Shown here: positions 1-64,000 of the stretch, piece after piece
Layout of the letters: each line of letters opens with the position of its first letter
Numbering within the stretch: the first letter of the stretch is position 1
Assembly: GCA_965262725.1 (NCBI GenBank)
Contig: OZ253555.1
Location: 960,001-1,024,000, forward strand
Direction of reading: 5' to 3'
Source: Dehalococcoidia bacterium
Lineage (GTDB): Bacteria; Chloroflexota; Dehalococcoidia; UBA2979
Length of the DNA: 64,000 nucleotides
The notes under the pieces: generated by a model
Told to the model about the DNA's origin: nothing
The model's input: the letters and a program-made list of their open reading frames with translations, nothing else
Database searches by the model: none
Made by a program: the position numbers and the translations under genes

Positions 1-1826
1 CCCAAGCGCTCTCCGGTCACGGCGGATGGCCGATGACGGTCTTCCTGACGCCGGAGCGCGAACCCTTCTATGCGGGGACCTACTACCCGCCGGAGGACCG
101 CTACGGCCGACCCGGCTTCCCGCGCTTGCTCGAGGGCGTGCACGAGGCGTGGGAGGAGCGTCGCGCCGACGTGCTGAGGGCGGCTGGCTCGATCACGGAG
201 CGGTTGCGGGCCGCTTCCCGTCACGAGCCGCCGGGCGGCCTGGTGCTCGATCAGGCGGCCGCGGAGCAGGCCGTGGCGCGCCTGCGGATGGACTACGATC
301 CCCGCTGGGGCGGCTTCGGCGGCGCCCCGAAGTTCCCCTCCCCCCCGACGCTCGAGTTCCTGCTCGCCCACGATGCCCTGGGCGGTTCCGAGTCCGCCAC
401 GCCGGCCGCCACCGAGATGATCGTGCACACGCTGCGGAAGATGGCTGCCGGCGGCATCTACGATCAGCTCGGCGGGGGCTTCGCCCGCTACTCCGTCGAC
501 GAGCGCTGGCTGGTCCCGCACTTCGAGAAGATGCTCTACGACAACGCGCAGCTTGCGCGCCTCTATCTGCACGCCCACCAGGTCACCGGCGACGCGCTCT
601 TCGCGCGGATCGCCCGCGAGACGATCGAGTCCATGGAGGAGGAGCTGCGGCTCCCCGGCGGAGGCTACGCCGCGGCGCTCGACGCAGATAGCGAGGGAAT
701 CGAGGGGAAGTACTATCTCTGGAGCGTCGCCGAGATCTGCGAACTCTTCGGCGCGGGCTCGGCCGAGGAGCGGCTCACCCGGCTCGCCTACGGGGTGAGC
801 GAGGGCGGGAACTTCACCGACCCGCACCACGCGGAACTGACCGGCCGGAGCGTGCTCACGCGCCAGCGTCCGGCCGAGGAGTTGGCGGCCGAGCTGGGTG
901 AGCCGGCCGATGCCGTCGAGGAGCGACTCAAGCGCGTTCGGGGAGGGCTCCTCAAGGCCCGCCGCCGGCGCATCCCACCGCACCGCGACGACAAGCTGCT
1001 TGCCTCCTGGAACGGCCTCGCCCTCGGCGCGCTCGCCGAGGCGGCGCGCGTGCTCGACGAGCCGCGCTACCTCGCCCGCGCGGAGGAACTGGCCACGCTC
1101 TTGTGGGAGGAGATGCGCGATGGGGAGAGGCTGCTCCACGTGCGCCGGGACGCGAGCGGGACGAGCTTGCACGTCGGCGGGATGCTGGAGGATTACGCTT
1201 TCGTCGGACTCGGCCTCATCGAGCTCTACCGTTCGGGAGGCGATCTCGGGCAGCTCGCCCGCGCCGAGCTCCTCGGCGCGCAGCTCGTCGAGCTCTTCCA
1301 CGATGCCGAGGGCGGAGGGTTCTTCGAGACCGCGGCGGATGCCGAACGCCTGATCCTGCGCCAGAAGGGAATCGCCGATCAGGCGACGCCGTCGGGCAAC
1401 GCCGCCGCGGCGCAGCTGCTCGCGTGGCTCGCCCGTTACCGCAGCTCACCGCGGTATGAGGAGCTCGCCTCCGAGGCGGTGGCCTTGGCGCAGGGGCGGA
1501 TGGGCGAGCACGCGGCGGGCTTCGGCGCCGCGTGGCTCGCGCGGGCGCTTCTCGCCGCGCCGCGCCGGGAGGCGGCGTTGGTCGGCGACCCCGACGCGCG
1601 CGCGCCTCTCGCGCGCGAGCTCGCACGGCGCTTCCTGCCCGCGACGGTGATCGCTCCTGCGGACTCCGGGCGCGGGTTGCCGCTCCTAGAGGGGCGCGAT
1701 GTCGACAGCGGAGCCGCGGCCTATCTCTGCGAGGACATGGTCTGCGGCCTCCCCGTGACGACCCCCCGGGAGCTCGCCCGCCAGCTCGACGCGACGTATG
1801 CGGGCGCCGGCACCGCTGGCACCTAG
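1..1826 (+). CDS. Thioredoxin-domain/six-hairpin glycosidase-like protein, YyaL/SSP411 (DUF255) family; 5'-partial
   Basis: Frame is open from the window start ([17 protein letters not shown]); motifs [54 protein letters not shown]. Confidence 0.92.
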
Positions 1827-1990
1827 GGCGTCCACTCCGGATCGGCTCGACCCGCGCGTGTTCCGCGGTTCCTCCGCAGGCGTGGGGCCGGCACGGGACT
1901 TGTGGCGCACCCCCCGCGACGCCATGCTCGAGCGGCCCGCGAACGCGCGACGGGGGTGGATCTCAGGCAGCGTCGGAAGGGGCGGATCGA

Positions 1991-2770
1991 GTGCCCTTCA
2001 TCACCGTTCCCGGCGGCGTGCGCCTCCACTACCGGGACGCGGGCCGTGCGCAGAGCGCGCTCCCGATGCTGTTCGTCCACGGCTGGTGCAGCAGCCTCCA
2101 CGACTGGGAGCCGCAGGCGCGCGCCTTCTCCCGCAGCCGCCGGGTCGTCCGCATCGACCTCCGCGGCCACGGCGCCTCCGACGCGCCGCGCGGCGGCTAC
2201 CGGCTGCGCGTCTTCGCCTCCGACGCAAAGGCGGTGGCGCACTCGCTCGGCATCGACAGGGCGATCCTGATTGGACACTCGCTGGGCGGCGGCGTGGTGC
2301 TCGAACTCGCGCGTCACGCGCCCGCCCTTGCTGCGGGTGTGGTGATGGTCGACGGCATCACGGGCCGGGGGCGTCCGGCGCGGGAGCTCGATGACCATCC
2401 CGCGATCGCCCCGCTCGCCGGGCCTGGCTACCGCGCCGAGATCGGGAACCGCTACCGTGCCTTCTTCCGGCCGACCGTCGACACGGCGCTGGTCGAACGT
2501 GTGGTCGCGTCGGCGGAGCGGACGCCGCCGCACGTGGCGCTCCTGAGCATCCGCGCGATCTACCGTGATAATGCCGCGGCCGCCGGGCGACGGGTGCGCG
2601 CGCCGGCACTCTACATCGCCGCGTCGACCAACCGGCACACGTCGGAGACAATCCGGCGCGTCGTGCCCGGTGCGGCGTTCGCGCAGGTGGTCGGTGCCGG
2701 ACACTTCGCGCAGCTCGAGGTGCCGGAGCAGGTCAACGCGATGCTGCGTAGCTTCATCAAGGGACTCTGA
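1991..2770 (+). CDS. Alpha/beta fold hydrolase
   Basis: FVHGW oxyanion motif, DLRGHGAS, GHSLGG nucleophile elbow, C-terminal GAGHF; GTG start chosen after a purine-rich stretch. Confidence 0.88.
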   Translation: MPFITVPGGVRLHYRDAGRAQSALPMLFVHGWCSSLHDWEPQARAFSRSRRVVRIDLRGHGASDAPRGGYRLRVFASDAKAVAHSLGIDRAILIGHSLGGGVVLELARHAPALAAGVVMVDGITGRGRPARELDDHPAIAPLAGPGYRAEIGNRYRAFFRPTVDTALVERVVASAERTPPHVALLSIRAIYRDNAAAAGRRVRAPALYIAASTNRHTSETIRRVVPGAAFAQVVGAGHFAQLEVPEQVNAMLRSFIKGL

Positions 2771-2803
2771 GCCACCGGAGGGCTCGGGCTGGGAGGAGGT
2801 CCG

Positions 2804-3109
2804 ATGTTCGTCGCAATGAACCGTTTCTCGATCGTTCCCGGGCAGGAGGAGCGTTTCGAGGAAGTATGGCGCAGCCGCGACAGCTATCTGGGCGGTGTGC
2901 CCGGCTTCGTGCGATTCGCGCTCCTACGCGGCGACGAGGCGGGCGACTACATCAGCCACAGCAGCTGGGAGTCGCGCGAGGCCTTCGAGGCGTGGACGCA
3001 GAGCGAGGCCTTCGCGGCTGCGCACCGGCAGGGTTCGCTTGCAGGCGTGCTCGCGGGGCCTCCCCACGTTGCGCTCTACGACACCGTCATGGAGCAGGGC
3101 CGGCCCTGA
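2804..3109 (+). CDS. Antibiotic biosynthesis monooxygenase family protein, IsdG/HmoA-like heme-degrading monooxygenase
   Basis: MFVAMNRF...VPGF...WTQSEAFAAAH with the Asn/Trp/His pattern; GGAGG RBS. Confidence 0.85.
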   Translation: MFVAMNRFSIVPGQEERFEEVWRSRDSYLGGVPGFVRFALLRGDEAGDYISHSSWESREAFEAWTQSEAFAAAHRQGSLAGVLAGPPHVALYDTVMEQGRP

Positions 3110-3175
3110 GGCGGACGGCTCGCGGGTGAAACTCCCTGTCGGAGACTCCGCCGCGTCCCGGATGTGGCGGCCGCC

Positions 3176-4408
3176 CTACGGAGCGTCGCGCCCGTCCGGG
3201 TGCGGCCGCGGCGTGAGGGCGATGCCCGCCGGCGCGCCGGCTTCTGCGACGATCGCGGAGCGGCCGTAGAGCCAGCTCACGAGGTGCTTGCCGGCGAGTT
3301 CGTGTCGCCAGCCCGAGAGCAGCGGCAGCCCGGGCGGGGGTTGCCTCCCGCCCCCGGCCCACCAGCGTGCCAGCTCCTCGGCGTCCCCGCGCGAGGCGAC
3401 GAAGCGCGGCGCGACCTCCTCGGCGCGGCAGAGCGCAGTCAAGAGTGCCGTGAGCATTGTGGCCCAGCCCTGCGCCGAGTCGGGCAGGGGCGGGCGTGCG
3501 GCCCGGCGCTCGGGCGGGTCCTCGGCGCCCTCGCGCAGGGCGTGCAGCATCTGGTCTCCGTAGCGGCGCACCGTGCCCTGGGAGAGCCCGCGTGCCTCCG
3601 CCAGGCCGGGCGCGCTCCGCGGAATCCGCCGCGCCAGCTCCACCACCGTGCGATCGGGAACGATGCGGCTCGGCGGCAGGTTGAGCCGCCGAGCCTCGCC
3701 TTCGCGCCAGGCAGCGAGCCCGCGCAGCGCCCCCTGCGCGCGCGGGCTCAGGCTCGCCCATCCGCGCAGCCGCCGGTAGGCCTCCGCGGGCGGGGATCGG
3801 CGCGCGTACGTGGAGACGAGGCGCGCCGACTCCTCCTCCACCCAGCCCAGGCGTCCGCGATCCTCCAGCTCCCGCCGCAACCGCGCCCATGCGCGGGGGA
3901 GGTAGCGCACGTCGTTCAGCGCATACCGGATCTGCTCGCCCGAGAGCGGGCGGTCGAGCCACTGCGTGAACTGCCCGCCCTTGTCGAGGTGGACGCCGAG
4001 CAGGCTCTCGACGAGCGCCCCGTAGCCGATCTGGTCGCCGAGACCGATGAAGCTGGCCGCGATCTGCGTGTCGACCACGGCCTGGGGCGAGACGCCGTGG
4101 CGGCTAGCGAGCAGCGAGACGTCGGCCTGCGCCGCGTGCAGCACGGTCTCGAGCTCCGGATCGCCGACGAGGCAGACCACAGGTCCGGGATCGACCGCGA
4201 GCGGGTCGATGGCGGCGACCGTCGGATCCTCCACATCGCCCCACCCGACCTGCACGAGCCCGAGATCCGGCGTGTAGCGTCCCTCCGACACGAACTCGAG
4301 GTCGATACAGAACCACCCGCACCCGCGGATCGCGGCCGCCACCTCCCGCACGGCCGACGCCGAGGTCGCCGGCTCCGGCGGTGGCGCCGAGGCCCCGGCT
4401 GCGCTCAT
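3176..4408 (-). CDS. rnd: Ribonuclease D (DEDDy exonuclease + HRDC)
   Basis: IDLEF, HAAQAD, DTQIAA, YALND motifs; HRDC-like WREGEARRLNLPPSRIV. Confidence 0.9.
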   Translation of the reverse strand: MSAAGASAPPPEPATSASAVREVAAAIRGCGWFCIDLEFVSEGRYTPDLGLVQVGWGDVEDPTVAAIDPLAVDPGPVVCLVGDPELETVLHAAQADVSLLASRHGVSPQAVVDTQIAASFIGLGDQIGYGALVESLLGVHLDKGGQFTQWLDRPLSGEQIRYALNDVRYLPRAWARLRRELEDRGRLGWVEEESARLVSTYARRSPPAEAYRRLRGWASLSPRAQGALRGLAAWREGEARRLNLPPSRIVPDRTVVELARRIPRSAPGLAEARGLSQGTVRRYGDQMLHALREGAEDPPERRAARPPLPDSAQGWATMLTALLTALCRAEEVAPRFVASRGDAEELARWWAGGGRQPPPGLPLLSGWRHELAGKHLVSWLYGRSAIVAEAGAPAGIALTPRPHPDGRDAP

Positions 4409-4863
4409 TGCTCGTCCGCGCCGTCGGCGGTGCTCCCCAGGGGAAGCCGGGCGGCGAAGGAGAGCTCGTGGCCGTCGGGGTCGCGAAGGTGGAAGTAGCG
4501 CTCGCCCCACTCCCCGTCGCGCGGCCGGCCCTCGGGCTCAAGTCCAGCGGCGATCGCGTGCCGATAGAGGGCGTCGACCGCAGCGATGTCTGAGAGGTGG
4601 AAGATGACCCGCCCCCAGCCCGCCGGACCGGCGCCCGTCGCGCCCCCGCTCGCTGTCGACACAGGCCTCAGCGCGAGGTTCAGGTGCTCGTCCGCCCCGA
4701 TGTCGAGAATGGTGAAGGCAGCGTCCGCGTCCCCGTAGCTCGCGCGGAGACCGAGCGCTCCGTAGAAGGCGACCGCGCGCGGCATGTCGGTGGTGGCGAG
4801 GGTCACGGCGTTGATGCTGCGGATTGCCGCCTCCGCACCGCGGTCGTCCGCGCTCGCTCCCAT
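4405..4863 (-). CDS. VOC/glyoxalase family protein
   Basis: AVAFYGALG, WGRVIFH, PRDGEWGERYFHLRDPDGHELSF. Confidence 0.88.
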   Translation of the reverse strand: MGASADDRGAEAAIRSINAVTLATTDMPRAVAFYGALGLRASYGDADAAFTILDIGADEHLNLALRPVSTASGGATGAGPAGWGRVIFHLSDIAAVDALYRHAIAAGLEPEGRPRDGEWGERYFHLRDPDGHELSFAARLPLGSTADGADEQ

Positions 4864-5029
4864 GGCGCCAGCATACGTGCTTCCGCGGGCGCCCGTTCCG
4901 CGGGCCGGTCCGTCGCTCCGACGGGGGCCGAGGCGGGTCGGCATCGCCGATGCGGGCGAGCTTCCGGCGGTCTCGGTGGGCTCGGAGCTGCCATTGTCGC
5001 CACGCCCGCGCCCTGCGCCCGGGCGCGGC

Positions 5030-5431
5030 TCAGCCCGCGAGGAAGGAGAGGCGGACGCGCCGGGAGGGGTTGTCGGTGTTCAGGTCGACCAGCACAACGC
5101 TCTGCCACGTGCCGAGCACGGGTTGGCCGCCCTCGACCGGCAGCACCAGCGAGGGGCTGACGAGGGCCGGGAGGAGGTGGTCGGCGCCGTGTCCGGGCGA
5201 GCCGTGGCGGTGGAGGTAGCGGTCGTCGCGCGGGAGCAGCCGGTAGAGCGCCTCGACGAGGTCGGCGTCGGAGCCCGCGCCCGTCTCCAGCAGCGCCAGT
5301 CCGCAGGTCGCGTGCGGCGCGAAGAGGGAGATCAGACCGTCGCCCCGATCCCGGCAGAAACTCCGCACCTCGTCTGTGAGGTCGACGACGCGCCGGTCGG
5401 ACGTATCGACCGCGATCTCGCAGCTCTCCAC
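5030..5431 (-). CDS. yjbQ: YjbQ/UPF0047 family protein (secondary thiamine-phosphate synthase)
   Basis: PHATCG, HGADH, LGTWQSVVLVD signature. Confidence 0.88.
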   Translation of the reverse strand: MESCEIAVDTSDRRVVDLTDEVRSFCRDRGDGLISLFAPHATCGLALLETGAGSDADLVEALYRLLPRDDRYLHRHGSPGHGADHLLPALVSPSLVLPVEGGQPVLGTWQSVVLVDLNTDNPSRRVRLSFLAG

Positions 5432-8400
5432 TATCGGCTCGCGGCGCCGCCGGCAACGGCCGCCACTTCACCTCCGCCCGCCTCCGCGGGAACGCCGTCG
5501 ACGAGGATCACCGCCCGCCCCGGCTGGGCCGGCAGGCGCGCGCCCGGGAGCAGGGCGCCCGTCAGGTTGAGCGGATCGACGGCCGGGACCACCACGCGCT
5601 CGCCGGAGTGCGGCTCCCGCCGCATCCGCCTGAGCGCCTCGACCGCCTCGGGGAGCGCGAATTGCTCGCCGTGCAGCCCGGTGACGAAGCGCCCGCCGCG
5701 GACGAGGCCGCGCGCTTCCAGCCGGCGGAGCGCCCGGAGGACCTCGCGCCAGGGCACCGTGAAGCTCTCGCGCAGGGCGAGGTCGCGGAAGACCACGCCC
5801 CAGCGGTCCAGCAGCACGCGCGCGACCTCCTCTGCGAGCGCCTCGGTGTCGAGGGCGCTCTCGCGCCCGAGGGGAACGGCCGCCTCGAGCAGCGACCAGC
5901 GGCCGGTCGGCCGGCCGCGCAGGAAGACGCGTGGCTCCTCCGCCCGCCCCGTGTGCCACGGCGCGAGCGGCCTCCGGCGCGGCCCCCGCCGCCGCCCTCC
6001 GCCGCGGTGGCGCCCCGCCACGTCCCGGAGGGGCTGCACGCCGTCGGCGGTGATGAGGCCGAGCCCGATCAGCACGCGCAGCCCACGCTCGACGTCCTGC
6101 GGCAGTCGCCGCGTTGCCGCGACGATCTCGTCTAGGAAGAGCGCGCCGCGCTCGGCGAGGAGCGCCCGGATCTCGGCGGCGGCGCCTGCCTCGGGCGCCG
6201 GCGCAGGCGCCGGGCCGTGGCGCCGCACCGCCTCCAGCAGGAGACCGAGATCGGCGCGCGGGGCGAGTGTCACAGGCGTCGCGCGCGAGGCAGGGCCGCG
6301 CCCCGTCCCGGCGGCGGCGCGGCGGGGCGTGAGGCGCGCCCACGCCAGCTCGCCCGAGAGCGCGAACTCGTCGAGCCAGGCGGACTCGTAGTCGGGCACC
6401 CGCGCCGCGAGCAGCTCTCGCTCCCACGAGACTGCCGGCGCCTCGAAGCCGCGGAGGCGGGTGAGGGCTGTCCGCAGCCCCGCGCGCCCCTGGAGCTCCG
6501 AGCCGGGCGCCAGGCCGTGCCAGCGGAGCAGGAAGCGCATCAGCTCTTGCACGGGGAGCGGGGCGATCTCCTGGCGCAGCTGCTCCAGGGTGTAGCGGTG
6601 GATGCGCGCGAGCAGCGCACGGTCGCAGATCTCCTCCTCGGCGGGCGCAAGCGTGAAGCGCCCCCTCAGCACGAAGCCCCCCGCCTCGAGCTGCGCGACG
6701 CCACGCCCCACGTCGACGGCGGCGAGACCGCTGCGGGTCGCGAGCTCGGCGACGGTCACCGGTCCTGAGACCTCGGCGTGGCCGCGGAGCAGCCGCATGC
6801 GCGCCTCCTCGCGGTCCGAGACCGAAATCAGCGCCTCGGCGGGGGGCGCCGCGGCGATCTCGATGCGGGCCCCCAGGTAGAGGAGCGAGACGGCAGGGAT
6901 GTGCTCCGCCGCGAACCACAGCGTCCCGTCGCTCCCCACGCCGCCGAGTCGCGCTCGGCCCGCGCGTCCCGCCTCCGCGAGCTCGGCCAGCCACCGCCCC
7001 CAGCCGGGGACGGCGTCCTCCCGGACGGCGACGAGCCCGAGCAGCGCGTCGTGGACCTCCTCAGCGCTTCGCGGGTTGGGCCACGCCTGCTCCCGCACGC
7101 GCTCGATGGCGGCCGGGTCGAGCGCCCCGAGGTCCCGCTGGTGCTCGGGGAGCGTCCGGCGGAGCTGGACGGCGCGGGCGCGTCGCTCCTCGAGCGGCGC
7201 GTCGTCGAGGTAGGTATAGGATCGGCCCGCGACGATCTCGTGCGCCATCGGCGAGGGCTCCGTGGTGTCCCGCGCGTGGAGGCGGATCGAGCCCGCCTCC
7301 ACGCGTTCGAGGACGGCGCGCGCTCCGTCGACGTCCATCACCTCGCGCAGGCAGTCCCGCATCGTCTGCCGGATCAGCACGTGGTCGGGGAGCTCAAGTG
7401 CTCCCGTTACGTTCTCCTGGCACCCGACGACGTCGGGGAAGACGGAGGCGAGCAGGTCGTCGGCGCGCATGCGCTGCACCCACGGCGCCACGCGCTTCCC
7501 GCCCCGCCGGCGCGGCACGGCGAGCGCGCGGGTCGCGTTCCAGCGCCAGTGCGTCGGCAGGAGCGGCGTGTAGAGCACAGATTGCTCGACGGACTGCTCG
7601 AGGTTCGTGGAGGTCACGTAGCGGAACGACTCCGCCAGCGGGAAGGAGTGCTGGGGCCCCAGTGAGAGCAGGATCGCGTCGTCGGAGGCGGCGGCCTGGA
7701 GCTCGAAGTCGAAGACGACGCAGAAGCGCTTCCGCAGCGCAAGCCCCCACGCGCGGTTGACGCGCGATCCGAACGGCGCGTGCACGACGAGCTGCATCCC
7801 GCCCGATTCGTCGAAGAACCGCTCGAAGACGACGTCCTCGTCGGTCGGGACGAGTCCGAGGCCCTCGCGGGTCGCACGCAGGTAGTCGACGAGCTGTGCG
7901 GTGCCGGCGTCGGGCAGCGACGTCTCCCGGACCAGCCACGCGCGCAGCTCCCTGCTGTCGCCGTCGAGTCGTGCCGCGACGTCGCGCCTGAGCCGGCCGA
8001 CCTCCTCGGAGAGCTCCCGCGTGCGACCGGGCGCCTGCCCCTCCCAGAATGGAATCGTCGGGGGCGCCCCCCCCGCGTCAGCCACGCGCATCGTGTCGCC
8101 GACCAGCCGCCGGATGCGCCACGAGGTCGAGCCGAGGAGGAAGATGTCGCCCGCCGCACTCTCGACCGCGAAGTCCTCGCCGACGCTCCCCACCACGATG
8201 TCGCCGGGCTCGGCGACCACGCGGTAGTCGCCCATCTCGGGGATCGTGCCGCCGTTGAGGAGCGCCGCGAGCCGCGCGGAGCGGCGGCCGCGTAGCACGC
8301 CGTGGATGCGGTCCCGGTGGATGAGCGGCGCGGCGCGGCCCGCGCCCTCGCCGATCCCGTCCGCGAGCATCGCGACGATCTCGTCGTACTCGGAGCGCTC

Positions 8401-9771
8401 GAGCTCGGAGAAGGGATGGGCGCGTCGGGCGAGCGCGAACAGCGCCTCCTCGTCCCACTCCTCCGCGGCGCACTCGGCGACCAGTTGCTGCGCCAGCACG
8501 TCGAGCGGCGCGACCAGGGGCTCGACGCGGTCCAAGCGGCCTCCGCGCACGGCGCGCACCAGCGCCGCGGCCTCGACCAGGTCGTCGCGGGTCGTCGCGA
8601 AGATGCGGCCGCTGGGCCGAAGCCCCAGCGCGTGACCGGATCGCCCGACGCGCTGCAGGAAGGTGGCGATGCTCCGCGGCGAGCCCACCTGGCAGACGAG
8701 GTCGATGGCGCCGATGTCGATGCCGAGCTCGAGTGAGGCGGTGGCGACGAGCGCGCGCAACTCGCCGGCCTTGAGGCGCGACTCCACGCGCTCGCGCCGC
8801 TCGCGCGAGAGCGAGCCGTGGTGGCTCGCGACGGCGTCCTCGCCGAGGCGCTCGGCGAGGCGGTGGGCGACCCGCTCGGAGAGCTGCCGCGTGTTCACGA
8901 AGACCAATGTGGTGTGGTGGCCCGTCACCAGCTCGGCGAGCCGGTCGTAGATCTCGTCCCACTGCTCGCGCGGCGTCACCGCCTCTAGGTCGGTGGGCGG
9001 CACCTCGATCGCCAGATCGAGGTCGCGCTGGTGGCCGAGGTCGACCACCTCGCAGGGCCGTTCCCGGCCTTCGGGCGCCCGGCCCACCAGGAAGCGGGCC
9101 ACCTCGTCAACGGGTCGTACGGTCGCCGAGAGACCGATCCGCACCGGACGGGCGGAGCCCGCGCTCTCGACGACGTGGTCGAGGCGTTCGAGCGAGAGCG
9201 CGAGATGACTCCCTCGCCTGTCGCGGGCGAGCGCGTGGATCTCGTCCACGATCACCGTCTCCACCGTGCGGAGCGCCTCGCGCCCGCGCTGAGAGGTGAG
9301 CAGCAGGTAGAGGGACTCCGGCGTCGTGATGAGGATGTGCGGCGGTCGACGGACCTGCGCCTGCCGCATCGCCGGCGGCGTGTCGCCGGAGCGGACGGCG
9401 ACGCGCAGAGCCGGAAAGATCGCGTGGCGCGCGGCGGCGATCGCGCGGAGCTCGGCGAGAGGCGTCTCGAGGTTGCGGTGGATGTCGTTGCCGAGCGCGC
9501 GCAGCGGGGTGACGTAGAGGATGCTCGTCTGGTCCGAGAGCGCGCCGCGATCGGCGGCGGCGATAAGGTGGTCGAGGCCCCAGAGAAAGGCGGCGAGTGT
9601 CTTTCCGGAGCCGGTCGGGGCCGTGATCAGCGTGTCGCGGCGACGCGCGATGAGGGGCCACCCGGCCGCCTGCGCCTCGGTCGGCGCTCCGAAGCGCGCT
9701 AGGAACCACTCGCGCACGAGCGGGTGGAAGGCCTCCAGGGCGTCGTTCGGGGACGGGGGTGTCCCGGCCAT
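5431..9771 (-). CDS. lhr: Lhr-family SF2 DNA helicase (full length, with C-terminal extension)
   Basis: APTGSGKT, ITTPESL, VDEIH, SATV, HHGSLS, SLELGIDIG, QRVGRSGH; C-terminal EARGLVRGGRFVTG..GEQFA; 1446 aa. Confidence 0.93.
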   Translation of the reverse strand: MAGTPPSPNDALEAFHPLVREWFLARFGAPTEAQAAGWPLIARRRDTLITAPTGSGKTLAAFLWGLDHLIAAADRGALSDQTSILYVTPLRALGNDIHRNLETPLAELRAIAAARHAIFPALRVAVRSGDTPPAMRQAQVRRPPHILITTPESLYLLLTSQRGREALRTVETVIVDEIHALARDRRGSHLALSLERLDHVVESAGSARPVRIGLSATVRPVDEVARFLVGRAPEGRERPCEVVDLGHQRDLDLAIEVPPTDLEAVTPREQWDEIYDRLAELVTGHHTTLVFVNTRQLSERVAHRLAERLGEDAVASHHGSLSRERRERVESRLKAGELRALVATASLELGIDIGAIDLVCQVGSPRSIATFLQRVGRSGHALGLRPSGRIFATTRDDLVEAAALVRAVRGGRLDRVEPLVAPLDVLAQQLVAECAAEEWDEEALFALARRAHPFSELERSEYDEIVAMLADGIGEGAGRAAPLIHRDRIHGVLRGRRSARLAALLNGGTIPEMGDYRVVAEPGDIVVGSVGEDFAVESAAGDIFLLGSTSWRIRRLVGDTMRVADAGGAPPTIPFWEGQAPGRTRELSEEVGRLRRDVAARLDGDSRELRAWLVRETSLPDAGTAQLVDYLRATREGLGLVPTDEDVVFERFFDESGGMQLVVHAPFGSRVNRAWGLALRKRFCVVFDFELQAAASDDAILLSLGPQHSFPLAESFRYVTSTNLEQSVEQSVLYTPLLPTHWRWNATRALAVPRRRGGKRVAPWVQRMRADDLLASVFPDVVGCQENVTGALELPDHVLIRQTMRDCLREVMDVDGARAVLERVEAGSIRLHARDTTEPSPMAHEIVAGRSYTYLDDAPLEERRARAVQLRRTLPEHQRDLGALDPAAIERVREQAWPNPRSAEEVHDALLGLVAVREDAVPGWGRWLAELAEAGRAGRARLGGVGSDGTLWFAAEHIPAVSLLYLGARIEIAAAPPAEALISVSDREEARMRLLRGHAEVSGPVTVAELATRSGLAAVDVGRGVAQLEAGGFVLRGRFTLAPAEEEICDRALLARIHRYTLEQLRQEIAPLPVQELMRFLLRWHGLAPGSELQGRAGLRTALTRLRGFEAPAVSWERELLAARVPDYESAWLDEFALSGELAWARLTPRRAAAGTGRGPASRATPVTLAPRADLGLLLEAVRRHGPAPAPAPEAGAAAEIRALLAERGALFLDEIVAATRRLPQDVERGLRVLIGLGLITADGVQPLRDVAGRHRGGGRRRGPRRRPLAPWHTGRAEEPRVFLRGRPTGRWSLLEAAVPLGRESALDTEALAEEVARVLLDRWGVVFRDLALRESFTVPWREVLRALRRLEARGLVRGGRFVTGLHGEQFALPEAVEALRRMRREPHSGERVVVPAVDPLNLTGALLPGARLPAQPGRAVILVDGVPAEAGGGEVAAVAGGAASR

Positions 9772-9908
9772 CGTCTCCTCCCGCGCCGCTGCGACGTGCG
9801 TTGGGGGCGCGATCGTACCAGCGCAGGGCGGGCGGACGGTGCCTGACCGTGAGCGCGTGGCGCACGATGATGGGCGAAGTCCCGCGAAGCGGGGCGGGGG
9901 AGGACGCG

Positions 9909-10844
9909 ATGATGTCGACCGAGGCAGGAAGCGGGGGCGCGGCCCGCGGTCAGGCGATGGTGGCGACGGATGTCGGCGGGACCCAGATGCGCGTCGCCGT
10001 CTACGACGCGGCCGGCCGGCAGCGCCACCATCGCGTCGGCCCGACGCCGCACGAGGATCCCGGGGCCCTCGTGGAGGCGATACGCGAGGCCGTCGCCGCC
10101 TCGCCGCTCCCTGTCGGGGGCGCGGTGGTCGGCATCGCCGGTCCCATCGACTACCACCTAGGCGTTCCGCGCGCGCTCCCGCATCTCCCGGCGTGGGAGG
10201 GGTGCGTCTCCGCGCAGGGCCTCGCGGATGCGGTGGGCATGCCCGTCGTCGTCGCGAACGACGCCGACCTCGCCGCGCTTGGCGAGCAGCGCTTCGGTGC
10301 CGGCGCCGGGGCGCAGGACGTCGTCTATCTCACCGCGAGCACGGGCGTCGGCGGCGGTGTGGTGCTGGGGGGTCGGCTCCTGCGCTCGCGCTACTCCGTC
10401 GCCGAGATCGGGCACACGGTGATCGATCGCCAAAGCGGTGCGAGCGTCGAGGGGCTGGGCTCGGGCACCGCGCTGGCCGAGCTCTCCGGCGATGATCCGG
10501 CGGCGGTCTCGGCGCGCGCCGCCGCGGGCGACGAGCGGGCGGCCGCGCTCTTCCGGGAGGTGGCGGACGCCTTCTCGTTGGGGGTGCTGAACGCCGCGCT
10601 CTGCTTCATGCCGGAGCGCGTCGTGATAGGCGGGGGTATGTCGCAGGCGGGCGACCTGCTGCTCGGCCCCGTGCGCGAGCGCATCGCGGCGGGGCCGGCG
10701 GTGCTTTCCCTTCGCCCGGAGGACGTCGTGCTCGCGACCGGCGGCGACGACGCCGGGCTGCGCGGCGCCTACGCGCTCTGGCTCGACCTCACCGACCCCG
10801 CGCGGGTGCCGGGGGATCTGGACATGGTGGCGCCCGCGGGGTGA
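9909..10844 (+). CDS. ROK family sugar kinase (glucokinase-like)
   Basis: DVGGT, VANDADLAALGE, STGVGGG, EIGH, VVIGGG; start codon uncertain. Confidence 0.85.
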   Translation: MMSTEAGSGGAARGQAMVATDVGGTQMRVAVYDAAGRQRHHRVGPTPHEDPGALVEAIREAVAASPLPVGGAVVGIAGPIDYHLGVPRALPHLPAWEGCVSAQGLADAVGMPVVVANDADLAALGEQRFGAGAGAQDVVYLTASTGVGGGVVLGGRLLRSRYSVAEIGHTVIDRQSGASVEGLGSGTALAELSGDDPAAVSARAAAGDERAAALFREVADAFSLGVLNAALCFMPERVVIGGGMSQAGDLLLGPVRERIAAGPAVLSLRPEDVVLATGGDDAGLRGAYALWLDLTDPARVPGDLDMVAPAG

Positions 10845-10872
10845 GCGCTCCGTGCGGGCGGCTCCCGCGGTT

Positions 10873-12183
10873 CTAGATCGTGAGCGGGCTTTGTGCCTGC
10901 TGCGACCTCACCGTTGCGCCGAAGGGGAGAGCGGAGGTCCCGAGCAACTCCGGCCCGACCATGGGGCCGACGACCGTGTTACGCCGGAGCGTGAACCGGG
11001 GCGGGATCCGCGCCCTCTTTCCGATCATGTTGAGACCGCTCCACAGCAGGTCGGGACGAGCCTCGTTGGGCCCCTCGACCGCGCCGACGCCGATGCGCGC
11101 GCCCGCCCCCACGACGACCTCCTTGTCGATGATCGAGCGTTCCACGATCGCGCCCTCGGCGATGTGGGCGCCGTGGAGGATCACCGAGTCGTAGACGGTG
11201 GCGCCGGGCTCGATGCGCACGCCCGGCGAGATCAGCGAGCGCACCACGGTGCCGTGCACGACCGATCCCGAGCCGAGGATCGACTGCCGCACCTCGGCCG
11301 CGGCGCCGACGCGGGCCGGGGGCTGCTTGTGCGTGCGAGAGACGATGCGCCGCCCCGGCTCGACGAAGCTCACGGGCGGCCGCTCGTCCAGGAGCTCCAT
11401 GCTCGCCTCCCAGTAGGCCTCGATGGTGCCGATGTCGCGCCAGTAGCCGTCGTAGAGGTAGCCGTGGATGCGCAGGCCCTCCCCCAGGGCCTTCGGCAGT
11501 ACGTCGCCGCCGAAGTCGTGGCCGGAGGTCGGGTCCTCGGCATCCTCGACGAGGAGGCGCGTGAGCACGTCGGCCTTGAAGACGTAGATCCCCATCGACG
11601 CGAGGTCGACCGTCGGCCGCTCCGGTTTCTCCTCGAAGTTCGCCACCCACCCGTCTGAGTCGAGCCCGACGAGGCCGAAGCGCGAGGCGTCCTCGAGCGG
11701 CACGCGGGAGAGCCCGACCGTGATGTCGGCGCCGCTGTCGGCGTGGCGGGCCAGCATCTCGCGGTAGTCCATGACGTAGACGTGGTCGCCCGCGAGCACC
11801 AGCACGGTGTCCGAGCGGTTCTCGTCGCGGTTCAGGAAGAAGAGGTTCTGGTAGACCGCGTCGGCCGTGCCGAGATACCAGTCGCTCCCGGGGTGGCGCG
11901 AGAGGTAGGGCTGGAGAACGGAGACGCGGGTCACGTCGCCGCCGTAGCCCCACGGCTGTCCGGCGCCGATATGTTCGTGGAGCGAGACCGGCATGTACTG
12001 CGTGAGGACGCCGACGCGGGGCAGCCGCGAGTTGGCGCAGTTGGAGAGCGCGAAGTCGATGATGCGGTAGCTGCCGCCGAAGGGTACCGCGGGCTTGGCT
12101 CGCTGCTCCGAGAGGACCGAGAGTCTATCGCCAGCGCCGCCGGCCATCAGGAAGGTCATCACCTCGGGCAGGGATCGCTGCAT
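10873..12183 (-). CDS. glgC: Glucose-1-phosphate adenylyltransferase
   Basis: AGGAGDRL..RAKPAVPFGGSYRIIDFALSN, GTADAV, GDHVY, FEEKP, SMGIY, DFG, YWRDIGT; C-terminal left-handed beta helix. Confidence 0.93.
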   Translation of the reverse strand: MQRSLPEVMTFLMAGGAGDRLSVLSEQRAKPAVPFGGSYRIIDFALSNCANSRLPRVGVLTQYMPVSLHEHIGAGQPWGYGGDVTRVSVLQPYLSRHPGSDWYLGTADAVYQNLFFLNRDENRSDTVLVLAGDHVYVMDYREMLARHADSGADITVGLSRVPLEDASRFGLVGLDSDGWVANFEEKPERPTVDLASMGIYVFKADVLTRLLVEDAEDPTSGHDFGGDVLPKALGEGLRIHGYLYDGYWRDIGTIEAYWEASMELLDERPPVSFVEPGRRIVSRTHKQPPARVGAAAEVRQSILGSGSVVHGTVVRSLISPGVRIEPGATVYDSVILHGAHIAEGAIVERSIIDKEVVVGAGARIGVGAVEGPNEARPDLLWSGLNMIGKRARIPPRFTLRRNTVVGPMVGPELLGTSALPFGATVRSQQAQSPLTI

Positions 12184-12272
12184 AGGCTCCAGTCCCTAGC
12201 CTACACGCCTGGGGCCGTGCAATCGTGGCCCCGGCACACCGGGTGCCGGGTACCCCACCGGAGGAGGATGGG

Positions 12273-13124
12273 ATGTCCGACGCGGAGGTCGCGCTCCCGC
12301 CGCCCGTCGAGTCGCTGCTCACGCGGGTGGTGGGGCGGCGCAGCCTGCTCGTCCTCGACTACGACGGGACGCTGGCGCCATTCCGCGTCGAGCGCATGGA
12401 GGCGGCGCCGGCGCCGGAACTGCTGCCGGCGCTCCGCTGCCTCGCCGACGCCCCCCGCGTCCGCTTGGTCGTGCTCTCCGGGCGACCGCTCGTCGAGCTG
12501 GAGCGCCTCCTCCCACTCGACCCGCTGCCGGAGCTGTGGGGCGTGCACGGGTGGGAGCACCGCCTCCCCAACGGGCGGCGTGACGATCCGCCGCTTCCGG
12601 CCGGCCTGCGGTCGCTGCTGGATGGCGAGGCGAGTCTCCTCGCGGACCTCGCACCGGCGCGGCTGGAGCGCAAGGTCGCCTCGCTCGCGCTCCACTGGCG
12701 CGGAGCCCCGGAGCGCGAGGCGGGAATCCTCGAGGGGCGCATCGCGCCGCGCTGGAGCGATCTCGCGGCCGCCGAGCCCGATCTGCATCTGCGCCGATTC
12801 GACGGGGGCCTGGAGCTGCGGGCCGCCGGCCGCGACAAGGGGAGCGCCCTGCTCGAGATGCTCGCTGGCGAGGAGACGCGGACCCCGGCCTGCTACGTGG
12901 GTGACGACGAGACCGACGAGGACGCCTTCCGGGCGCTTCGAGCCGCCTCGGCTGAGGGTACGCCCGCCGTGGGCGTGCTGGTGGCCGAGGAGAGCCGGCA
13001 GACGCTCGCCGCCTGCCGCATTGCTCCGGGCTCCGTGCGGATGCTCCTGGAGAGCTGGGCCGACGCCGCGGACACGCCCCCGCCCGGGACGCCGATCGAG
13101 GAGTCGGGGACCGGCTCCCCGTGA
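12273..13124 (+). CDS. otsB: Trehalose-6-phosphate phosphatase (HAD)
   Basis: DYDGTL, SGR, DKG, GDDETDEDAF; GGAGGA RBS; overlaps otsA start. Confidence 0.9.
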   Translation: MSDAEVALPPPVESLLTRVVGRRSLLVLDYDGTLAPFRVERMEAAPAPELLPALRCLADAPRVRLVVLSGRPLVELERLLPLDPLPELWGVHGWEHRLPNGRRDDPPLPAGLRSLLDGEASLLADLAPARLERKVASLALHWRGAPEREAGILEGRIAPRWSDLAAAEPDLHLRRFDGGLELRAAGRDKGSALLEMLAGEETRTPACYVGDDETDEDAFRALRAASAEGTPAVGVLVAEESRQTLAACRIAPGSVRMLLESWADAADTPPPGTPIEESGTGSP

Positions 13125-14527
13125 GCGAGGGGCCGCTCGTTGTCGTCTCCAATCGGCTGCCCGCGGCGGAGGAGCCGGGACGACCGCTCCCGGCCGGCGG
13201 TCTCGCCTCCGCCCTGCGCCGGGCCCTCGACAAGACGGGGGGCCTCTGGTTCGGGTGGAGCGGCGCGTCGGGCGACCCCGGGGCGGAGCCCGCCAGGCGG
13301 CGCTCCGGAGCCGTCGAGTACGTCGCGGTCGATCTCTCGGCGGAGGAGATACGGGCGTACTACGAGGGGTTCTGCAATCGGGCGCTGTGGCCGCTCTTCC
13401 ACGGCTTCGACGGGCGCGCGCACCTCGACGGGGCCGAGTACGAGGTCTACCGCCGGGTTAACGCGCGCGTCGCCGAGCTCCTGTTGCCGCTCCTCGCGAC
13501 CGGCGCCCGCGTCTGGGTCCACGACTACCACCTGCTGCCGCTGGGGGAGGAGCTACGCCGGCGCGGCTGGCGCGGCCGGCTGGGCTTCTTCCTGCACATC
13601 CCCGTACCGACCGTGGCCGCCTGGGCACGCCTGCCGGGTGCGGCGGAGCTGGCCCGCGCGCTCTCCGCCTACGACCTCGTGGGCGTGCAAACTGGGCGCG
13701 ACCTCGAGGCGGCTCGCGCCGTCATGGAGGCCTACGGCGCCGGCGCGGCCGCGGGGCGACTCGCGGCCCATCCCATCGGGATCGATCCAGAGCACTGGCG
13801 CGACCTCTCCGCCAGCGAGCCGGCGAATCCCCTGGAGCCCGTGGCGCGCGGTCGGCTCGTGCTCTTCGGCGCCGATCGTCTCGACTACAGCAAGGGGATC
13901 CCGCTCCGCCTCGAGGCCTTCGAACGCCTGCTCGAGCGCGAACCGCGCTGGCGCTCGGAGGCGCTGCTCGTGCAGTGGTCGGCGCCCTCGCGCGCGGAGA
14001 TACCGGAGTACCGGGAGGAGCGCGAGCGCGTCGCCGAGCTCGCCGCGCGCATCGAGGCGCGCTTCGGCTCCGCATCGCCCCGGGCCGCGGTGGGGACGGC
14101 GAGCCCAGTCTGGTGTGAGATCGCGACGCGGGAGGCCTCGATCATCGCCGCTGGCTACCGCGAGGCGGCGGTGTCGCTCGTCACCTCGCACGCCGACGGG
14201 ATGAACCTCGTCGCCAAGGAGTTTGTCGCCGTGCAGCGCGCCGGGGATCCGGGCGTCCTGGTTCTTTCGCGGGGATGCGGCGCCGCCGAGGAGCTCAAGG
14301 AGGCGCTCCTGGTCCCGCCGGGCGATGTCGGCGCGCTCGCGAGCGCGATGGCCGAGGCGCTCGCCATGCCCGTGCGCGAGCGCCGCGATCGCTGGCGGGC
14401 GCTCGCCTCGCGCGTCGAGGGCAGCACGGTGCACGACTGGAGCCGCCGCTTCCTCGCGGAGCTGGATGCGGCGCGTCCCGGGGGCGAGGCGTTCCCCCCG
14501 GGCGAGTCGCGCGGAAGCAACGCCTAG
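13121..14527 (+). CDS. otsA: Trehalose-6-phosphate synthase (GT20)
   Basis: VSNRLP, GGLA, YYEGFCNRALWPLFH, HDYHL, FFLHIP, DRLDYSKG, DGMNLVAKEF. Confidence 0.93.
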   Translation: MSEGPLVVVSNRLPAAEEPGRPLPAGGLASALRRALDKTGGLWFGWSGASGDPGAEPARRRSGAVEYVAVDLSAEEIRAYYEGFCNRALWPLFHGFDGRAHLDGAEYEVYRRVNARVAELLLPLLATGARVWVHDYHLLPLGEELRRRGWRGRLGFFLHIPVPTVAAWARLPGAAELARALSAYDLVGVQTGRDLEAARAVMEAYGAGAAAGRLAAHPIGIDPEHWRDLSASEPANPLEPVARGRLVLFGADRLDYSKGIPLRLEAFERLLEREPRWRSEALLVQWSAPSRAEIPEYREERERVAELAARIEARFGSASPRAAVGTASPVWCEIATREASIIAAGYREAAVSLVTSHADGMNLVAKEFVAVQRAGDPGVLVLSRGCGAAEELKEALLVPPGDVGALASAMAEALAMPVRERRDRWRALASRVEGSTVHDWSRRFLAELDAARPGGEAFPPGESRGSNA

Positions 14528-15183
14528 TCGCGGCCGGAGAGCCCCCGGGCGGCGTCGGCGTCGGCGATCACCTCGATCCGCCCGGCGCGGATGCGCCCGG
14601 CCGGAAGATCCTCGCCGGCGAGCCAGCGCCGGAGCGGCTCGCGCTTGCGGGCGCCGGCGACGAGGAAGAGCGCCACGCGCGCCGCCGCGAGCGCGGGCGG
14701 CGTCAGCGTCAGACGCGCGTGATCGGGCCGCTCCACGCGCGCGACGAGCCGGTCCCGCTCGGCGACGGCGGGATCGCCGGGGAAGAGCGACGCGGTGTGT
14801 CCGTCCTCGCCGAGGCCGAGGAGGGCGACGTCGAAGGCGATCGGTCGCCCGGCACCGAAGACGGAGGCAAGCGTCGCCTCGTAGGCTGCCGCGTCGCAGC
14901 GTGCGCCGTCCATGGCGTGCACGCGTGCCGGGACGCGGTCGAGCAGCGCGCGGCGTGCCATCCCCTCGTTGGAATCGGGGTGGTGGCGCGGCACGCAGCG
15001 CTCGTCTGAGAAGAAGACGTCGACTTCCGCCCAGTCGAGGTCGTCCACCGTGAGCGCCTCGTAGAGGGCGCGCGGCGTCGAGCCGCCAGCGAGCGCCAGG
15101 CGACGGGGACGGAGCGCCCGCAGCCGCTCGCGCGCTGCGGAGGCGAGCTCGCCGGCGGGGACGACGCTCAGATCAGCCCGCAC
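14524..15183 (-). CDS. pgl: 6-phosphogluconolactonase
   Basis: LAGGSTP, DERCVP..HPDSN, LGLGEDGHTASLFP, RLTLT. Confidence 0.93.
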   Translation of the reverse strand: MRADLSVVPAGELASAARERLRALRPRRLALAGGSTPRALYEALTVDDLDWAEVDVFFSDERCVPRHHPDSNEGMARRALLDRVPARVHAMDGARCDAAAYEATLASVFGAGRPIAFDVALLGLGEDGHTASLFPGDPAVAERDRLVARVERPDHARLTLTPPALAAARVALFLVAGARKREPLRRWLAGEDLPAGRIRAGRIEVIADADAARGLSGRD

Positions 15184-15196
15184 GGCACGCGCCCGA

Positions 15197-16618
15197 CTAC
15201 TCGTCGAGGTGCCACGCGCGCGGGCTGATCAGGCTCTCCGCCGCCGGCGGACCCCAGCTGCCCGCGGCGTAGTAGGTGACAGGCGGGAGATCGTTGATAA
15301 CGGGGTCGACGAGCTCCCACGCCCGCTTCACGCCGTCCGCGCGGAGGAAGAGCGTGCGGTCGCCGTCCATTGCGTCGTAGAGCAGCCGCTCGTAGGCCTC
15401 CTGCGGCTCGGTCATGAATGAGTCGCCGTAGGAGAAGGCCATCCGCACCGGCTCGGCGTACACGTCCGGTCCCGGCGGCTTCGCTACGAAGGAGAGGGTG
15501 ATCCCCTCCTCCGGCTGCAGGCGCAGCGTGAGGCGGTTGGGGCGGAGCGTGGAGACCCGCGTCGGCTCGAAGAAGCTGATCGGCGCGTCCCGGAACTGGA
15601 TGGTCACCTCCGAGACGCGGCGCGGCATCCTCTTCCCGGTGCGGATGAAGAACGGCACGCCCGCCCAGCGCCAGCTGTCGATCCGCAGGCGCGCCGCCGC
15701 GAAGGACTCGGTCCGGGAGTCGGGAGCGACTCCCTCCTCCTCCCGGTAGCCGGGAATCGGCTCGCCGTCGATCACGCCGCGCGTGTACTGGCCGAGCACG
15801 ACGTCTGTCGCGTCGATGGGGACGATCGCGTGGAGCGCCTTCACCTTCTCGTCGCGGATCGCCTCCGCCTCGAAGGAGGTTGGGGGCTCCATCGTCAGGA
15901 GCGAGACGACCTGCAGCACGTGGTTCTGCAGGATGTCGCGAAACGCACCGACCTGCTCGTAGGTGGAGCCCCGTCCCTCGAGTCCTATGGACTCGCCGAC
16001 GGTGATCTGCACGTGGTCGATGGCGTCCCGGTTCCACAGCCGCTCGAAGATCGCGTTGCCGAAGCGGAAGACCAGGATGTTCTGGACGGTCTCCTTACCC
16101 AGGTAGTGGTCGATGCGGTAGATCTGATCCTCGTCGAGGTAGCGTCGGAGCTCGGCGTCGAGCTCCGACGCCGAGCGCAGGTCGTAGCCGAACGGCTTCT
16201 CGATGACGACCCGCCCGCCCCGGGTGAGACCGTGCTCGGCGAGCTCGCCCGCGGTCTCGGCGAAGACGGAGGGAGGTGTCGCGAGGTAGATGAGCCGTCG
16301 CTCCTGCTCGCTACGATCCGCCACGCCGGCGAGGCCGTGCTCCCTGGCGCAGACGAAGCGCAGCCGCCGAGCGAGCGGCTCCCACACCGACTCGTCGAAG
16401 TGTCGGCGCGAGTGCTCGCGGACGGCCTCCCGGGCGTGCCGCCGGAAGTCATCGTCGGAGAGCTGGCCGCGGGCGTAGCCGATCACGGCGCCCTCGTCGG
16501 GGAGAAGGCCGTCCAGCGCCAGGTTGTAGAGCGCCGGCAGCAGCTTGCGCCGCGCGAGGTCGCCGGTCGCGCCCACCAGCACGATGTCCTGCGGCTCGGC
16601 CGCCTCCATCCCCCTCAT
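15197..16618 (-). CDS. zwf: Glucose-6-phosphate 1-dehydrogenase
   Basis: GATGDLARRKL, EKPFG, RIDHYLGKETVQN, RWAGVPFFIRTGK. Confidence 0.96.
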   Translation of the reverse strand: MRGMEAAEPQDIVLVGATGDLARRKLLPALYNLALDGLLPDEGAVIGYARGQLSDDDFRRHAREAVREHSRRHFDESVWEPLARRLRFVCAREHGLAGVADRSEQERRLIYLATPPSVFAETAGELAEHGLTRGGRVVIEKPFGYDLRSASELDAELRRYLDEDQIYRIDHYLGKETVQNILVFRFGNAIFERLWNRDAIDHVQITVGESIGLEGRGSTYEQVGAFRDILQNHVLQVVSLLTMEPPTSFEAEAIRDEKVKALHAIVPIDATDVVLGQYTRGVIDGEPIPGYREEEGVAPDSRTESFAAARLRIDSWRWAGVPFFIRTGKRMPRRVSEVTIQFRDAPISFFEPTRVSTLRPNRLTLRLQPEEGITLSFVAKPPGPDVYAEPVRMAFSYGDSFMTEPQEAYERLLYDAMDGDRTLFLRADGVKRAWELVDPVINDLPPVTYYAAGSWGPPAAESLISPRAWHLDE

Positions 16619-16660
16619 CGAGCCACCCTCCCCGAGCGGGCTCCCGGGATCCCGGGTCCC

Positions 16661-17566
16661 TCATCCGGCCGCCGACGATCCGCCTGGGGAGTCGCCCGCG
16701 GCGGACTGCACGGCGTGGCCTCCGAACTCCTGGCGAAGGGCCGCGATCAGCCGCAGCCCGAGGCCGTCCTCGTGACGGGAGTCGAATCGGGCGAAGAGGG
16801 AGTGCGCGATGCCCGTAGCCGGCACTTCCCGCTCCACGGCCTCCATGACCGTCCAGCGCCCCTCGCCAGAGTCCTCGACGAAGGGCCGCAGCCCAGTGAG
16901 ACCCGGATCGCGCGCGAGCGCCCGCTCGGCGAGCTCGAGGAGCCAGGAGCGCACCACGCTGCCGTGGTTCCAGAGGGAGGCGACCGCCCGCAGGTCGAGC
17001 GGCTCGTCGTAGGCGTCGAGGAGCTCGAAGCCCTCCGCGTAGGCCTGGAGCATCGCGTACTCGATGCCGTTGTGGATCATCTTCACGTAGTGGCCGGAGC
17101 CCACGGGGCCGACATGGAGATAGCCGCCCTCGGGCGCGAGGGCGGCGAACACCGGCTCGACCAGGGAGACGGCGTCCTCGGGTCCCCCGACCATCAGGCA
17201 GAAGCCCTCGGCAAGACCCCAGACGCCCCCCGAGGTGCCCGCGTCGAGGAGGCGCACGCCCCCCTCTGCGAGCATCCCCGAGCGGCGGACGGTGTCGCGG
17301 TAGTGGCTGTTGCCTCCCTCGACCACGACATCACCCGCGGAGAGCAGCGCCGCCAGGGCGCGAACGCTCTCCTCGGTCGGCTCGCCAGAGGGGACCATCA
17401 CCCAGACGACGCGCGGCGCAGCGAGCTCCGCCACCATCTCCTCCAGGGAGCCCGCGTCGGAGCTCTCGGGGTTGCGGTCGAAGCCGACGACCTCGTGCCC
17501 GGCGCGCCGGAGCCGCTCCCGGATGCCGGCGCCCATCCGCCCCAGGCCCACGAGCCCGATCTTCAT
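16661..17566 (-). CDS. gnd: 6-phosphogluconate dehydrogenase (decarboxylating, short form)
   Basis: MKIGLVGLGRMG, DAGTSGG, GHYVKMIHNGIEY, DSGEGRWTV, ALRQEFGGH. Confidence 0.93.
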   Translation of the reverse strand: MKIGLVGLGRMGAGIRERLRRAGHEVVGFDRNPESSDAGSLEEMVAELAAPRVVWVMVPSGEPTEESVRALAALLSAGDVVVEGGNSHYRDTVRRSGMLAEGGVRLLDAGTSGGVWGLAEGFCLMVGGPEDAVSLVEPVFAALAPEGGYLHVGPVGSGHYVKMIHNGIEYAMLQAYAEGFELLDAYDEPLDLRAVASLWNHGSVVRSWLLELAERALARDPGLTGLRPFVEDSGEGRWTVMEAVEREVPATGIAHSLFARFDSRHEDGLGLRLIAALRQEFGGHAVQSAAGDSPGGSSAAG

Positions 17567-17621
17567 GGTGCCCTCCCTCGTTGGCGCGGCGGTCGGCGGC
17601 GCGCCGGACCCCGCTGTCGAG

Positions 17622-20291
17622 CTAGGTTGCGAGCGCTTCGAGCTCCTCGGCACTGACGCGGGCGACGCGCCGGCCACGCGCCCTCAGCGCCGCGAGGTCG
17701 CCGGCCGCCTGCGCTTGCTTCAGCGTGCCGAAGTCGTACGCGGCGCCGGGGATCGGAAGCGTCACGGGATCCTCGCCGACGAGTTGCAGGTAGACGCCGC
17801 CCGGCGGGCCCCCCTTGTGAAGCTGCCCCGTCGAGTGCAGGAAGCGCGGTCCGTAGCCGACGGTCGTCGCGACCCGGTGGCGATCACGGAGCGCGGCGCG
17901 GACGGCCTGAAGCCAGCGATCGTTCTCTGAGGTGCGCGGCACGTAGGCGAGGATCGCCACGTAGTCGCCGGGTGAGAGCGTCTCGAGCACCTCCTGCGCG
18001 CGTGGCGTTGCGAGGTCGACCGCCTCGCCGGCGAGGACCCTCGCCGTCCGGTCCTTCGCCTCCTGGACGTTCGGCTGATCGAAGGGGTGGATGCCGAGCA
18101 CGTGCCCCGCGACGGCGGTCGCGACCTCCCAGCGGAAGAACTCGGCGCCGAGCTGCTCGGGCGGTGCGTGCGGGAGCCGGATGACGGGATGACCCGCCTC
18201 CTGCAGGGCGTCGAGCGCCGACGCGGTGCCGGCGGGCTCGCCGATTGCCACGAAGAGCCGATCGTTCCCGTAGCTCTCCGGCGGGCCCAGGGCCTCGCCC
18301 TCGACGGGGAGGATGCCCCTCCCCTCCTTCCCGGTGGACTCGGCGAGGAGCTGCTCGATCCAGCTCCCGAGGCTCGCGATCTCCTCGGGGAGCACGAGCG
18401 TGAGCTTGTCGAGGCCGGCCGCCTCAGCCTCGCCGAGCACGGCACCGAGCCAGGCGCCGGGGTTGTCGCGGGCGGGCACGCAGGTGTGGCAGGCGCGGCG
18501 CATGGAGGCGGCTGCCTCGAGCACCGCCCCGACCGGGACCCCCGCCAGCGCGGCCGGGAGCAGCCCGAAGTAGGAGAGCGCCGAGTAACGCCCGCCGATG
18601 TCGGGCGGGTTCTCGAAGACGCGGCGGAAGCCCCGCTCCCCGGCGAGCGCCGCGAGCGGGCTCCCCGGGTCGGTGATCGCGATGAAGTGCCGGCCGGCGC
18701 CGCCCGGAAGCTCGCGCTCAACCCGCTCCCAGAAGAACTCAAGCTGGGAGCGCGTCTCGATGGTGCTGCCGGACTTGCTCGCGGCGATGAAGAGCGTACG
18801 TCCCGGGGGGAGGCGCTCCGCCGCCTCCGCGATCGCCAGCGGGTCGGTGGTGTCGAGGACAACGAGCTCGAGGCCGTCGGGCGTCGCTCCGAATGAGCTC
18901 GCCATCACCTCGGGCGCCAGGCTCGATCCCCCCATCCCCATCAGCACCGCCGTGCGGTAGCCGGCGTCGGCGACCTGCCGCGCGAAGCCCTCGATCTCGC
19001 CGGCGCGGCCGCGCATCTCCTCGTCGACGGTGAGCCAGCCGAGGCGGTCCGAGATCTCGCCGGGATCCTCGGCCCACAGCGTGTGGTCGTGAGCCCAGAG
19101 CCGGCGCACCACCTCCCCCTCGGCGAGCGCCGCGATACGCCGCGAGACCCGGGGCGCGAGCGCGCCGAGCGCGCTCCCGTCGTTGCGGCTGCGGGGGTCG
19201 TTCAGCGTCGCGATGGAGGCGTCGATGCAGTCGAGCAGGGAGCGGAAGTCGGCGGCGAAGGAGTTGAGCCCCTCTGCGAGCAGCTCGTCGGTGGCGCGCC
19301 CGACGTCGATGCCGGCGCCGGCGAGGCGCGCCATCATCTCGTGCGCCTCCGCCATTGCGCGCTCGTCGATGCCGCCCGCGGGGTTCCCGTGGTCGGCGAA
19401 CGCGAGGAGCGTGGGCTCCGGCATCGTGTTGACGGTGTCGGCGGCGACCAGCTCGTCGACGTAGAGCACATCGGAATAGGCCGGGTGCTTCGTGCTTGTC
19501 GAGGCCCAGAGCGGGCGCTGCACGCGCGCCCCGGCGGCGGCGAGCCGCTCCCAGCGCGGTCCGCTGAAGTGCGCCAGGAAGCGCTCGTAGGCGATGCGGG
19601 CGTTCGCGACGGCGGCGCTCCCGGCGAGCTCCGATCCCCCGGGGAGCCAGCCGTCCACCTTGCTGTCGACCCGCGAGACGAAGAAGGAGGCGACCGAGGC
19701 GAGGTCGCCGAGCGGCAGCCCCTGCTCGAGTCGGTGCTCGAGCCCCTCGATGTAGGCCTCGGCGACGCGCTCGTAGACGCCGACGCCAAAGAGGAGCGTG
19801 ACGTTGACGCTGGCGCCCTGCGCCGTGAGCTCGCGCAGCGCCTCGACGCCCGCGGCGGTGCCGGGCACCTTGATCATCACGTTGGGGCGCCCGACGGCCT
19901 CGCGCAGCCGGTGTGCCTCGCGCACGGTCGCCTCGGCGTCGTTCTCGATGCCGGGCGGCGCCTCGAAGGAGACGTAGCCGTCGGCGCCCTCCGTCTCCTC
20001 GTAGACGGCGCGGAAGATGTCGGCGGCGCGGCGCAGGTCGTCGCTGGCGATGCGCACGAAGGCGTCGTAGCCGCTCCCGGTGCTCTCGGCGGCGGCGTCG
20101 CGAAGCGCGTCGTCGTAGTGGGCCGAGCCCGAGATCGCGCGGTTGAAGATCGTCGGATTGGAGGTGAGGCCGGTGATCCAGCCCTCGCTCACGTAGCGCT
20201 CGAGCTGGCCCGATTCGAGCATCCCGCGGTGGATGAAGTCGAGCCAGACGCTCTGTCCGCGCTCGCGCAGCCTCCCGATCGTCTCCGGCAT
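17622..20291 (-). CDS. Bifunctional transaldolase / glucose-6-phosphate isomerase (Tal-Pgi fusion)
   Basis: N-half GLTSNPTIF, VMIKVPGT (Schiff-base Lys), ASFFVSRVD, RPLWASTS; C-half GMGGSSL, SKSGSTIET, IGGRYSALS, EQLLAESTGK, FDQPNV, HSTGQLHKGG. Confidence 0.92.
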   Translation of the reverse strand: MPETIGRLRERGQSVWLDFIHRGMLESGQLERYVSEGWITGLTSNPTIFNRAISGSAHYDDALRDAAAESTGSGYDAFVRIASDDLRRAADIFRAVYEETEGADGYVSFEAPPGIENDAEATVREAHRLREAVGRPNVMIKVPGTAAGVEALRELTAQGASVNVTLLFGVGVYERVAEAYIEGLEHRLEQGLPLGDLASVASFFVSRVDSKVDGWLPGGSELAGSAAVANARIAYERFLAHFSGPRWERLAAAGARVQRPLWASTSTKHPAYSDVLYVDELVAADTVNTMPEPTLLAFADHGNPAGGIDERAMAEAHEMMARLAGAGIDVGRATDELLAEGLNSFAADFRSLLDCIDASIATLNDPRSRNDGSALGALAPRVSRRIAALAEGEVVRRLWAHDHTLWAEDPGEISDRLGWLTVDEEMRGRAGEIEGFARQVADAGYRTAVLMGMGGSSLAPEVMASSFGATPDGLELVVLDTTDPLAIAEAAERLPPGRTLFIAASKSGSTIETRSQLEFFWERVERELPGGAGRHFIAITDPGSPLAALAGERGFRRVFENPPDIGGRYSALSYFGLLPAALAGVPVGAVLEAAASMRRACHTCVPARDNPGAWLGAVLGEAEAAGLDKLTLVLPEEIASLGSWIEQLLAESTGKEGRGILPVEGEALGPPESYGNDRLFVAIGEPAGTASALDALQEAGHPVIRLPHAPPEQLGAEFFRWEVATAVAGHVLGIHPFDQPNVQEAKDRTARVLAGEAVDLATPRAQEVLETLSPGDYVAILAYVPRTSENDRWLQAVRAALRDRHRVATTVGYGPRFLHSTGQLHKGGPPGGVYLQLVGEDPVTLPIPGAAYDFGTLKQAQAAGDLAALRARGRRVARVSAEELEALAT

Positions 20292-20332
20292 AGCGTCTCC
20301 CGTCTCGCCCCCGGCGGATCGCGTCCCGGAAT

Positions 20333-22363
20333 CTATCTCGTGGCCGCCGCCTCCCGCTCGACGAGCCGGGCGGCGCGTCGAGCCACCTCCTCGGCCGTGA
20401 ACCCGAACTGCTCGAAGAGCACCGGCCCCGGTGCGGAGGCGCCGAAACGGTCGAGACCCATTGCCTCGCCGCGGTCGCCGACGTAGCGGTGCCACCCCAT
20501 CGTCGCGGCGGCCTCGATGGAGAGGCGCGCGCGGACGGCGGAGGGGATGACCTGCTCCCGGTAGGAGGCCGGCTGCTCGTCGAAGAGCTCCCAGCTCGGC
20601 ATGCTGACGACGCGTGCGCCCATGCCGCGCTCGGCGAGCAGGTCGCGCGCCGAGCACGCGAGCGTGACCTCCGATCCCGTGGCGAGCAGCAGCACGTCGG
20701 GCGTTTCGCCCACGCTCTCCGGCGCGTCGTGGAGCACGTAGCCGCCTCGCGCCGCCCCGGCGTGCACGCGTTCGGCCGGGCCGAGCACCGGCAGCCCCTG
20801 CCGCGAGAGCGCGAGGGCGGCCGGCGCGCCCCGCTCGATGGCGAGGCGCCAGCACGCAGCCGCCTCGTTCGCGTCGGCCGGCCGGTAGACGGTGAGCCCG
20901 GGCATCGCGCGCAGCGAGGCGAGGTGCTCCACAGGCTGATGCGTGGGGCCGTCCTCACCCAGTCCGATGGAGTCGTGCGTGAAGACGAAGATCGCGTGCA
21001 GCCGCTGCAACGCCGCGAGGCGCAGTGCGGGGCGCATGTAGTCGGAGAAGATCAGGAAGGTCGCGCCGAACGGCAGCACGCCGCCGTGGAGCGCCATCCC
21101 GTTCACGACGTTGCCCATCGCGTGCTCGCGCACGCCGAAGCGCATGTTGCGCCCACCGGGCAACTCGGCCGCGTGGTCGTCGTACCCGTCGAGGTAGGTG
21201 TTGGTCGAGGGCGCGAGATCGGCGGAGCCGCCGATGAGCGTCGGCAGCATCCCCGCGATCGCGTTGAGCACGCGCCCCGAGGCGGCGCGGGTCGCGAGCG
21301 GCCGCTCCCCGGGCTCGAAGGAGGGGATCGCCTCCTCCCACCCCGCGGGGAGCTCGCCATCGAGGGTCGCGCGGAACTCCGCCGCGAGCCCGGGGTGCGC
21401 GCGCCCGTAGTCCCCGAGCAGGGCCCGCCACGCCGCCTCCTGAGCGCGCCCGCGCTCGCGGGCGCTCCCCATCTCGGCGCGCACCGCCTCCGGCACGTGG
21501 AAGGCGGGCTCCTCCGGCCAGCCGAGGGCACGCTTGGAGAGGCGGACCTCCTCCTCGCCGAGGGGTGCGCCGTGAGCGCTCGCGGTGCCGGCCTTGTTCG
21601 GGCTGCCGTGGGCGATGGTCGTCGTGACGATGATGAGGGAGGGCTTCCCCTCCTCGGCGCGCGCGCGCGGAATCGCCGCTGCGATCGCGTCGAGGTCGGT
21701 GCCGTCCGGGACCTCGTCGACGTCCCAGCCGTAGGCGCGGAAGCGCGCGGCGACATCCTCGCGGAAGGCGAGGTCGGTGTCCCCCTCGATCGAGATCCCG
21801 TTGTCGTCGTAGAGGTAGACGATGCGCCCCAGACCGAGTGTTCCCGCGAGCGAGGCGGCCTCCGATGCGACGCCCTCCATCAGATCGCCGTCGGAGACGA
21901 TGCCGTAGACGCCGTGGTCGACCACCGGGAAGCCCGGGCGGTTGTAGCGCGCCGCCAGGAAGCGCCCGGCGACGGCCATCCCCACCCCCATCGCGAAGCC
22001 CGCGCCGAGCGGCCCGGTGGTGAGCTCCACCCCCGGCGTGTCGTTGCGCTCAGGATGGCCCGGCGTGCGGCTCTCCCACTGCCGGAAGCGCTCGATCTCC
22101 GCGAGCGGGAGGTCGTAGCCCGTGAGGTGCAGCAGCGAGTAGAGGAGCATCGAGGCGTGGCCGGCGGAGAGCACGAATCGGTCGCGGTCCGGCCAGTCGG
22201 GGTTCTCGGGGTTGTGCCGGAGGAAGCGTGTCCAGAGCGCGTGCGCCATCGGCGCCGCGCCCATCGGCGCTCCCGGGTGGCCCGAGTTCGCCTTCTGCAC
22301 GGCGTCCATCGACAGCGTCCGGATCGTGTTGACGCCGAGCTCGTCGATGCTCCGGCTCGCCAT
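20333..22363 (-). CDS. tkt: Transketolase
   Basis: [50 protein letters not shown]. Confidence 0.96.
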
Positions 22364-22552
22364 GCGCGCGTCCCCTCTCGTCGCCGCCGGTACATTCTGT
22401 GCCACCGGGTGCGAACAGCGCGAGCAGGACGGCGCTTCCGCGCAGGATCGCGCTCGTGCCGGTGGAGGCCCGGCGGGGGTGTCAGGCTGGCCGCGCGCGT
22501 AAGCTGGCGGCCAGGGAGCGCGTCCCGCTCCGGGCAGCTGCGAGGGGGAGCC

Positions 22553-23914
22553 GTGGCCGACGTGCCGGGAAGGGACTCGGGGAGCGCGTCGGGGCGGCTC
22601 GTGATTCCCTTCCGGGAGCGGCGCCTCTCCAACGGCCTGCGCGTTATCGTCTCGCCCGACGACTCGGCCCCCGTCGTCACGGTGGCCGTCTACTACAACG
22701 TCGGCTTCCGGCTGGAGCCGCGCGGCCGGACGGGCTTCGCCCACCTCTTCGAGCACCTCATGTTTCAGGGCTCGGAGCAGATGGCGAAGCTGGAGTTCAT
22801 CCGCATCGTCCAGCAGACGGGGGGTCTCCTGAACGGGACGACGCGCCCGGACTTCACCAACTACTTCGAGACGCTCCCCGCGCACGCGTTGGAGCTCGCT
22901 CTCTGGATGGAGGCGGACCGCATGCGCGGCCCCGTCATCACCCAGGCCGAGCTCGATAACCAGCGCGACGTGGTGAAGAACGAGATCCGGGTGAACGTCC
23001 TCAACCGCCCGTACGGCGGCTTTCCCTGGATCGATCTTGGAGAGCGGGCCTTTCGGAATTGGGCGAACGCCCACAACGGCTACGGCGATATGCAGGATCT
23101 CGACGCGGCGACGCTTGAGGACGTGCGCGACTTCTTCGCCCGCTACTATGCGCCAGCCAATGCTGTGCTGGTCATGGTGGGTGACCTCGACGCTCCGGAG
23201 GCCCTGAGCCTCGCCGAGCGTCACTTCGACTCGATCCCCTCGTCGGCCGCGCCCGCCGAGCCCGACATCGCCGAGCCGCGACGCCTGCAGGAGGAGCGTT
23301 TCCACACGGTCGACGCGCTTGCCCATCTCCCCGCCCTCGCGGTGGGCTACCACGTGCCGGAGCGGGGCACGCGCGAGTTCTTCGCCCTGGGCCTCCTCGA
23401 TCAGGTACTGCTCCAGGGCGACGACGCACTGCTGCGCCGCGAGCTCGTCCACGAGCGCGGCCTCACCGACGAGCTGCACGGCGGCATGAATCTTCTGGGG
23501 AACATGTACAACGGCCGCACGCCGATGCTCTGGGCGCCGTGGCTCATTCACGGGCAGGAGGCGAACGCGGAGACGGTGCTCGGCGCCATCGACCCGGTGA
23601 TCGAGCGTGTGAGGACGCATCCGCTGCCGGCGGGCGACTTCGAGCGGGCGCGGCTGAAGGCCCGCTCCGCCCTCTACGAGACGGCGGGCGGCGGCATGTT
23701 CCCCGGCCTCGGACGGGCTGACCTGCTCGCGAGCTCCGCGCTGATCGACGGCGACCCCGCCTGGGTGAATGGCGTCGAGGAGAGACTGGAGGAGCTGACC
23801 CCCGAGGTCGTTGTGCATGCGGCGCGGGAGTACCTCCGCCCCACCAACCGCACCGTGCTCGCCGTTGAGGCTGGAGCGGGCGCGGCGGCGTCCACTGCCG
23901 GCGGTGCGCCGTGA
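22553..23914 (+). CDS. M16 (pitrilysin) family zinc peptidase, catalytic subunit
   Basis: [14 protein letters not shown] (HxxEH), [17 protein letters not shown]. Confidence 0.9.
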
Positions 23915-25269
23915 GCGGTCAGGGCCGCCCCGTCGTCGGCCGCCCCCCCGCCTGGCGGCTCGCGCCGCGCGAGGAGATCGAGCTCGCGGGGGGGCTCGGC
24001 GTGACGCTGGTACCGGTCGGCGCGGTGCCGAAGGCGACGCTGAGGCTCGTGACCGGCGCTGGGGCCGCGCTCGAGGCGCCGGGTGAGACCTGGCTCTCCA
24101 GGCTCCTAGCGCGTTACCTGAAGGAGGGCACCGCTGCCCGCGACGCCGCGGCCCTCGCCGACCATGTCGCCGGCCTCGGTGGCGAACTCGACGTCGACGC
24201 CGACGACGACAGCCTCTGGCTGGAAGTGCGCGTCCTCTCTGAGTTCGCGCCGGAGGCGGTGGAGCTGCTCGCGGAGGTCGTGCGCACGCCGGCCCTGCCG
24301 GAGGAGGCGCTGCCGAGGCTGCGCGCCGACCTCGGCCGGCAGCTCGAACTCGCCCGCTCCGAGCCCGGCTGGCTCACCCTCGAGCGCTTCCGCGGCGCAC
24401 TCTACGGCGCCCACCCCTACGGTCGCGTACTCGCCGACGCCGCGGAGATCGAGTCCTTCTCCCTTGCGTCCGTGCGCGCCTTCCTCGAGCGGGCGGTGGG
24501 GGCGGCGGGGAGCCGCCTCTACGTGGCGGGGAGCTTCGACGCTGAGGCAGTGGGCAGGGCGGCCTCCCGAGCACTCGGCGGCTGGGAGACGCCCCCGGCG
24601 GCGAAGGCTCCGGCTCCGGCTCCGGTCTCCGGACGGATGATTCACCTCGGCGACCGCCCCGGTGCCCCGCAGTCGACGATCCAGATCGGCCTCCCAGTGC
24701 CCGGCCCCGCGCACCCCGACTTCGTGCCGCTGATGGTTGCCGATGCGCTGCTGGGGGGCTCCTTCATGTCGCGGATCACGACCAACATCCGCGAGCAGAA
24801 GGGCTACACCTACTCGCCGCGGAGCAGCATCGGCGCGCTCCGCGGCGGCTCCTACTGGCTTGAGACGGCCGACGTGACCACCGCCGTGACGGGAGCCTCG
24901 CTTCGCGAGATCGTCGCGGAAATCGAGCGCCTCGGCTCAGAGCCGCCGCCGGTTCCCGAGCTGGCCGGCATCCAGAACTACGTCGCCGGCGTGCAGCTGA
25001 TGCGCGGCGCCACCGCACCGGGGCTCCTGGGGGTGCTCTCGTTCCTGGATCTGCACGATCTCGGCGAGGAGTGGGCCCAGAGCTTCGTCGCGCGGGTGTA
25101 CGCGGTGACGCCGGAGGACGTCAGGCGAGTCGTCGCCGAGCACCTGCGCCCGGAGGCGATGGCGATTGCGGTCACCGGCGACGCCGAGCAGATCACGGAG
25201 CAGCTGGTCCCCTTCGGCCCCATCGCCGGTGCCGGGGAGGGCCCGGGCGGCTCGGGCCCCGGGGGCTGA
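23911..25269 (+). CDS. M16 family peptidase, non-catalytic partner subunit
   Basis: No HxxEH; [27 protein letters not shown]; 4-nt overlap with upstream M16 gene. Confidence 0.87.
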
Positions 25270-25369
25270 CTTCGACCGCCGCGCCCGGCGAGCGGCGGTC
25301 GGCTATGGTGGCATCCCGCCGCGTGCACAGCGCCAGCGGGGACGGCCCCGGACGGATCGGGAGTGGACG

Positions 25370-25933
25370 ATGAGCGACGCCTCCAGGCCCCCGGCCGTCC
25401 CGCCGCGGCGCGAGAAGAGTGCCGACGAGCTCATCCAGGAGGCGATGCACGAACTCCCGTACGGGATCTACATCATCGGGTCGGTCCGCGACGGGGAGCC
25501 CAACGGCATGATCGCCGACTGGGTTATGCAGGTCTCGTTCCGGCCGCGGCTGCTCGCGGTCGCCTTTGAGCGCAGCTCCTACAGTCTGGCGAGCATCCGC
25601 GGCTGCCGCGCCTTCACGGTGAACCTCCTAGCGGAGGACGGGATGACCTTGGCGGCGCGCTTCCTCCAGCCGCGGCAGGGGGCGAAGATCCGGGGCCGCA
25701 GCGAGCAGGCACAGGCCCTCGTGCACCGCAAGCTGGACGGGGTCGAGTACACGGTCGATGGGCGGGGTTGCCCGCTGCTCGCGGATGCGCTCGCGGTCTA
25801 CGAGTGCGAGGCCGAGCAGTTCGTCGACGCCGGCGACCATGAGCTCGTCGTGGGCCGCGTGCTCGACGCGCGGCTGCTCCGCTCGGCGGATCCCCTGACG
25901 TCCGTCTACACGGGCTGGAGCTACTCCGGCTGA
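25370..25933 (+). CDS. Flavin reductase-like (split-barrel FMN-binding) protein
   Basis: WVMQVSFRP, FTVNLL, AGDHELVVGRV. Confidence 0.85.
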   Translation: MSDASRPPAVPPRREKSADELIQEAMHELPYGIYIIGSVRDGEPNGMIADWVMQVSFRPRLLAVAFERSSYSLASIRGCRAFTVNLLAEDGMTLAARFLQPRQGAKIRGRSEQAQALVHRKLDGVEYTVDGRGCPLLADALAVYECEAEQFVDAGDHELVVGRVLDARLLRSADPLTSVYTGWSYSG

Positions 25934-25936
25934 CGG

Positions 25937-25977
25937 CGCGCCCGCCGCGCCCCGGCGCCCCGGGCGCGGCGGGCGCG
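25937..25977 (+). terminator. Perfect 16-bp GC hairpin downstream of the flavin reductase gene
   Basis: cgcgcccgccgcgccc (25937-25952) / gggcgcggcgggcgcg (25962-25977); no U tract, so function is uncertain. Confidence 0.45.
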
Positions 25978-25988
25978 GCACGGAGGTC

Positions 25989-27170
25989 GTGATGGTCGCC
26001 CGCGGGGACCTCGACGCGGACATCGTCGTCGTCGGTGCCGGCATCGTCGGCCTCGCGGTCGCGGCCCGCCTGTCGCGGAAACGCTCCGTGGTCGTGATCG
26101 AGAGGCGAGACGGGCCGGCGCTTGAGACGAGCGCGCACAACTCCCAGGTCGTGCACGCCGGCATCTACTACCCGACCGGGTCGCGGAAGCACCTGCTCTG
26201 CCTCGCCGGCAACCGCGCGCTCTACGCGTGGTGCGAGGAGCGCGGCGTCGCGGTCGCGCGCACGGGCAAGCTGGTCGCGGCGCTCGCCGAGAGCGAGCTC
26301 TCGGGCCTCGAGGCCGTCTGGGAGCAGGCAGCAGCCAACGGCGTCTCAGGCATGAGGCGGCTGACCGCTGCCGAGGCGCGGGCCGTGGAGCCGGCCGTGC
26401 CGTTCGCGGCGGCGCTCCACTCCGAGTCCTCCGGCGTCGTCGACGCCGCGGGCTTCGCGCGCTCGCTCGAGAGCGCCGCGCGCGATCGGGGAGCGCTCGT
26501 CGCCTACCGCCACGAGCTCCGGGGGACGGTGCGCGGCGCGGGCGGCTTCGCTTTGGAGGTGGCGGACCCGGACGGTGCCCCGCAGGAGCTGCGGTGCGCC
26601 GCCCTCGTGAACGCGGCCGGCCACGGGGCGCCGCCCGTCGCCCGGTCGGCCGGCTACCCACTCGACGGTGGCGGGGACGGCGGGGAAGCTGTCCCGGTGC
26701 TCCGGCAGCGCGTGAACAAGGGACGCTACTACGACGTCGTGGACCCCGCCCTGGCGCGCAGCGTGTCGCGTCACATCTACCCGATCCCGCGCGAGGGGGG
26801 CGGCATGGCGGGGCACCTCGCGCGTGCCGGCGGGCTGGGCGTGCACCTGACGGTCGATCTCGATGGCGGCCTCCGCCTCGGGCCGGACACTGAATGGCTC
26901 CCGGAGGGCGCGCCGCTCGACTACCGCGCGGGCGACGACCGGCGTCCGGAGTTCTTGGAGGCGGGTCGCCGGCTGCTCCCGACCCTGCGCGCGGGCGACA
27001 TCGCCCCGGGGCAGGTCGGCTACCGCCCGAAACTGCACGGTCCGGGAGAGCCGGCGGCCGACTTCCTGATCTGGCACGACCGCGGGTACCTGCACCTGGG
27101 GGGGATCGAGTCGCCGGGGCTCACCGCCTCGCTCGCCATCGCCGACGAGGTCGCCGCGCTCCTGCTCTGA
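25989..27170 (+). CDS. FAD-dependent oxidoreductase, L-2-hydroxyglutarate oxidase (LhgO)-like
   Basis: VGAGIVGLA, ETSAHNSQVVHAGIYY, GLGVHLT, GIESPGLTASLAIA. Confidence 0.85.
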   Translation: MMVARGDLDADIVVVGAGIVGLAVAARLSRKRSVVVIERRDGPALETSAHNSQVVHAGIYYPTGSRKHLLCLAGNRALYAWCEERGVAVARTGKLVAALAESELSGLEAVWEQAAANGVSGMRRLTAAEARAVEPAVPFAAALHSESSGVVDAAGFARSLESAARDRGALVAYRHELRGTVRGAGGFALEVADPDGAPQELRCAALVNAAGHGAPPVARSAGYPLDGGGDGGEAVPVLRQRVNKGRYYDVVDPALARSVSRHIYPIPREGGGMAGHLARAGGLGVHLTVDLDGGLRLGPDTEWLPEGAPLDYRAGDDRRPEFLEAGRRLLPTLRAGDIAPGQVGYRPKLHGPGEPAADFLIWHDRGYLHLGGIESPGLTASLAIADEVAALLL

Positions 27171-27218
27171 CGGGCGGCGAGCGGTGGTCCGGCTGTGGGG
27201 CGGCGGCCGGCGCCGCGC

Positions 27219-28433
27219 CTACTCGCCGGTTCGGAGGTCGACGTCCCTCAGGGCGAGCGTGGCGAACTCCCCGTTGTGGTAGGTGACGACCGCGTATGTC
27301 GCGACGGTGACATCGCCGACCTCGTCGAGGTTGATCGGCCCACTCGCCCCGACGTAATCGATATTCACGCCGTTCTGGATTAGCTCGGAGCACTGCCCGT
27401 AGCTTGAGCACTCGATCCCGCCGCGCGTGATGCCCGAGAGCCCCTCCATCACTGCCGCTCCGCCGGTTCCGCCCGCGCTCTCCGCGGCGAGCGCGAGCAG
27501 CACCACGCAGTCGTAGACGGCGGCGGGGTAGGCCGCCGTGCCCGGGGTGGGGACGGTGAGCCGCGTGTTGAAGGCCCCCCGCGTGGCCGGCTGGACCAGC
27601 CTCAACCCGTCCACTGCGGTCGGGTCGTCGGGGTCGATCTGGCTCGCGAGATTCGGATCGGCGAGCCCGTTGCCGAGGTACTGCCGGTCGGGTCCGTAGC
27701 CGGCCTCGATCAGGCCGCGGATGAGCGGCACGCCCTCGGAGAAGACGAGGTTGACGACGGCGTCCGCGCGGTGGTTCACGACCGCTTCGATCTCGGCGTC
27801 GAACGTCGTCGCCCGGGGGGCGTAGAGCACGACCGTGACCTCGATGCCGATCTCCGGGAGCAGCCGCGCGAGCTCGCCTGAGAGCGGGCGCCCCCAGTCG
27901 TCGTCGCGCGCGACGATCGCGATCCGGGCATGCCCGTCGTCCGCGATGAGGCCGGCGAGAAGCGGGGCGATCGCCCGGTCGGACGGCACCGTGCGGACGT
28001 AGTAGGCGGCGTTCTCCTGCGTGGTGAACGCCGGCGAGGTGTTCGAACCCGCGCATTGCGGAACGCGCTCCCGGAAGAGCGTGCCGATGAACGACTGCGA
28101 CACGCCGGAGGCGCCCGCCCCCACGATCGCGTCCACCCCCTCGCCGAGGAGCCGGTCGACGGCGGCGACCGCGACCGCGGGGTCTGTGCCCGAGTCGGCA
28201 AGCGTGACGGTGTGAAGTCCGCCCGCGGCCCGGATGTCCGCTTCGGCCAGCCTGACGGCCTCGATCATCGGGAGTCCGATGCTCGAGAGTGAGCCAGTCT
28301 CCGGGAGGACGGCGCCGATGTGGAGCGCGACCCCCTCGGAGTCGCCCGCGTCGCCGCAGGCGCGCACCTCGACAAGGGCTGCGAGCAGCACCGCACCGAC
28401 GATCAGCCCGAGCCGCGGGAGCGTGAGTCGCAT
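27219..28433 (-). CDS. ABC transporter substrate-binding protein, branched-chain amino acid (LivK-like) type
   Basis: Hydrophobic N-terminus ending in a Cys (possible lipobox); IGAVLPETGSL, RTVPSD, IDYVGASG. Confidence 0.85.
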   Translation of the reverse strand: MRLTLPRLGLIVGAVLLAALVEVRACGDAGDSEGVALHIGAVLPETGSLSSIGLPMIEAVRLAEADIRAAGGLHTVTLADSGTDPAVAVAAVDRLLGEGVDAIVGAGASGVSQSFIGTLFRERVPQCAGSNTSPAFTTQENAAYYVRTVPSDRAIAPLLAGLIADDGHARIAIVARDDDWGRPLSGELARLLPEIGIEVTVVLYAPRATTFDAEIEAVVNHRADAVVNLVFSEGVPLIRGLIEAGYGPDRQYLGNGLADPNLASQIDPDDPTAVDGLRLVQPATRGAFNTRLTVPTPGTAAYPAAVYDCVVLLALAAESAGGTGGAAVMEGLSGITRGGIECSSYGQCSELIQNGVNIDYVGASGPINLDEVGDVTVATYAVVTYHNGEFATLALRDVDLRTGE

Positions 28434-28493
28434 CTCCCAGGGAGCATACCGGAACCGAGTCGTCTCCCGGCTCCCGCGCCCGGCGTGCTCCGA

Positions 28494-30003
28494 CTAGCCG
28501 ATCGCGTCGAGAAGCGCCGACGCCAGCGCGTCGTGGCCGGCCTCCCGTGGGTGGATGTCCGGCGGCGTCTCGGTCATGTGCGTGGCCGAGGCGGCGCGCC
28601 CGCTCAGGGGCGTGAAGCCGTCCGCGACCAGCACGCCACGCTCTCCCGCGAGCTTCGCCGCAATGGCGTTGAGCTCAGCTGTTACGCGCTCCGTGTCCCG
28701 CTCGAGGTCGACGTCAGAGCCGAAGCTGAACGGGTTGTAGGTGAGCAGGAATGCGACGGTCGCGTCGGGAGCGGCCTCGACGATCCGGTCCAGCACGCCG
28801 GCGAGGGTCTCGCGGTAGCTGGTGAGCGAGGCCTCGATACGGGCGGCGCAGGCTGGCATCTCCGCTCCCTCCGCGCAATCCGCGGATGCCAGGTGGGGGA
28901 TGATGTCGTTCCCCCCGATATCGAGCGCGATGTAGGCGACGTCGTTGCCCCCGATGAAGTCGAGTGCCGCCTGGAGCTGCCCGCCGCGCACCAGCGTCTC
29001 GGAGGTCTCGCCCGACTTCCCGAAATTGCGCAGCCCGTAGCGCCGTCCGTCCTTGAGCTCGAGATGGCGGTGGAGCCGCGAGACGTAGCCGTCGCGCAAC
29101 TGCGCGACGCCGAGGCCCGACGCGAGCGAGTCGCCGAGCACGACGTAGTAGCGATCGCTCGGCGCCTCGACGCTGTTCACCTCTCCGGGACCGAGCCTCT
29201 CGGCCAGGGGACTCGCCCCGGTACCGAGCGTCGCGGCGCGCCCGCTGAGGCTGGCGACGACCGTCTCGGAGGTGAGAACCTCGCCGTCTCCCTGCGTGCC
29301 GATCACCACCAGCGCGCCGTCCTCGAGTTCTAGGGACTGCACGCTGACCCTGTACTCGGCGAGGGACTCGTTGAGGTCGGTCACCTGCTCGACGAGTCCC
29401 TCCAACGCGTCGCGCACGATCCCCGGGACGGAGAAGGCGCCGGCCTCGACGTTCCGGATCTCGAGCCCGATCTCACCGGCACGTACGCCGTAGGCCACCT
29501 CACCCGTGGCCGTGAGGTCGCCGCTCTTGAACTCGGCGCGGAAGGTCGCGCTCCCCGGCTTCTTGTCGGTGGCTCCGACGATCTCGAGGTCGACCCGGCG
29601 CAGGGGGCTCTCGATCTCCTGCAGGCCCTCCTGGATGAGCGCGGTGAGCTCGGGCTCGGTGAGCCGGACTCGGAAGGCGGCGTCGTTCTCCGCGGCCTCG
29701 CTCTTCTCTTCCGCGCGGCTGAGAGTGACCGGCTCCGGGGCATCGACGGGCCCGGTCGTAGCCGTGATGGCGGAGGCGAGCTGGTATCCGTGGTAGCCCC
29801 CGTAGGCCGCCGCGCAGCGTCGACGCCCCGAAGAGGAGGAGCAGGGGAACGAGCGTGCGGCGGGGGACGAAGCCGGCGCCGAGGGTGGCTAGGGCGAACA
29901 GCAGGAAGAGGGCGCCCGCCGCACGCTCGCCCACGGTAAAGAGCGCGAGCCCGGGGACGACGGTGATAGCCACCACGCCGACGAGGATGGTCGCGATGCG
30001 CAT
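28494..30003 (-). pseudogene. Membrane-anchored SGNH/GDSL hydrolase with one frameshift near 29814 (real mutation or assembly error)
   Basis: Hydrophobic N-terminus from 30003 (..FGASTL) switches frame into AAAYGGYHGYQL..., which runs unbroken into LGDSLASG, GGND, DIHP; the 1510-nt span is 3n+1. Confidence 0.75.
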
Positions 30004-30096
30004 CGTGCCTCCCGGTCTCGTGCTCTAGGGCTCCGCGCGCGATGCTTCAGCGTAGCGGCTCATCGCGGCGCCGCCGCGGTCAGTGAGGTGCGTGCG

Positions 30097-31431
30097 ATGG
30101 AGCAGACATCGGCCGACGGCTCAGGGGAGGAGACGGCGGCCCTCGTCGAGCGGCTGTGGAGCGGACGCGAGCGCGTGTCAATGCTGGCTCGGGCCGCGCG
30201 ACCGATGAGTGCCGGGAGCGCGACCGACTGGGGCATTCCGGCCTCCGTCGACGCTCCGAACGACCTGATCATGCTCGGGGGCGGCATCCCCGACCCGGAG
30301 ACCCTTCCGCGGGCCGACCTACTCGAGGCACTGAGGCGGGTGCTTGAGGTGCCGGACGACGGCGCGCTCCGCTACGGCGGTCCGCTGGGCCACGATCCGT
30401 TGCGCGAGGCGATCGCACGCCGCAGCGCCGACGGGTCGGGCGCCGAGCAGATCATGCTCACGAACGGCTCGGCCGGCGCCATCGACACCGTCTGCTCGAC
30501 GTTCCTCGACCCGGGCGACGTCGTGGTCGTCGAGGCGCCGACCTTCTCCGGCTCGACGCGCACCTTTCGCGGTCGCGGCGCCGACGTCTGGACCGTGCCC
30601 GTCGACGAGGACGGGCTCGACGTCGAGTCGCTCGCTGCGCTCCTTGCCCGCCTGGAGGCCGCCGGCCGCCGGGCGAAGCTCGTCTACACCATCCCCACCT
30701 ACCACAACCCGACGGGGGCGACGCTCCCGCTCGATCGGCGTCGTCGGCTGCTGCGCCTCGCCGCCGAGCACGGCGCGCTCGTGCTCGAGGACGACGCCTA
30801 CGGCGAGATCGCCTTCGACGATGCCCGCCTGCCGTCGCTCGCGGCACTCGCGGGTGGCGTCGGGGTGATCGCCGTGCGGACCTTCTCGAAGATCATCGCG
30901 ACGGGGCTCCGGGTGGGCTGGATCCGCGCGGAGGCGCCGCTCATCGAGCAGATGGCCGCCGTGCGCTACGACATGGGGAACAGCCCGCTGCTCCACCGCA
31001 TGCTCGTCGAGTACATGTCGGACGGACGGCTCGATGCGCACGTCGCTCGGATGCGTCCCCTCTACGACTCGCGCGCCCGCGCGCTCGCGGAGGCGCTCGT
31101 CGAGCATGCCGGGCCCTACGTCGATTTCGTCCCGCCGCGCGGGGGCTTCTTCCTCTGGGTGCGGCTGGCCGACGGCCTCTCTGCCCCCGCCCTGCAGCGG
31201 GCCGCGATGGAGGCGGGCGTGTCGTTCCCGGTGGGGCACGCCTTCTTCCCGGAGCGCGGCGCCGAGGGCGACCGGCACATCCGTCTCGCCTACTCCACGC
31301 TGCCCGAGCGGGAGCTGCGCGAGGCGGCGAGGCGTATCGGGCGCGCCTGTCAGCGCGTCTGCGCTCCCGTCGCGGGCCGCCCGGCCGGCAGGCGGCCCCA
31401 GACGAGGAGTCGCTTGAACGGGAAGAAGTAG
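30097..31431 (+). CDS. PLP-dependent aminotransferase class I/II (LysN/Aro8-like)
   Basis: GGGIPD, YHNPTG, EDDAYG, TFSKIIATGLRVGW. Confidence 0.9.
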   Translation: MEQTSADGSGEETAALVERLWSGRERVSMLARAARPMSAGSATDWGIPASVDAPNDLIMLGGGIPDPETLPRADLLEALRRVLEVPDDGALRYGGPLGHDPLREAIARRSADGSGAEQIMLTNGSAGAIDTVCSTFLDPGDVVVVEAPTFSGSTRTFRGRGADVWTVPVDEDGLDVESLAALLARLEAAGRRAKLVYTIPTYHNPTGATLPLDRRRRLLRLAAEHGALVLEDDAYGEIAFDDARLPSLAALAGGVGVIAVRTFSKIIATGLRVGWIRAEAPLIEQMAAVRYDMGNSPLLHRMLVEYMSDGRLDAHVARMRPLYDSRARALAEALVEHAGPYVDFVPPRGGFFLWVRLADGLSAPALQRAAMEAGVSFPVGHAFFPERGAEGDRHIRLAYSTLPERELREAARRIGRACQRVCAPVAGRPAGRRPQTRSRLNGKK

Positions 31432-32159
31432 GGGCGCCGCTCGCCCCCGAGCGCCCGCAGGCGCCTCGCGTACTCGGCGAGCAGCCGCTCGTAGAGCGTC
31501 CCCGCCAGTCGCTCGCGGTAGGGCGTCAGCAGCGAGCCCTCCATCCAGGAGACGACGGAGTCGACGGACGGCAGCAGGTGCTCGTACACCTGCAGGCGCA
31601 CCAGCCGCCGCTCGAAGCCGAGCTCGAAGAGCATCTCGGCGTAGCGCTCCGGCGGGAGCACCGGAAACGGCCGCTCGTATCCCGCCATCGCGTCGCGGTA
31701 CGGCGGCTCGCCGGCGAGCTCGCGCGCGACCGTGTGCGAGGGGTGGTCGTCGCTGACAGGCATCTGCACGGCGATCTGCCCGCCCGGCGCGAGCAGGGCG
31801 GCGAGCCGCGGCCACAGCTCTTCGTGCTGGTCCACCCATTGCAGTGCGGCGTTCGAGAAGAGAAGGTCGGGGTGCCCGGCGGGCCTCCACTCGCGTATAT
31901 CCGCCCGCTCGAAGCGGAGGCTCCGCCGTCCCCTCGGCGCGGCGTGCTCGAGCATCGTCTCCGAGGAGTCGACGCCGATCGTCTCCCCGGCGCCCAGCGT
32001 CTCGTGCAGCCACGCCGTGAGCTCCCCGGTGCCGCAGCCGAGGTCGGCGACGCGCATCGCCGGGGCGCGCTCGACCAGGCCCGCGAGGTCGCGGTAGGGC
32101 TGCGAGCGCTGCTCGCGGAAACGCTCGTATTGGACGGGATCCCAGGCCGAGCTCGGCAT
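31350..32159 (-). CDS. tam: Trans-aconitate 2-methyltransferase-like SAM methyltransferase
   Basis: WDPVQYERF..RSQP..DL, DLGCGTG, FSNAALQWV, AVQMP, FPFKRL. Confidence 0.85.
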   Translation of the reverse strand: MPSSAWDPVQYERFREQRSQPYRDLAGLVERAPAMRVADLGCGTGELTAWLHETLGAGETIGVDSSETMLEHAAPRGRRSLRFERADIREWRPAGHPDLLFSNAALQWVDQHEELWPRLAALLAPGGQIAVQMPVSDDHPSHTVARELAGEPPYRDAMAGYERPFPVLPPERYAEMLFELGFERRLVRLQVYEHLLPSVDSVVSWMEGSLLTPYRERLAGTLYERLLAEYARRLRALGGERRPYFFPFKRLLVWGRLPAGRPATGAQTR

Positions 32160-33082
32160 CACCCATAGAGCCCGCGGTAGAGCACGTCCGCGGGCTCCGT
32201 CGTGCGCGCCTGCCGCTCCCGCGAGTCCGCGAGGCGGTGGGGATCGATGGTCGCGACCACGACGCCCTCCCCGCGCGGCCCGAGAGCCGCGTCGATGCGA
32301 CCGTCCGGGCCTACGACGATCGAGCGGGCACCCCACCATGGGGTGGCGACGGGGTCGTCGGAGCGCACCTCCCGCGCGGTCGTCGCGGAGAGCACATAGA
32401 CCCCGTTCGCGTAGGCGACCGCCTGTCGCATCGCGGTGTAGGGCGGACCCTCGTCCGGCTGCCGCTCCAGGGTGGGGTGCACCACGATCTCGGCTCCCGA
32501 GCGGCGCAGCCTCCGCGTCGTCTCCGGCACGAGCAGCTCGCTCTCGACGAGGCAGCCGATCGCCCCGATCTCGGTCTGCGCGACCGGGAGCACGGAGTCG
32601 GCCCCGAAGACCGCGCGGTACTCGTCGTAGATGTCCCGAAGCGCGGTGACCTCGGGCGCGCTGTAGGCCTGCGCCTTCGGCGAGCGGAGGACGAGCCCCT
32701 CCGGCCCGAGCACGAAGCCGGTGTGGAAGTAGCGGCCCGGCAGCTCCGGCACTGCCTCCTGCGCCGACGAGACGAAGTAGCAGCGGTGGCGCCGACAGGC
32801 CTCCAGGATCGGCTCGAAGGGCTCGCCGGGGACCGGCATCGCGACGGCGTCGATGGAGACGTTCGAGACGTGGCGGCTGGCGGAGGTCAGGCAGAGCACC
32901 GGGTAGACGATGAGCCTGGGCGGCGGGTCGGTCCGCTCCATGAGAGCGTCGATCTCGCTTGCGATCCGCTCGGCGTTCCGGCGCATCGTGTCGCGCGCCG
33001 TCGCGTCGTCCTGGACCGGACGAACGGCTGCCTGGACCACCGCTGCGAGCCACGGCTCGCCGAAGCTGACCGTCTCGGCCAT
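32159..33082 (-). CDS. Nitrilase/carbon-nitrogen hydrolase fold protein with an atypical catalytic triad
   Basis: AAVVQ, YFHTGFVLGPEG..LRSPK, PVAQTEIGAIG, PETTRRL..GAEIVVHP, SIVVGPDG. Confidence 0.75.
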   Translation of the reverse strand: MAETVSFGEPWLAAVVQAAVRPVQDDATARDTMRRNAERIASEIDALMERTDPPPRLIVYPVLCLTSASRHVSNVSIDAVAMPVPGEPFEPILEACRRHRCYFVSSAQEAVPELPGRYFHTGFVLGPEGLVLRSPKAQAYSAPEVTALRDIYDEYRAVFGADSVLPVAQTEIGAIGCLVESELLVPETTRRLRRSGAEIVVHPTLERQPDEGPPYTAMRQAVAYANGVYVLSATTAREVRSDDPVATPWWGARSIVVGPDGRIDAALGPRGEGVVVATIDPHRLADSRERQARTTEPADVLYRGLYG

Positions 33083-33183
33083 CTTGTGCCCCCTCCTTCG
33101 CGCGGGTCGCGCCGACATTATCAGCGTCGCCCTCCGCCCGCGCGGCATGCTGGCGGGCCGCTGCGATCTGCTGCGGTCGTCTC

Positions 33184-33420
33184 ATGTGCAGGAGCATCAG
33201 GACGCTGCGGCCCGTCGGCTCCCGGCAGGAGCCCGCGAGCGAGGAAGAGATCTCCGCCGCCGCCCTCCAGTTCGTGCGCAAAGTGAGCGGCTATCGCCGG
33301 CCCTCGCAGGCGAACGCGGCCGCCTTCGACGCCGCGGTCAACGAGGTCGCTGCGTCGACGCGTCGGCTGCTCTCCGCGCTGCGCGCGGGCGCCGGCACCC
33401 CGCGCGGCTGGGCCGGGTAG
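33184..33420 (+). CDS. DUF2277 family small protein
   Basis: MCRSIRTLR...EEISAAALQFVRKVSG...NAAAFDAAV. Confidence 0.85.
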   Translation: MCRSIRTLRPVGSRQEPASEEEISAAALQFVRKVSGYRRPSQANAAAFDAAVNEVAASTRRLLSALRAGAGTPRGWAG

Positions 33421-33441
33421 GGCCGCCGCCGCGGGGCGGTC

Positions 33442-34422
33442 TCATTTCGTGGAGGGCGTGCCGTCCCCGGCGCCGGTGGCCCCGGGCAACTGGCTCCGGT
33501 GCCACGCGACGGCGCGGCGGATCCCCTCGTCGAGAGGTGTGCGGGGACTCCATGCCCAGCGCTCCTCGGCGAGGCGTGGGAGCAGCGTGATGTGGCGGAT
33601 CTCGCCGGGGCGCGCGGGCTGGTACCGGGCCGGCAGCTCGTACGACGTCGCTTCGGCGACGAGGGCGAAGATGCGGTCCGTCGTCGTCGCGACGCCGGAG
33701 CCGACGAGGCAGGTCGCCGGCTCGCCGCGCGCCGCCGCGAGCGCCGCGTCGACGACGTCGTCGACGAAGATGTAGTCGCGGCTCTCTCTGCCGTCGCCGA
33801 AGATCGTGACGCTCTCCCCCCGCAGCATGCGGCCGGCGAAGATCCCGACCACGCCGTACTCGCGCGTGTGTACCTGCTGGGGGCCGTAGATGTTCCCGGG
33901 TCTCAGCACCGAGACCGACGTGCCGCTCCCGGCGGTGAGCGCCCCGAGGTAGAACTCGGCCGCGAGCTTCGATGCCCCATAGACGGAGCTCGGCCGCGCG
34001 GGATGGTGCTCGTCGACGGGCTGGTAGAGCGGCTCGCCGTAGAGCGCACCGCCGGTCGAGAAGTAGACGATGCGGGGGACGCCCGCGGCAACCGCGGCGG
34101 TCGCGAGATGGACGGTCCCGAGCACGTTGACCGCCACGTCTGCGAGCGGGTCCCGCATCGACGCGGCGACCGACGCCTGCGCGGCAAGGTGGAAGAGGAC
34201 GTCGGGGCGCACGCTGCCGACGAGCGCAGCGACGGCCTCGCGGTCCCGCACGTCGAGGCTCTGCCCTGCCACGTCGTCGGTGGCGTATCGGGCCGGGCCC
34301 TCGGGCCGCAGGATGTCGGTGGCGACGACCCGCCACCCCTCGGCCGCGAGCCTCGCCACGAGGTGCCGGCCGACGAAGCCGGCCGCCCCGGTCACGATCG
34401 CCATCTGCCCCGCACGCGGCAC
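33442..34422 (-). CDS. NAD-dependent epimerase/dehydratase (UDP-glucose 4-epimerase-like)
   Basis: VTGAAGFVG, HLAAQ, STGGALYGE, YGASK, NIYGP. Confidence 0.88.
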   Translation of the reverse strand: MPRAGQMAIVTGAAGFVGRHLVARLAAEGWRVVATDILRPEGPARYATDDVAGQSLDVRDREAVAALVGSVRPDVLFHLAAQASVAASMRDPLADVAVNVLGTVHLATAAVAAGVPRIVYFSTGGALYGEPLYQPVDEHHPARPSSVYGASKLAAEFYLGALTAGSGTSVSVLRPGNIYGPQQVHTREYGVVGIFAGRMLRGESVTIFGDGRESRDYIFVDDVVDAALAAARGEPATCLVGSGVATTTDRIFALVAEATSYELPARYQPARPGEIRHITLLPRLAEERWAWSPRTPLDEGIRRAVAWHRSQLPGATGAGDGTPSTK

Positions 34423-34531
34423 GCACGACCCTCCCGCTGCCGAAGCGCCGCCGCCCCGGCGGGGCGGCGCCTTCCGCGGATGGTAGTCCGGAGGCCCGCG
34501 GCGGACACGCAGCGGCGGCCGCCGCGGGCGT

Positions 34532-35944
34532 CTACCGCCCGTCCGGGGGCCCGCCGGGCGGTGCCCCGACCTCCTCCATCGCCTGCCGCGCGACCCGCCG
34601 CCCCATCCGGATCGAGTAGTTCTGGCCTCGATCCTCGGGGTAGATCTGCGTCGTGTTGGCAAGCCACAGCCCGTCGATCGGCGTGCGGTGCGGAGGGATC
34701 GACTCGTGGTAGCGGTAGTCGACGATCGGCTGCCCCGCGCGATCCGTGAAGAGCCACAGATCGCGGATCCAAGCACGGTCGAAGTGTGGGTTGATGCGCC
34801 TCAGGTAGGGCTCGTACGCATCGAGCACCGCCTCCGCGTCCGACTCGACGATCGGGTCGCCGGGATCCACGTAGTTCGACAGGTAGACGACGTGCCGCCC
34901 GCCGTACTCGGCGGGCGATCGGAAGTTCGTCTGCTCGACGGCGGCGACGAAGGGGCAGTCGTCGTCGGTGACTGTGAGCCAGTAGATGTCGGAAAGCGGG
35001 CGATCGAGCGCGAGCACGAGCACGGTCGCCCACTGGTAGCGCACGCGATCGAGCAGCGCGTCGTAGTCCGGCGCCAGCTCCGCCAGCTCCGGGAGCAGCG
35101 CCCGGAAGATGCTGGAGGGCGTGGTCGCCAGGACCAGGTCGACTAGTTCCAACTCCCCGCGCCTCACGACTCCGAGCACGCGGCCGTCCTCGACCGCGAT
35201 GCGCTCGACCGGCGCGTCGACCTCAAGTGTGGCGCCGCGCGCGCGGGCGTCGTCCACGAGGGCGTCCACCAGGCGGCCGAACGATCCGCGCAGGTAGCCG
35301 AGGCTCTCCGTCGCCAGCGGGCCGCCGCCCCGCGAGGCGAAGCGGAGGTAAATCTTGCCCCAGAACCAGACCATCGAGACCTCGTCGGCGTGGGCGCCAA
35401 ACTTCGCTCGCAACAGGGGCCCCCACACCGCGTCGTAGCCTTGCTCGCCGACCGCGCGGAGGATCCAGTCGCGCGCGCGCTGGCCCTCGTAGCGCCGCCA
35501 GTCCGTCTGCCGGCGGAGCCACAGCGCCGCGAGGCCGAGACGGAACCGGGTCCAGAGCGAGACGCGGTTGAAGCGAAGGAGATCGACGGGGCCGGAGAAG
35601 GGGTAGATCTTCCCTGCGGCGGCGAGGCCCACTGAGGACGGAACCCACTCGAGCGCATCCTCGAGCCCCAGATCCCCGATCACCTCGACGATGTCGCGAT
35701 CCGACCGGAAGAGATGGTGGTAGAAGGCCTCGATGCGGCCCCCGCCGATCTCGAACGTGCGGACCTGGCCGCCGAACTGGCTGCCCGCCTCGTAGAGGCT
35801 GACCCGCCAGCCGCCGCGCAGCAGCTCGTACGCGGCGGCGAGACCGGCGACGCCGCCCCCGATCACGACGGCCCGCCGCCCGCCCGCGGAGGCGTCAGGG
35901 GCCGCTCCGGGCCCCGTCGATGCCTCGTCGGTCGGTGGACTCAC
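34532..35944 (-). CDS. NAD(P)/FAD-dependent oxidoreductase (HemY/amine oxidase-like)
   Basis: IGGGVAGLAAA, FYHHLFRSD, LGYLRGSF, QIYPEDRGQNYS. Confidence 0.85.
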   Translation of the reverse strand: MSPPTDEASTGPGAAPDASAGGRRAVVIGGGVAGLAAAYELLRGGWRVSLYEAGSQFGGQVRTFEIGGGRIEAFYHHLFRSDRDIVEVIGDLGLEDALEWVPSSVGLAAAGKIYPFSGPVDLLRFNRVSLWTRFRLGLAALWLRRQTDWRRYEGQRARDWILRAVGEQGYDAVWGPLLRAKFGAHADEVSMVWFWGKIYLRFASRGGGPLATESLGYLRGSFGRLVDALVDDARARGATLEVDAPVERIAVEDGRVLGVVRRGELELVDLVLATTPSSIFRALLPELAELAPDYDALLDRVRYQWATVLVLALDRPLSDIYWLTVTDDDCPFVAAVEQTNFRSPAEYGGRHVVYLSNYVDPGDPIVESDAEAVLDAYEPYLRRINPHFDRAWIRDLWLFTDRAGQPIVDYRYHESIPPHRTPIDGLWLANTTQIYPEDRGQNYSIRMGRRVARQAMEEVGAPPGGPPDGR

Positions 35945-36020
35945 GAACGGCCTCTCCGCAGCTCGAGGCGCCGTCCGGCCCGTCGCCGCCCGGCGTCCAC
36001 TGCCGCTGCCATTGCGTGCC

Positions 36021-36204
36021 TAGTGTCCCGAGTTGCAAATGCTGAAAACAATCGCACCGAGCCTCGCAGGCTTGGTCCGCTCAGTGGAGGCTTGGGTCGC
36101 AACTGGAACGAGCACCGGATGCGCTTCATCTCGCACAAGACCACCGACCAGATCCTTGACAACCTCACCGGATATCTCAATCGCATTTCCAATTCAGGAC
36201 ACTA
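36021..36204 (+). mobile_element. Internally deleted IS630-family element (MITE-like)
   Basis: 22-bp terminal IRs with 19/22 identity (tagtgtcccgagttgcaaatgc / rc tagtgtcctgaattggaaatgc); CTAG at both junctions; lower GC than flanks; 36104-36205 encodes WNEHRMRFISHKTTDQILDNLTGYLNRISNSGH*, resembling IS630 transposase C-termini. Confidence 0.85.
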
Positions 36205-37443
36205 GTCGGGATCGGGATAGCGGTCGCCGATGATGTCGCACGCCTCAAGCTCGGCCACCTCCGCGGCGCTGTAGCCGAGCTCGGCGAGCACCTCGAGATT
36301 GTGCTCGCCGAGCAGCGCGCAGCGTCGCTCCCACGCGATCGGATCGGGTTGCTGCTGCCAGAGGACGCCCGTCATCATCCGCTGGCCGAGGTACGGCTGA
36401 TCGACGATTTGGAACCAGCCCCGCTCATGGAGCTGCGGCGCGGCGGGCGCCTCGTCCGGCTGGAGGACCGGGGCGGCGATCGCTCCCGCGGCCTGCAGCT
36501 CCTCCGCGATCAGGGTGGACGGTCGCTCCCGCGTGTAGGCGGCGATCGCCTCGTCGATCGCCCCCCGGGCGGCGAGCCGCCCGGTCACGGTCGCCCAGGT
36601 GTGTCCGTCCAGGGCCCACTCGGGATGTCCCAGCACCGCCGCGAGTCCCGCCCACTGCGCGTCGTCTTGGCAGACCACGTTGACCCAGCCGCCGGCCGCC
36701 GGGTAGCAGTCGTGCGGGACGATGCGGGCATCGGTGTTGCCGACGCGCTCGGGGACGCGGCGGTTGAGCGTCCACTCCGCCAGGGCCGCCGGGAGCTGCC
36801 ACTGGAGCTCCTCCACCTGCGCGAGGTCGATGAAGCCGCCGGCCCCCGTCTGCTCGCGGCGCAAGAGCGCGGCGCCCGTCGCGAAAACGATCGCGAGGGG
36901 GACGCTCGCGTCCGAGTGGAGCGCGCCCACGATCTCGTCCGGCCGCGAGCCCGGGTAGCCGCGGATCGCATGGTGCCCGGCGGCGGCGTCGAAGCCGTTC
37001 CCGAACATCAGGTAGCCCTGGTACGGCCCCCCCTGGCCCCAGCCCGCGATCGAGATCATCGTGATGAGGGGGTTGAGCGCGCGGACCGCCTCCCAGCCGA
37101 AGCCGAGCCGCTCGATCGTGCCGCCGGAGAATCCCTCCACCAGCAGGTCGGCGCCCGCGATCAGCCGCCTGAGCACCTCCGCGCCCTCCGGCCGGCGGAC
37201 GTCCACGGCAATGTTCCGCTTGTTGCGATTCCCGTGGATGTGCGAGTTGACGCGCTCGTACACGGGCCCCGGCCCCGGGGCGACGCGGCTGTCCTCTCTC
37301 AGCGGCCTCGTGACCGAGGGGCGGGGGTAGGTCTCCACCTTGATCACGTCGGCGCCCAGATCGCCGAGCAGGGTGCAGCCGAACGGACCGGCCCAGACCT
37401 CGGCCAGCTCCACGACGCGCAGCCCCGCGTAGGTGCGGCTCAT
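36202..37443 (-). CDS. Type III CoA-transferase (CaiB/BaiF), catalytic-Asp subunit
   Basis: WAGP...LGDLGADVIKVE, NRNKRNI, HSD motif. Confidence 0.9.
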   Translation of the reverse strand: MSRTYAGLRVVELAEVWAGPFGCTLLGDLGADVIKVETYPRPSVTRPLREDSRVAPGPGPVYERVNSHIHGNRNKRNIAVDVRRPEGAEVLRRLIAGADLLVEGFSGGTIERLGFGWEAVRALNPLITMISIAGWGQGGPYQGYLMFGNGFDAAAGHHAIRGYPGSRPDEIVGALHSDASVPLAIVFATGAALLRREQTGAGGFIDLAQVEELQWQLPAALAEWTLNRRVPERVGNTDARIVPHDCYPAAGGWVNVVCQDDAQWAGLAAVLGHPEWALDGHTWATVTGRLAARGAIDEAIAAYTRERPSTLIAEELQAAGAIAAPVLQPDEAPAAPQLHERGWFQIVDQPYLGQRMMTGVLWQQQPDPIAWERRCALLGEHNLEVLAELGYSAAEVAELEACDIIGDRYPDPD

Positions 37444-38600
37444 CCCGTCACCCCCGCCCGCGCCAGCGCCTGCCGCTCGTCAGCGTCGTAGCCGAGCTCT
37501 GCGAGCACCTCGTCGGTATGCGCGCCCAGCGGGGGGCTCGGGCCGAGCCTCCACGCCGGCTCAGCCCCCTCCATGCGGAAGGGCGCCGCCGCGAGCCAGT
37601 GCGCGCCGAGGCCGGGCTGCTCGATCTGCACGTACGACGTGCGGTGGATGGCCTGCGCGTCGTCGAGCAGCTCGGAGGCGTCGAGGACCGGGGCGACGGG
37701 CACCCGCGCGTCCTGCAGCTCGCGGAAGACCTCGAGCTTGGAGCGCGCGTCGAGCCACGGCCTGAGCAGCGCGAGGAGCTCGCCCCCGTTCTGCTCGCGC
37801 GCTCCCATCGTCGCGAAGCGCTCGTCGTGCTCGAGCTCCGGGCGCTCGATCGCGCGGCACAGCCGCCCCCAGAAGGCGTCGCCGGTGCCGGCGAAGATCA
37901 GGTAGCCGTCGCGCGCGCGCAGGGAGCTGACCTGTCCCGACGCGAGGATCGTCCCGCTGATCGCCCACAGCGGGTATCCGGAGTCGACGTTGCCCATCAG
38001 CGCCTCGACACCTGAGATGTCGACCACGCGGCGCTCCCCGTCGACATGAGACCCCCACACGACCGCCATCCCCGCGGCGGCGGCCGTGCAGCCGATCTGC
38101 ACGGTGGCGACGAAGGGACCGTACCTAAGAGGCGTTCCGCCGGGCGGCGTGTGGCGAGTGGTGCGCGTCGACCAGCCGAAGAGCGTCAGGTCGCTCTCGC
38201 GCCTCGGGGCGTGGGAGCCGCTCATCCCGTGCGGCGTCACAGTTACGACGTTCGGGCGCTCCTCGCCGAGCACGCCCAGGAGCCGCCGCACCTCGTCGGG
38301 TGCGAGCTCGATGAGCGCGAGCTCCGCCGTGGCGGCGAGCCGTGCGAACACCTCGCGTCCCGACGCGGTGCGGTGGTCGAGCACCACCGAGCGCTTCCCG
38401 GTATCGAAGGCGAGGTGGAAGGCGCCGCGGTCGCGGTGCGGGCTGTCGTCGGGGAACGGATCGATGCGCCTCGCGTTGCCGCCGCCGGGCACTTCGACCT
38501 TCACCACGTCGGCGCCGTAGTCGGAGAAGCGCTTGCCGGCCGCGGAGACGGCGACATCGCCTCCGAGCTCCACGACCCGGATCCCGGTCAACGGTTGCAT
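37440..38600 (-). CDS. Type III CoA-transferase (CaiB/BaiF), partner subunit lacking the catalytic Asp
   Basis: GIRVVELG, DYGADVVKVE, TGKRSVVLD, PPLGAHT. Confidence 0.88.
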   Translation of the reverse strand: MQPLTGIRVVELGGDVAVSAAGKRFSDYGADVVKVEVPGGGNARRIDPFPDDSPHRDRGAFHLAFDTGKRSVVLDHRTASGREVFARLAATAELALIELAPDEVRRLLGVLGEERPNVVTVTPHGMSGSHAPRRESDLTLFGWSTRTTRHTPPGGTPLRYGPFVATVQIGCTAAAAGMAVVWGSHVDGERRVVDISGVEALMGNVDSGYPLWAISGTILASGQVSSLRARDGYLIFAGTGDAFWGRLCRAIERPELEHDERFATMGAREQNGGELLALLRPWLDARSKLEVFRELQDARVPVAPVLDASELLDDAQAIHRTSYVQIEQPGLGAHWLAAAPFRMEGAEPAWRLGPSPPLGAHTDEVLAELGYDADERQALARAGVTG

Positions 38601-38750
38601 GGGGGCGATGCTAGCCCAATCACGCACCTCGTTGGGCGAACGGGCGGTGAGCGGCGGGCGCGCTCCTCCCGCCATCTGCTACGGTCGGCTCCTCTCACGG
38701 CTGGCCGCCGGCTGGCCGCCGGCTGGCGAGACGGCACGGCGAGGTGCGGC

Positions 38751-39803
38751 ATGCGCATCGGCGTTCAGCTCATCGGGCCGCGACTCTCGGAGCTCGGCCG
38801 GCTAGCGCGCTACGCGGAGGAGGCCGGCCTCGACATCGCGGGGCTCCCCGGTGGAGGCGACTACCCGCGCCTCACGCGCATCATCCACGCGACCGAGCGC
38901 ATCCGCGTTGCGACCGCCATCGTCCCGCTCTTTCACGCGACGCCGTACCTCCACGCGATTTCGGCGATGGAGCTGCAGTCGCTCTCGGGCGGCCGACTGG
39001 TGCTCGGCGTGGGGTCGCAGACGAAGGGGCAGGTCCGCACGCAGGCCGGCTTCGACCCGCCGAGCCCGGCCCGCATGTCGCGCGACATGATGCGCGCGAT
39101 CCGCGCGCTGATGGCCGGCGAGCGCCGCTACGACGGCGAGTTCTACCGCGTCGACATCCCGGCGATCCGCTTCCGAAGCGGCGGCGTCGACCTGGATCCA
39201 CCGCCGATCTACTTCTCCGGAGTGAACCCCCTGAACCTGCGCATCGCCGGCGAGGTCGCGGACGGCTTCATCGCCCACCCGATCTTCAGCGTCGCCTACT
39301 ACCGCGACACGGTCTGGCCGCGCATCGAGGAGGGGCTGGCGCGAGGCGGCCGCAGCCGCGACGGTTTCGAGATGTGCGCCATGCCGATGTTCTGGCTCGT
39401 GGACGAGACGACCTCGCGCGAGGAGGCGTACAGCCGCGGCAAGCGGAACCTCGCGATGTACTTCAGCACGCGCGCCTACAGCGGCTTCATGCAGCAGCAC
39501 GGATGGGATGCCGAGCGCGAGGCGATCCGGGCGGTGTGGGCGGAGGCGATGGAGCGTGGCACCCCCATCGACCCGCTCGCGATGGAGCGGATCGTGAGCG
39601 AAGAGATGGTGGACGAGGTCTGCCTCGTCGGCACCGCGAGCGAGATCCGGCAGAAGGCGGCCGAGCGCTACGAGGGCATCAGCGACACGCTGCTCTTTTA
39701 TTCCTTCCACGACCCCTACGTGCACGACGAGGAGGAGCCACGGCGCGCCGAGCGAAACCTCTACCGCCTGATTGACGCCTACCGCGTCGCCGCGCCCGGA
39801 TAG
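38751..39803 (+). CDS. LLM class flavin (possibly F420)-dependent oxidoreductase
   Basis: ATERIRVATAI, LSGGRLVLGVGSQ, AGEVADG. Confidence 0.87.
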   Translation: MRIGVQLIGPRLSELGRLARYAEEAGLDIAGLPGGGDYPRLTRIIHATERIRVATAIVPLFHATPYLHAISAMELQSLSGGRLVLGVGSQTKGQVRTQAGFDPPSPARMSRDMMRAIRALMAGERRYDGEFYRVDIPAIRFRSGGVDLDPPPIYFSGVNPLNLRIAGEVADGFIAHPIFSVAYYRDTVWPRIEEGLARGGRSRDGFEMCAMPMFWLVDETTSREEAYSRGKRNLAMYFSTRAYSGFMQQHGWDAEREAIRAVWAEAMERGTPIDPLAMERIVSEEMVDEVCLVGTASEIRQKAAERYEGISDTLLFYSFHDPYVHDEEEPRRAERNLYRLIDAYRVAAPG

Positions 39804-39831
39804 CGCCCCCGCGCGCGGGCGCGCTATCCGG
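39796..39831 (+). terminator. Hairpin overlapping the LLM stop codon
   Basis: ccggatagcgc (39796-39806) / gcgctatccgg (39821-39831); no U tract. Confidence 0.4.
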
Positions 39832-39907
39832 CAGGGTCCCCTCCGCGGGGGCGGGGCTCCGGCGCGGTCGCGGCTTCTATGATGGGCGCGTAGCGGGAGG
39901 GCGACCG

Positions 39908-40993
39908 GTGGCGGACGAGCACTGGCAGGAGGCATGGGACGTCACGGCTCGGGCCGTGGGAACCGACTACGGCGGTGAGCCGGAGGAGGCCGTGGAGACC
40001 GTCGCGCTCGCCGCGATTCGCCGCTTCTGCGAGCCGCTCGAGTTCGACTGCCCGCTCCATTGCGACGACGCCGTCGCCAGGGAGCACGGCTACCGCGACG
40101 TGCTGGCGCCCTGGAGCGGCATCTCGCAGACGTTCAGCCGCCGCGGCCACTGGCGCCCCGGCATGCCGACGCGCTATCCCTCCCCCGACCGCGACGCCGT
40201 GATCCTCGACACCGAGCTCGGCATCGACCCGGAGCCGCCGGGGCCGCCGTACACTGCGACCTTCGCGACCGACATCGAGATCGAGTACCACGAGCCGGTC
40301 TGCATCGGCGATCGGCTCACGCGCAGCGGCCGCAGGCTGGTCGCGGTCGTGCCCCGGGAGACGCGCGTCGGGCGCGGCGCTTTCCTCACCTACGAGAGCC
40401 GCCTCCACAACCAGCAGGGGGCGCTCGTGACGGTGCAGCGCAATGGGAGCTTCCGCTACACGCCGTGGGAGCCCGGCGAGGGCGACCGCCCGACTCGGCC
40501 GGTGAGCACGCCGGCGCCCCGCGACGTGCCGCCGGCGCTCGCGTCGAACGTCGACTGGTCGCGGCAGCGCTACATCGAGGACGTCTCGGTGGGCGAGGAG
40601 ATCCCCCCGCTCGCGATCCACCTCACGATCGCGAGGCTCGTGGTGGAGGCCGGCGCCAATCTCGACTTCAGCCGCGTGCACCACAACAGCGCGGTCGCCG
40701 AGGCCACCGGGGCGCCAGACATGTACGCGAACAACGTCTTTATCCAGGGCTGGTGGGAGCGCGCCGTGCGCGAGTACATCGGCCTCGCCGGGCGCGTGCG
40801 ACGGGTTGGCCCCCTGCGGATGCGCGTCTTCAACACGGTTGGGGAGACCGTCGTGACCAGGGGCGTGGTGCACCGGGTCTGGGAGGAGGACGGCGAGCAT
40901 CTGGTCGAGCTCGAGATGCGCAGCGACATCTCGCGGGGTGTCTCGGTCGGTCCCGGCCCGGTGGTCGTCTCGCTTCCCTCGCGCGGGAGCTGA
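39908..40993 (+). CDS. Double hot-dog MaoC-like (R)-hydratase/dehydratase fusion
   Basis: N-half AIRRFCEPLE..PLH.D..A..GY, EIEYHEPVCIGD; C-half ANLDFSRVHHN..A..GAPDMYAN. Confidence 0.8.
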   Translation: MADEHWQEAWDVTARAVGTDYGGEPEEAVETVALAAIRRFCEPLEFDCPLHCDDAVAREHGYRDVLAPWSGISQTFSRRGHWRPGMPTRYPSPDRDAVILDTELGIDPEPPGPPYTATFATDIEIEYHEPVCIGDRLTRSGRRLVAVVPRETRVGRGAFLTYESRLHNQQGALVTVQRNGSFRYTPWEPGEGDRPTRPVSTPAPRDVPPALASNVDWSRQRYIEDVSVGEEIPPLAIHLTIARLVVEAGANLDFSRVHHNSAVAEATGAPDMYANNVFIQGWWERAVREYIGLAGRVRRVGPLRMRVFNTVGETVVTRGVVHRVWEEDGEHLVELEMRSDISRGVSVGPGPVVVSLPSRGS

Positions 40994-41005
40994 GCACCTC
41001 CCCCC

Positions 41006-42319
41006 GTGCTGCGTCGCCTCCTGCCCGGCGTCTACGAGGGCTGGATCGTCGCCGGCACGGCCGGCTTCCTCTCGATGACGGTGGCGGCCGTCTTCTTCTA
41101 CGGCTTCGGGACGCTCTTCAATCCGATCCGCGAGGAGTTCGGCTGGAGCGCGGCGACCACGGCGCTCGCCTTCTCGCTGCGCGCGGAGGCGCAGGGGACG
41201 GCGGCGCCGCTCGTGGGGATGGCCATCGATCGGGTGGGGCCGCGACGCGTGCTCGTCGTGGGGATCGCGGTCTCGGCGTCGGGTGTGCTGCTGCTCTCCA
41301 TGATGCAGGCGCTCTGGCAGTTCTACGCCACGATGCTCGTGCTCTCCGTGGGGATGGGTGCCGTCGGCGGCCAGGTGGGCATTACGGCAACAGCGACCTG
41401 GTTCCGCCGCAGGCGGGCACGGGCGATCGGCCTGGTGATCCTCGGCCCCGGTTTTGCCGGCCTCTTCGTCGCCGCCGTGGGGGCGCTCGTCGATGGCCTC
41501 GGCTGGCGCGCGGCGCTGCGGCTGCTCTGCGCGATCTTCATCGTGGTCGCCGTCTTCGCCGCGCTCCAGGTGCGCTCGCGCCCGCGCGATCACCCGCAGC
41601 CGCTCGACGGACTGCCCGATGTCGATGGCGGCGAGCAGTCCGTCGCCGCGGGGGCCGAGTGGGGGATGCCCCTGCGGGCGGCGTGGCGCACGCGCGCCTT
41701 CCTCTTCACCTCCTTCGGACAGGGGGCGACGTTCTTCGCCTCGACTGCGGTCATCGTGCACCAGATCCCCTACCTCGAGTCGCTCGGCATCGCCCCGGCG
41801 GTCGCCGCCGCCTCGGTGGCCGCGTTCACGCTCGGATCGATCGGAGGGCGCGTCGGATTCGCGCTCATCGCCGATCGCTACGAGAAGCGCTTCCTGCTTG
41901 CCATCGCCGGTGCCGTGGTGGTGGCGGGGATGCCGCTGCTCGCCGCCGCAGAGGGGCTCATTCAGGCCTCCGTCGCGGTCGGGATCGTCGGCGCCGGCGT
42001 GGGCGGGACGCTGCCGACGAGACCGGCGCTGCTCGCCGACTACTTCGGCACGAGGCACTTCGGCGCCATCCTGGGGCTGGGGATGACGCTGCTCACTCTC
42101 GGCGCGGTCGTGAGCCCGTGGATGGTCGGCTGGCTCGTCGACCGAACCGGCGAGTACACGCTCGGGTGGATCGCGTGCGGGCTCGTCGCCACGCTCGCGA
42201 TCCCGCTGATGCTCTTCGCGTCGCCGCCGGACGTACGGCCCTACCGCCGCGTCGCCACCGGCGGTGCCGCGCCGGGCGGCAGGGAGGAGAGCGCCATGTC
42301 CGGGGACCACCGGCGCTGA
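41006..42319 (+). CDS. MFS transporter (OFA/monocarboxylate-like)
   Basis: About 12 hydrophobic segments; GMAIDRVGPRRV motif A; WFRRRRARAIG; DYFGTRHFG. Confidence 0.9.
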   Translation: MLRRLLPGVYEGWIVAGTAGFLSMTVAAVFFYGFGTLFNPIREEFGWSAATTALAFSLRAEAQGTAAPLVGMAIDRVGPRRVLVVGIAVSASGVLLLSMMQALWQFYATMLVLSVGMGAVGGQVGITATATWFRRRRARAIGLVILGPGFAGLFVAAVGALVDGLGWRAALRLLCAIFIVVAVFAALQVRSRPRDHPQPLDGLPDVDGGEQSVAAGAEWGMPLRAAWRTRAFLFTSFGQGATFFASTAVIVHQIPYLESLGIAPAVAAASVAAFTLGSIGGRVGFALIADRYEKRFLLAIAGAVVVAGMPLLAAAEGLIQASVAVGIVGAGVGGTLPTRPALLADYFGTRHFGAILGLGMTLLTLGAVVSPWMVGWLVDRTGEYTLGWIACGLVATLAIPLMLFASPPDVRPYRRVATGGAAPGGREESAMSGDHRR

Positions 42320-42329
42320 CCGCGCTCCC

Positions 42330-43400
42330 TCATCTCGTCTGGTTCTCCATGAGCGGCACGAAGGCGTCGATCGCCCGGTAGAGGTCCTCCTCGCTCTCGA
42401 GCATCCTCCGCTCCCGCTCCTCCGGCGCTGCGTACGAGTCGTGGAGGGGGTAGAGGAGCAGCATGTCGGCGCGCCCCTCGAAGCGCTCTCGCGCCATCTC
42501 CCGGAGTTCGGCCGGCGTCCCGATCAGACAGACCTCCTCGGCCATGCTGTCGGTCACGATCGCCTCCATCGCCGAGCCGTCGATCGGTGCGCCGGACGCC
42601 TGGGCGCGTTCCCACACCGCCCGGATGGCGTCGCGCTCCTGCGACCAGCCGTGGAGTTCCATGAAGCCGCCGTAGGCGCGCGTCGAGTAGTAGTTCGCGA
42701 GGTTGCGCTTCGCCCGCCGGTAGCCCTCCTCGCGCGTCGCGCCGCCCCCGACGACCCACACCATCGGCATCGCGCAGAGCTCGAAGTCGTCCCGCCGCCG
42801 GCCTCCGCGCTCCAGGCCGCGCGAGACTTCCGGCAGCACGACCTCGTCCATCCAGCGGACGCTGAAGATCGGGTGGCCGACCAGGCCGTCCGCCACCTCG
42901 CCCGCGACCCGCAGGTTGAGGGGATTCACTCCGGAGAAGTGGATGGGAGGCGCCGGGACCGCGCGATGCCGAGCCCGGAGGCTGAAGCCGCCGGGCGGAT
43001 CGGCGCTGTAGAACTCGCCCTGGTAACGCCCCTCGGTCATCAGCGCGCGGATTGCCCGGATCATGTCGCGGGCCCGCGCGGCGGGTCGCTGAAGGTCGAC
43101 CCCAGCCATCCGCCGCACCTGCCCCTTCGTCTGCGAACCGAGGCCCAGAACGAAGCGGCCGCCCGACATCTCCTGCAGCGCTATCGCGGTGGAGGCGTGG
43201 AGGTAGGGCGTGCCCTGGAACATCGGGATGATGCCGGTCCCGACGCGTATCCGCTCGGTCGCGTCGATCACGCGCATCGCGCCGATGTAGAAGCCGCCGG
43301 TCGGAAAGAACGCCGAGTCGAGGCCGGCTCGCTCCGCGGCGCGCGCGAGGGGCACCATCTCCGAGGAACGCGTCCCGACAATCTGTATCCCGATGCGCAC
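42330..43400 (-). CDS. LLM class flavin-dependent oxidoreductase (paralogue of 38751-39803)
   Basis: ATERIRVGTGI, SGGRFVLGLGSQTKGQVR, SGVNPLNLRVAGEVADG..HPIFS. Confidence 0.87.
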   Translation of the reverse strand: MRIGIQIVGTRSSEMVPLARAAERAGLDSAFFPTGGFYIGAMRVIDATERIRVGTGIIPMFQGTPYLHASTAIALQEMSGGRFVLGLGSQTKGQVRRMAGVDLQRPAARARDMIRAIRALMTEGRYQGEFYSADPPGGFSLRARHRAVPAPPIHFSGVNPLNLRVAGEVADGLVGHPIFSVRWMDEVVLPEVSRGLERGGRRRDDFELCAMPMVWVVGGGATREEGYRRAKRNLANYYSTRAYGGFMELHGWSQERDAIRAVWERAQASGAPIDGSAMEAIVTDSMAEEVCLIGTPAELREMARERFEGRADMLLLYPLHDSYAAPEERERRMLESEEDLYRAIDAFVPLMENQTR

Positions 43401-43510
43401 CCGAGCCCCCGTTCACCCTCGCCGCCGCCGAACGCTATGTCGGGCCGTCGCCGACCGGGCGGGGTTCCGTTGCGGGCGTCACGCGCCACCGACCCGTGCG
43501 GAGGCCACTC

Positions 43511-44737
43511 CTAGCCGCGGGGCAGGCCCAGACCGCGCGTCGCGATCACGCCGCGCTGGATCTCCGAGCTCCCGGCGGCGATCGTCGCGGGGATGCTGCG
43601 CACGTAGTCATGCGTGAACGACGCCTCCATCGGCGCGAGCGGCTCCTCGGGATCCCACAGGTTCGCGTAGAGCCCGAAGACCTTCATCCCGGTGCGGTCC
43701 ATCCGCTGCCCCGCCTCCGAGCCGAACATCTTCGCGATCGAGGCTTCGTAGTTGGGGACGCCGCCGCTGGACTGAATCGTCACGATGCGCAGCGAGAAGC
43801 CGAGCATCACCTCGGCTTCGACCGCGCGCTCCGCGAGCTCCTGCCGGACGGAGTCGAGCTCGCCGAGGCGCGCCACGGGCCGCCCCGCTCCGGTGGCGTG
43901 GGCCGCGAGACGCCGGATCCGCCGCCGCAGCTCGATCGCGCCGGTGATGTTGGAGCGCTCGTTGTCCAGGAGCGTCATCGCGACGTACCAGCCGCGGTTC
44001 TCCTCGCCGACGATCTGATCCGACGGCACCCGCACGTCCTCGAAGAAGGTCTCGTTGATGTGGTGCCCCCACCCCGCGTCGATGAGAGGACGCACCGAGA
44101 CGCCGGGCGCATTCATCGAGGAGAGCAGCAGCGAGATGCCGCGGTGCTTCGGCGCATCCGGGTCGGTGCGGACGAGCAGCGCGATCCACGAGGCGTAGTG
44201 CCCGAAGGAGGTCCAGATCTTCTGCCCGTTCACGACGTACTCGTCGCCGTCGCGCACCGCCCGTGTCGCGAGCGAGGCGAGGTCGGAGCCGGCCCCCGGC
44301 TCGGAGAAGCCCTGCGCCCAGACCCCCTCACCGCGCAGGATCGAGGGGAGGAATCGCCGCTTCTGCTCGTCGGTCCCGTGCACGATCAGGGTCGGGCCCA
44401 GCATCGAGATGCCGACGTTGCTGCCCACAGGCGGCGCGCCGCCGGCCGCCATCTCGGCCTTGAGGATGTACTGCTCCATCGCGGAGAGACCGCCGCCGCC
44501 GTACTCCGCGGGCCAGTGGGCGGCGACCCAACCCTTGCGCGCGACCGCGGTGAACCACGCGTTCGCCGCGTCGCGCAGGACGGCGTCGTCGGAGGTGGAG
44601 TCCGTCTGCCACGGGAACCCGCTCTCGCGGAGGTCGTGCGTCGCACGCTCGCGGTAATGGTCGGGGAGCTCCTCGTCGATCAGCTGGCGAACCTCAGCGC
44701 GAAAGCGTCCCTGCTCGGTGGTGTCGTCCCAGTCCAT
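43511..44737 (-). CDS. Acyl-CoA dehydrogenase
   Basis: WAQGFSEPGAGSDLASL, NGQKIWTS, NETFFEDVRVP, TIAAGSSEIQR. Confidence 0.92.
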   Translation of the reverse strand: MDWDDTTEQGRFRAEVRQLIDEELPDHYRERATHDLRESGFPWQTDSTSDDAVLRDAANAWFTAVARKGWVAAHWPAEYGGGGLSAMEQYILKAEMAAGGAPPVGSNVGISMLGPTLIVHGTDEQKRRFLPSILRGEGVWAQGFSEPGAGSDLASLATRAVRDGDEYVVNGQKIWTSFGHYASWIALLVRTDPDAPKHRGISLLLSSMNAPGVSVRPLIDAGWGHHINETFFEDVRVPSDQIVGEENRGWYVAMTLLDNERSNITGAIELRRRIRRLAAHATGAGRPVARLGELDSVRQELAERAVEAEVMLGFSLRIVTIQSSGGVPNYEASIAKMFGSEAGQRMDRTGMKVFGLYANLWDPEEPLAPMEASFTHDYVRSIPATIAAGSSEIQRGVIATRGLGLPRG

Positions 44738-44896
44738 CTCACGCTCCTGGCTGCGGCGGCGCGGTGGCCGGGGCGCCTGTCGGCACCGTCCCGTGCCCAT
44801 GCGCCGACTATAACGTGCGGCGAAGGTGCCGGTCGCCGGGTGCGGGGCGCGGGGACTACGCTGGCGCCCCGGGGAGGCGTCGCTAGGAGGGCTCCG

Positions 44897-45679
44897 ATGG
44901 CCTACGAGTTCGCGATCTACGAGAGGCGGCCCGCCGAGCACCTGGCCGTCATCACGATGAACCGGCCGGAGGTGATGAACGCGCTCCATCTCCCGGCGAC
45001 GCTCGAGTTCACGGAGATCTGGGACGACTTCGCCGCCGATCCGGATCTGTGGGTCGCGATCCTCACCGGCTCGGGCGAGCGGGCGTTCTCCGCGGGCAAC
45101 GACCTGAAGTACCAGTCGGCCCCCGACGATCCGCCGCGCCCGCCGACGGGATGGGGAGGGCTGCTGACGCGCTTCGACCTCTGGAAGCCGACGATCGCGG
45201 CCGTCAACGGCTGGGCGATGGGCGGGGGGCTCGAGATCGCGCTCGCCTGCGACATCATCATCGCCTCGGAGACCGCGCGTCTGGGGATGCCGGAGGTCCG
45301 CATCGGCGGCGCGCCGAGCGAGAGTGGTGGCGCCCACCGGCTCCCGCGCCAGATCCCCTCGCGCATCGCGATGGGAATGCTTCTCACCGGACGCCCGATC
45401 TCGGCCGCCGAGGCATATCGCGTCGGCCTGGTCAACGAGGTCGTCCCGGCCGATCAGCTGATGGCGGCGGCGGAGCGCTGGGCGGCCGCGATCGCGGAGG
45501 CGTCGCCGCTCGCCGTCCGCGCGGTGAAGGAGGCCGCGCTCTCTGGCGCGGACCTCCCGCTTGAGACGGCGATGGCCGTCGACTACCCGGGGATCGACCG
45601 GCTGCGCGAGTCGGCCGACCGCGTCGAGGGTCGGCGGGCCTTCCGCGAGAAGCGCGAGCCGAGCTGGTCGGGCCGGTAG
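44897..45679 (+). CDS. Enoyl-CoA hydratase/isomerase (both catalytic Glu present)
   Basis: NRPEVMNAL, FSAGNDL, GGGLEIALACD, MPEV; AGGAGG RBS. Confidence 0.92.
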   Translation: MAYEFAIYERRPAEHLAVITMNRPEVMNALHLPATLEFTEIWDDFAADPDLWVAILTGSGERAFSAGNDLKYQSAPDDPPRPPTGWGGLLTRFDLWKPTIAAVNGWAMGGGLEIALACDIIIASETARLGMPEVRIGGAPSESGGAHRLPRQIPSRIAMGMLLTGRPISAAEAYRVGLVNEVVPADQLMAAAERWAAAIAEASPLAVRAVKEAALSGADLPLETAMAVDYPGIDRLRESADRVEGRRAFREKREPSWSGR

Positions 45680-45741
45680 CTGGGCGCGCTGCGCCGGCGG
45701 GGCCGCTATGATTCGCACCTGACCGGCGTGAGGGGGCTGAC

Positions 45742-48192
45742 GTGTCGCTCCTCGACGGCCTTCGCGTCATCGACCTGTCGAGCGGGCAGGCCGGCGGGAT
45801 CGCCACGATGGTGCTCGCCGACTACGGCGCCGACGTCATCAAAGTCGAGCGCCCGGGCGGCGATCCGGCGCGTGCCCAGGCCGCGGCCCCGATGTGGCTG
45901 CGGGGCAAGCGCAGCGTCGTCCTCGATCTCCACGAGGGGTCGGCGCGCGCGCAGCTGGCCGAACTCGCCTCCGGGGCCGACGTCGTGTTCGCGAGCTACC
46001 GACCCGGCGTCGCCGATCGCCTCGGCGCCGACTACCAGACGCTCGGTTCTTTCAACCCCTCCCTGATCTACTGCTCGATCACGGGCTTCGGCCCCACCGG
46101 GCCCTATGCCGGCTACCGCGGCTACGAGTCGGTGGTCGCGGCGAAGAGCGGCCGCATGCTGATGTTCGAGGGGCAGGTCGACCGCGACGGCCCCGCCTAC
46201 GCGGCCGTCCCCGTCGGGACGCACGTGGCGGCCCAGTCGGCGATCGCGGCGGTCGTCGCGGCGCTCATAGCCCGCGAGCGGGACGGCCGCGGGCAGCTCG
46301 TGGAGACGAGCCTCCTGCGCGGGATGGTCCCGTTCGAGATGGCGGGGTTGCTCTACTGGCAGCTCCACCGCCGGGATCCGGCGTCCTTCCCCGCGCTCGG
46401 GGAGAGGTCGTTCGGTGCCCCGCCGCGCGTCGGCTTCGATCCCTACCCGGCGCGCGACGGCGGGTGGATCCAGTTCGCGTGCATCGTCGAGCATCTCTTC
46501 GACTCGCTGATGGCCGCGCTCGGACTGACCAAGCAGCGCGCTCGCCTCGGCCTCCTCGGCGCACCGGCGGATCTCGACGCCGAGCGGCTCGAGCGGTTGC
46601 GCGATCTCGTCGCGGCGCGCATCGGCGAGCGCGACGCTGATGAGTGGATGGAGCTCTTCGTCGCGGACGGGAACGTTGCGGCCGATCCCTGGCTGACCAC
46701 GCAGCAGGCCCTCGACCATCCGCAGATCGTGCACAACGGGGAGGTCGTCACGCTCAGGTCCTCCCGGCTTGGGGAGACGCGGCAGCTCGGCCCCCTCGCG
46801 TCGATGCCGGCCACCCCCGCCACACCGGCGGCGTGGTACGCGCTACCCGGCGAGCACCAGAACGCTGACTGGCGCGATCGCACCGCCGTTGCTGTGCCCC
46901 GGGTGCCCACCGATGAGCCCGACGCCACCCCGCCTCTCGACGGGGTGACGGTGCTGGAGTTCGCCTCGGTCGTCGCGGTGCCGTTCGCGACGACGATCCT
47001 CGCCGATCTCGGGGCGCGCGTGATCAAGGTCGAGCCGGTGGAGGGCGACACTTTCCGCGCGGGCGGGAGCCCCGGCGCCGGCACGTCGCGGGGACTCGGA
47101 GCGCTCAAGACGACGGTGGGCAAGGAGAGCATCTGCGTCGATCTGAAGTCGCCGGCGGGGCGCCGGATCGTCGCCGGGCTCGTGGAGCGCGCCGACGTGG
47201 TCGTGCACAATTTCCGCCCGGGCGCCCCCGAGCGCCTCGGCATCGGCTACGAGCAGCTCTCCGTCCGCCATCCGCGACTCGTCTACCTCTCGGCGATGGG
47301 CTACGGGACGGATGGTCCCCACGCGCACAGGCCCACGGCGCACCCGGGACCGGGGGCGCTGCTCGGGGGAGCGCATGCGCAGGCCGGCGGCCGCCTCCCC
47401 CAGCCGCGGGATGCCGACGAGGTGCGCCTTGCCAACGCGCGGCTGATGCAGGCGAATGAGTTCAGCCCGGACCTCAACGCGGGAGCTGTGGTGGCGTCGG
47501 CGGCGCTGCTCGGGCTCTACGCGCTGCGCACGCGCGGGGTCGGGCAGCACATCCGGGTCACAATGCTCGGCGCCAACGCCTACGCGAATGCCGACGACTT
47601 CGTTTCCTACGCGGGGAAGGCGCCCCGCCCGCTGCCCGATTCCGAGATGCTCGGTCTCTCGGCCCTGCATCGCCTCTACCGGAGCGGCGGAACGCGCACG
47701 GAGGGCGGTGCGTGGCTCTTCCTCGCCTGCCCCACGGAGGGTGAGTGGAGCGCGCTCGTTGGCACACCCGGCTTCGAGCGGCTCGCCGCCGATCCGCGCT
47801 TCGCCAGCGCCGAGGGTCGCCGGCGGCACGACGGGGAGCTGGGTGCCGCGCTGGGCACGGTCTTCGCGACGAGGAGCGCCGACGAGTGGGAAGAGCTGCT
47901 GAGCGGGCGCGACGTCGCCTGCGTGCGCGCGGACGGCGGCGTGCCGGGTCTCTTCTGGGAGAGCGATCCCCACGTCCGTTCCACCGGATTGACCGTGGAG
48001 GCGAGTCACCCGCGCTGGGGCGTATATCGCCGCTACCCTCCACTTCAGCACCTCACCAGGACGCCGGAGCGGCCCCGGGGCGGCGTGCTCGGGGGCCAGC
48101 ACGCGCGGGCAATTCTTGGGGAACTCCGCTGGGACGCTTCGGCCGTGGACGGACTCTTCGAGCAGGGCGTCCTCACCGAGCTCGACAGGTAG
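45742..48192 (+). CDS. Two-domain (fused) type III CoA-transferase
   Basis: Two CaiB/BaiF repeats: LADYGADVIKVE..RGKRS and LADLGARVIKVE..GKES. Confidence 0.9.
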   Translation: MSLLDGLRVIDLSSGQAGGIATMVLADYGADVIKVERPGGDPARAQAAAPMWLRGKRSVVLDLHEGSARAQLAELASGADVVFASYRPGVADRLGADYQTLGSFNPSLIYCSITGFGPTGPYAGYRGYESVVAAKSGRMLMFEGQVDRDGPAYAAVPVGTHVAAQSAIAAVVAALIARERDGRGQLVETSLLRGMVPFEMAGLLYWQLHRRDPASFPALGERSFGAPPRVGFDPYPARDGGWIQFACIVEHLFDSLMAALGLTKQRARLGLLGAPADLDAERLERLRDLVAARIGERDADEWMELFVADGNVAADPWLTTQQALDHPQIVHNGEVVTLRSSRLGETRQLGPLASMPATPATPAAWYALPGEHQNADWRDRTAVAVPRVPTDEPDATPPLDGVTVLEFASVVAVPFATTILADLGARVIKVEPVEGDTFRAGGSPGAGTSRGLGALKTTVGKESICVDLKSPAGRRIVAGLVERADVVVHNFRPGAPERLGIGYEQLSVRHPRLVYLSAMGYGTDGPHAHRPTAHPGPGALLGGAHAQAGGRLPQPRDADEVRLANARLMQANEFSPDLNAGAVVASAALLGLYALRTRGVGQHIRVTMLGANAYANADDFVSYAGKAPRPLPDSEMLGLSALHRLYRSGGTRTEGGAWLFLACPTEGEWSALVGTPGFERLAADPRFASAEGRRRHDGELGAALGTVFATRSADEWEELLSGRDVACVRADGGVPGLFWESDPHVRSTGLTVEASHPRWGVYRRYPPLQHLTRTPERPRGGVLGGQHARAILGELRWDASAVDGLFEQGVLTELDR

Positions 48193-48211
48193 GGGCGCCG
48201 GCAGGACCGAC

Positions 48212-49735
48212 TCAGGCGCCTAGCACGGCGCGCGTGCCGGACCAGACCGCGGCGCGCGTGCCCAGGCACGCGGCGCCGCGCCCCCAGGCGCTGAGCCGCT
48301 CGTCGAACACGATGCCGGTCTCGACCTCCGCCACGTGGACGCACGGGGCGAACTCGAGGAGCTCTCGTTGCACATCGTGGTAGTGACGCGGCTGCTCCTC
48401 GGCGGGCGCCCCGCGCACCTCCTTGAGGCGCTCGGTCCAGCGGCGATCGCGGAACCACAGGGGATCTCTTAACCCCGCCGGCGGGTCGTAGTCGTGGCCG
48501 AGTTCGTAGCCCGGCTCGTTCACCGCGTGGCTGCACTCGCTCTTGAACCACATCGGCGCGGCGACAGTGTCGGGCGGCGGGCGCAGCAGCCTCACCTCGG
48601 CGTTCACGCCGATCGAGGCGAGCGCCGGCCGCACGATCTCGGCGAAGCGTAGCGACTCCGGCGTCGGATCGATGTAGAGCTCCGTCTCGACGCCCTGCGG
48701 GTAGCCGCTTGCGGCGACGAGGCGCCTCGCCTCGCGCTCGTCGGTCTCGTAGCGCCGGAGATCGGGCGCGTGGAGGCTCGTTGCGCTGCTCACGGGGCCG
48801 TGGCTGCGGCGGCCGTATCCTCCGTAGACATCGCGCAGGATCCGCTCGTAGGGGAGCGCGAGCCTAACCGCCTGCCTCAGCCAGTGGTCATCGAAGGGCG
48901 GCTCCCGGAAGTTGAACTCCAGCGTGGAGTGGTTGTAGCGGGCGCGACGCAGCTCCACGCCCGGACGGCCAGCGAAGCGCGCCAACTCCTCGGGGTAGAG
49001 TCCGAACAGAGCGTTGACGTCGCCGCTCTCGAAGAGCCCGAGTGCCTGCTCGCGGCCGTCCACGCCGAGCTGCACGACGGCATCGAGCCCGGGCCGCCCC
49101 GCCCAGTAGTCCGCGTGCGCTCGGAGCTCGATCACGTCGTCCGTCTGCTCAGCGAGGACGAAGGCGCCGAAGCCGGCCGGGTGCTGCTCCAGCCAGCGCA
49201 CGGCCCATGGATCGTCCTCCGTCGCGTGCGCCCGCGCCTCCACGGCGTCAACGATCAGGTTCGAGGGGAAGACGAGATAGGAGGGAAACTGCGGGTTGGG
49301 CCGGGCCAGCTCGAACGAGACCGTGTAGCGGTCGGTGGCGATGATGGCCTCGGGGCCGGGCAGCCCGCCGATGCGGCGCAGCCGCCATCGCCCCAGCGCC
49401 CGCAGCTCGAGAGATCGCGCGAGCCCCCAACGCACGTCCTCCGACGTCAGCTCGTGTCCGGCGGCGCTGCGCACGCCGGGCCGGATCGAGACGGTCCAGC
49501 GGCGGGCGCCTCGTGAGCCCTCCCAGCGTGTCGCTAGGCGCGGCTCCGGCGCGCCGGTGAGCGGAGTCCACACGCCGTCCGCGTCGGGGGCGATGTGTGG
49601 GAAGGCGAGTGGCTCCCAGATGAGGTGCTGCGTGGGGTTATAGGTCACGCGGTGGCTGTCGTTGTCCCAGCCCTCGCCGGCGATGGGCCGCGCGACGGGG
49701 AAGACCAGCGTCCGGGGCGATGGGGCGAGCGACAT
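48212..49735 (-). CDS. Family 5 (peptide/nickel) ABC substrate-binding-like protein, no evident signal peptide
   Basis: PRLATRW, GHELTSEDV.W, AGFGAFVL, PPFDD..LRQAV..ALP. Confidence 0.78.
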   Translation of the reverse strand: MSLAPSPRTLVFPVARPIAGEGWDNDSHRVTYNPTQHLIWEPLAFPHIAPDADGVWTPLTGAPEPRLATRWEGSRGARRWTVSIRPGVRSAAGHELTSEDVRWGLARSLELRALGRWRLRRIGGLPGPEAIIATDRYTVSFELARPNPQFPSYLVFPSNLIVDAVEARAHATEDDPWAVRWLEQHPAGFGAFVLAEQTDDVIELRAHADYWAGRPGLDAVVQLGVDGREQALGLFESGDVNALFGLYPEELARFAGRPGVELRRARYNHSTLEFNFREPPFDDHWLRQAVRLALPYERILRDVYGGYGRRSHGPVSSATSLHAPDLRRYETDEREARRLVAASGYPQGVETELYIDPTPESLRFAEIVRPALASIGVNAEVRLLRPPPDTVAAPMWFKSECSHAVNEPGYELGHDYDPPAGLRDPLWFRDRRWTERLKEVRGAPAEEQPRHYHDVQRELLEFAPCVHVAEVETGIVFDERLSAWGRGAACLGTRAAVWSGTRAVLGA

Positions 49736-49797
49736 GCGGGACCCTCTCTCGCCGCGCGCTCACGGGTACACACGGTACAGTGCCCGGGGCGGTGACG

Positions 49798-50997
49798 ATG
49801 GTGCGGGCGAGCGCATCCGGGGATCCCGGCAGCGGGCCTCCGTTCGCAGGGCTGCGGATCGTGGAGCTCGGCGGCGCGGTGCCCTCGGCCGCGGCGACGA
49901 AGCGCTTCTCCGATCTCGGCGCCGACGTGGTCAAGGTGGAGCCGCCCGGCGGCGCCCCCCTGCGCCGCCTGCGGCCGTTCCCGGAAGACCGGCCGCACCC
50001 CGAAAGCGGGGCTTTCCACACGGCGCTCGATACCGGGAAGCGCTCGCTGCTGCTCGATACGCGGACGCCGTCCGGTCGGGAGGTGCTACGGCGGCTCGCC
50101 GCAACCGCCGATCTGCTCGTCTCCGATCTCCCGGTCGGTCAGGCGCGCGCCCTCCGGGATCTGCTCGATGACCGGGAGTCCGGACCGAGCATCGTGGCAA
50201 TCACGCCGCACGGCCTGGATGGGCCGTTCGCAGGGCGCCGCGAGAACGACGCGTCGCTCTTCGGCTGGTCGACGCGCGCCTTCAACCAGCGACTCCCCGG
50301 CGTCCCGGATCGCGGTCCGCTCCGCTACGCCCCGTTCCTCGCCGAGGTGCAGGTGGGTGCGACCGCGGCTGCCGTCGCGGCTGCCGTGGTGTGGGCCCGC
50401 CGGCGGGACGGTGTCCGCCGCTTCGTCGATCTCTCGGCGGTCGAGGCGCTCACCGGGAATGTCGACAGCGCGTTCTTCCTCTACGCGATGACGGGGACCG
50501 CCGAGACCTACCCCCGCCCGACGGACACCGGGGCGCGCACGTACCCCTGCCGCGACGGCCACGTGCTCATGCTGCAGGTGGACCGGGAGCCTGCTCGTTC
50601 CCGATTGCGCGTGCTCGTGGGCGCCGGCGGGCCGGGGGAGAGCGGCGACTCCCCGGTCGAGGAGCTGCTGCGGCCGTGGCTGGAGGCCCGGACGAAGCAG
50701 GAGGCCTTCGAGTCGCTGCAGGAGGCCGGCGTGATCGCGGCGCCGATCCTCGACGCCTCCGAGCTGCTCTCGGATCCGCAGGCGGTCGCCCGCGGCTCGT
50801 ACGTGCGTGTGCCGCACCCCACGCTCGGCGAGATGACCATCGCGGGGCCGCCGTTTCGCGTCGCCTCGGGCGACGGGGGAGGCTGGGCGGCGCGCCCTGC
50901 CCCCGCCCTCGGCGCCGATACGGCCGTGCTCCTGAGCGAACTCGGGTATGCGCCGGCAGAGCAGATCGCGCTCGCCCGCGCGGGCGTCGCGCTGTGA
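49798..50997 (+). CDS. Type III CoA-transferase, partner subunit lacking the catalytic Asp (paralogue of 37440-38600)
   Basis: GLRIVELGG, KRFSDLGADVVKVE, AFH.ALDTGKRS, LFGWSTR, PLRY.PF. Confidence 0.88.
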   Translation: MVRASASGDPGSGPPFAGLRIVELGGAVPSAAATKRFSDLGADVVKVEPPGGAPLRRLRPFPEDRPHPESGAFHTALDTGKRSLLLDTRTPSGREVLRRLAATADLLVSDLPVGQARALRDLLDDRESGPSIVAITPHGLDGPFAGRRENDASLFGWSTRAFNQRLPGVPDRGPLRYAPFLAEVQVGATAAAVAAAVVWARRRDGVRRFVDLSAVEALTGNVDSAFFLYAMTGTAETYPRPTDTGARTYPCRDGHVLMLQVDREPARSRLRVLVGAGGPGESGDSPVEELLRPWLEARTKQEAFESLQEAGVIAAPILDASELLSDPQAVARGSYVRVPHPTLGEMTIAGPPFRVASGDGGGWAARPAPALGADTAVLLSELGYAPAEQIALARAGVAL

Positions 50998-52241
50998 CCA
51001 GCGGGGTGCTGCGCGGGGTGCGCGTGGTCGAGCTGGCCGAGGTGTGGGCGGGACCGATGGGCTGCACGCTTCTTGCCGATCTCGGCGCGGATGTCGTGAA
51101 GCTCGAGACGTTCCCCAGGAGCTCGATGACGCGGCCCGTGGTGGAGGACGCCCGCGTCGGGGCGGGTACCGGTCCTCCGTACGAGCGCGTCAACGTCCAC
51201 CACCACGCGAACCGCAACAAGCGCAACATTGCCGTCAACGTCCGCGCTCCGGCCGGCGCCGAGGTGCTGCGCCGGCTGATCGCGGACGCAGATCTCCTCG
51301 TCGAGAGCTTCTCGGCGGGGACGATGGATCGCCTGGGATTCGGGTGGGACGCGGTGCACGCGATCCAGCCGCGGGCCTCGGTGATCTCGCTCGCCGCGTG
51401 GGGACAGAGCGGGCCGTACCGCGGATACCGGATGTTCGGCAGCGGCCTCGATGCGATGGTCGGACACCACCTGGTGCGCGGTCATCCCGGCGCGCCCCTG
51501 GCGGAGACGGGGCCGGTCGTGCACTCCGACGCCGCCGTGCCGCTGACCGTGGTCTTCGCGGCCGTCGTAGCTCTCACGCGTCGCGACCAGCGCGGCGAGG
51601 GGTCGTGGATCGACCTCGCGCAGGTCGAGGATCTCGCGTGGCAGCTTCCGGCGATCCTCGGCGAATGGATCTCAAACGGGCGCTTGCCACCGCGGGTGGC
51701 AGACGGCGATCGAGACGCCGTGCCGCACGGCTACTACCCGGCGGCCGGCGACGAGTGGATCTGCGTCGCCGCCGAGGACGACGCGCAGTGGGCGGGGGTC
51801 GCGGCGGCGATGGACCGCCCCGAGCTGGCGGAGGACGGTCATCCCTGGGCGTCGGTCATCGGCCGGCTGCGCGAGCGAGCGGCCGTCGACGCAGCCGTCA
51901 CCGCCTTCGTCTCGACTCTCCCCGCCTCGGAGGCCGCTGAGCGAATCCAGCGCCACGGCGCGATCGCGGCGCCGGTGCTGATGCCCGCGGATCCGCTCTC
52001 GAGCCCCCAGCTCCGCGCCCGCGGCTGGCTGCGCTCGACCAGCCACCCGCACGTCGGGAGGCGCGAGGTAGGCGGGTTCCTGTGGCAGATCGAGCCCGAC
52101 CCGCCGACGTGGGAGCGGAGCGCAGGTCTCGTCGGGGAGCACAATGGCGAAGTGCTCGCAGAGCTCGGTTACAGCGCGGCCGAGATTGCCGAGCTGGCGG
52201 GGAGCGGCGTGATCGGCGACCGCTACGCGCCGCCCCCGTAG
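50994..52241 (+). CDS. Type III CoA-transferase, catalytic-Asp subunit (paralogue of 36202-37443)
   Basis: VVELAEVWAGP, NRNKRNIAV, HSDAAVPL; GTGA overlap with upstream gene. Confidence 0.9.
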   Translation: MTSGVLRGVRVVELAEVWAGPMGCTLLADLGADVVKLETFPRSSMTRPVVEDARVGAGTGPPYERVNVHHHANRNKRNIAVNVRAPAGAEVLRRLIADADLLVESFSAGTMDRLGFGWDAVHAIQPRASVISLAAWGQSGPYRGYRMFGSGLDAMVGHHLVRGHPGAPLAETGPVVHSDAAVPLTVVFAAVVALTRRDQRGEGSWIDLAQVEDLAWQLPAILGEWISNGRLPPRVADGDRDAVPHGYYPAAGDEWICVAAEDDAQWAGVAAAMDRPELAEDGHPWASVIGRLRERAAVDAAVTAFVSTLPASEAAERIQRHGAIAAPVLMPADPLSSPQLRARGWLRSTSHPHVGRREVGGFLWQIEPDPPTWERSAGLVGEHNGEVLAELGYSAAEIAELAGSGVIGDRYAPPP

Positions 52242-52321
52242 GGGGGTGGGTGGAAACGGGGAGGCGCGGCTCCGGGCGTGGTGTGCCCGGCCGGCCTGCG
52301 GCGCTCGCGGAGGGAGTGACG

Positions 52322-53104
52322 ATGGGGTTCGTCTACGAGCGACTCAGCCTGGCGGGAGAGGTGGCCGTCGTGACCGGCGCGGGAAGCGGGATCGGGCGCG
52401 CGATCGCCCTCGGCTTGGCGGAGGCCGGTGCTCGCGTGGTCGTCGGCGAGCTCAACGAGGAGAGCGGCCACGCCACGGCGGCCGCCATAGAGGCGGCCGG
52501 CGGCACATCGCTCGCCGTGCCGACCGACGTTCGCGAGCGCGAGCAGGTCCAGCGTCTGATCGATGCGGGTAGTGAGCGCTTCGGCGACATCCACGTGATG
52601 GTCAACAACGTCGGGGGGACGTTCCAGCTCCCGACGCTGGACCTGAGCGACAACGGTCTGGAGGCCGTTCTTCGCATCAACCTCAAGTCGATGTTCCTCG
52701 GCAGTCAGATCGCCGCGCGCGCGATGGTCGCCGCAGGGCACGGCGGGAGCATCGTGAGCACGTCGTCGGGTTCGGCCCTGCAGGGCGACGCCGTGGGGTC
52801 GGCGCACTACAGCGCCGCGAAGGCGGCGATTCTCGGCATGACGAGAGCGCTCGCCGCGGAGTGGGCCCCCCACGGCATTCGGGTCAACGCGATAGCACCC
52901 GGGGGCGTGAACACGCCGGGGCGGGTCCGCAACATGCGGGAGGATGTCGGCGCCCGCGCCGTCGAGCACGCGCCGCTGCGCCGTCTCGCCGAGCCCGAGG
53001 AGATCGCTGCGGGCGCCGTTTTCCTCGCGTCGGGCCTCGCGAGCTACGTGACGGGCCACACTCTCGTGATCGACGGCGGCGGTAGCACGAGCGGTATCTC
53101 CTAG
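52322..53104 (+). CDS. Short-chain dehydrogenase/reductase
   Basis: TGAGSGIG, NNVGG, YSAAK, IRVNAIAPG. Confidence 0.92.
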   Translation: MGFVYERLSLAGEVAVVTGAGSGIGRAIALGLAEAGARVVVGELNEESGHATAAAIEAAGGTSLAVPTDVREREQVQRLIDAGSERFGDIHVMVNNVGGTFQLPTLDLSDNGLEAVLRINLKSMFLGSQIAARAMVAAGHGGSIVSTSSGSALQGDAVGSAHYSAAKAAILGMTRALAAEWAPHGIRVNAIAPGGVNTPGRVRNMREDVGARAVEHAPLRRLAEPEEIAAGAVFLASGLASYVTGHTLVIDGGGSTSGIS

Positions 53105-54660
53105 GACCGATCGCCGCCGGAACGCAGCGCCGTCTCGGCGCCGGGCGACCGGGCCCCGGCGGCTGCTCCCGCAACGCGCCCGAAGACGGCGCCCGCCATC
53201 AGCCCGCTGCCGCCGGCGTAGTTGTCGTGGAAGAGCCCGCCAACGAGCTCCCCGGCTGCGTACAGACCGGGGATCGCACGTTCCTCGGTGTCGAGCACGG
53301 CGGCCGTCCCGGGCTCGATCCGGATCCCACCGAAGGTGAAGGTGATGCCGCAGGTGACGGCGAAACCGACGAACGGCGGTTCCGCGAGCGGCAGGGCCCA
53401 GTTCGACTTCGGCGGCTCGATCCCCTGCGTCCGGAGGCCGTCGCGCTCGGCCGGGTTGAACTCGCCGGGACGGCACGCCGCGTTGTACGCCGCGACCGTC
53501 CGCTCGAGCCCGCGGCGGTCGATACCGAGGCGCTCCGCAAGCTCGCCGACGCTCCCGGCCTCCTCGCGCGTGACCTCGCGGATCCTGTACTCGTCGCGCA
53601 GCAGCGGGACCGCCCGCTGGTCGAAGATCTGGAACGCGACGCCCTCGGGCTGACGCAGGATCTCGCGCCCGTACTTGGCGTACGTGTAGTTCCGGAGATC
53701 GGCCCCCTCGTCCACGAAGCGTCGGCCCCGCTGGTTCACGATCAGGCCGAGGGGGTAGGAGTGCTTCTGGTAGAGATCGCCGATCCGCCGGTTGCCCGTG
53801 GGCGGCGCGTTGAGATCCCACGCCACCGCGTGCGCTCCCGACCACTGCCCGGCCGACTGCGCCCCCGCCTCCAGGGCCATGCGGAGCCCATCGCCGACGT
53901 TGTGGCGCGTCCCGCGCACCTTCACGGCCTCCCAGCCCGGACCGAGATAGCGGGCGCGCATCTCGGTGTTCGCCTCGAAGCCGCCCGAGGCGAGCACGAC
54001 CGAGCCCGAGGCCACCTCGTGACGCCCGTCCGGTCCGGCCGCGCGCATGCCCCGCACGGCTCCGGTGCGCTCGTCGAGCAGAAGCGCGATCGCCTTCGTG
54101 CCGTAGCGGACCTCGACACCTCGCGCTTCGCAGGCCGAGAAGAGCGCGTCGGAGAGCCCGGCCCCACCGCCGACGGCCTCGATGATGAGGCCGCCCCAGA
54201 AGCGGAGTTGGCCGCCGACGCGGTAGGCCTGCCGGCCGTAGAGCAGCACCCAGCGGACGCCCAGGGACTCGCGCATCCAGGTCATGGTGGGCCAGGCGCC
54301 ATCGACGAGAGCGTCGACGAGCCCGGCGTCGGCCCGACCGCCGGTCACGCGGACGAGGTCGCTCCGCATTGCCTCCACCGGGTACGCGCCGAGGTCGATC
54401 TCGGCGAGCTCCCGCTCGCTCAGGTCGGGGACCAGCCGGGCGACGTCGTCGATCCCGGAGTACGGAAAGCGGAAGGCGCCGCCGCTGAAGTAGGTGTTGC
54501 CGCCGCGCTCCTCCCGCGCCGCCTTCTCCAGCACGATCGTCCGGGCTCCCGTCTCCCGGGCCGCGAGGGCCGCGCAGAGCGCGGCGTTCCCCGCGCCCAT
54601 GACGACGACATCGGCATCGGGCCTCACGCGCTCCCCCTCCGCATGCCGCCCCGCTCCCAC
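53101..54660 (-). CDS. tcuA: FAD-dependent tricarballylate dehydrogenase TcuA-like flavoprotein
   Basis: GAGNAALCAALAA, GGNT, GGFEAN..MRARYLGPGW..KVRG, RFVDEGADLRNYTYAKYG, CGITFTFGG, NYAGGSGLMAG. Confidence 0.85.
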   Translation of the reverse strand: MGAGRHAEGERVRPDADVVVMGAGNAALCAALAARETGARTIVLEKAAREERGGNTYFSGGAFRFPYSGIDDVARLVPDLSERELAEIDLGAYPVEAMRSDLVRVTGGRADAGLVDALVDGAWPTMTWMRESLGVRWVLLYGRQAYRVGGQLRFWGGLIIEAVGGGAGLSDALFSACEARGVEVRYGTKAIALLLDERTGAVRGMRAAGPDGRHEVASGSVVLASGGFEANTEMRARYLGPGWEAVKVRGTRHNVGDGLRMALEAGAQSAGQWSGAHAVAWDLNAPPTGNRRIGDLYQKHSYPLGLIVNQRGRRFVDEGADLRNYTYAKYGREILRQPEGVAFQIFDQRAVPLLRDEYRIREVTREEAGSVGELAERLGIDRRGLERTVAAYNAACRPGEFNPAERDGLRTQGIEPPKSNWALPLAEPPFVGFAVTCGITFTFGGIRIEPGTAAVLDTEERAIPGLYAAGELVGGLFHDNYAGGSGLMAGAVFGRVAGAAAGARSPGAETALRSGGDRS

Positions 54661-54881
54661 CGCGCGCGGCCCGGTGAACCGCCCGGCATCGCGTGGACAT
54701 GGTCGCAGCCGCGTGCGGGCGCCGTCACCCCGGCGCCGAGCCGCCGCGCGCGCCGCCCCGCTTCTTTGGCGCGGGTCTACCGGAGAGCGCCTCCGCCGTC
54801 GAAAGCTTGGTCAGACCGAATGCGACCGGTCTATGATTCGCGCCACCATATTCTGTGCTGGCGCGAGATTCGGGGGACGCC

Positions 54882-55718
54882 ATGACATCGGAGACCAAGC
54901 AGTTCGTGTCGTATGGGACGAGTAAGCCGTACGAGACCCTCATCGTCGAGATCGAGGATCGGGTTGCGACGGTCACCCTGAACCGACCGGAGCGCGGGAA
55001 CGCGCTGAACGCGACGTTGCACGCCGAGCTCGGCGACTTCTGGCAAGGCGCTCGCGAGGACGACGATATCTGGTGCGTCATCATCACCGGCGCCGGGCGG
55101 CGCCACTTCTGCACCGGGGCGGACATGCGCGAGGCGGCCTCCGGCGCGGAGGGCCGCATCGGCCAGCGCCGCGTCTACGGCTTGCCGTGGCCGTATCAGT
55201 TCTACAAGCCGATCATCACGGCGCTCAACGGAACGACCGCGGGCGGCGGGCTCCTCTTCGTATGGGAGTCCCACATCGTGATCGCGGCCGACCACGTCGA
55301 CTTCCTCGAGCCGCACCTCTCCGTGAGCCAGCTCCCCGCCGGCGAGATCTACGGCCTCGCCAACGCCGGTCTGCCATGGCCGGTCGCGCTGCGGATGGCG
55401 CTGATGGGGACCGCCGGTGAGCGGGTCAGCGCGCAGAGGATGTACGACCTCGGACTCGTGACGGAGATCGTCCCGTACGAGCAACTCCTCGATCGGGCGC
55501 GCGAGATCGCGGATATCGTGATGCAGATGTCACCGCTCCTGACCCGGCTCCTGCTCGAGGGAGCCTGGCGCATGCGTGATGGCTCCCTGGGACCCTCCGA
55601 GTCCAGCAGGTGGGCCCATGATCAGCAACGGGAGCGCGGCCTCCGCGACTCGCAGGACGGCCGGGAGGGCCCCCGCGCCTTCGTCGAGAAGCGTCGGCCC
55701 GTCTGGACGGGACGCTAG
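54882..55718 (+). CDS. Crotonase-superfamily protein (non-canonical)
   Basis: TLNRPERGNALN, FCTGADM, KPIITALNG, EGPRAFVEKRRP. Confidence 0.85.
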   Translation: MTSETKQFVSYGTSKPYETLIVEIEDRVATVTLNRPERGNALNATLHAELGDFWQGAREDDDIWCVIITGAGRRHFCTGADMREAASGAEGRIGQRRVYGLPWPYQFYKPIITALNGTTAGGGLLFVWESHIVIAADHVDFLEPHLSVSQLPAGEIYGLANAGLPWPVALRMALMGTAGERVSAQRMYDLGLVTEIVPYEQLLDRAREIADIVMQMSPLLTRLLLEGAWRMRDGSLGPSESSRWAHDQQRERGLRDSQDGREGPRAFVEKRRPVWTGR

Positions 55719-55780
55719 CCGCCGCCCGCCCCGCCGCCGCGACCGGGGTGCGGGCGGGCGCACAGGGAGAGGAGTGGACG

Positions 55781-56566
55781 GTGGCCGACGCTCCCGTGCT
55801 TGTCGACGTGCGTGACGGCGTCGCGCTCGTCACGCTCAACCGACCGGAGTCGCTCAACGCGATGAACGCCGAGTCGGGCGCGCTCCTGCGCTCGGCGCTT
55901 GCGCGCGTCCACACCGACCCCTCCATCCGCGTGGGCGTCATCACCGGTGCCGGCGACCGGGCGTTCAGCGCTGGCGCCGACCTGAAGGAGTGGGCGCGAC
56001 CCGATGCGTCGGGACCCTCCGGCGGGACGGTCGACGAGATCCTCACCGTCGAGCCGTCGGACGAGACCTCGACGATCCGTGTGGCAAAGCCGTTGATCGC
56101 CGCGATCGGCGGCTACTGCCTCGGTGGCGGGCTTGAGCTCGCCCTCGCGTGCGACATACGCATCGCGACTCCGGATGCGAGCTTCGCGCTGCCGGAGGTG
56201 CGCCACGGCTTCATTCCCGGCGGCGGCGGCGTCCCCCGGCTGCTGCGTTCGATCCCCCGCTCGGCGGCGATGGAGATGATCCTCACAGGCGATCGCTGCG
56301 ACGCCGAGACCGCGCTCAGGTGGGGGATCGTGAGCCGTGTCGTGCCCCGGGAGGAGCTGCTCCCGGCGGCACTCGCTCTCGCGGGGCGTATCGCGGAGAA
56401 TGCGCCCGCCGCGATCCGCGCCGCCAAGGAGCTCTCCCGCGTCTCTTCCGACCTCCCGCTCGACGACGCGCTGCGCTTCGGTGGCGTGTTGCGCTGGGTC
56501 GTCGGGCAGACGCCGGAGGCTCGCGAGGGGCCACGCGCCTTCGCGAGGGGCCGCGCCGGGGAGTAA
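55781..56566 (+). CDS. Enoyl-CoA hydratase/isomerase
   Basis: TLNRPESLNA, FSAGADL, GGGLELALACD, LPEV. Confidence 0.9.
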   Translation: MADAPVLVDVRDGVALVTLNRPESLNAMNAESGALLRSALARVHTDPSIRVGVITGAGDRAFSAGADLKEWARPDASGPSGGTVDEILTVEPSDETSTIRVAKPLIAAIGGYCLGGGLELALACDIRIATPDASFALPEVRHGFIPGGGGVPRLLRSIPRSAAMEMILTGDRCDAETALRWGIVSRVVPREELLPAALALAGRIAENAPAAIRAAKELSRVSSDLPLDDALRFGGVLRWVVGQTPEAREGPRAFARGRAGE

Positions 56567-56592
56567 CCGCCCCGCCGTCCCAGCGTTGGCCT

Positions 56593-56625
56593 CGTCAGAT
56601 TCCCGTCATCGACGGGCGGTACGCT
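56593..56625 (+). promoter_or_regulatory. Candidate OmpR/PhoB-type box (CGTCA direct repeat, 11-bp period) plus -10 (TACGCT) for the DM13 gene
   Basis: cgtca at 56593 and 56604; TACGCT at 56620-56625. Confidence 0.45.
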
Positions 56626-56677
56626 CGATTGATGCCGAACCAGGCGGCGATCGTCGAACGGTGAACGGGGGTTCGGA

Positions 56678-57700
56678 GTGAGCATGACGACCGCGACTCT
56701 CTTGTCGGCGGCGCGAGCGGAGTCCCTGCGGCGTGCGCTCGTGGTTCTGGCGGCGCTGGCCGGTGCCGCGAGCGGCCTCTACGTGCTCAGCTCGCAGCCC
56801 GCGGCGGACTTCCTCCGGGAAGGCCCCGCGCGCGTCCTCGGCGTGGAGGGCTCGGAGATCCGACTGCTGATGGGTCTGGGGTGCATGCTCGCCGCCGCCG
56901 CTGCGAGCATCGCGCTGTGGCGGCGAGTCTCGCCCGGGCGGCTCGTGCTCGCGGGCGCCGCGCTGGCCGCCGCGCTCGGCCTGGTGCACGTCCTCGCGGC
57001 ACCGGCAACGACTCTGCTCCTTCTCTCCGTCATCGTCGATCGCGCGCCGCACATCACGCGCTCTCGTCTGGTCGAGGTCGGTCCACGTCGCTATCCTGTT
57101 CGCTGGGGGGTGGGGGCCGTCGCCGGCGTCACCGCGCTGGTCGTGGTCTCCGTGGTCTCGTTCTATCTCGCCCGCCCGCTCTTCGACGAGGGCACACGCC
57201 TCGACGAGGGGCTGACCTTCGCGGTCGCGGGCCTGGTGCAGCCGACCGCGGATACGGGCGCGACCGCGCCCACAGATGCGCCGACCCCGGCACCGGCCGC
57301 GGCACCAACCGCGCCGCCAACAGCCGCCGCCTCCCCTGCCGGTGACTCGGACTCTCGCCCTCAGCAGGGCGAGCTGGTGGCGCGTGGAGAGCTCGAGGGT
57401 GCGGACGCCTTCCACACGGCGCACGGCGAGGTGCTCCTCGTTCGCTCTCCGGAGGGCGACGTGGTGCTGCGATTCCAGGACTACGAGGTGCGCAACGGCC
57501 CCGGGCTCTACGTCTACCTGACGCCGGATCCAGGGGGCGACGTGCACGCGGCCGGCGCCGTCGAACTCTCCCCGGTCCGCGCGACGAGCGGGTTCGTGAA
57601 CTACGACGTGCCCGCCGATCTTGATTCGGGCTCCTTCCGCGCCGTGGTGATCTACTGCAAGCCGTTCAGCGTCACCTTCGCCACCGCGCAGCTTCGCTAG
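56678..57700 (+). CDS. Membrane protein with C-terminal DM13 domain
   Basis: Several TM segments, Pro/Thr/Ala linker, GELEGAD.FH..HG...NGPGLYVYL..G.VNY.VP...VVIYCKPFSVTFATA. Confidence 0.82.
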   Translation: MSMTTATLLSAARAESLRRALVVLAALAGAASGLYVLSSQPAADFLREGPARVLGVEGSEIRLLMGLGCMLAAAAASIALWRRVSPGRLVLAGAALAAALGLVHVLAAPATTLLLLSVIVDRAPHITRSRLVEVGPRRYPVRWGVGAVAGVTALVVVSVVSFYLARPLFDEGTRLDEGLTFAVAGLVQPTADTGATAPTDAPTPAPAAAPTAPPTAAASPAGDSDSRPQQGELVARGELEGADAFHTAHGEVLLVRSPEGDVVLRFQDYEVRNGPGLYVYLTPDPGGDVHAAGAVELSPVRATSGFVNYDVPADLDSGSFRAVVIYCKPFSVTFATAQLR

Positions 57701-57739
57701 GACCCTCAGCGCGTCGCCCAGCGGTGGGCACCGAGTGGA

Positions 57740-59873
57740 TCAGGCGAGCGGGAGCAGGAAGCCGAGGGTGGTGCCGCGAGCCGCGCTGGAGGAGGCGGTC
57801 ACCTCGCCCCCGTGCTGCTCGGCGATCGCGCGCACGATCGCGAGACCGAGACCGGAGCCGTCGGCGTCGGCACGGCTCTGTTGGTCGCGTGCCCTCTCCG
57901 CGCGGTAGAAGCGCTCCCAGATGAGGGGGAGCGCTCCCTCCGCGATCGGGACACCGTCGTTGTGGACCGTCAGCCGCGCGCCGCCTCCCGTGCTCTCCAC
58001 GAGCAGCTCGATCGTCGAGTCGGGGGTTGCGTACTGGATCGCGTTGCGCAGCAGGTTCCCGATCGCCCGCTCGATCAGCGTCCCGTCGAGGGGGAAGGCC
58101 GGGATCTTCGGGTCTGCGGTCAGCAGCAGCCTGACCCCGGCGCGCTCCGCGATCGGCTTCATACCGTCCGCCACGTCGGCCGCGATCTCCTCGAGATCGA
58201 GCCGCGTGCGTCCGGAAGTCGAAGGGGTGGTGACGTGATGACGTGACCGGTCCGGAGACATGCTCGTTGCTGCCAGCCGGTGAGAGTCCGGCACGGGTAA
58301 CTGTCAGGAGGCCCGTTAGCAGGTCGGCGGCGTGGACGGGAAACGGTCTGCGTCGAAGCCCGACGTCAAGAGCCCTATGAGGGGGAGCAAACGTGCGGTC
58401 CGCAGCATGACGCGAAGTCTGCCGCGCCGTGAGACTCGCCTGTCTATTGACAGGACCAAGGAGGAGCCGAGCCCGGGTGGTCAGGGCGAAGGCCATGGAC
58501 GAGGTGAAGATCCTGGAATGCAGCCTCAAGAAACCTCCCGGCGTATGGGACGTGGAACGTACGGAAGGTAGCGACGGGAACCGGAGAAGCCCTCCCCGGC
58601 CCGGCACCCTGTGAGAGGGCGTCGGAGCGAGGCGTCCTATAACCGGTCAGAGCCGGGAAGTGGACAGCCAGCCGGAAGGGTGGCGGAGGGGGTCGTAGTA
58701 CCGCTGGAGCCGGACGGACAACATAACCGCCGGTGATGGGAAGGACCCCTACTTTGTCCGTGCATGTTGCTGGGGGTGTGGACTGGTGAGTGCCCCTCGG
58801 GGCTAGCAACCACTTGGTAGGGTTCGAGGCTCTCCGCACATGCTGTACCGGCTGGCCAAGGCACGACCCACGTTGTGGGGAGCGCTGCATGCCATCTGGT
58901 GAAGGGCATCGGTGAGCCGGATGAGGGAGAACCTCACGTCCGGTTCGATGTGGCAGGGGCTGGAGACGGACGCTGCTATGGCCGTGGAGTTGGGCACCAC
59001 CGGGAAACCGGCTTGGAACTGATGCGCCACCGCCTACGGCTCGCACCGCGCCAGCCCCTGACCCTACGCCAGTTCGCGGGCGGCGCCCGCCTCGATCCGC
59101 GCGAGCTCGAAGAGGTCGTCGATCAGGCGTGCCAGGCGGTCCACCTCGCGGCGCACAAGCGCGTGGTAGTGCGCCACGTCGGCCGGCTCGCTGACGACGC
59201 CGTCGTCGAGTGCGTCGACGGCGGCGCGGATCGCCGCAAGGGGGGTGCGCAGGTCGTGTGAGATCGCCGTGGTGATCTCCGTCCGCTCACGCTCCACCTC
59301 GGCGCGCCGCTGCTCGGCCCGGCTGAGCGAGGCCCGCAGATCATCGACCGCGCCTGCGAGCTCGCTGACCTCGTCCTTGACGATATGGGCGTCGTCGCGG
59401 GGGGAGGTCGTCTCGTCCGCCGTGCCGCCCGAGGCGAGCGCCCGGACCTCCGCGGCGAGGGAGCGGACGCGCCGCGTCGTGTCGAGAGCGCCGAGCGCCG
59501 AGACGACCGCGGCGACGCTGCCGGCCGCGAGGCTGACCGCGAGCAGCAGCCGCAGGTCGTGCGCAGTGTTTACGAACATGAACGAGGCAACGGCGAGGAC
59601 GGTTGCGAGAGCCGCCACCGCCCCCATCGAGCCGGCCACGAAGGCCCGGGCGACCAGTGGAACCCCGGCCCGGCTGATCCATCGGAGAACGAGCACGCCG
59701 ACCGCCGTGCTGACGGCCCCCGCGAGGCCGAGCAGCAGCACGAGATCTGCAAGCTCGGCGCCGGACATCGGGAGCAGGGCGCGCGACGCGACCGCCCCGA
59801 CGACGACGGCAGCGATCACACCAGCGGGCAGGAGTCGCTCAAGCCAGGCGGAGGAGAGGACGCCCGGCCCCAT
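57740..59873 (-). pseudogene. Sensor histidine kinase (TM-HAMP-HisKA-HATPase) interrupted by a group II intron
   Basis: H-box ISHDLRTPL in the 5' part; N-box GNLLRNAIQY, ERFYRA and GSGLGLAIV in the 3' part; removing 58206-59067 restores one frame (..ARELA/RLDLEEIA..); alternative start at 59906. Confidence 0.88.
58206..59067 (+). mobile_element. Group II intron lacking an intact RT/maturase ORF
   Basis: 5' GUGCG; domain V gagccggatgagggagaacctcacgtccggttc (58914-58946) with AGC triad; domain VI stem caggggctgg/ccagcccctg with bulged A at 59061; 3' end CUAC; no target duplication. Confidence 0.92.
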
Positions 59874-59895
59874 GCCCGCGCCCGTCTCCCGGAGA

Positions 59896-60579
59896 CTACG
59901 GCTCAAACTTGTACCCCACGCCCCACACGGTCTTCAGGTAGCGCGGTCGCGACGGATCGGGCTCGAGCTTGGCGCGGAGCCGCCGCATATGGACAGTGAC
60001 CGTGTTCTCCTCCGTTTCCGTGTCGTGATCCCAGACCGCCGTGATCAACTGTTCCCGGGTGAAGACCTGCCGCGGGTGGGCGGCGAGCACAAGCAGGAGG
60101 TCGAACTCGCGCGCGGTCAGCCGCAGCTCGCCCGCGCGCGTCGTGACCGTGCGCCCTCGGCGGTCGATCCGGAGGTCGCCGTGATGCAGCACGTCGCTTC
60201 CCTCCTCGGCCCGGCCGGTGCGGCGCAGCACTGCCTCGACGCGGGCAGCGAGTTCACGCGGGCTGAACGGCTTGGTGACGTAGTCGTCGGCGCCGAAGTC
60301 GAAACCCGCCAGGCGGTCGGCCTCCCCTGCGCGCGCCGTTAGCATGACGATCGGGACGTTGCTGACGGAGCGAATGCGGCGGCAGACGTCGACGCCATCG
60401 AGACCCGGAAGCATCAGGTCGAGCACGATGAGGTCGGGCCGGAAGTCGTCGAAGGCACGCAGCGCGGCGGGACCATCCCCAGCGACCTCCACGTCGTGCC
60501 CGTCACGCTCAAGGTAGCGGACGACAACGTCCGCCACCGTCGGCTCGTCCTCGACGACGAGGACCCGGGTCGCGAGCAT
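59896..60579 (-). CDS. OmpR/PhoB-family response regulator
   Basis: VVEDE, LDLMLP (phospho-Asp), GADDYVTKPFSPREL, LTAREFDLL, TVWGVGY. Confidence 0.94.
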   Translation of the reverse strand: MLATRVLVVEDEPTVADVVVRYLERDGHDVEVAGDGPAALRAFDDFRPDLIVLDLMLPGLDGVDVCRRIRSVSNVPIVMLTARAGEADRLAGFDFGADDYVTKPFSPRELAARVEAVLRRTGRAEEGSDVLHHGDLRIDRRGRTVTTRAGELRLTAREFDLLLVLAAHPRQVFTREQLITAVWDHDTETEENTVTVHMRRLRAKLEPDPSRPRYLKTVWGVGYKFEP

Positions 60580-60620
60580 GGTCGCCTCCTGTGGCGCCGA
60601 CCCATCACTCCCGTCGAGCA

Positions 60621-61130
60621 TAGATGGAATGAGGGTCGGCCACCTCCCCAGAGGGGGTAGTCGCCCCCGGAGCCCGAGGCCCCGCTGGGCCAAAGAGCAA
60701 CTCCAAAGGCCTTGGCGAGGTAGGAGGCCGACCGTAACACCGCGTCAGTCACAGCGAGCAGCGAGCAGCGGGCAGGGGGGAGCAGGGGCCGTGACCATCG
60801 GCTTCGATGTGAGCGATCGCTATAGCCAGATCGGCGCGCCAAGGCAGCCGGCGCGATGAAGCGGGCACTCTCCGACCCGCGGGTCGCCCGGGTGCTGCTC
60901 GAGGTGGGTGCCGCGCGCGCCGTGGCTCAGCCGGCTCGCACCCGCGGCGAGTGGGGCTGATCGTGCGCAGCGAGCGTACGACCGACCGACTGGACGCCGA
61001 GCAGTGGCTCGGCTCGGCCGGATCGAGCGGCTCTCCTCCGCCCGTCCGGCCCCGCAGCGCCTGGGTCCAGACCGACCACGCCGACTTCGCGGCGTGCGGG
61101 CCCGGACTCCGCCGATCGACTTATGGGCAC
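60621..61130 (+). pseudogene. Decayed IS110-family element (left end plus frameshifted N-terminal transposase fragments); right boundary approximate
   Basis: Fragments in different frames: VTIGFDVSDRYSQI, VLLEVG, PWLSRL, LIVRSERTTDRLDAEQ, ARLGRIE, resembling the DEDD RuvC-like N-terminus. Confidence 0.7.
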
Positions 61131-61242
61131 CGATGACTGCCTCCTGATCTCGCTTCTTCCGGTTGTGCCGGACCGGGGCGCGCGCTTGGGCGGCGGGGTC
61201 TGATAGCCTCGCGTCGTTGCCCGAGCATTCGGGGGAGGGGAG

Positions 61243-62106
61243 ATGGCGAGGATGCCGCTGTACGGGGTCGATCTGGACAACATGGAGGCTGCACTCTTCG
61301 AGCGGCGTGGTCAGGTGGCGATCGTCACGCTCAACCGACCGGAGTCCGCGAACGCGCTGAATACGATGATGCATCGCGATGTCGGCGCCTGTTGGAACGA
61401 GATCAACGAGAACGATGACATCAAGGCCGCCGTTGTCACCGGCGCCGGACGCTTTTTCTGCGCCGGGCGCGATCTCAACGAGTACGTCGGCCAGTACGGG
61501 AGCGGCGACACCTCGGCGCTGCGTCCCATAGACGACCCGGACCACGAGATGTTCGGACGGCTCTGCAACCACTGGATTATCCGAAAGCCGCTGGTGGGCG
61601 CGCTCAACGGCCCGGCCGTCGGCGGGGGTCTTGAGATGGTGTCGATGGTCGACATGGTGGTGATGGCGGACGACACGTACATCCTTGATGCGCACGCGAA
61701 GGTGAACGTCGGATCGGGCGACGTGATGTACCATTATCTTCCACCGATGATCGCTCGTGCCTTCACGATGACGGACCGGCGCCTGAGCGCTGAGGAGTGC
61801 CTGCGCTGGGGCTTCGCGAGCGACGTCGTGCCGCGGGGTCGCGTACTCGATCGGGCGATCGAGATAGCGGAGGCGACGACCCGGATGGGGCCGGACGCGA
61901 TCGCCAAGCTGAAACAGCGCTCGATCGAACTGCAACTCCGGAGCGGCAACGTGCACCCGCCGGAAGAGCTGGAGGAGAGGCGGAGGACCCGCCGAGAATT
62001 GATCCGGCAGACGGCGAGCGACCACGATCGCATGGAGGGGATGCGGGCCTTCGTGGAGGGCCGCTCGGCCGAGTACGAGCGCCCGGCACGCCCGGACGTC
62101 CCGTAG
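61243..62106 (+). CDS. Crotonase-superfamily protein
   Basis: TLNRPESANALN, FCAGRDL, KPLVGALNGPAVGGGLE, EGMRAFVEGR. Confidence 0.87.
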   Translation: MARMPLYGVDLDNMEAALFERRGQVAIVTLNRPESANALNTMMHRDVGACWNEINENDDIKAAVVTGAGRFFCAGRDLNEYVGQYGSGDTSALRPIDDPDHEMFGRLCNHWIIRKPLVGALNGPAVGGGLEMVSMVDMVVMADDTYILDAHAKVNVGSGDVMYHYLPPMIARAFTMTDRRLSAEECLRWGFASDVVPRGRVLDRAIEIAEATTRMGPDAIAKLKQRSIELQLRSGNVHPPEELEERRRTRRELIRQTASDHDRMEGMRAFVEGRSAEYERPARPDVP

Positions 62107-62145
62107 CGCCACCGCCGAGGCGCGAGCAGCGGCAGGGGGCGCGCG

Positions 62146-63246
62146 ATGACCGAGCCGTGGATCGCCGAGTGGGACGAAGCGATCGCCGCCATGGGACGCG
62201 ACTTCTCCGGCGGCCAGCGGCACGTCGCGGCCGACGACGTCGAGCGCGGCGCCATCCGGCGCTACTGCGAGCCCCTGGAGTTCGATTGCCCGCTCCACCA
62301 TGACGAGGCGGTCGCACTGGCCGCCGGCTACCGGGGGATCGTCGCGCCCGTAAGCGGCATCTCATCGCGCTGGTCGCGGGGAGCACTGTGGGGGCCGGGC
62401 ATGCCGACTCGCTACCCCTCCGCCGACCGCGACGCCGACATGATTCGCACCGCCGAGGCGCGCATGACCCGCCTGCCGGTGCCGCGCATGCCGCGGACCT
62501 TCGCGACCAATGTCGAGATCGAGTACGGCGATCCCGTCTGCGTGGGGGACCGCCTGGCCAGCAGTGGGCTGCGTCTGGTCAGCGTGGTGCCGAAGGAGAC
62601 GCGGGTCGGTCGAGGCGCGTTCGTGACGACGGAGGGCGCGATCCGCAACCAGCGCGGCGAACTGGTTGCGACCGTGCGCCATGGGGGCTTCCAGTACAGG
62701 CCGCGCCCCTTCGAGGAGCAGCAGGAGAGTGCCGCGGCCGTCGCCGGTGCGGACGGCACGGGGAGGGAGACCCCCGGGGCCGATGCGGCGCGGGCACCCT
62801 CGGTCGACTGGTCGGAGCAGCGCTTTTTCGAGGATGTCGCCGTCGGTGACGCGGTGCCGGCGGTCAGCCTCAACCTCAGCGTCACGCGCCTGGTCGTCGA
62901 GGCGGGAGCGAATCTCGACTTCAGCCAGGTGCACCATCACGAGGGCGTCGCGCGGATGTCGGGCGCCCCGGACGTCTACGCGAACAACATCTTCATCCAG
63001 GGTTGGTGGGAGCGGGCCGTTCGTGAGTTCATCGGCGTCCGCGGCCGGTTCAAGCGTACGGGACCGCTGCGAATGCGTATCTTTAGCACGGTCGGGGATA
63101 CCGTGACGACGAGTGGCGTGGTCACCCGGGCTTGGCGAGAGTCGGGTGAGGGCCTGCTCGAGCTGGAGATGCGTACGGAGATGTCCCGCGGAGTCTCGGT
63201 GGGGCCGGGGCCGGTTATCGTTTCGCTCCCGCTCCGTGGCTCCTGA
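62146..63246 (+). CDS. Double hot-dog MaoC-like hydratase fusion (paralogue of 39908-40993)
   Basis: AIRRYCEPLEFDCPLH, ETRVGRGAF, RLVVEAGANLDFSQVHH, IQGWWERAVRE. Confidence 0.8.
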   Translation: MTEPWIAEWDEAIAAMGRDFSGGQRHVAADDVERGAIRRYCEPLEFDCPLHHDEAVALAAGYRGIVAPVSGISSRWSRGALWGPGMPTRYPSADRDADMIRTAEARMTRLPVPRMPRTFATNVEIEYGDPVCVGDRLASSGLRLVSVVPKETRVGRGAFVTTEGAIRNQRGELVATVRHGGFQYRPRPFEEQQESAAAVAGADGTGRETPGADAARAPSVDWSEQRFFEDVAVGDAVPAVSLNLSVTRLVVEAGANLDFSQVHHHEGVARMSGAPDVYANNIFIQGWWERAVREFIGVRGRFKRTGPLRMRIFSTVGDTVTTSGVVTRAWRESGEGLLELEMRTEMSRGVSVGPGPVIVSLPLRGS

Positions 63247-63359
63247 CCCCGGAGGCCTGCGGGACGATTCGCGGGCACCGGGAGGTAGCGGGGGAGAGTT
63301 CAACACCGGCGCAGCGGCCGCCCATGTGCCGTCGCCCGTGCGGATGCGAGGGGGTCGCG

Positions 63360-64000
63360 ATGTTCTTTGTCATCATTCGGCAGTACGAGAGAGGCGTGAA
63401 GTTCCGCCTCGGTCGCTACGTGGGGACGAAGGCCCCAGGCCTCGCGTTCCTGATCCCGATCGTCGACCGCATCCAGAAGGTCGACATGCGCGAGGTGGTG
63501 ATCGACGAGCCGCCGCAGACCGCCATCAGCAAGGACAACGCGCTGGTGGACGTCGACTTCGTGGTCTTCCTGCAGGTCTCCGACGCCGAGGCGGCGGTGA
63601 TCAACATCCGGAGCTACGAGTCCGCGGTGCGCAACCTGGCGACCACGACGCTGCGCGCCGTGATCGGTGAGATGGACGTGGAGGAGGTCCTCTCCAAGCG
63701 CGATTCCATCAACCAGCGTCTGCAGGTGAAGATCTCACAGGAAACGGTCCGCTGGGGCGTCGAGGTGAAGGCCGTCGAGATCCGGGAGGTGCGACCCCAG
63801 CGCGACATCCAGGAGGCGATGACCCGCCTTCTGACGGCCGACCGGACGAAGCGCTCCGACATCACAGAATCCGAGGGCCAGCGGCAGTCGGCGATCAACG
63901 TCGCCGAGGGGCGGAAGCAGGCCTCGATCCTTGAGGCGGAGGGCGACCGCGAGAGCTCGATCCTGCGCGCGGAGGGCGAGCGACAGGCGGCGATCCTGCA
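63360..64000 (+). CDS. SPFH/band 7 (stomatin/QmcA-like) protein; 3'-partial
   Basis: MFFVIIRQYERGVKFRLG..PGL.FLIPIVD..VDMRE...PQTAISKDN, TTLRAVIG, WGVEV, ADRTKRSDITESEG; absent from the ORF track because it runs off the window. Confidence 0.9.
   Translation, partial: MFFVIIRQYERGVKFRLGRYVGTKAPGLAFLIPIVDRIQKVDMREVVIDEPPQTAISKDNALVDVDFVVFLQVSDAEAAVINIRSYESAVRNLATTTLRAVIGEMDVEEVLSKRDSINQRLQVKISQETVRWGVEVKAVEIREVRPQRDIQEAMTRLLTADRTKRSDITESEGQRQSAINVAEGRKQASILEAEGDRESSILRAEGERQAAIL

Follow-up and report, generated by a model that had tools for sequence, protein, structure and literature searches.

An ORF-less group II intron recently inserted antisense into a histidine kinase gene of a Dehalococcoidia bacterium

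A histidine kinase gene on the minus strand of the window (the whole 64-kb stretch of DNA that was analysed) is split by an 862-nt insert on the plus strand, and this insert, at 58206..59067, is a complete ORF-less derivative of a group II intron that encodes an RT/maturase lacking an endonuclease (En) domain. The insertion in the kinase gene is real, precise and recent, and it is polymorphic among very close relatives. As an explanation of the whole, we consider it very probable that such a derivative of an En-less parent, mobilised in trans, entered the kinase gene in a recent off-target event that was directed by replication.

The intron and the kinase gene that it splits

A sequence-only reading of this DNA had proposed an ORF-less group II intron with GUGCG...CUAC ends at this position, and the identification holds. 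On the plus strand the insert begins with GTGCG, the 5' splice-site consensus (GUGCG, 58206..58210), and finishes with CCCTAC, the terminal CUAC falling at 59064-59067, so that its ends conform to 5' GUGYG and 3' AY. The assignment of a complete intron draws on these sequence ends, on Rfam, and on both an empty kinase allele and 28 common 5' junctions (discussed below), the last two of which fix the boundaries. The domain I core was recognised by the Rfam model group-II-D1D4-4 (RF02003) at 58274..58410 on the plus strand, over model positions 1-138 of 138, with 102.8 bits (E 7.8e-22), the gathering score being 49; this is the sole gathering-level Rfam RNA match in the 64-kb window. In a permissive scan, Intron_gpII (RF00029, covering domains V and VI) matched 58912-59067 with 37.5 bits (E 1.9e-5 in a 1.3-kb search). 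An insertion of about 100 nt in domain VI keeps this score under the gathering value of 40, and the match terminates exactly on the proposed final base of the intron (59067). The Rfam check suggested with the sequence-only reading thus succeeded for D1D4 above gathering, while for domains V and VI it gave a match that stays below the gathering score.

Domain V, which starts with GAGCCG, occupies 58914..58947 on the plus strand and was recognised by Intron_gpII and by two plastid D5 models; it is a helix of the usual length of about 34 nt (here 34 nt) with the conserved AGC. Domain VI (58952..59063, plus strand) has a 12-bp closing stem, in which 58952-58963 pairs with 59051-59063, and a conserved distal insertion of about 90-100 nt. 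The candidate branch point, A59061, is bulged and lies 7 nt from the 3' end, as had been claimed together with the canonical domain V. The predicted fold of domain VI has an MFE z of -4.9, with 0 of 200 shuffles as stable, and in an alignment of eight distinct relatives 7 of the 38 predicted pairs show compensatory double changes; the closing stem has two, in relatives of type B (the types are described below). A narrow exact-phrase query of the literature found no description of the domain VI insertion, a result that does not imply that the insertion is undescribed. For the introns of type A we considered a short domain VI followed by a 3' extension, as in B.c.I4, a reading raised by an Rfam match to domains V and VI that lies 87 nt before the end (41.5 bits). 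It is ruled out by the empty kinase allele and by uninterrupted IS630-like sites, ten of them found with 14+14-nt probes and an eleventh with 10+10-nt probes, which fix the ends at ...CCCTAC, and it is further countered by the covariation of the long-range domain VI stem.

Between the ribozyme domains, the remnant of a lost RT/maturase (IEP) gene can be recognised in domain IV (58786..58870, plus strand) by alignment with type A and with an uninterrupted parental intron in G003, a genome of the same genus. The IEP start is kept as GTG AGT GCC, with a stop after 6 codons (58786-58806), and besides this stub the IEP has left only ORF remnants; one of these, N-terminal, at 58845-58870 adjoins a deletion of about 1.2 kb. 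In the same alignment, remnants of both ends of the IEP ORF flank the deletion. The origin of the intron is thereby shown: a deletion of about 1.2 kb took the ORF from domain IV and left the ribozyme domains and the IEP start region in place.

The host gene is an OmpR-type two-component kinase, cut between HisKA and HATPase_c, with the intron on the plus strand and the kinase on the minus strand as the sequence-only reading had them. The 5' part of the gene (59068..59906, minus strand) encodes membrane segments, HAMP and HisKA, and the 3' part (57740..58205, minus strand), severed from its start, encodes HATPase_c; the coding stretches of the two parts are 59070-59906 and 57743-58204. An intact response regulator gene of the OmpR/PhoB family (59896..60693, minus strand) belongs to the same operon and directly precedes the kinase; its best match, MtrA-like, scores 247 bits and does not reach the cut-off of 300. 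A convergent gene on the plus strand ends at 57700. HisKA and HATPase_c, which lie on the two halves here, are contiguous in the orthologues, and together with the adjacent regulator gene they identify a two-component kinase. The kinase frame now ends within the intron, whose bases 59064-59066 form a TAG. Removal of the intron rebuilds the codon GC|G (Ala) and gives the product ...AARELA|RLDLEEIAADV, and the joined kinase aligns gaplessly, with 72-84% identity over 429-434 columns, to uninterrupted orthologues in all four of the same-genus genomes, which bears out the earlier claim that excision restores the kinase frame. In one of the genomes compared (G001), the DNA around the insertion site is nearly identical to the flanks of the joined kinase.

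As judged from the sequence, the interrupted gene would yield a product of 279 residues with sensor, HAMP and HisKA and without an ATPase domain. The cut between the phospho-acceptor and ATPase domains agrees with the earlier claim of a broken kinase, and kinase signalling has probably been lost. Group II splicing works on sense RNA only, and the intron is antisense to the kinase; therefore it should not be spliceable from the kinase mRNA, which would be beyond repair by this route.

Contigs from four public runs (X1, X7, X17 and X18), each from a different study, were aligned to the kinase locus. In three of the four (X7, X17 and X18), a contig passes directly from 58204 to 59067 and omits exactly 862 nt, and over about 1040 flanking bases these empty-allele contigs have no differing letters and no target duplication, the latter as first claimed. 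Run X1 has both occupied junctions, in contigs that extend 26 nt and 30 nt from unique flank into the intron ends. No empty-allele contig was found among the Logan contigs of X1; such contigs drop rare variants, so that the empty allele may be present in X1 as well. Since relatives have the gene uninterrupted and the empty alleles have identical flanks, the insertion must be recent and polymorphic. The sequence-only reading had argued for a recent event from the intact flanks, and the contigs of the three other studies now add an allele without the intron in the same flanks.

Copies, parental twintrons and target sites

The genome is a single contig of 3.67 Mb with 70.6% GC. It contains 24 full-length copies of the intron at 100% identity, one further copy that spans positions 1-857, and three that are interrupted by other elements, for a total of 28 5' junctions; there are 13 distinct target sequences among the copies compared. 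Intron_gpII finds 59 matches to domains V and VI genome-wide, each marking an intron 3' end. Sister copies of a non-autonomous element were thus present as anticipated, at different sites with targets paired to EBS1 and EBS2. Twelve of the copies lie outside the parental introns of types A and B. The copies at 1,822,597 and 3,057,210 are in sense orientation inside long open frames, and those at 380,701 and 537,614 appear antisense. Among the 40 other genomes searched, four have intron-like DNA.

RT-bearing relatives had also been anticipated, and the genome has two kinds. Type A is present in 12 copies, 86-89% identical to the 862-nt intron over the ribozyme parts, and type B in three copies, 79-81% identical over the same parts. 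All 15 of these introns are twintrons, since the 862-nt intron interrupts the RT gene of each at one position and in the orientation of its host; one type A copy holds two, head to tail, and a three-level nest of introns is found at G000:C1:732582-737446. RVT_1 is cut by the inner intron at 83/90 of the profile, between the codons of ...CFESIP|HDRLM.... When the inner intron is removed in silico, type A is 2074 nt long and has an intact frame of 461 codons in 9 of the 12 copies. By Pfam, the type A IEP consists of RVT_1 and GIIM, with no En domain and just 38 residues after GIIM, and its two halves match TIGR04416 at 2-137 and 140-352 of 353. The uninterrupted parent in G003 is 2073 nt long, with a frame of 472 codons and an empty home site. 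In the genome studied here, probes for an empty home site gave no match anywhere, and the IEP matches that are more than 70% identical to type A are all split at residue 197/198. No uninterrupted cognate RT gene is left in this genome. The preferred home site of the intron is shown to lie within the RT gene that its parental family encodes, at ...CFESIP|HDRL....

To describe the target, we compared 14 upstream flanks, 13 of them distinct. They have in common CGAG at -14 to -11 and CYRC at -4 to -1. EBS2, GACUCG (58433..58438, plus strand), is complementary to the IBS2 of the home site (-14 to -9), and EBS1, GUGGUC (58477..58482, plus strand), pairs with IBS1 at -5 to -1. Over the 14 sites the EBS1 hexamer can form 71 of 84 possible pairs with target positions -6 to -1, and it is the best-scoring hexamer of the intron save one, at intron position 22, that was set aside as too near to the 5' end. 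It is in the segments EBS1 and EBS2 that the three intron types (inner, A and B) diverge, and each version complements its own target: the EBS1/IBS1 and EBS2/IBS2 pairs are CAAUU/GGUUG and CGGAUA/UAUCCG in type A, and ACCC/GGGU and GAGUCC/GGACUC in type B. The EBS/IBS pairing thus covaries across the three intron types.

The kinase target (58192..58205, plus strand) has CGAGAU at 58192-58197 as its IBS2 and GCCGC at 58201-58205 as its IBS1, preceded by T at -15 (58191). Its IBS2 pairing is partial, with four Watson-Crick pairs and one wobble in six positions. A T at -15 is present in 11 of the 14 sites, though EBS2 cannot pair with it. Position +1 is A in nine of the 14 sites and G at the kinase site, and a search for an EBS3 or delta partner of +1 found no covarying nucleotide around inner-intron positions 200-210 in the three intron types. 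With its partial IBS2, full IBS1 and T at -15, the kinase copy is shown to be an off-target event.

Replication, mobility and the helper protein

Cumulative GC skew in the genome is lowest at 0.41 Mb and highest at 2.525 Mb, with dnaA at 0.478 Mb. Relative to the fork movement that these positions imply, the sense strand of the intron runs with the fork in 25 of the 28 copies. Outside types A and B, 11 of the 12 copies are co-oriented with the fork; the twelfth is 11 kb past the skew maximum, near the terminus, and was assigned neither direction. Two nested copies, at 1,451,984 and 3,120,020, are against fork movement. When type A sites are divided into those on the favourable and those on the unfavourable replication strand, the occupied sites number 10 and 2 and the empty sites 5 and 6, a split that is suggestive only, as IS elements can move after they have been invaded. 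The kinase gene is transcribed head-on to replication, and therefore an insertion directed by replication lies antisense in it. The orientation of the kinase copy would then be explained by replication and not by transcription: fork direction, and not the host gene, probably set it, in a manner that fits insertion into the lagging-strand template as in RmInt1.

For IEPs without En, PMC8914252 and PMC4424553 describe an RNP that reverse-splices into single-stranded lagging-strand template, with the nascent lagging strand as primer, and for ORF-less introns a survey (PMC8919778) gives a moderate lagging-strand bias and up to 101 introns per genome. In the present case the RNP would consist of intron RNA that has been spliced out, together with an IEP provided in trans; it would reverse-splice into lagging-strand template that is transiently single-stranded at the replication fork, and the nascent lagging strand would prime the cDNA because the IEP has no endonuclease domain.

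The identical copies might instead be thought to have spread as DNA, or the kinase insertion to be an assembly artefact caused by a repeat, with no reverse splicing involved. Identical copies are indeed expected of a collapsed or copy-pasted repeat, and many of the copies sit in IS630-like elements, which transpose as DNA. We nevertheless judge this extremely improbable, since the 13 distinct sites have the same exact intron ends, no target duplication and EBS1/EBS2 pairing; independent contigs of X1 cross from unique flank into both ends of the kinase copy, for which other runs have the exact empty site; and the strand bias of the introns tracks replication. A separate question is whether inactivation of the gene is of any consequence. 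A truncated protein or a separately started HATPase_c could work, or a paralogue could substitute, so that the insertion would be neutral or even selected. The absence of any other lesion in the response regulator or in either part of the kinase could be read in this way, as could the presence of other HisKA/HATPase_c kinases in the genome, with three further matches listed. In our judgement this is improbable, as the ATP-binding domain is now separated from the rest by 862 nt and a stop codon and has no evident start of its own, and as empty alleles predominate in the three other runs (X7, X17 and X18).

The source of the IEP requires an assumption in any case: with no uninterrupted cognate IEP gene in the genome, the helper must come either from a spliced twintron transcript or from a more distant IEP. 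In Ll.LtrB, the IEP binds mainly at the DIV start-codon region. We favour a cognate helper, which would be translated after the inner intron has left the twintron transcript, because 9 of the 12 type A frames are intact and because the start region of domain IV has been kept. The other candidate is a distantly related, uninterrupted IEP ("type C" and similar) in place of the type A or type B protein. There are 12 RVT_1 matches in uninterrupted frames of 475-500 amino acids, every closer IEP is interrupted as described above, and according to PMC2882425 several ORF-less introns are mobilised by some of the T. elongatus IEPs. This alternative is rather unlikely, as the uninterrupted IEPs are just 38-40% identical to the type A IEP, the RNAs of their introns have no BLASTN similarity to the 862-nt intron, the inner intron retains the parental start-codon region, and intactness of the type A frames without the inner intron is what one would expect if they were still in use.

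If the cognate IEP is the helper, the ORF-less intron might be an obligate hyperparasite in control of its own helper, and the mobility of the whole family might pass through a self-referential splicing switch. We put this forward tentatively, with more doubt than confidence. All 15 cognate genes are split in the RT domain, so that there would be no helper until the inner intron is spliced; the burst to 28 identical copies would have passed through this switch; and self-splicing or a distant maturase would be needed to start it.

The locus can be regarded as a clean natural gene knockout by a non-autonomous group II intron, for which the empty allele is still in circulation. With some 59 intron 3' ends in 3.67 Mb, the genome is well suited to the study of how ORF-less introns are mobilised, and also to asking whether expression of the helper is restricted by twintron splicing and at what rate such introns erode the genes of their host.

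Comparison with known systems

The nearest known system is that of TeI3, which lacks an ORF, and TeI4, which encodes an RT, in Thermosynechococcus elongatus. The IEPs of T. elongatus have an En-bearing relative in EcI5, whereas the IEP of the present family has none and the copies follow replication. According to PMC2882425 (Mohr, Ghanem & Lambowitz 2010), a single ORF deletion, which spared remnants of both ORF ends, gave rise to the ORF-less introns of T. elongatus; these are more numerous than the RT-encoding ones and move with the help of an IEP in trans, and the genome has twintrons in related introns, with identical inner copies, as well as insertions in IS elements. The two systems are alike in the single ORF deletion with remnants of both ends, the ORF-less majority, the probable mobilisation in trans, the twintrons with identical inner copies and the IS insertions. 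They differ in the place of the inner intron, which in T. elongatus is between two start codons, so that the IEP can be made without removal of the intron, while in the present genome it cuts into the RT domain, at 83/90 of RVT_1. Two IEP genes in T. elongatus are uninterrupted, while here all 15 of the cognate genes are occupied.

Homing into the ORFs of related introns and a multi-level nest are also known from an archaeon, Methanosarcina acetivorans, whose nested group II introns are reportedly the subject of a paper by Dai & Zimmerly (2003, RNA 9:14). PMC4424553 and PMC2882425 describe ORF-less and RT-encoding introns of M. acetivorans that home into related introns, for a perpetual homing site and nests of several levels. 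The flanking exons in M. acetivorans, as described there, are without coding ORFs, while here off-target copies are found in cellular genes, including the kinase.

The third point of reference is RmInt1 of Sinorhizobium meliloti (class IIB3/D), which according to PMC8914252 has an IEP with no En domain, has an IS630-family home in its RT-encoding form, prefers the lagging-strand template, inserts rarely at ectopic sites, and uses T at -15 as an IEP contact. The present family resembles it in the lack of En, the IS630 home of its RT-encoding form, the T at -15, the ectopic sites and the replication bias, and its likeness to class D is one of behaviour. RmInt1 carries its own ORF, unlike the ORF-less intron studied here, and the present family, set against RmInt1, has about 90 nt inserted in domain VI.

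Both the element and the event therefore belong to a known kind, and no new mechanism is required to account for them. Two features alone are mildly unusual: every cognate RT gene is occupied, and domain VI has an insertion of about 90 nt that covaries.

Nested, tandem and interrupted copies of the ORF-less intron

At G000:C1:732582-737446 (G000:C1 is the contig of this genome), a three-level nest consists of a type B intron, an 862-nt intron within it, and an innermost element within that. The 862-nt copy is broken after position 722, within domain V, by a 1923-nt insert that starts with GTGCG and carries a 500-aa RT frame, the ends of this insert being approximate. Junctions like those of the nest seem to be present in G008, another of the compared genomes (L039-L042).

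The type A intron at 548384-552181 has its home site filled by a head-to-tail pair of identical 862-nt copies (G000:C1:549500-551223), suggesting re-insertion at the 5' junction of the resident copy. Re-insertion at that junction suggests in turn that target recognition by the 862-nt intron owes little to the downstream exon.

One copy counted outside types A and B (G000:C1:1524130-1524991, L045) lies in sense within an RT gene that belongs to another intron family, and it splits that gene at ...YESGY|YGFSHGFRPGRS... Two further copies are themselves interrupted: one holds a 2628-nt element whose ends are inverted (291405-294032), the other a 1208-nt insert (1391733-1392940).

The domain VI insertion and other families

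Distal domain VI of the window's intron carries an insertion of about 90 nt (window 58964-59050), with counterparts in types A and B, in the same-genus genome G003 and in G008. It is kept, with covarying pairs, across at least two genera. A narrow exact-phrase literature search found no printed description of this insertion, although such a search is too narrow to show that it is undescribed.

Type C is a separate intron family, found at G000:C1:1850342-1851451 and 11 more places, with uninterrupted RT frames of 475-500 aa; the frames account for 12 RVT_1 matches and the family for 13 matches to domain V, and its IEP shares 38-40% identity with that of type A.

The mobile-element content of the genome is very high. 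At about 33 places in G000:C1 there are many identical 350-aa and 565-aa frames with weak Bac_DnaA matches, and our guess is that these may be ATPases of a multi-copy IS.

Type A introns and their IS630-like hosts

All 12 type A introns in G000:C1 (e.g., 1183435-1186370, L015) lie antisense to an IS630-like transposase gene, near its 3' end, with the insertion point at ...SADQILD|NL... An uninterrupted gene of this kind (L044:464-1606) encodes DDE_3 and HTH domains. Probes of 14+14 nt located 10 empty type A sites left in the genome, and probes of 10+10 nt added an eleventh. In the IS630-like copy bearing an antisense 862-nt intron in the 5' part of its transposase gene (G000:C1:380701-381562), the type A site at 382601 is empty. 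An IS630-family element is likewise the home of RmInt1, the Sinorhizobium meliloti group II intron (PMC8914252).
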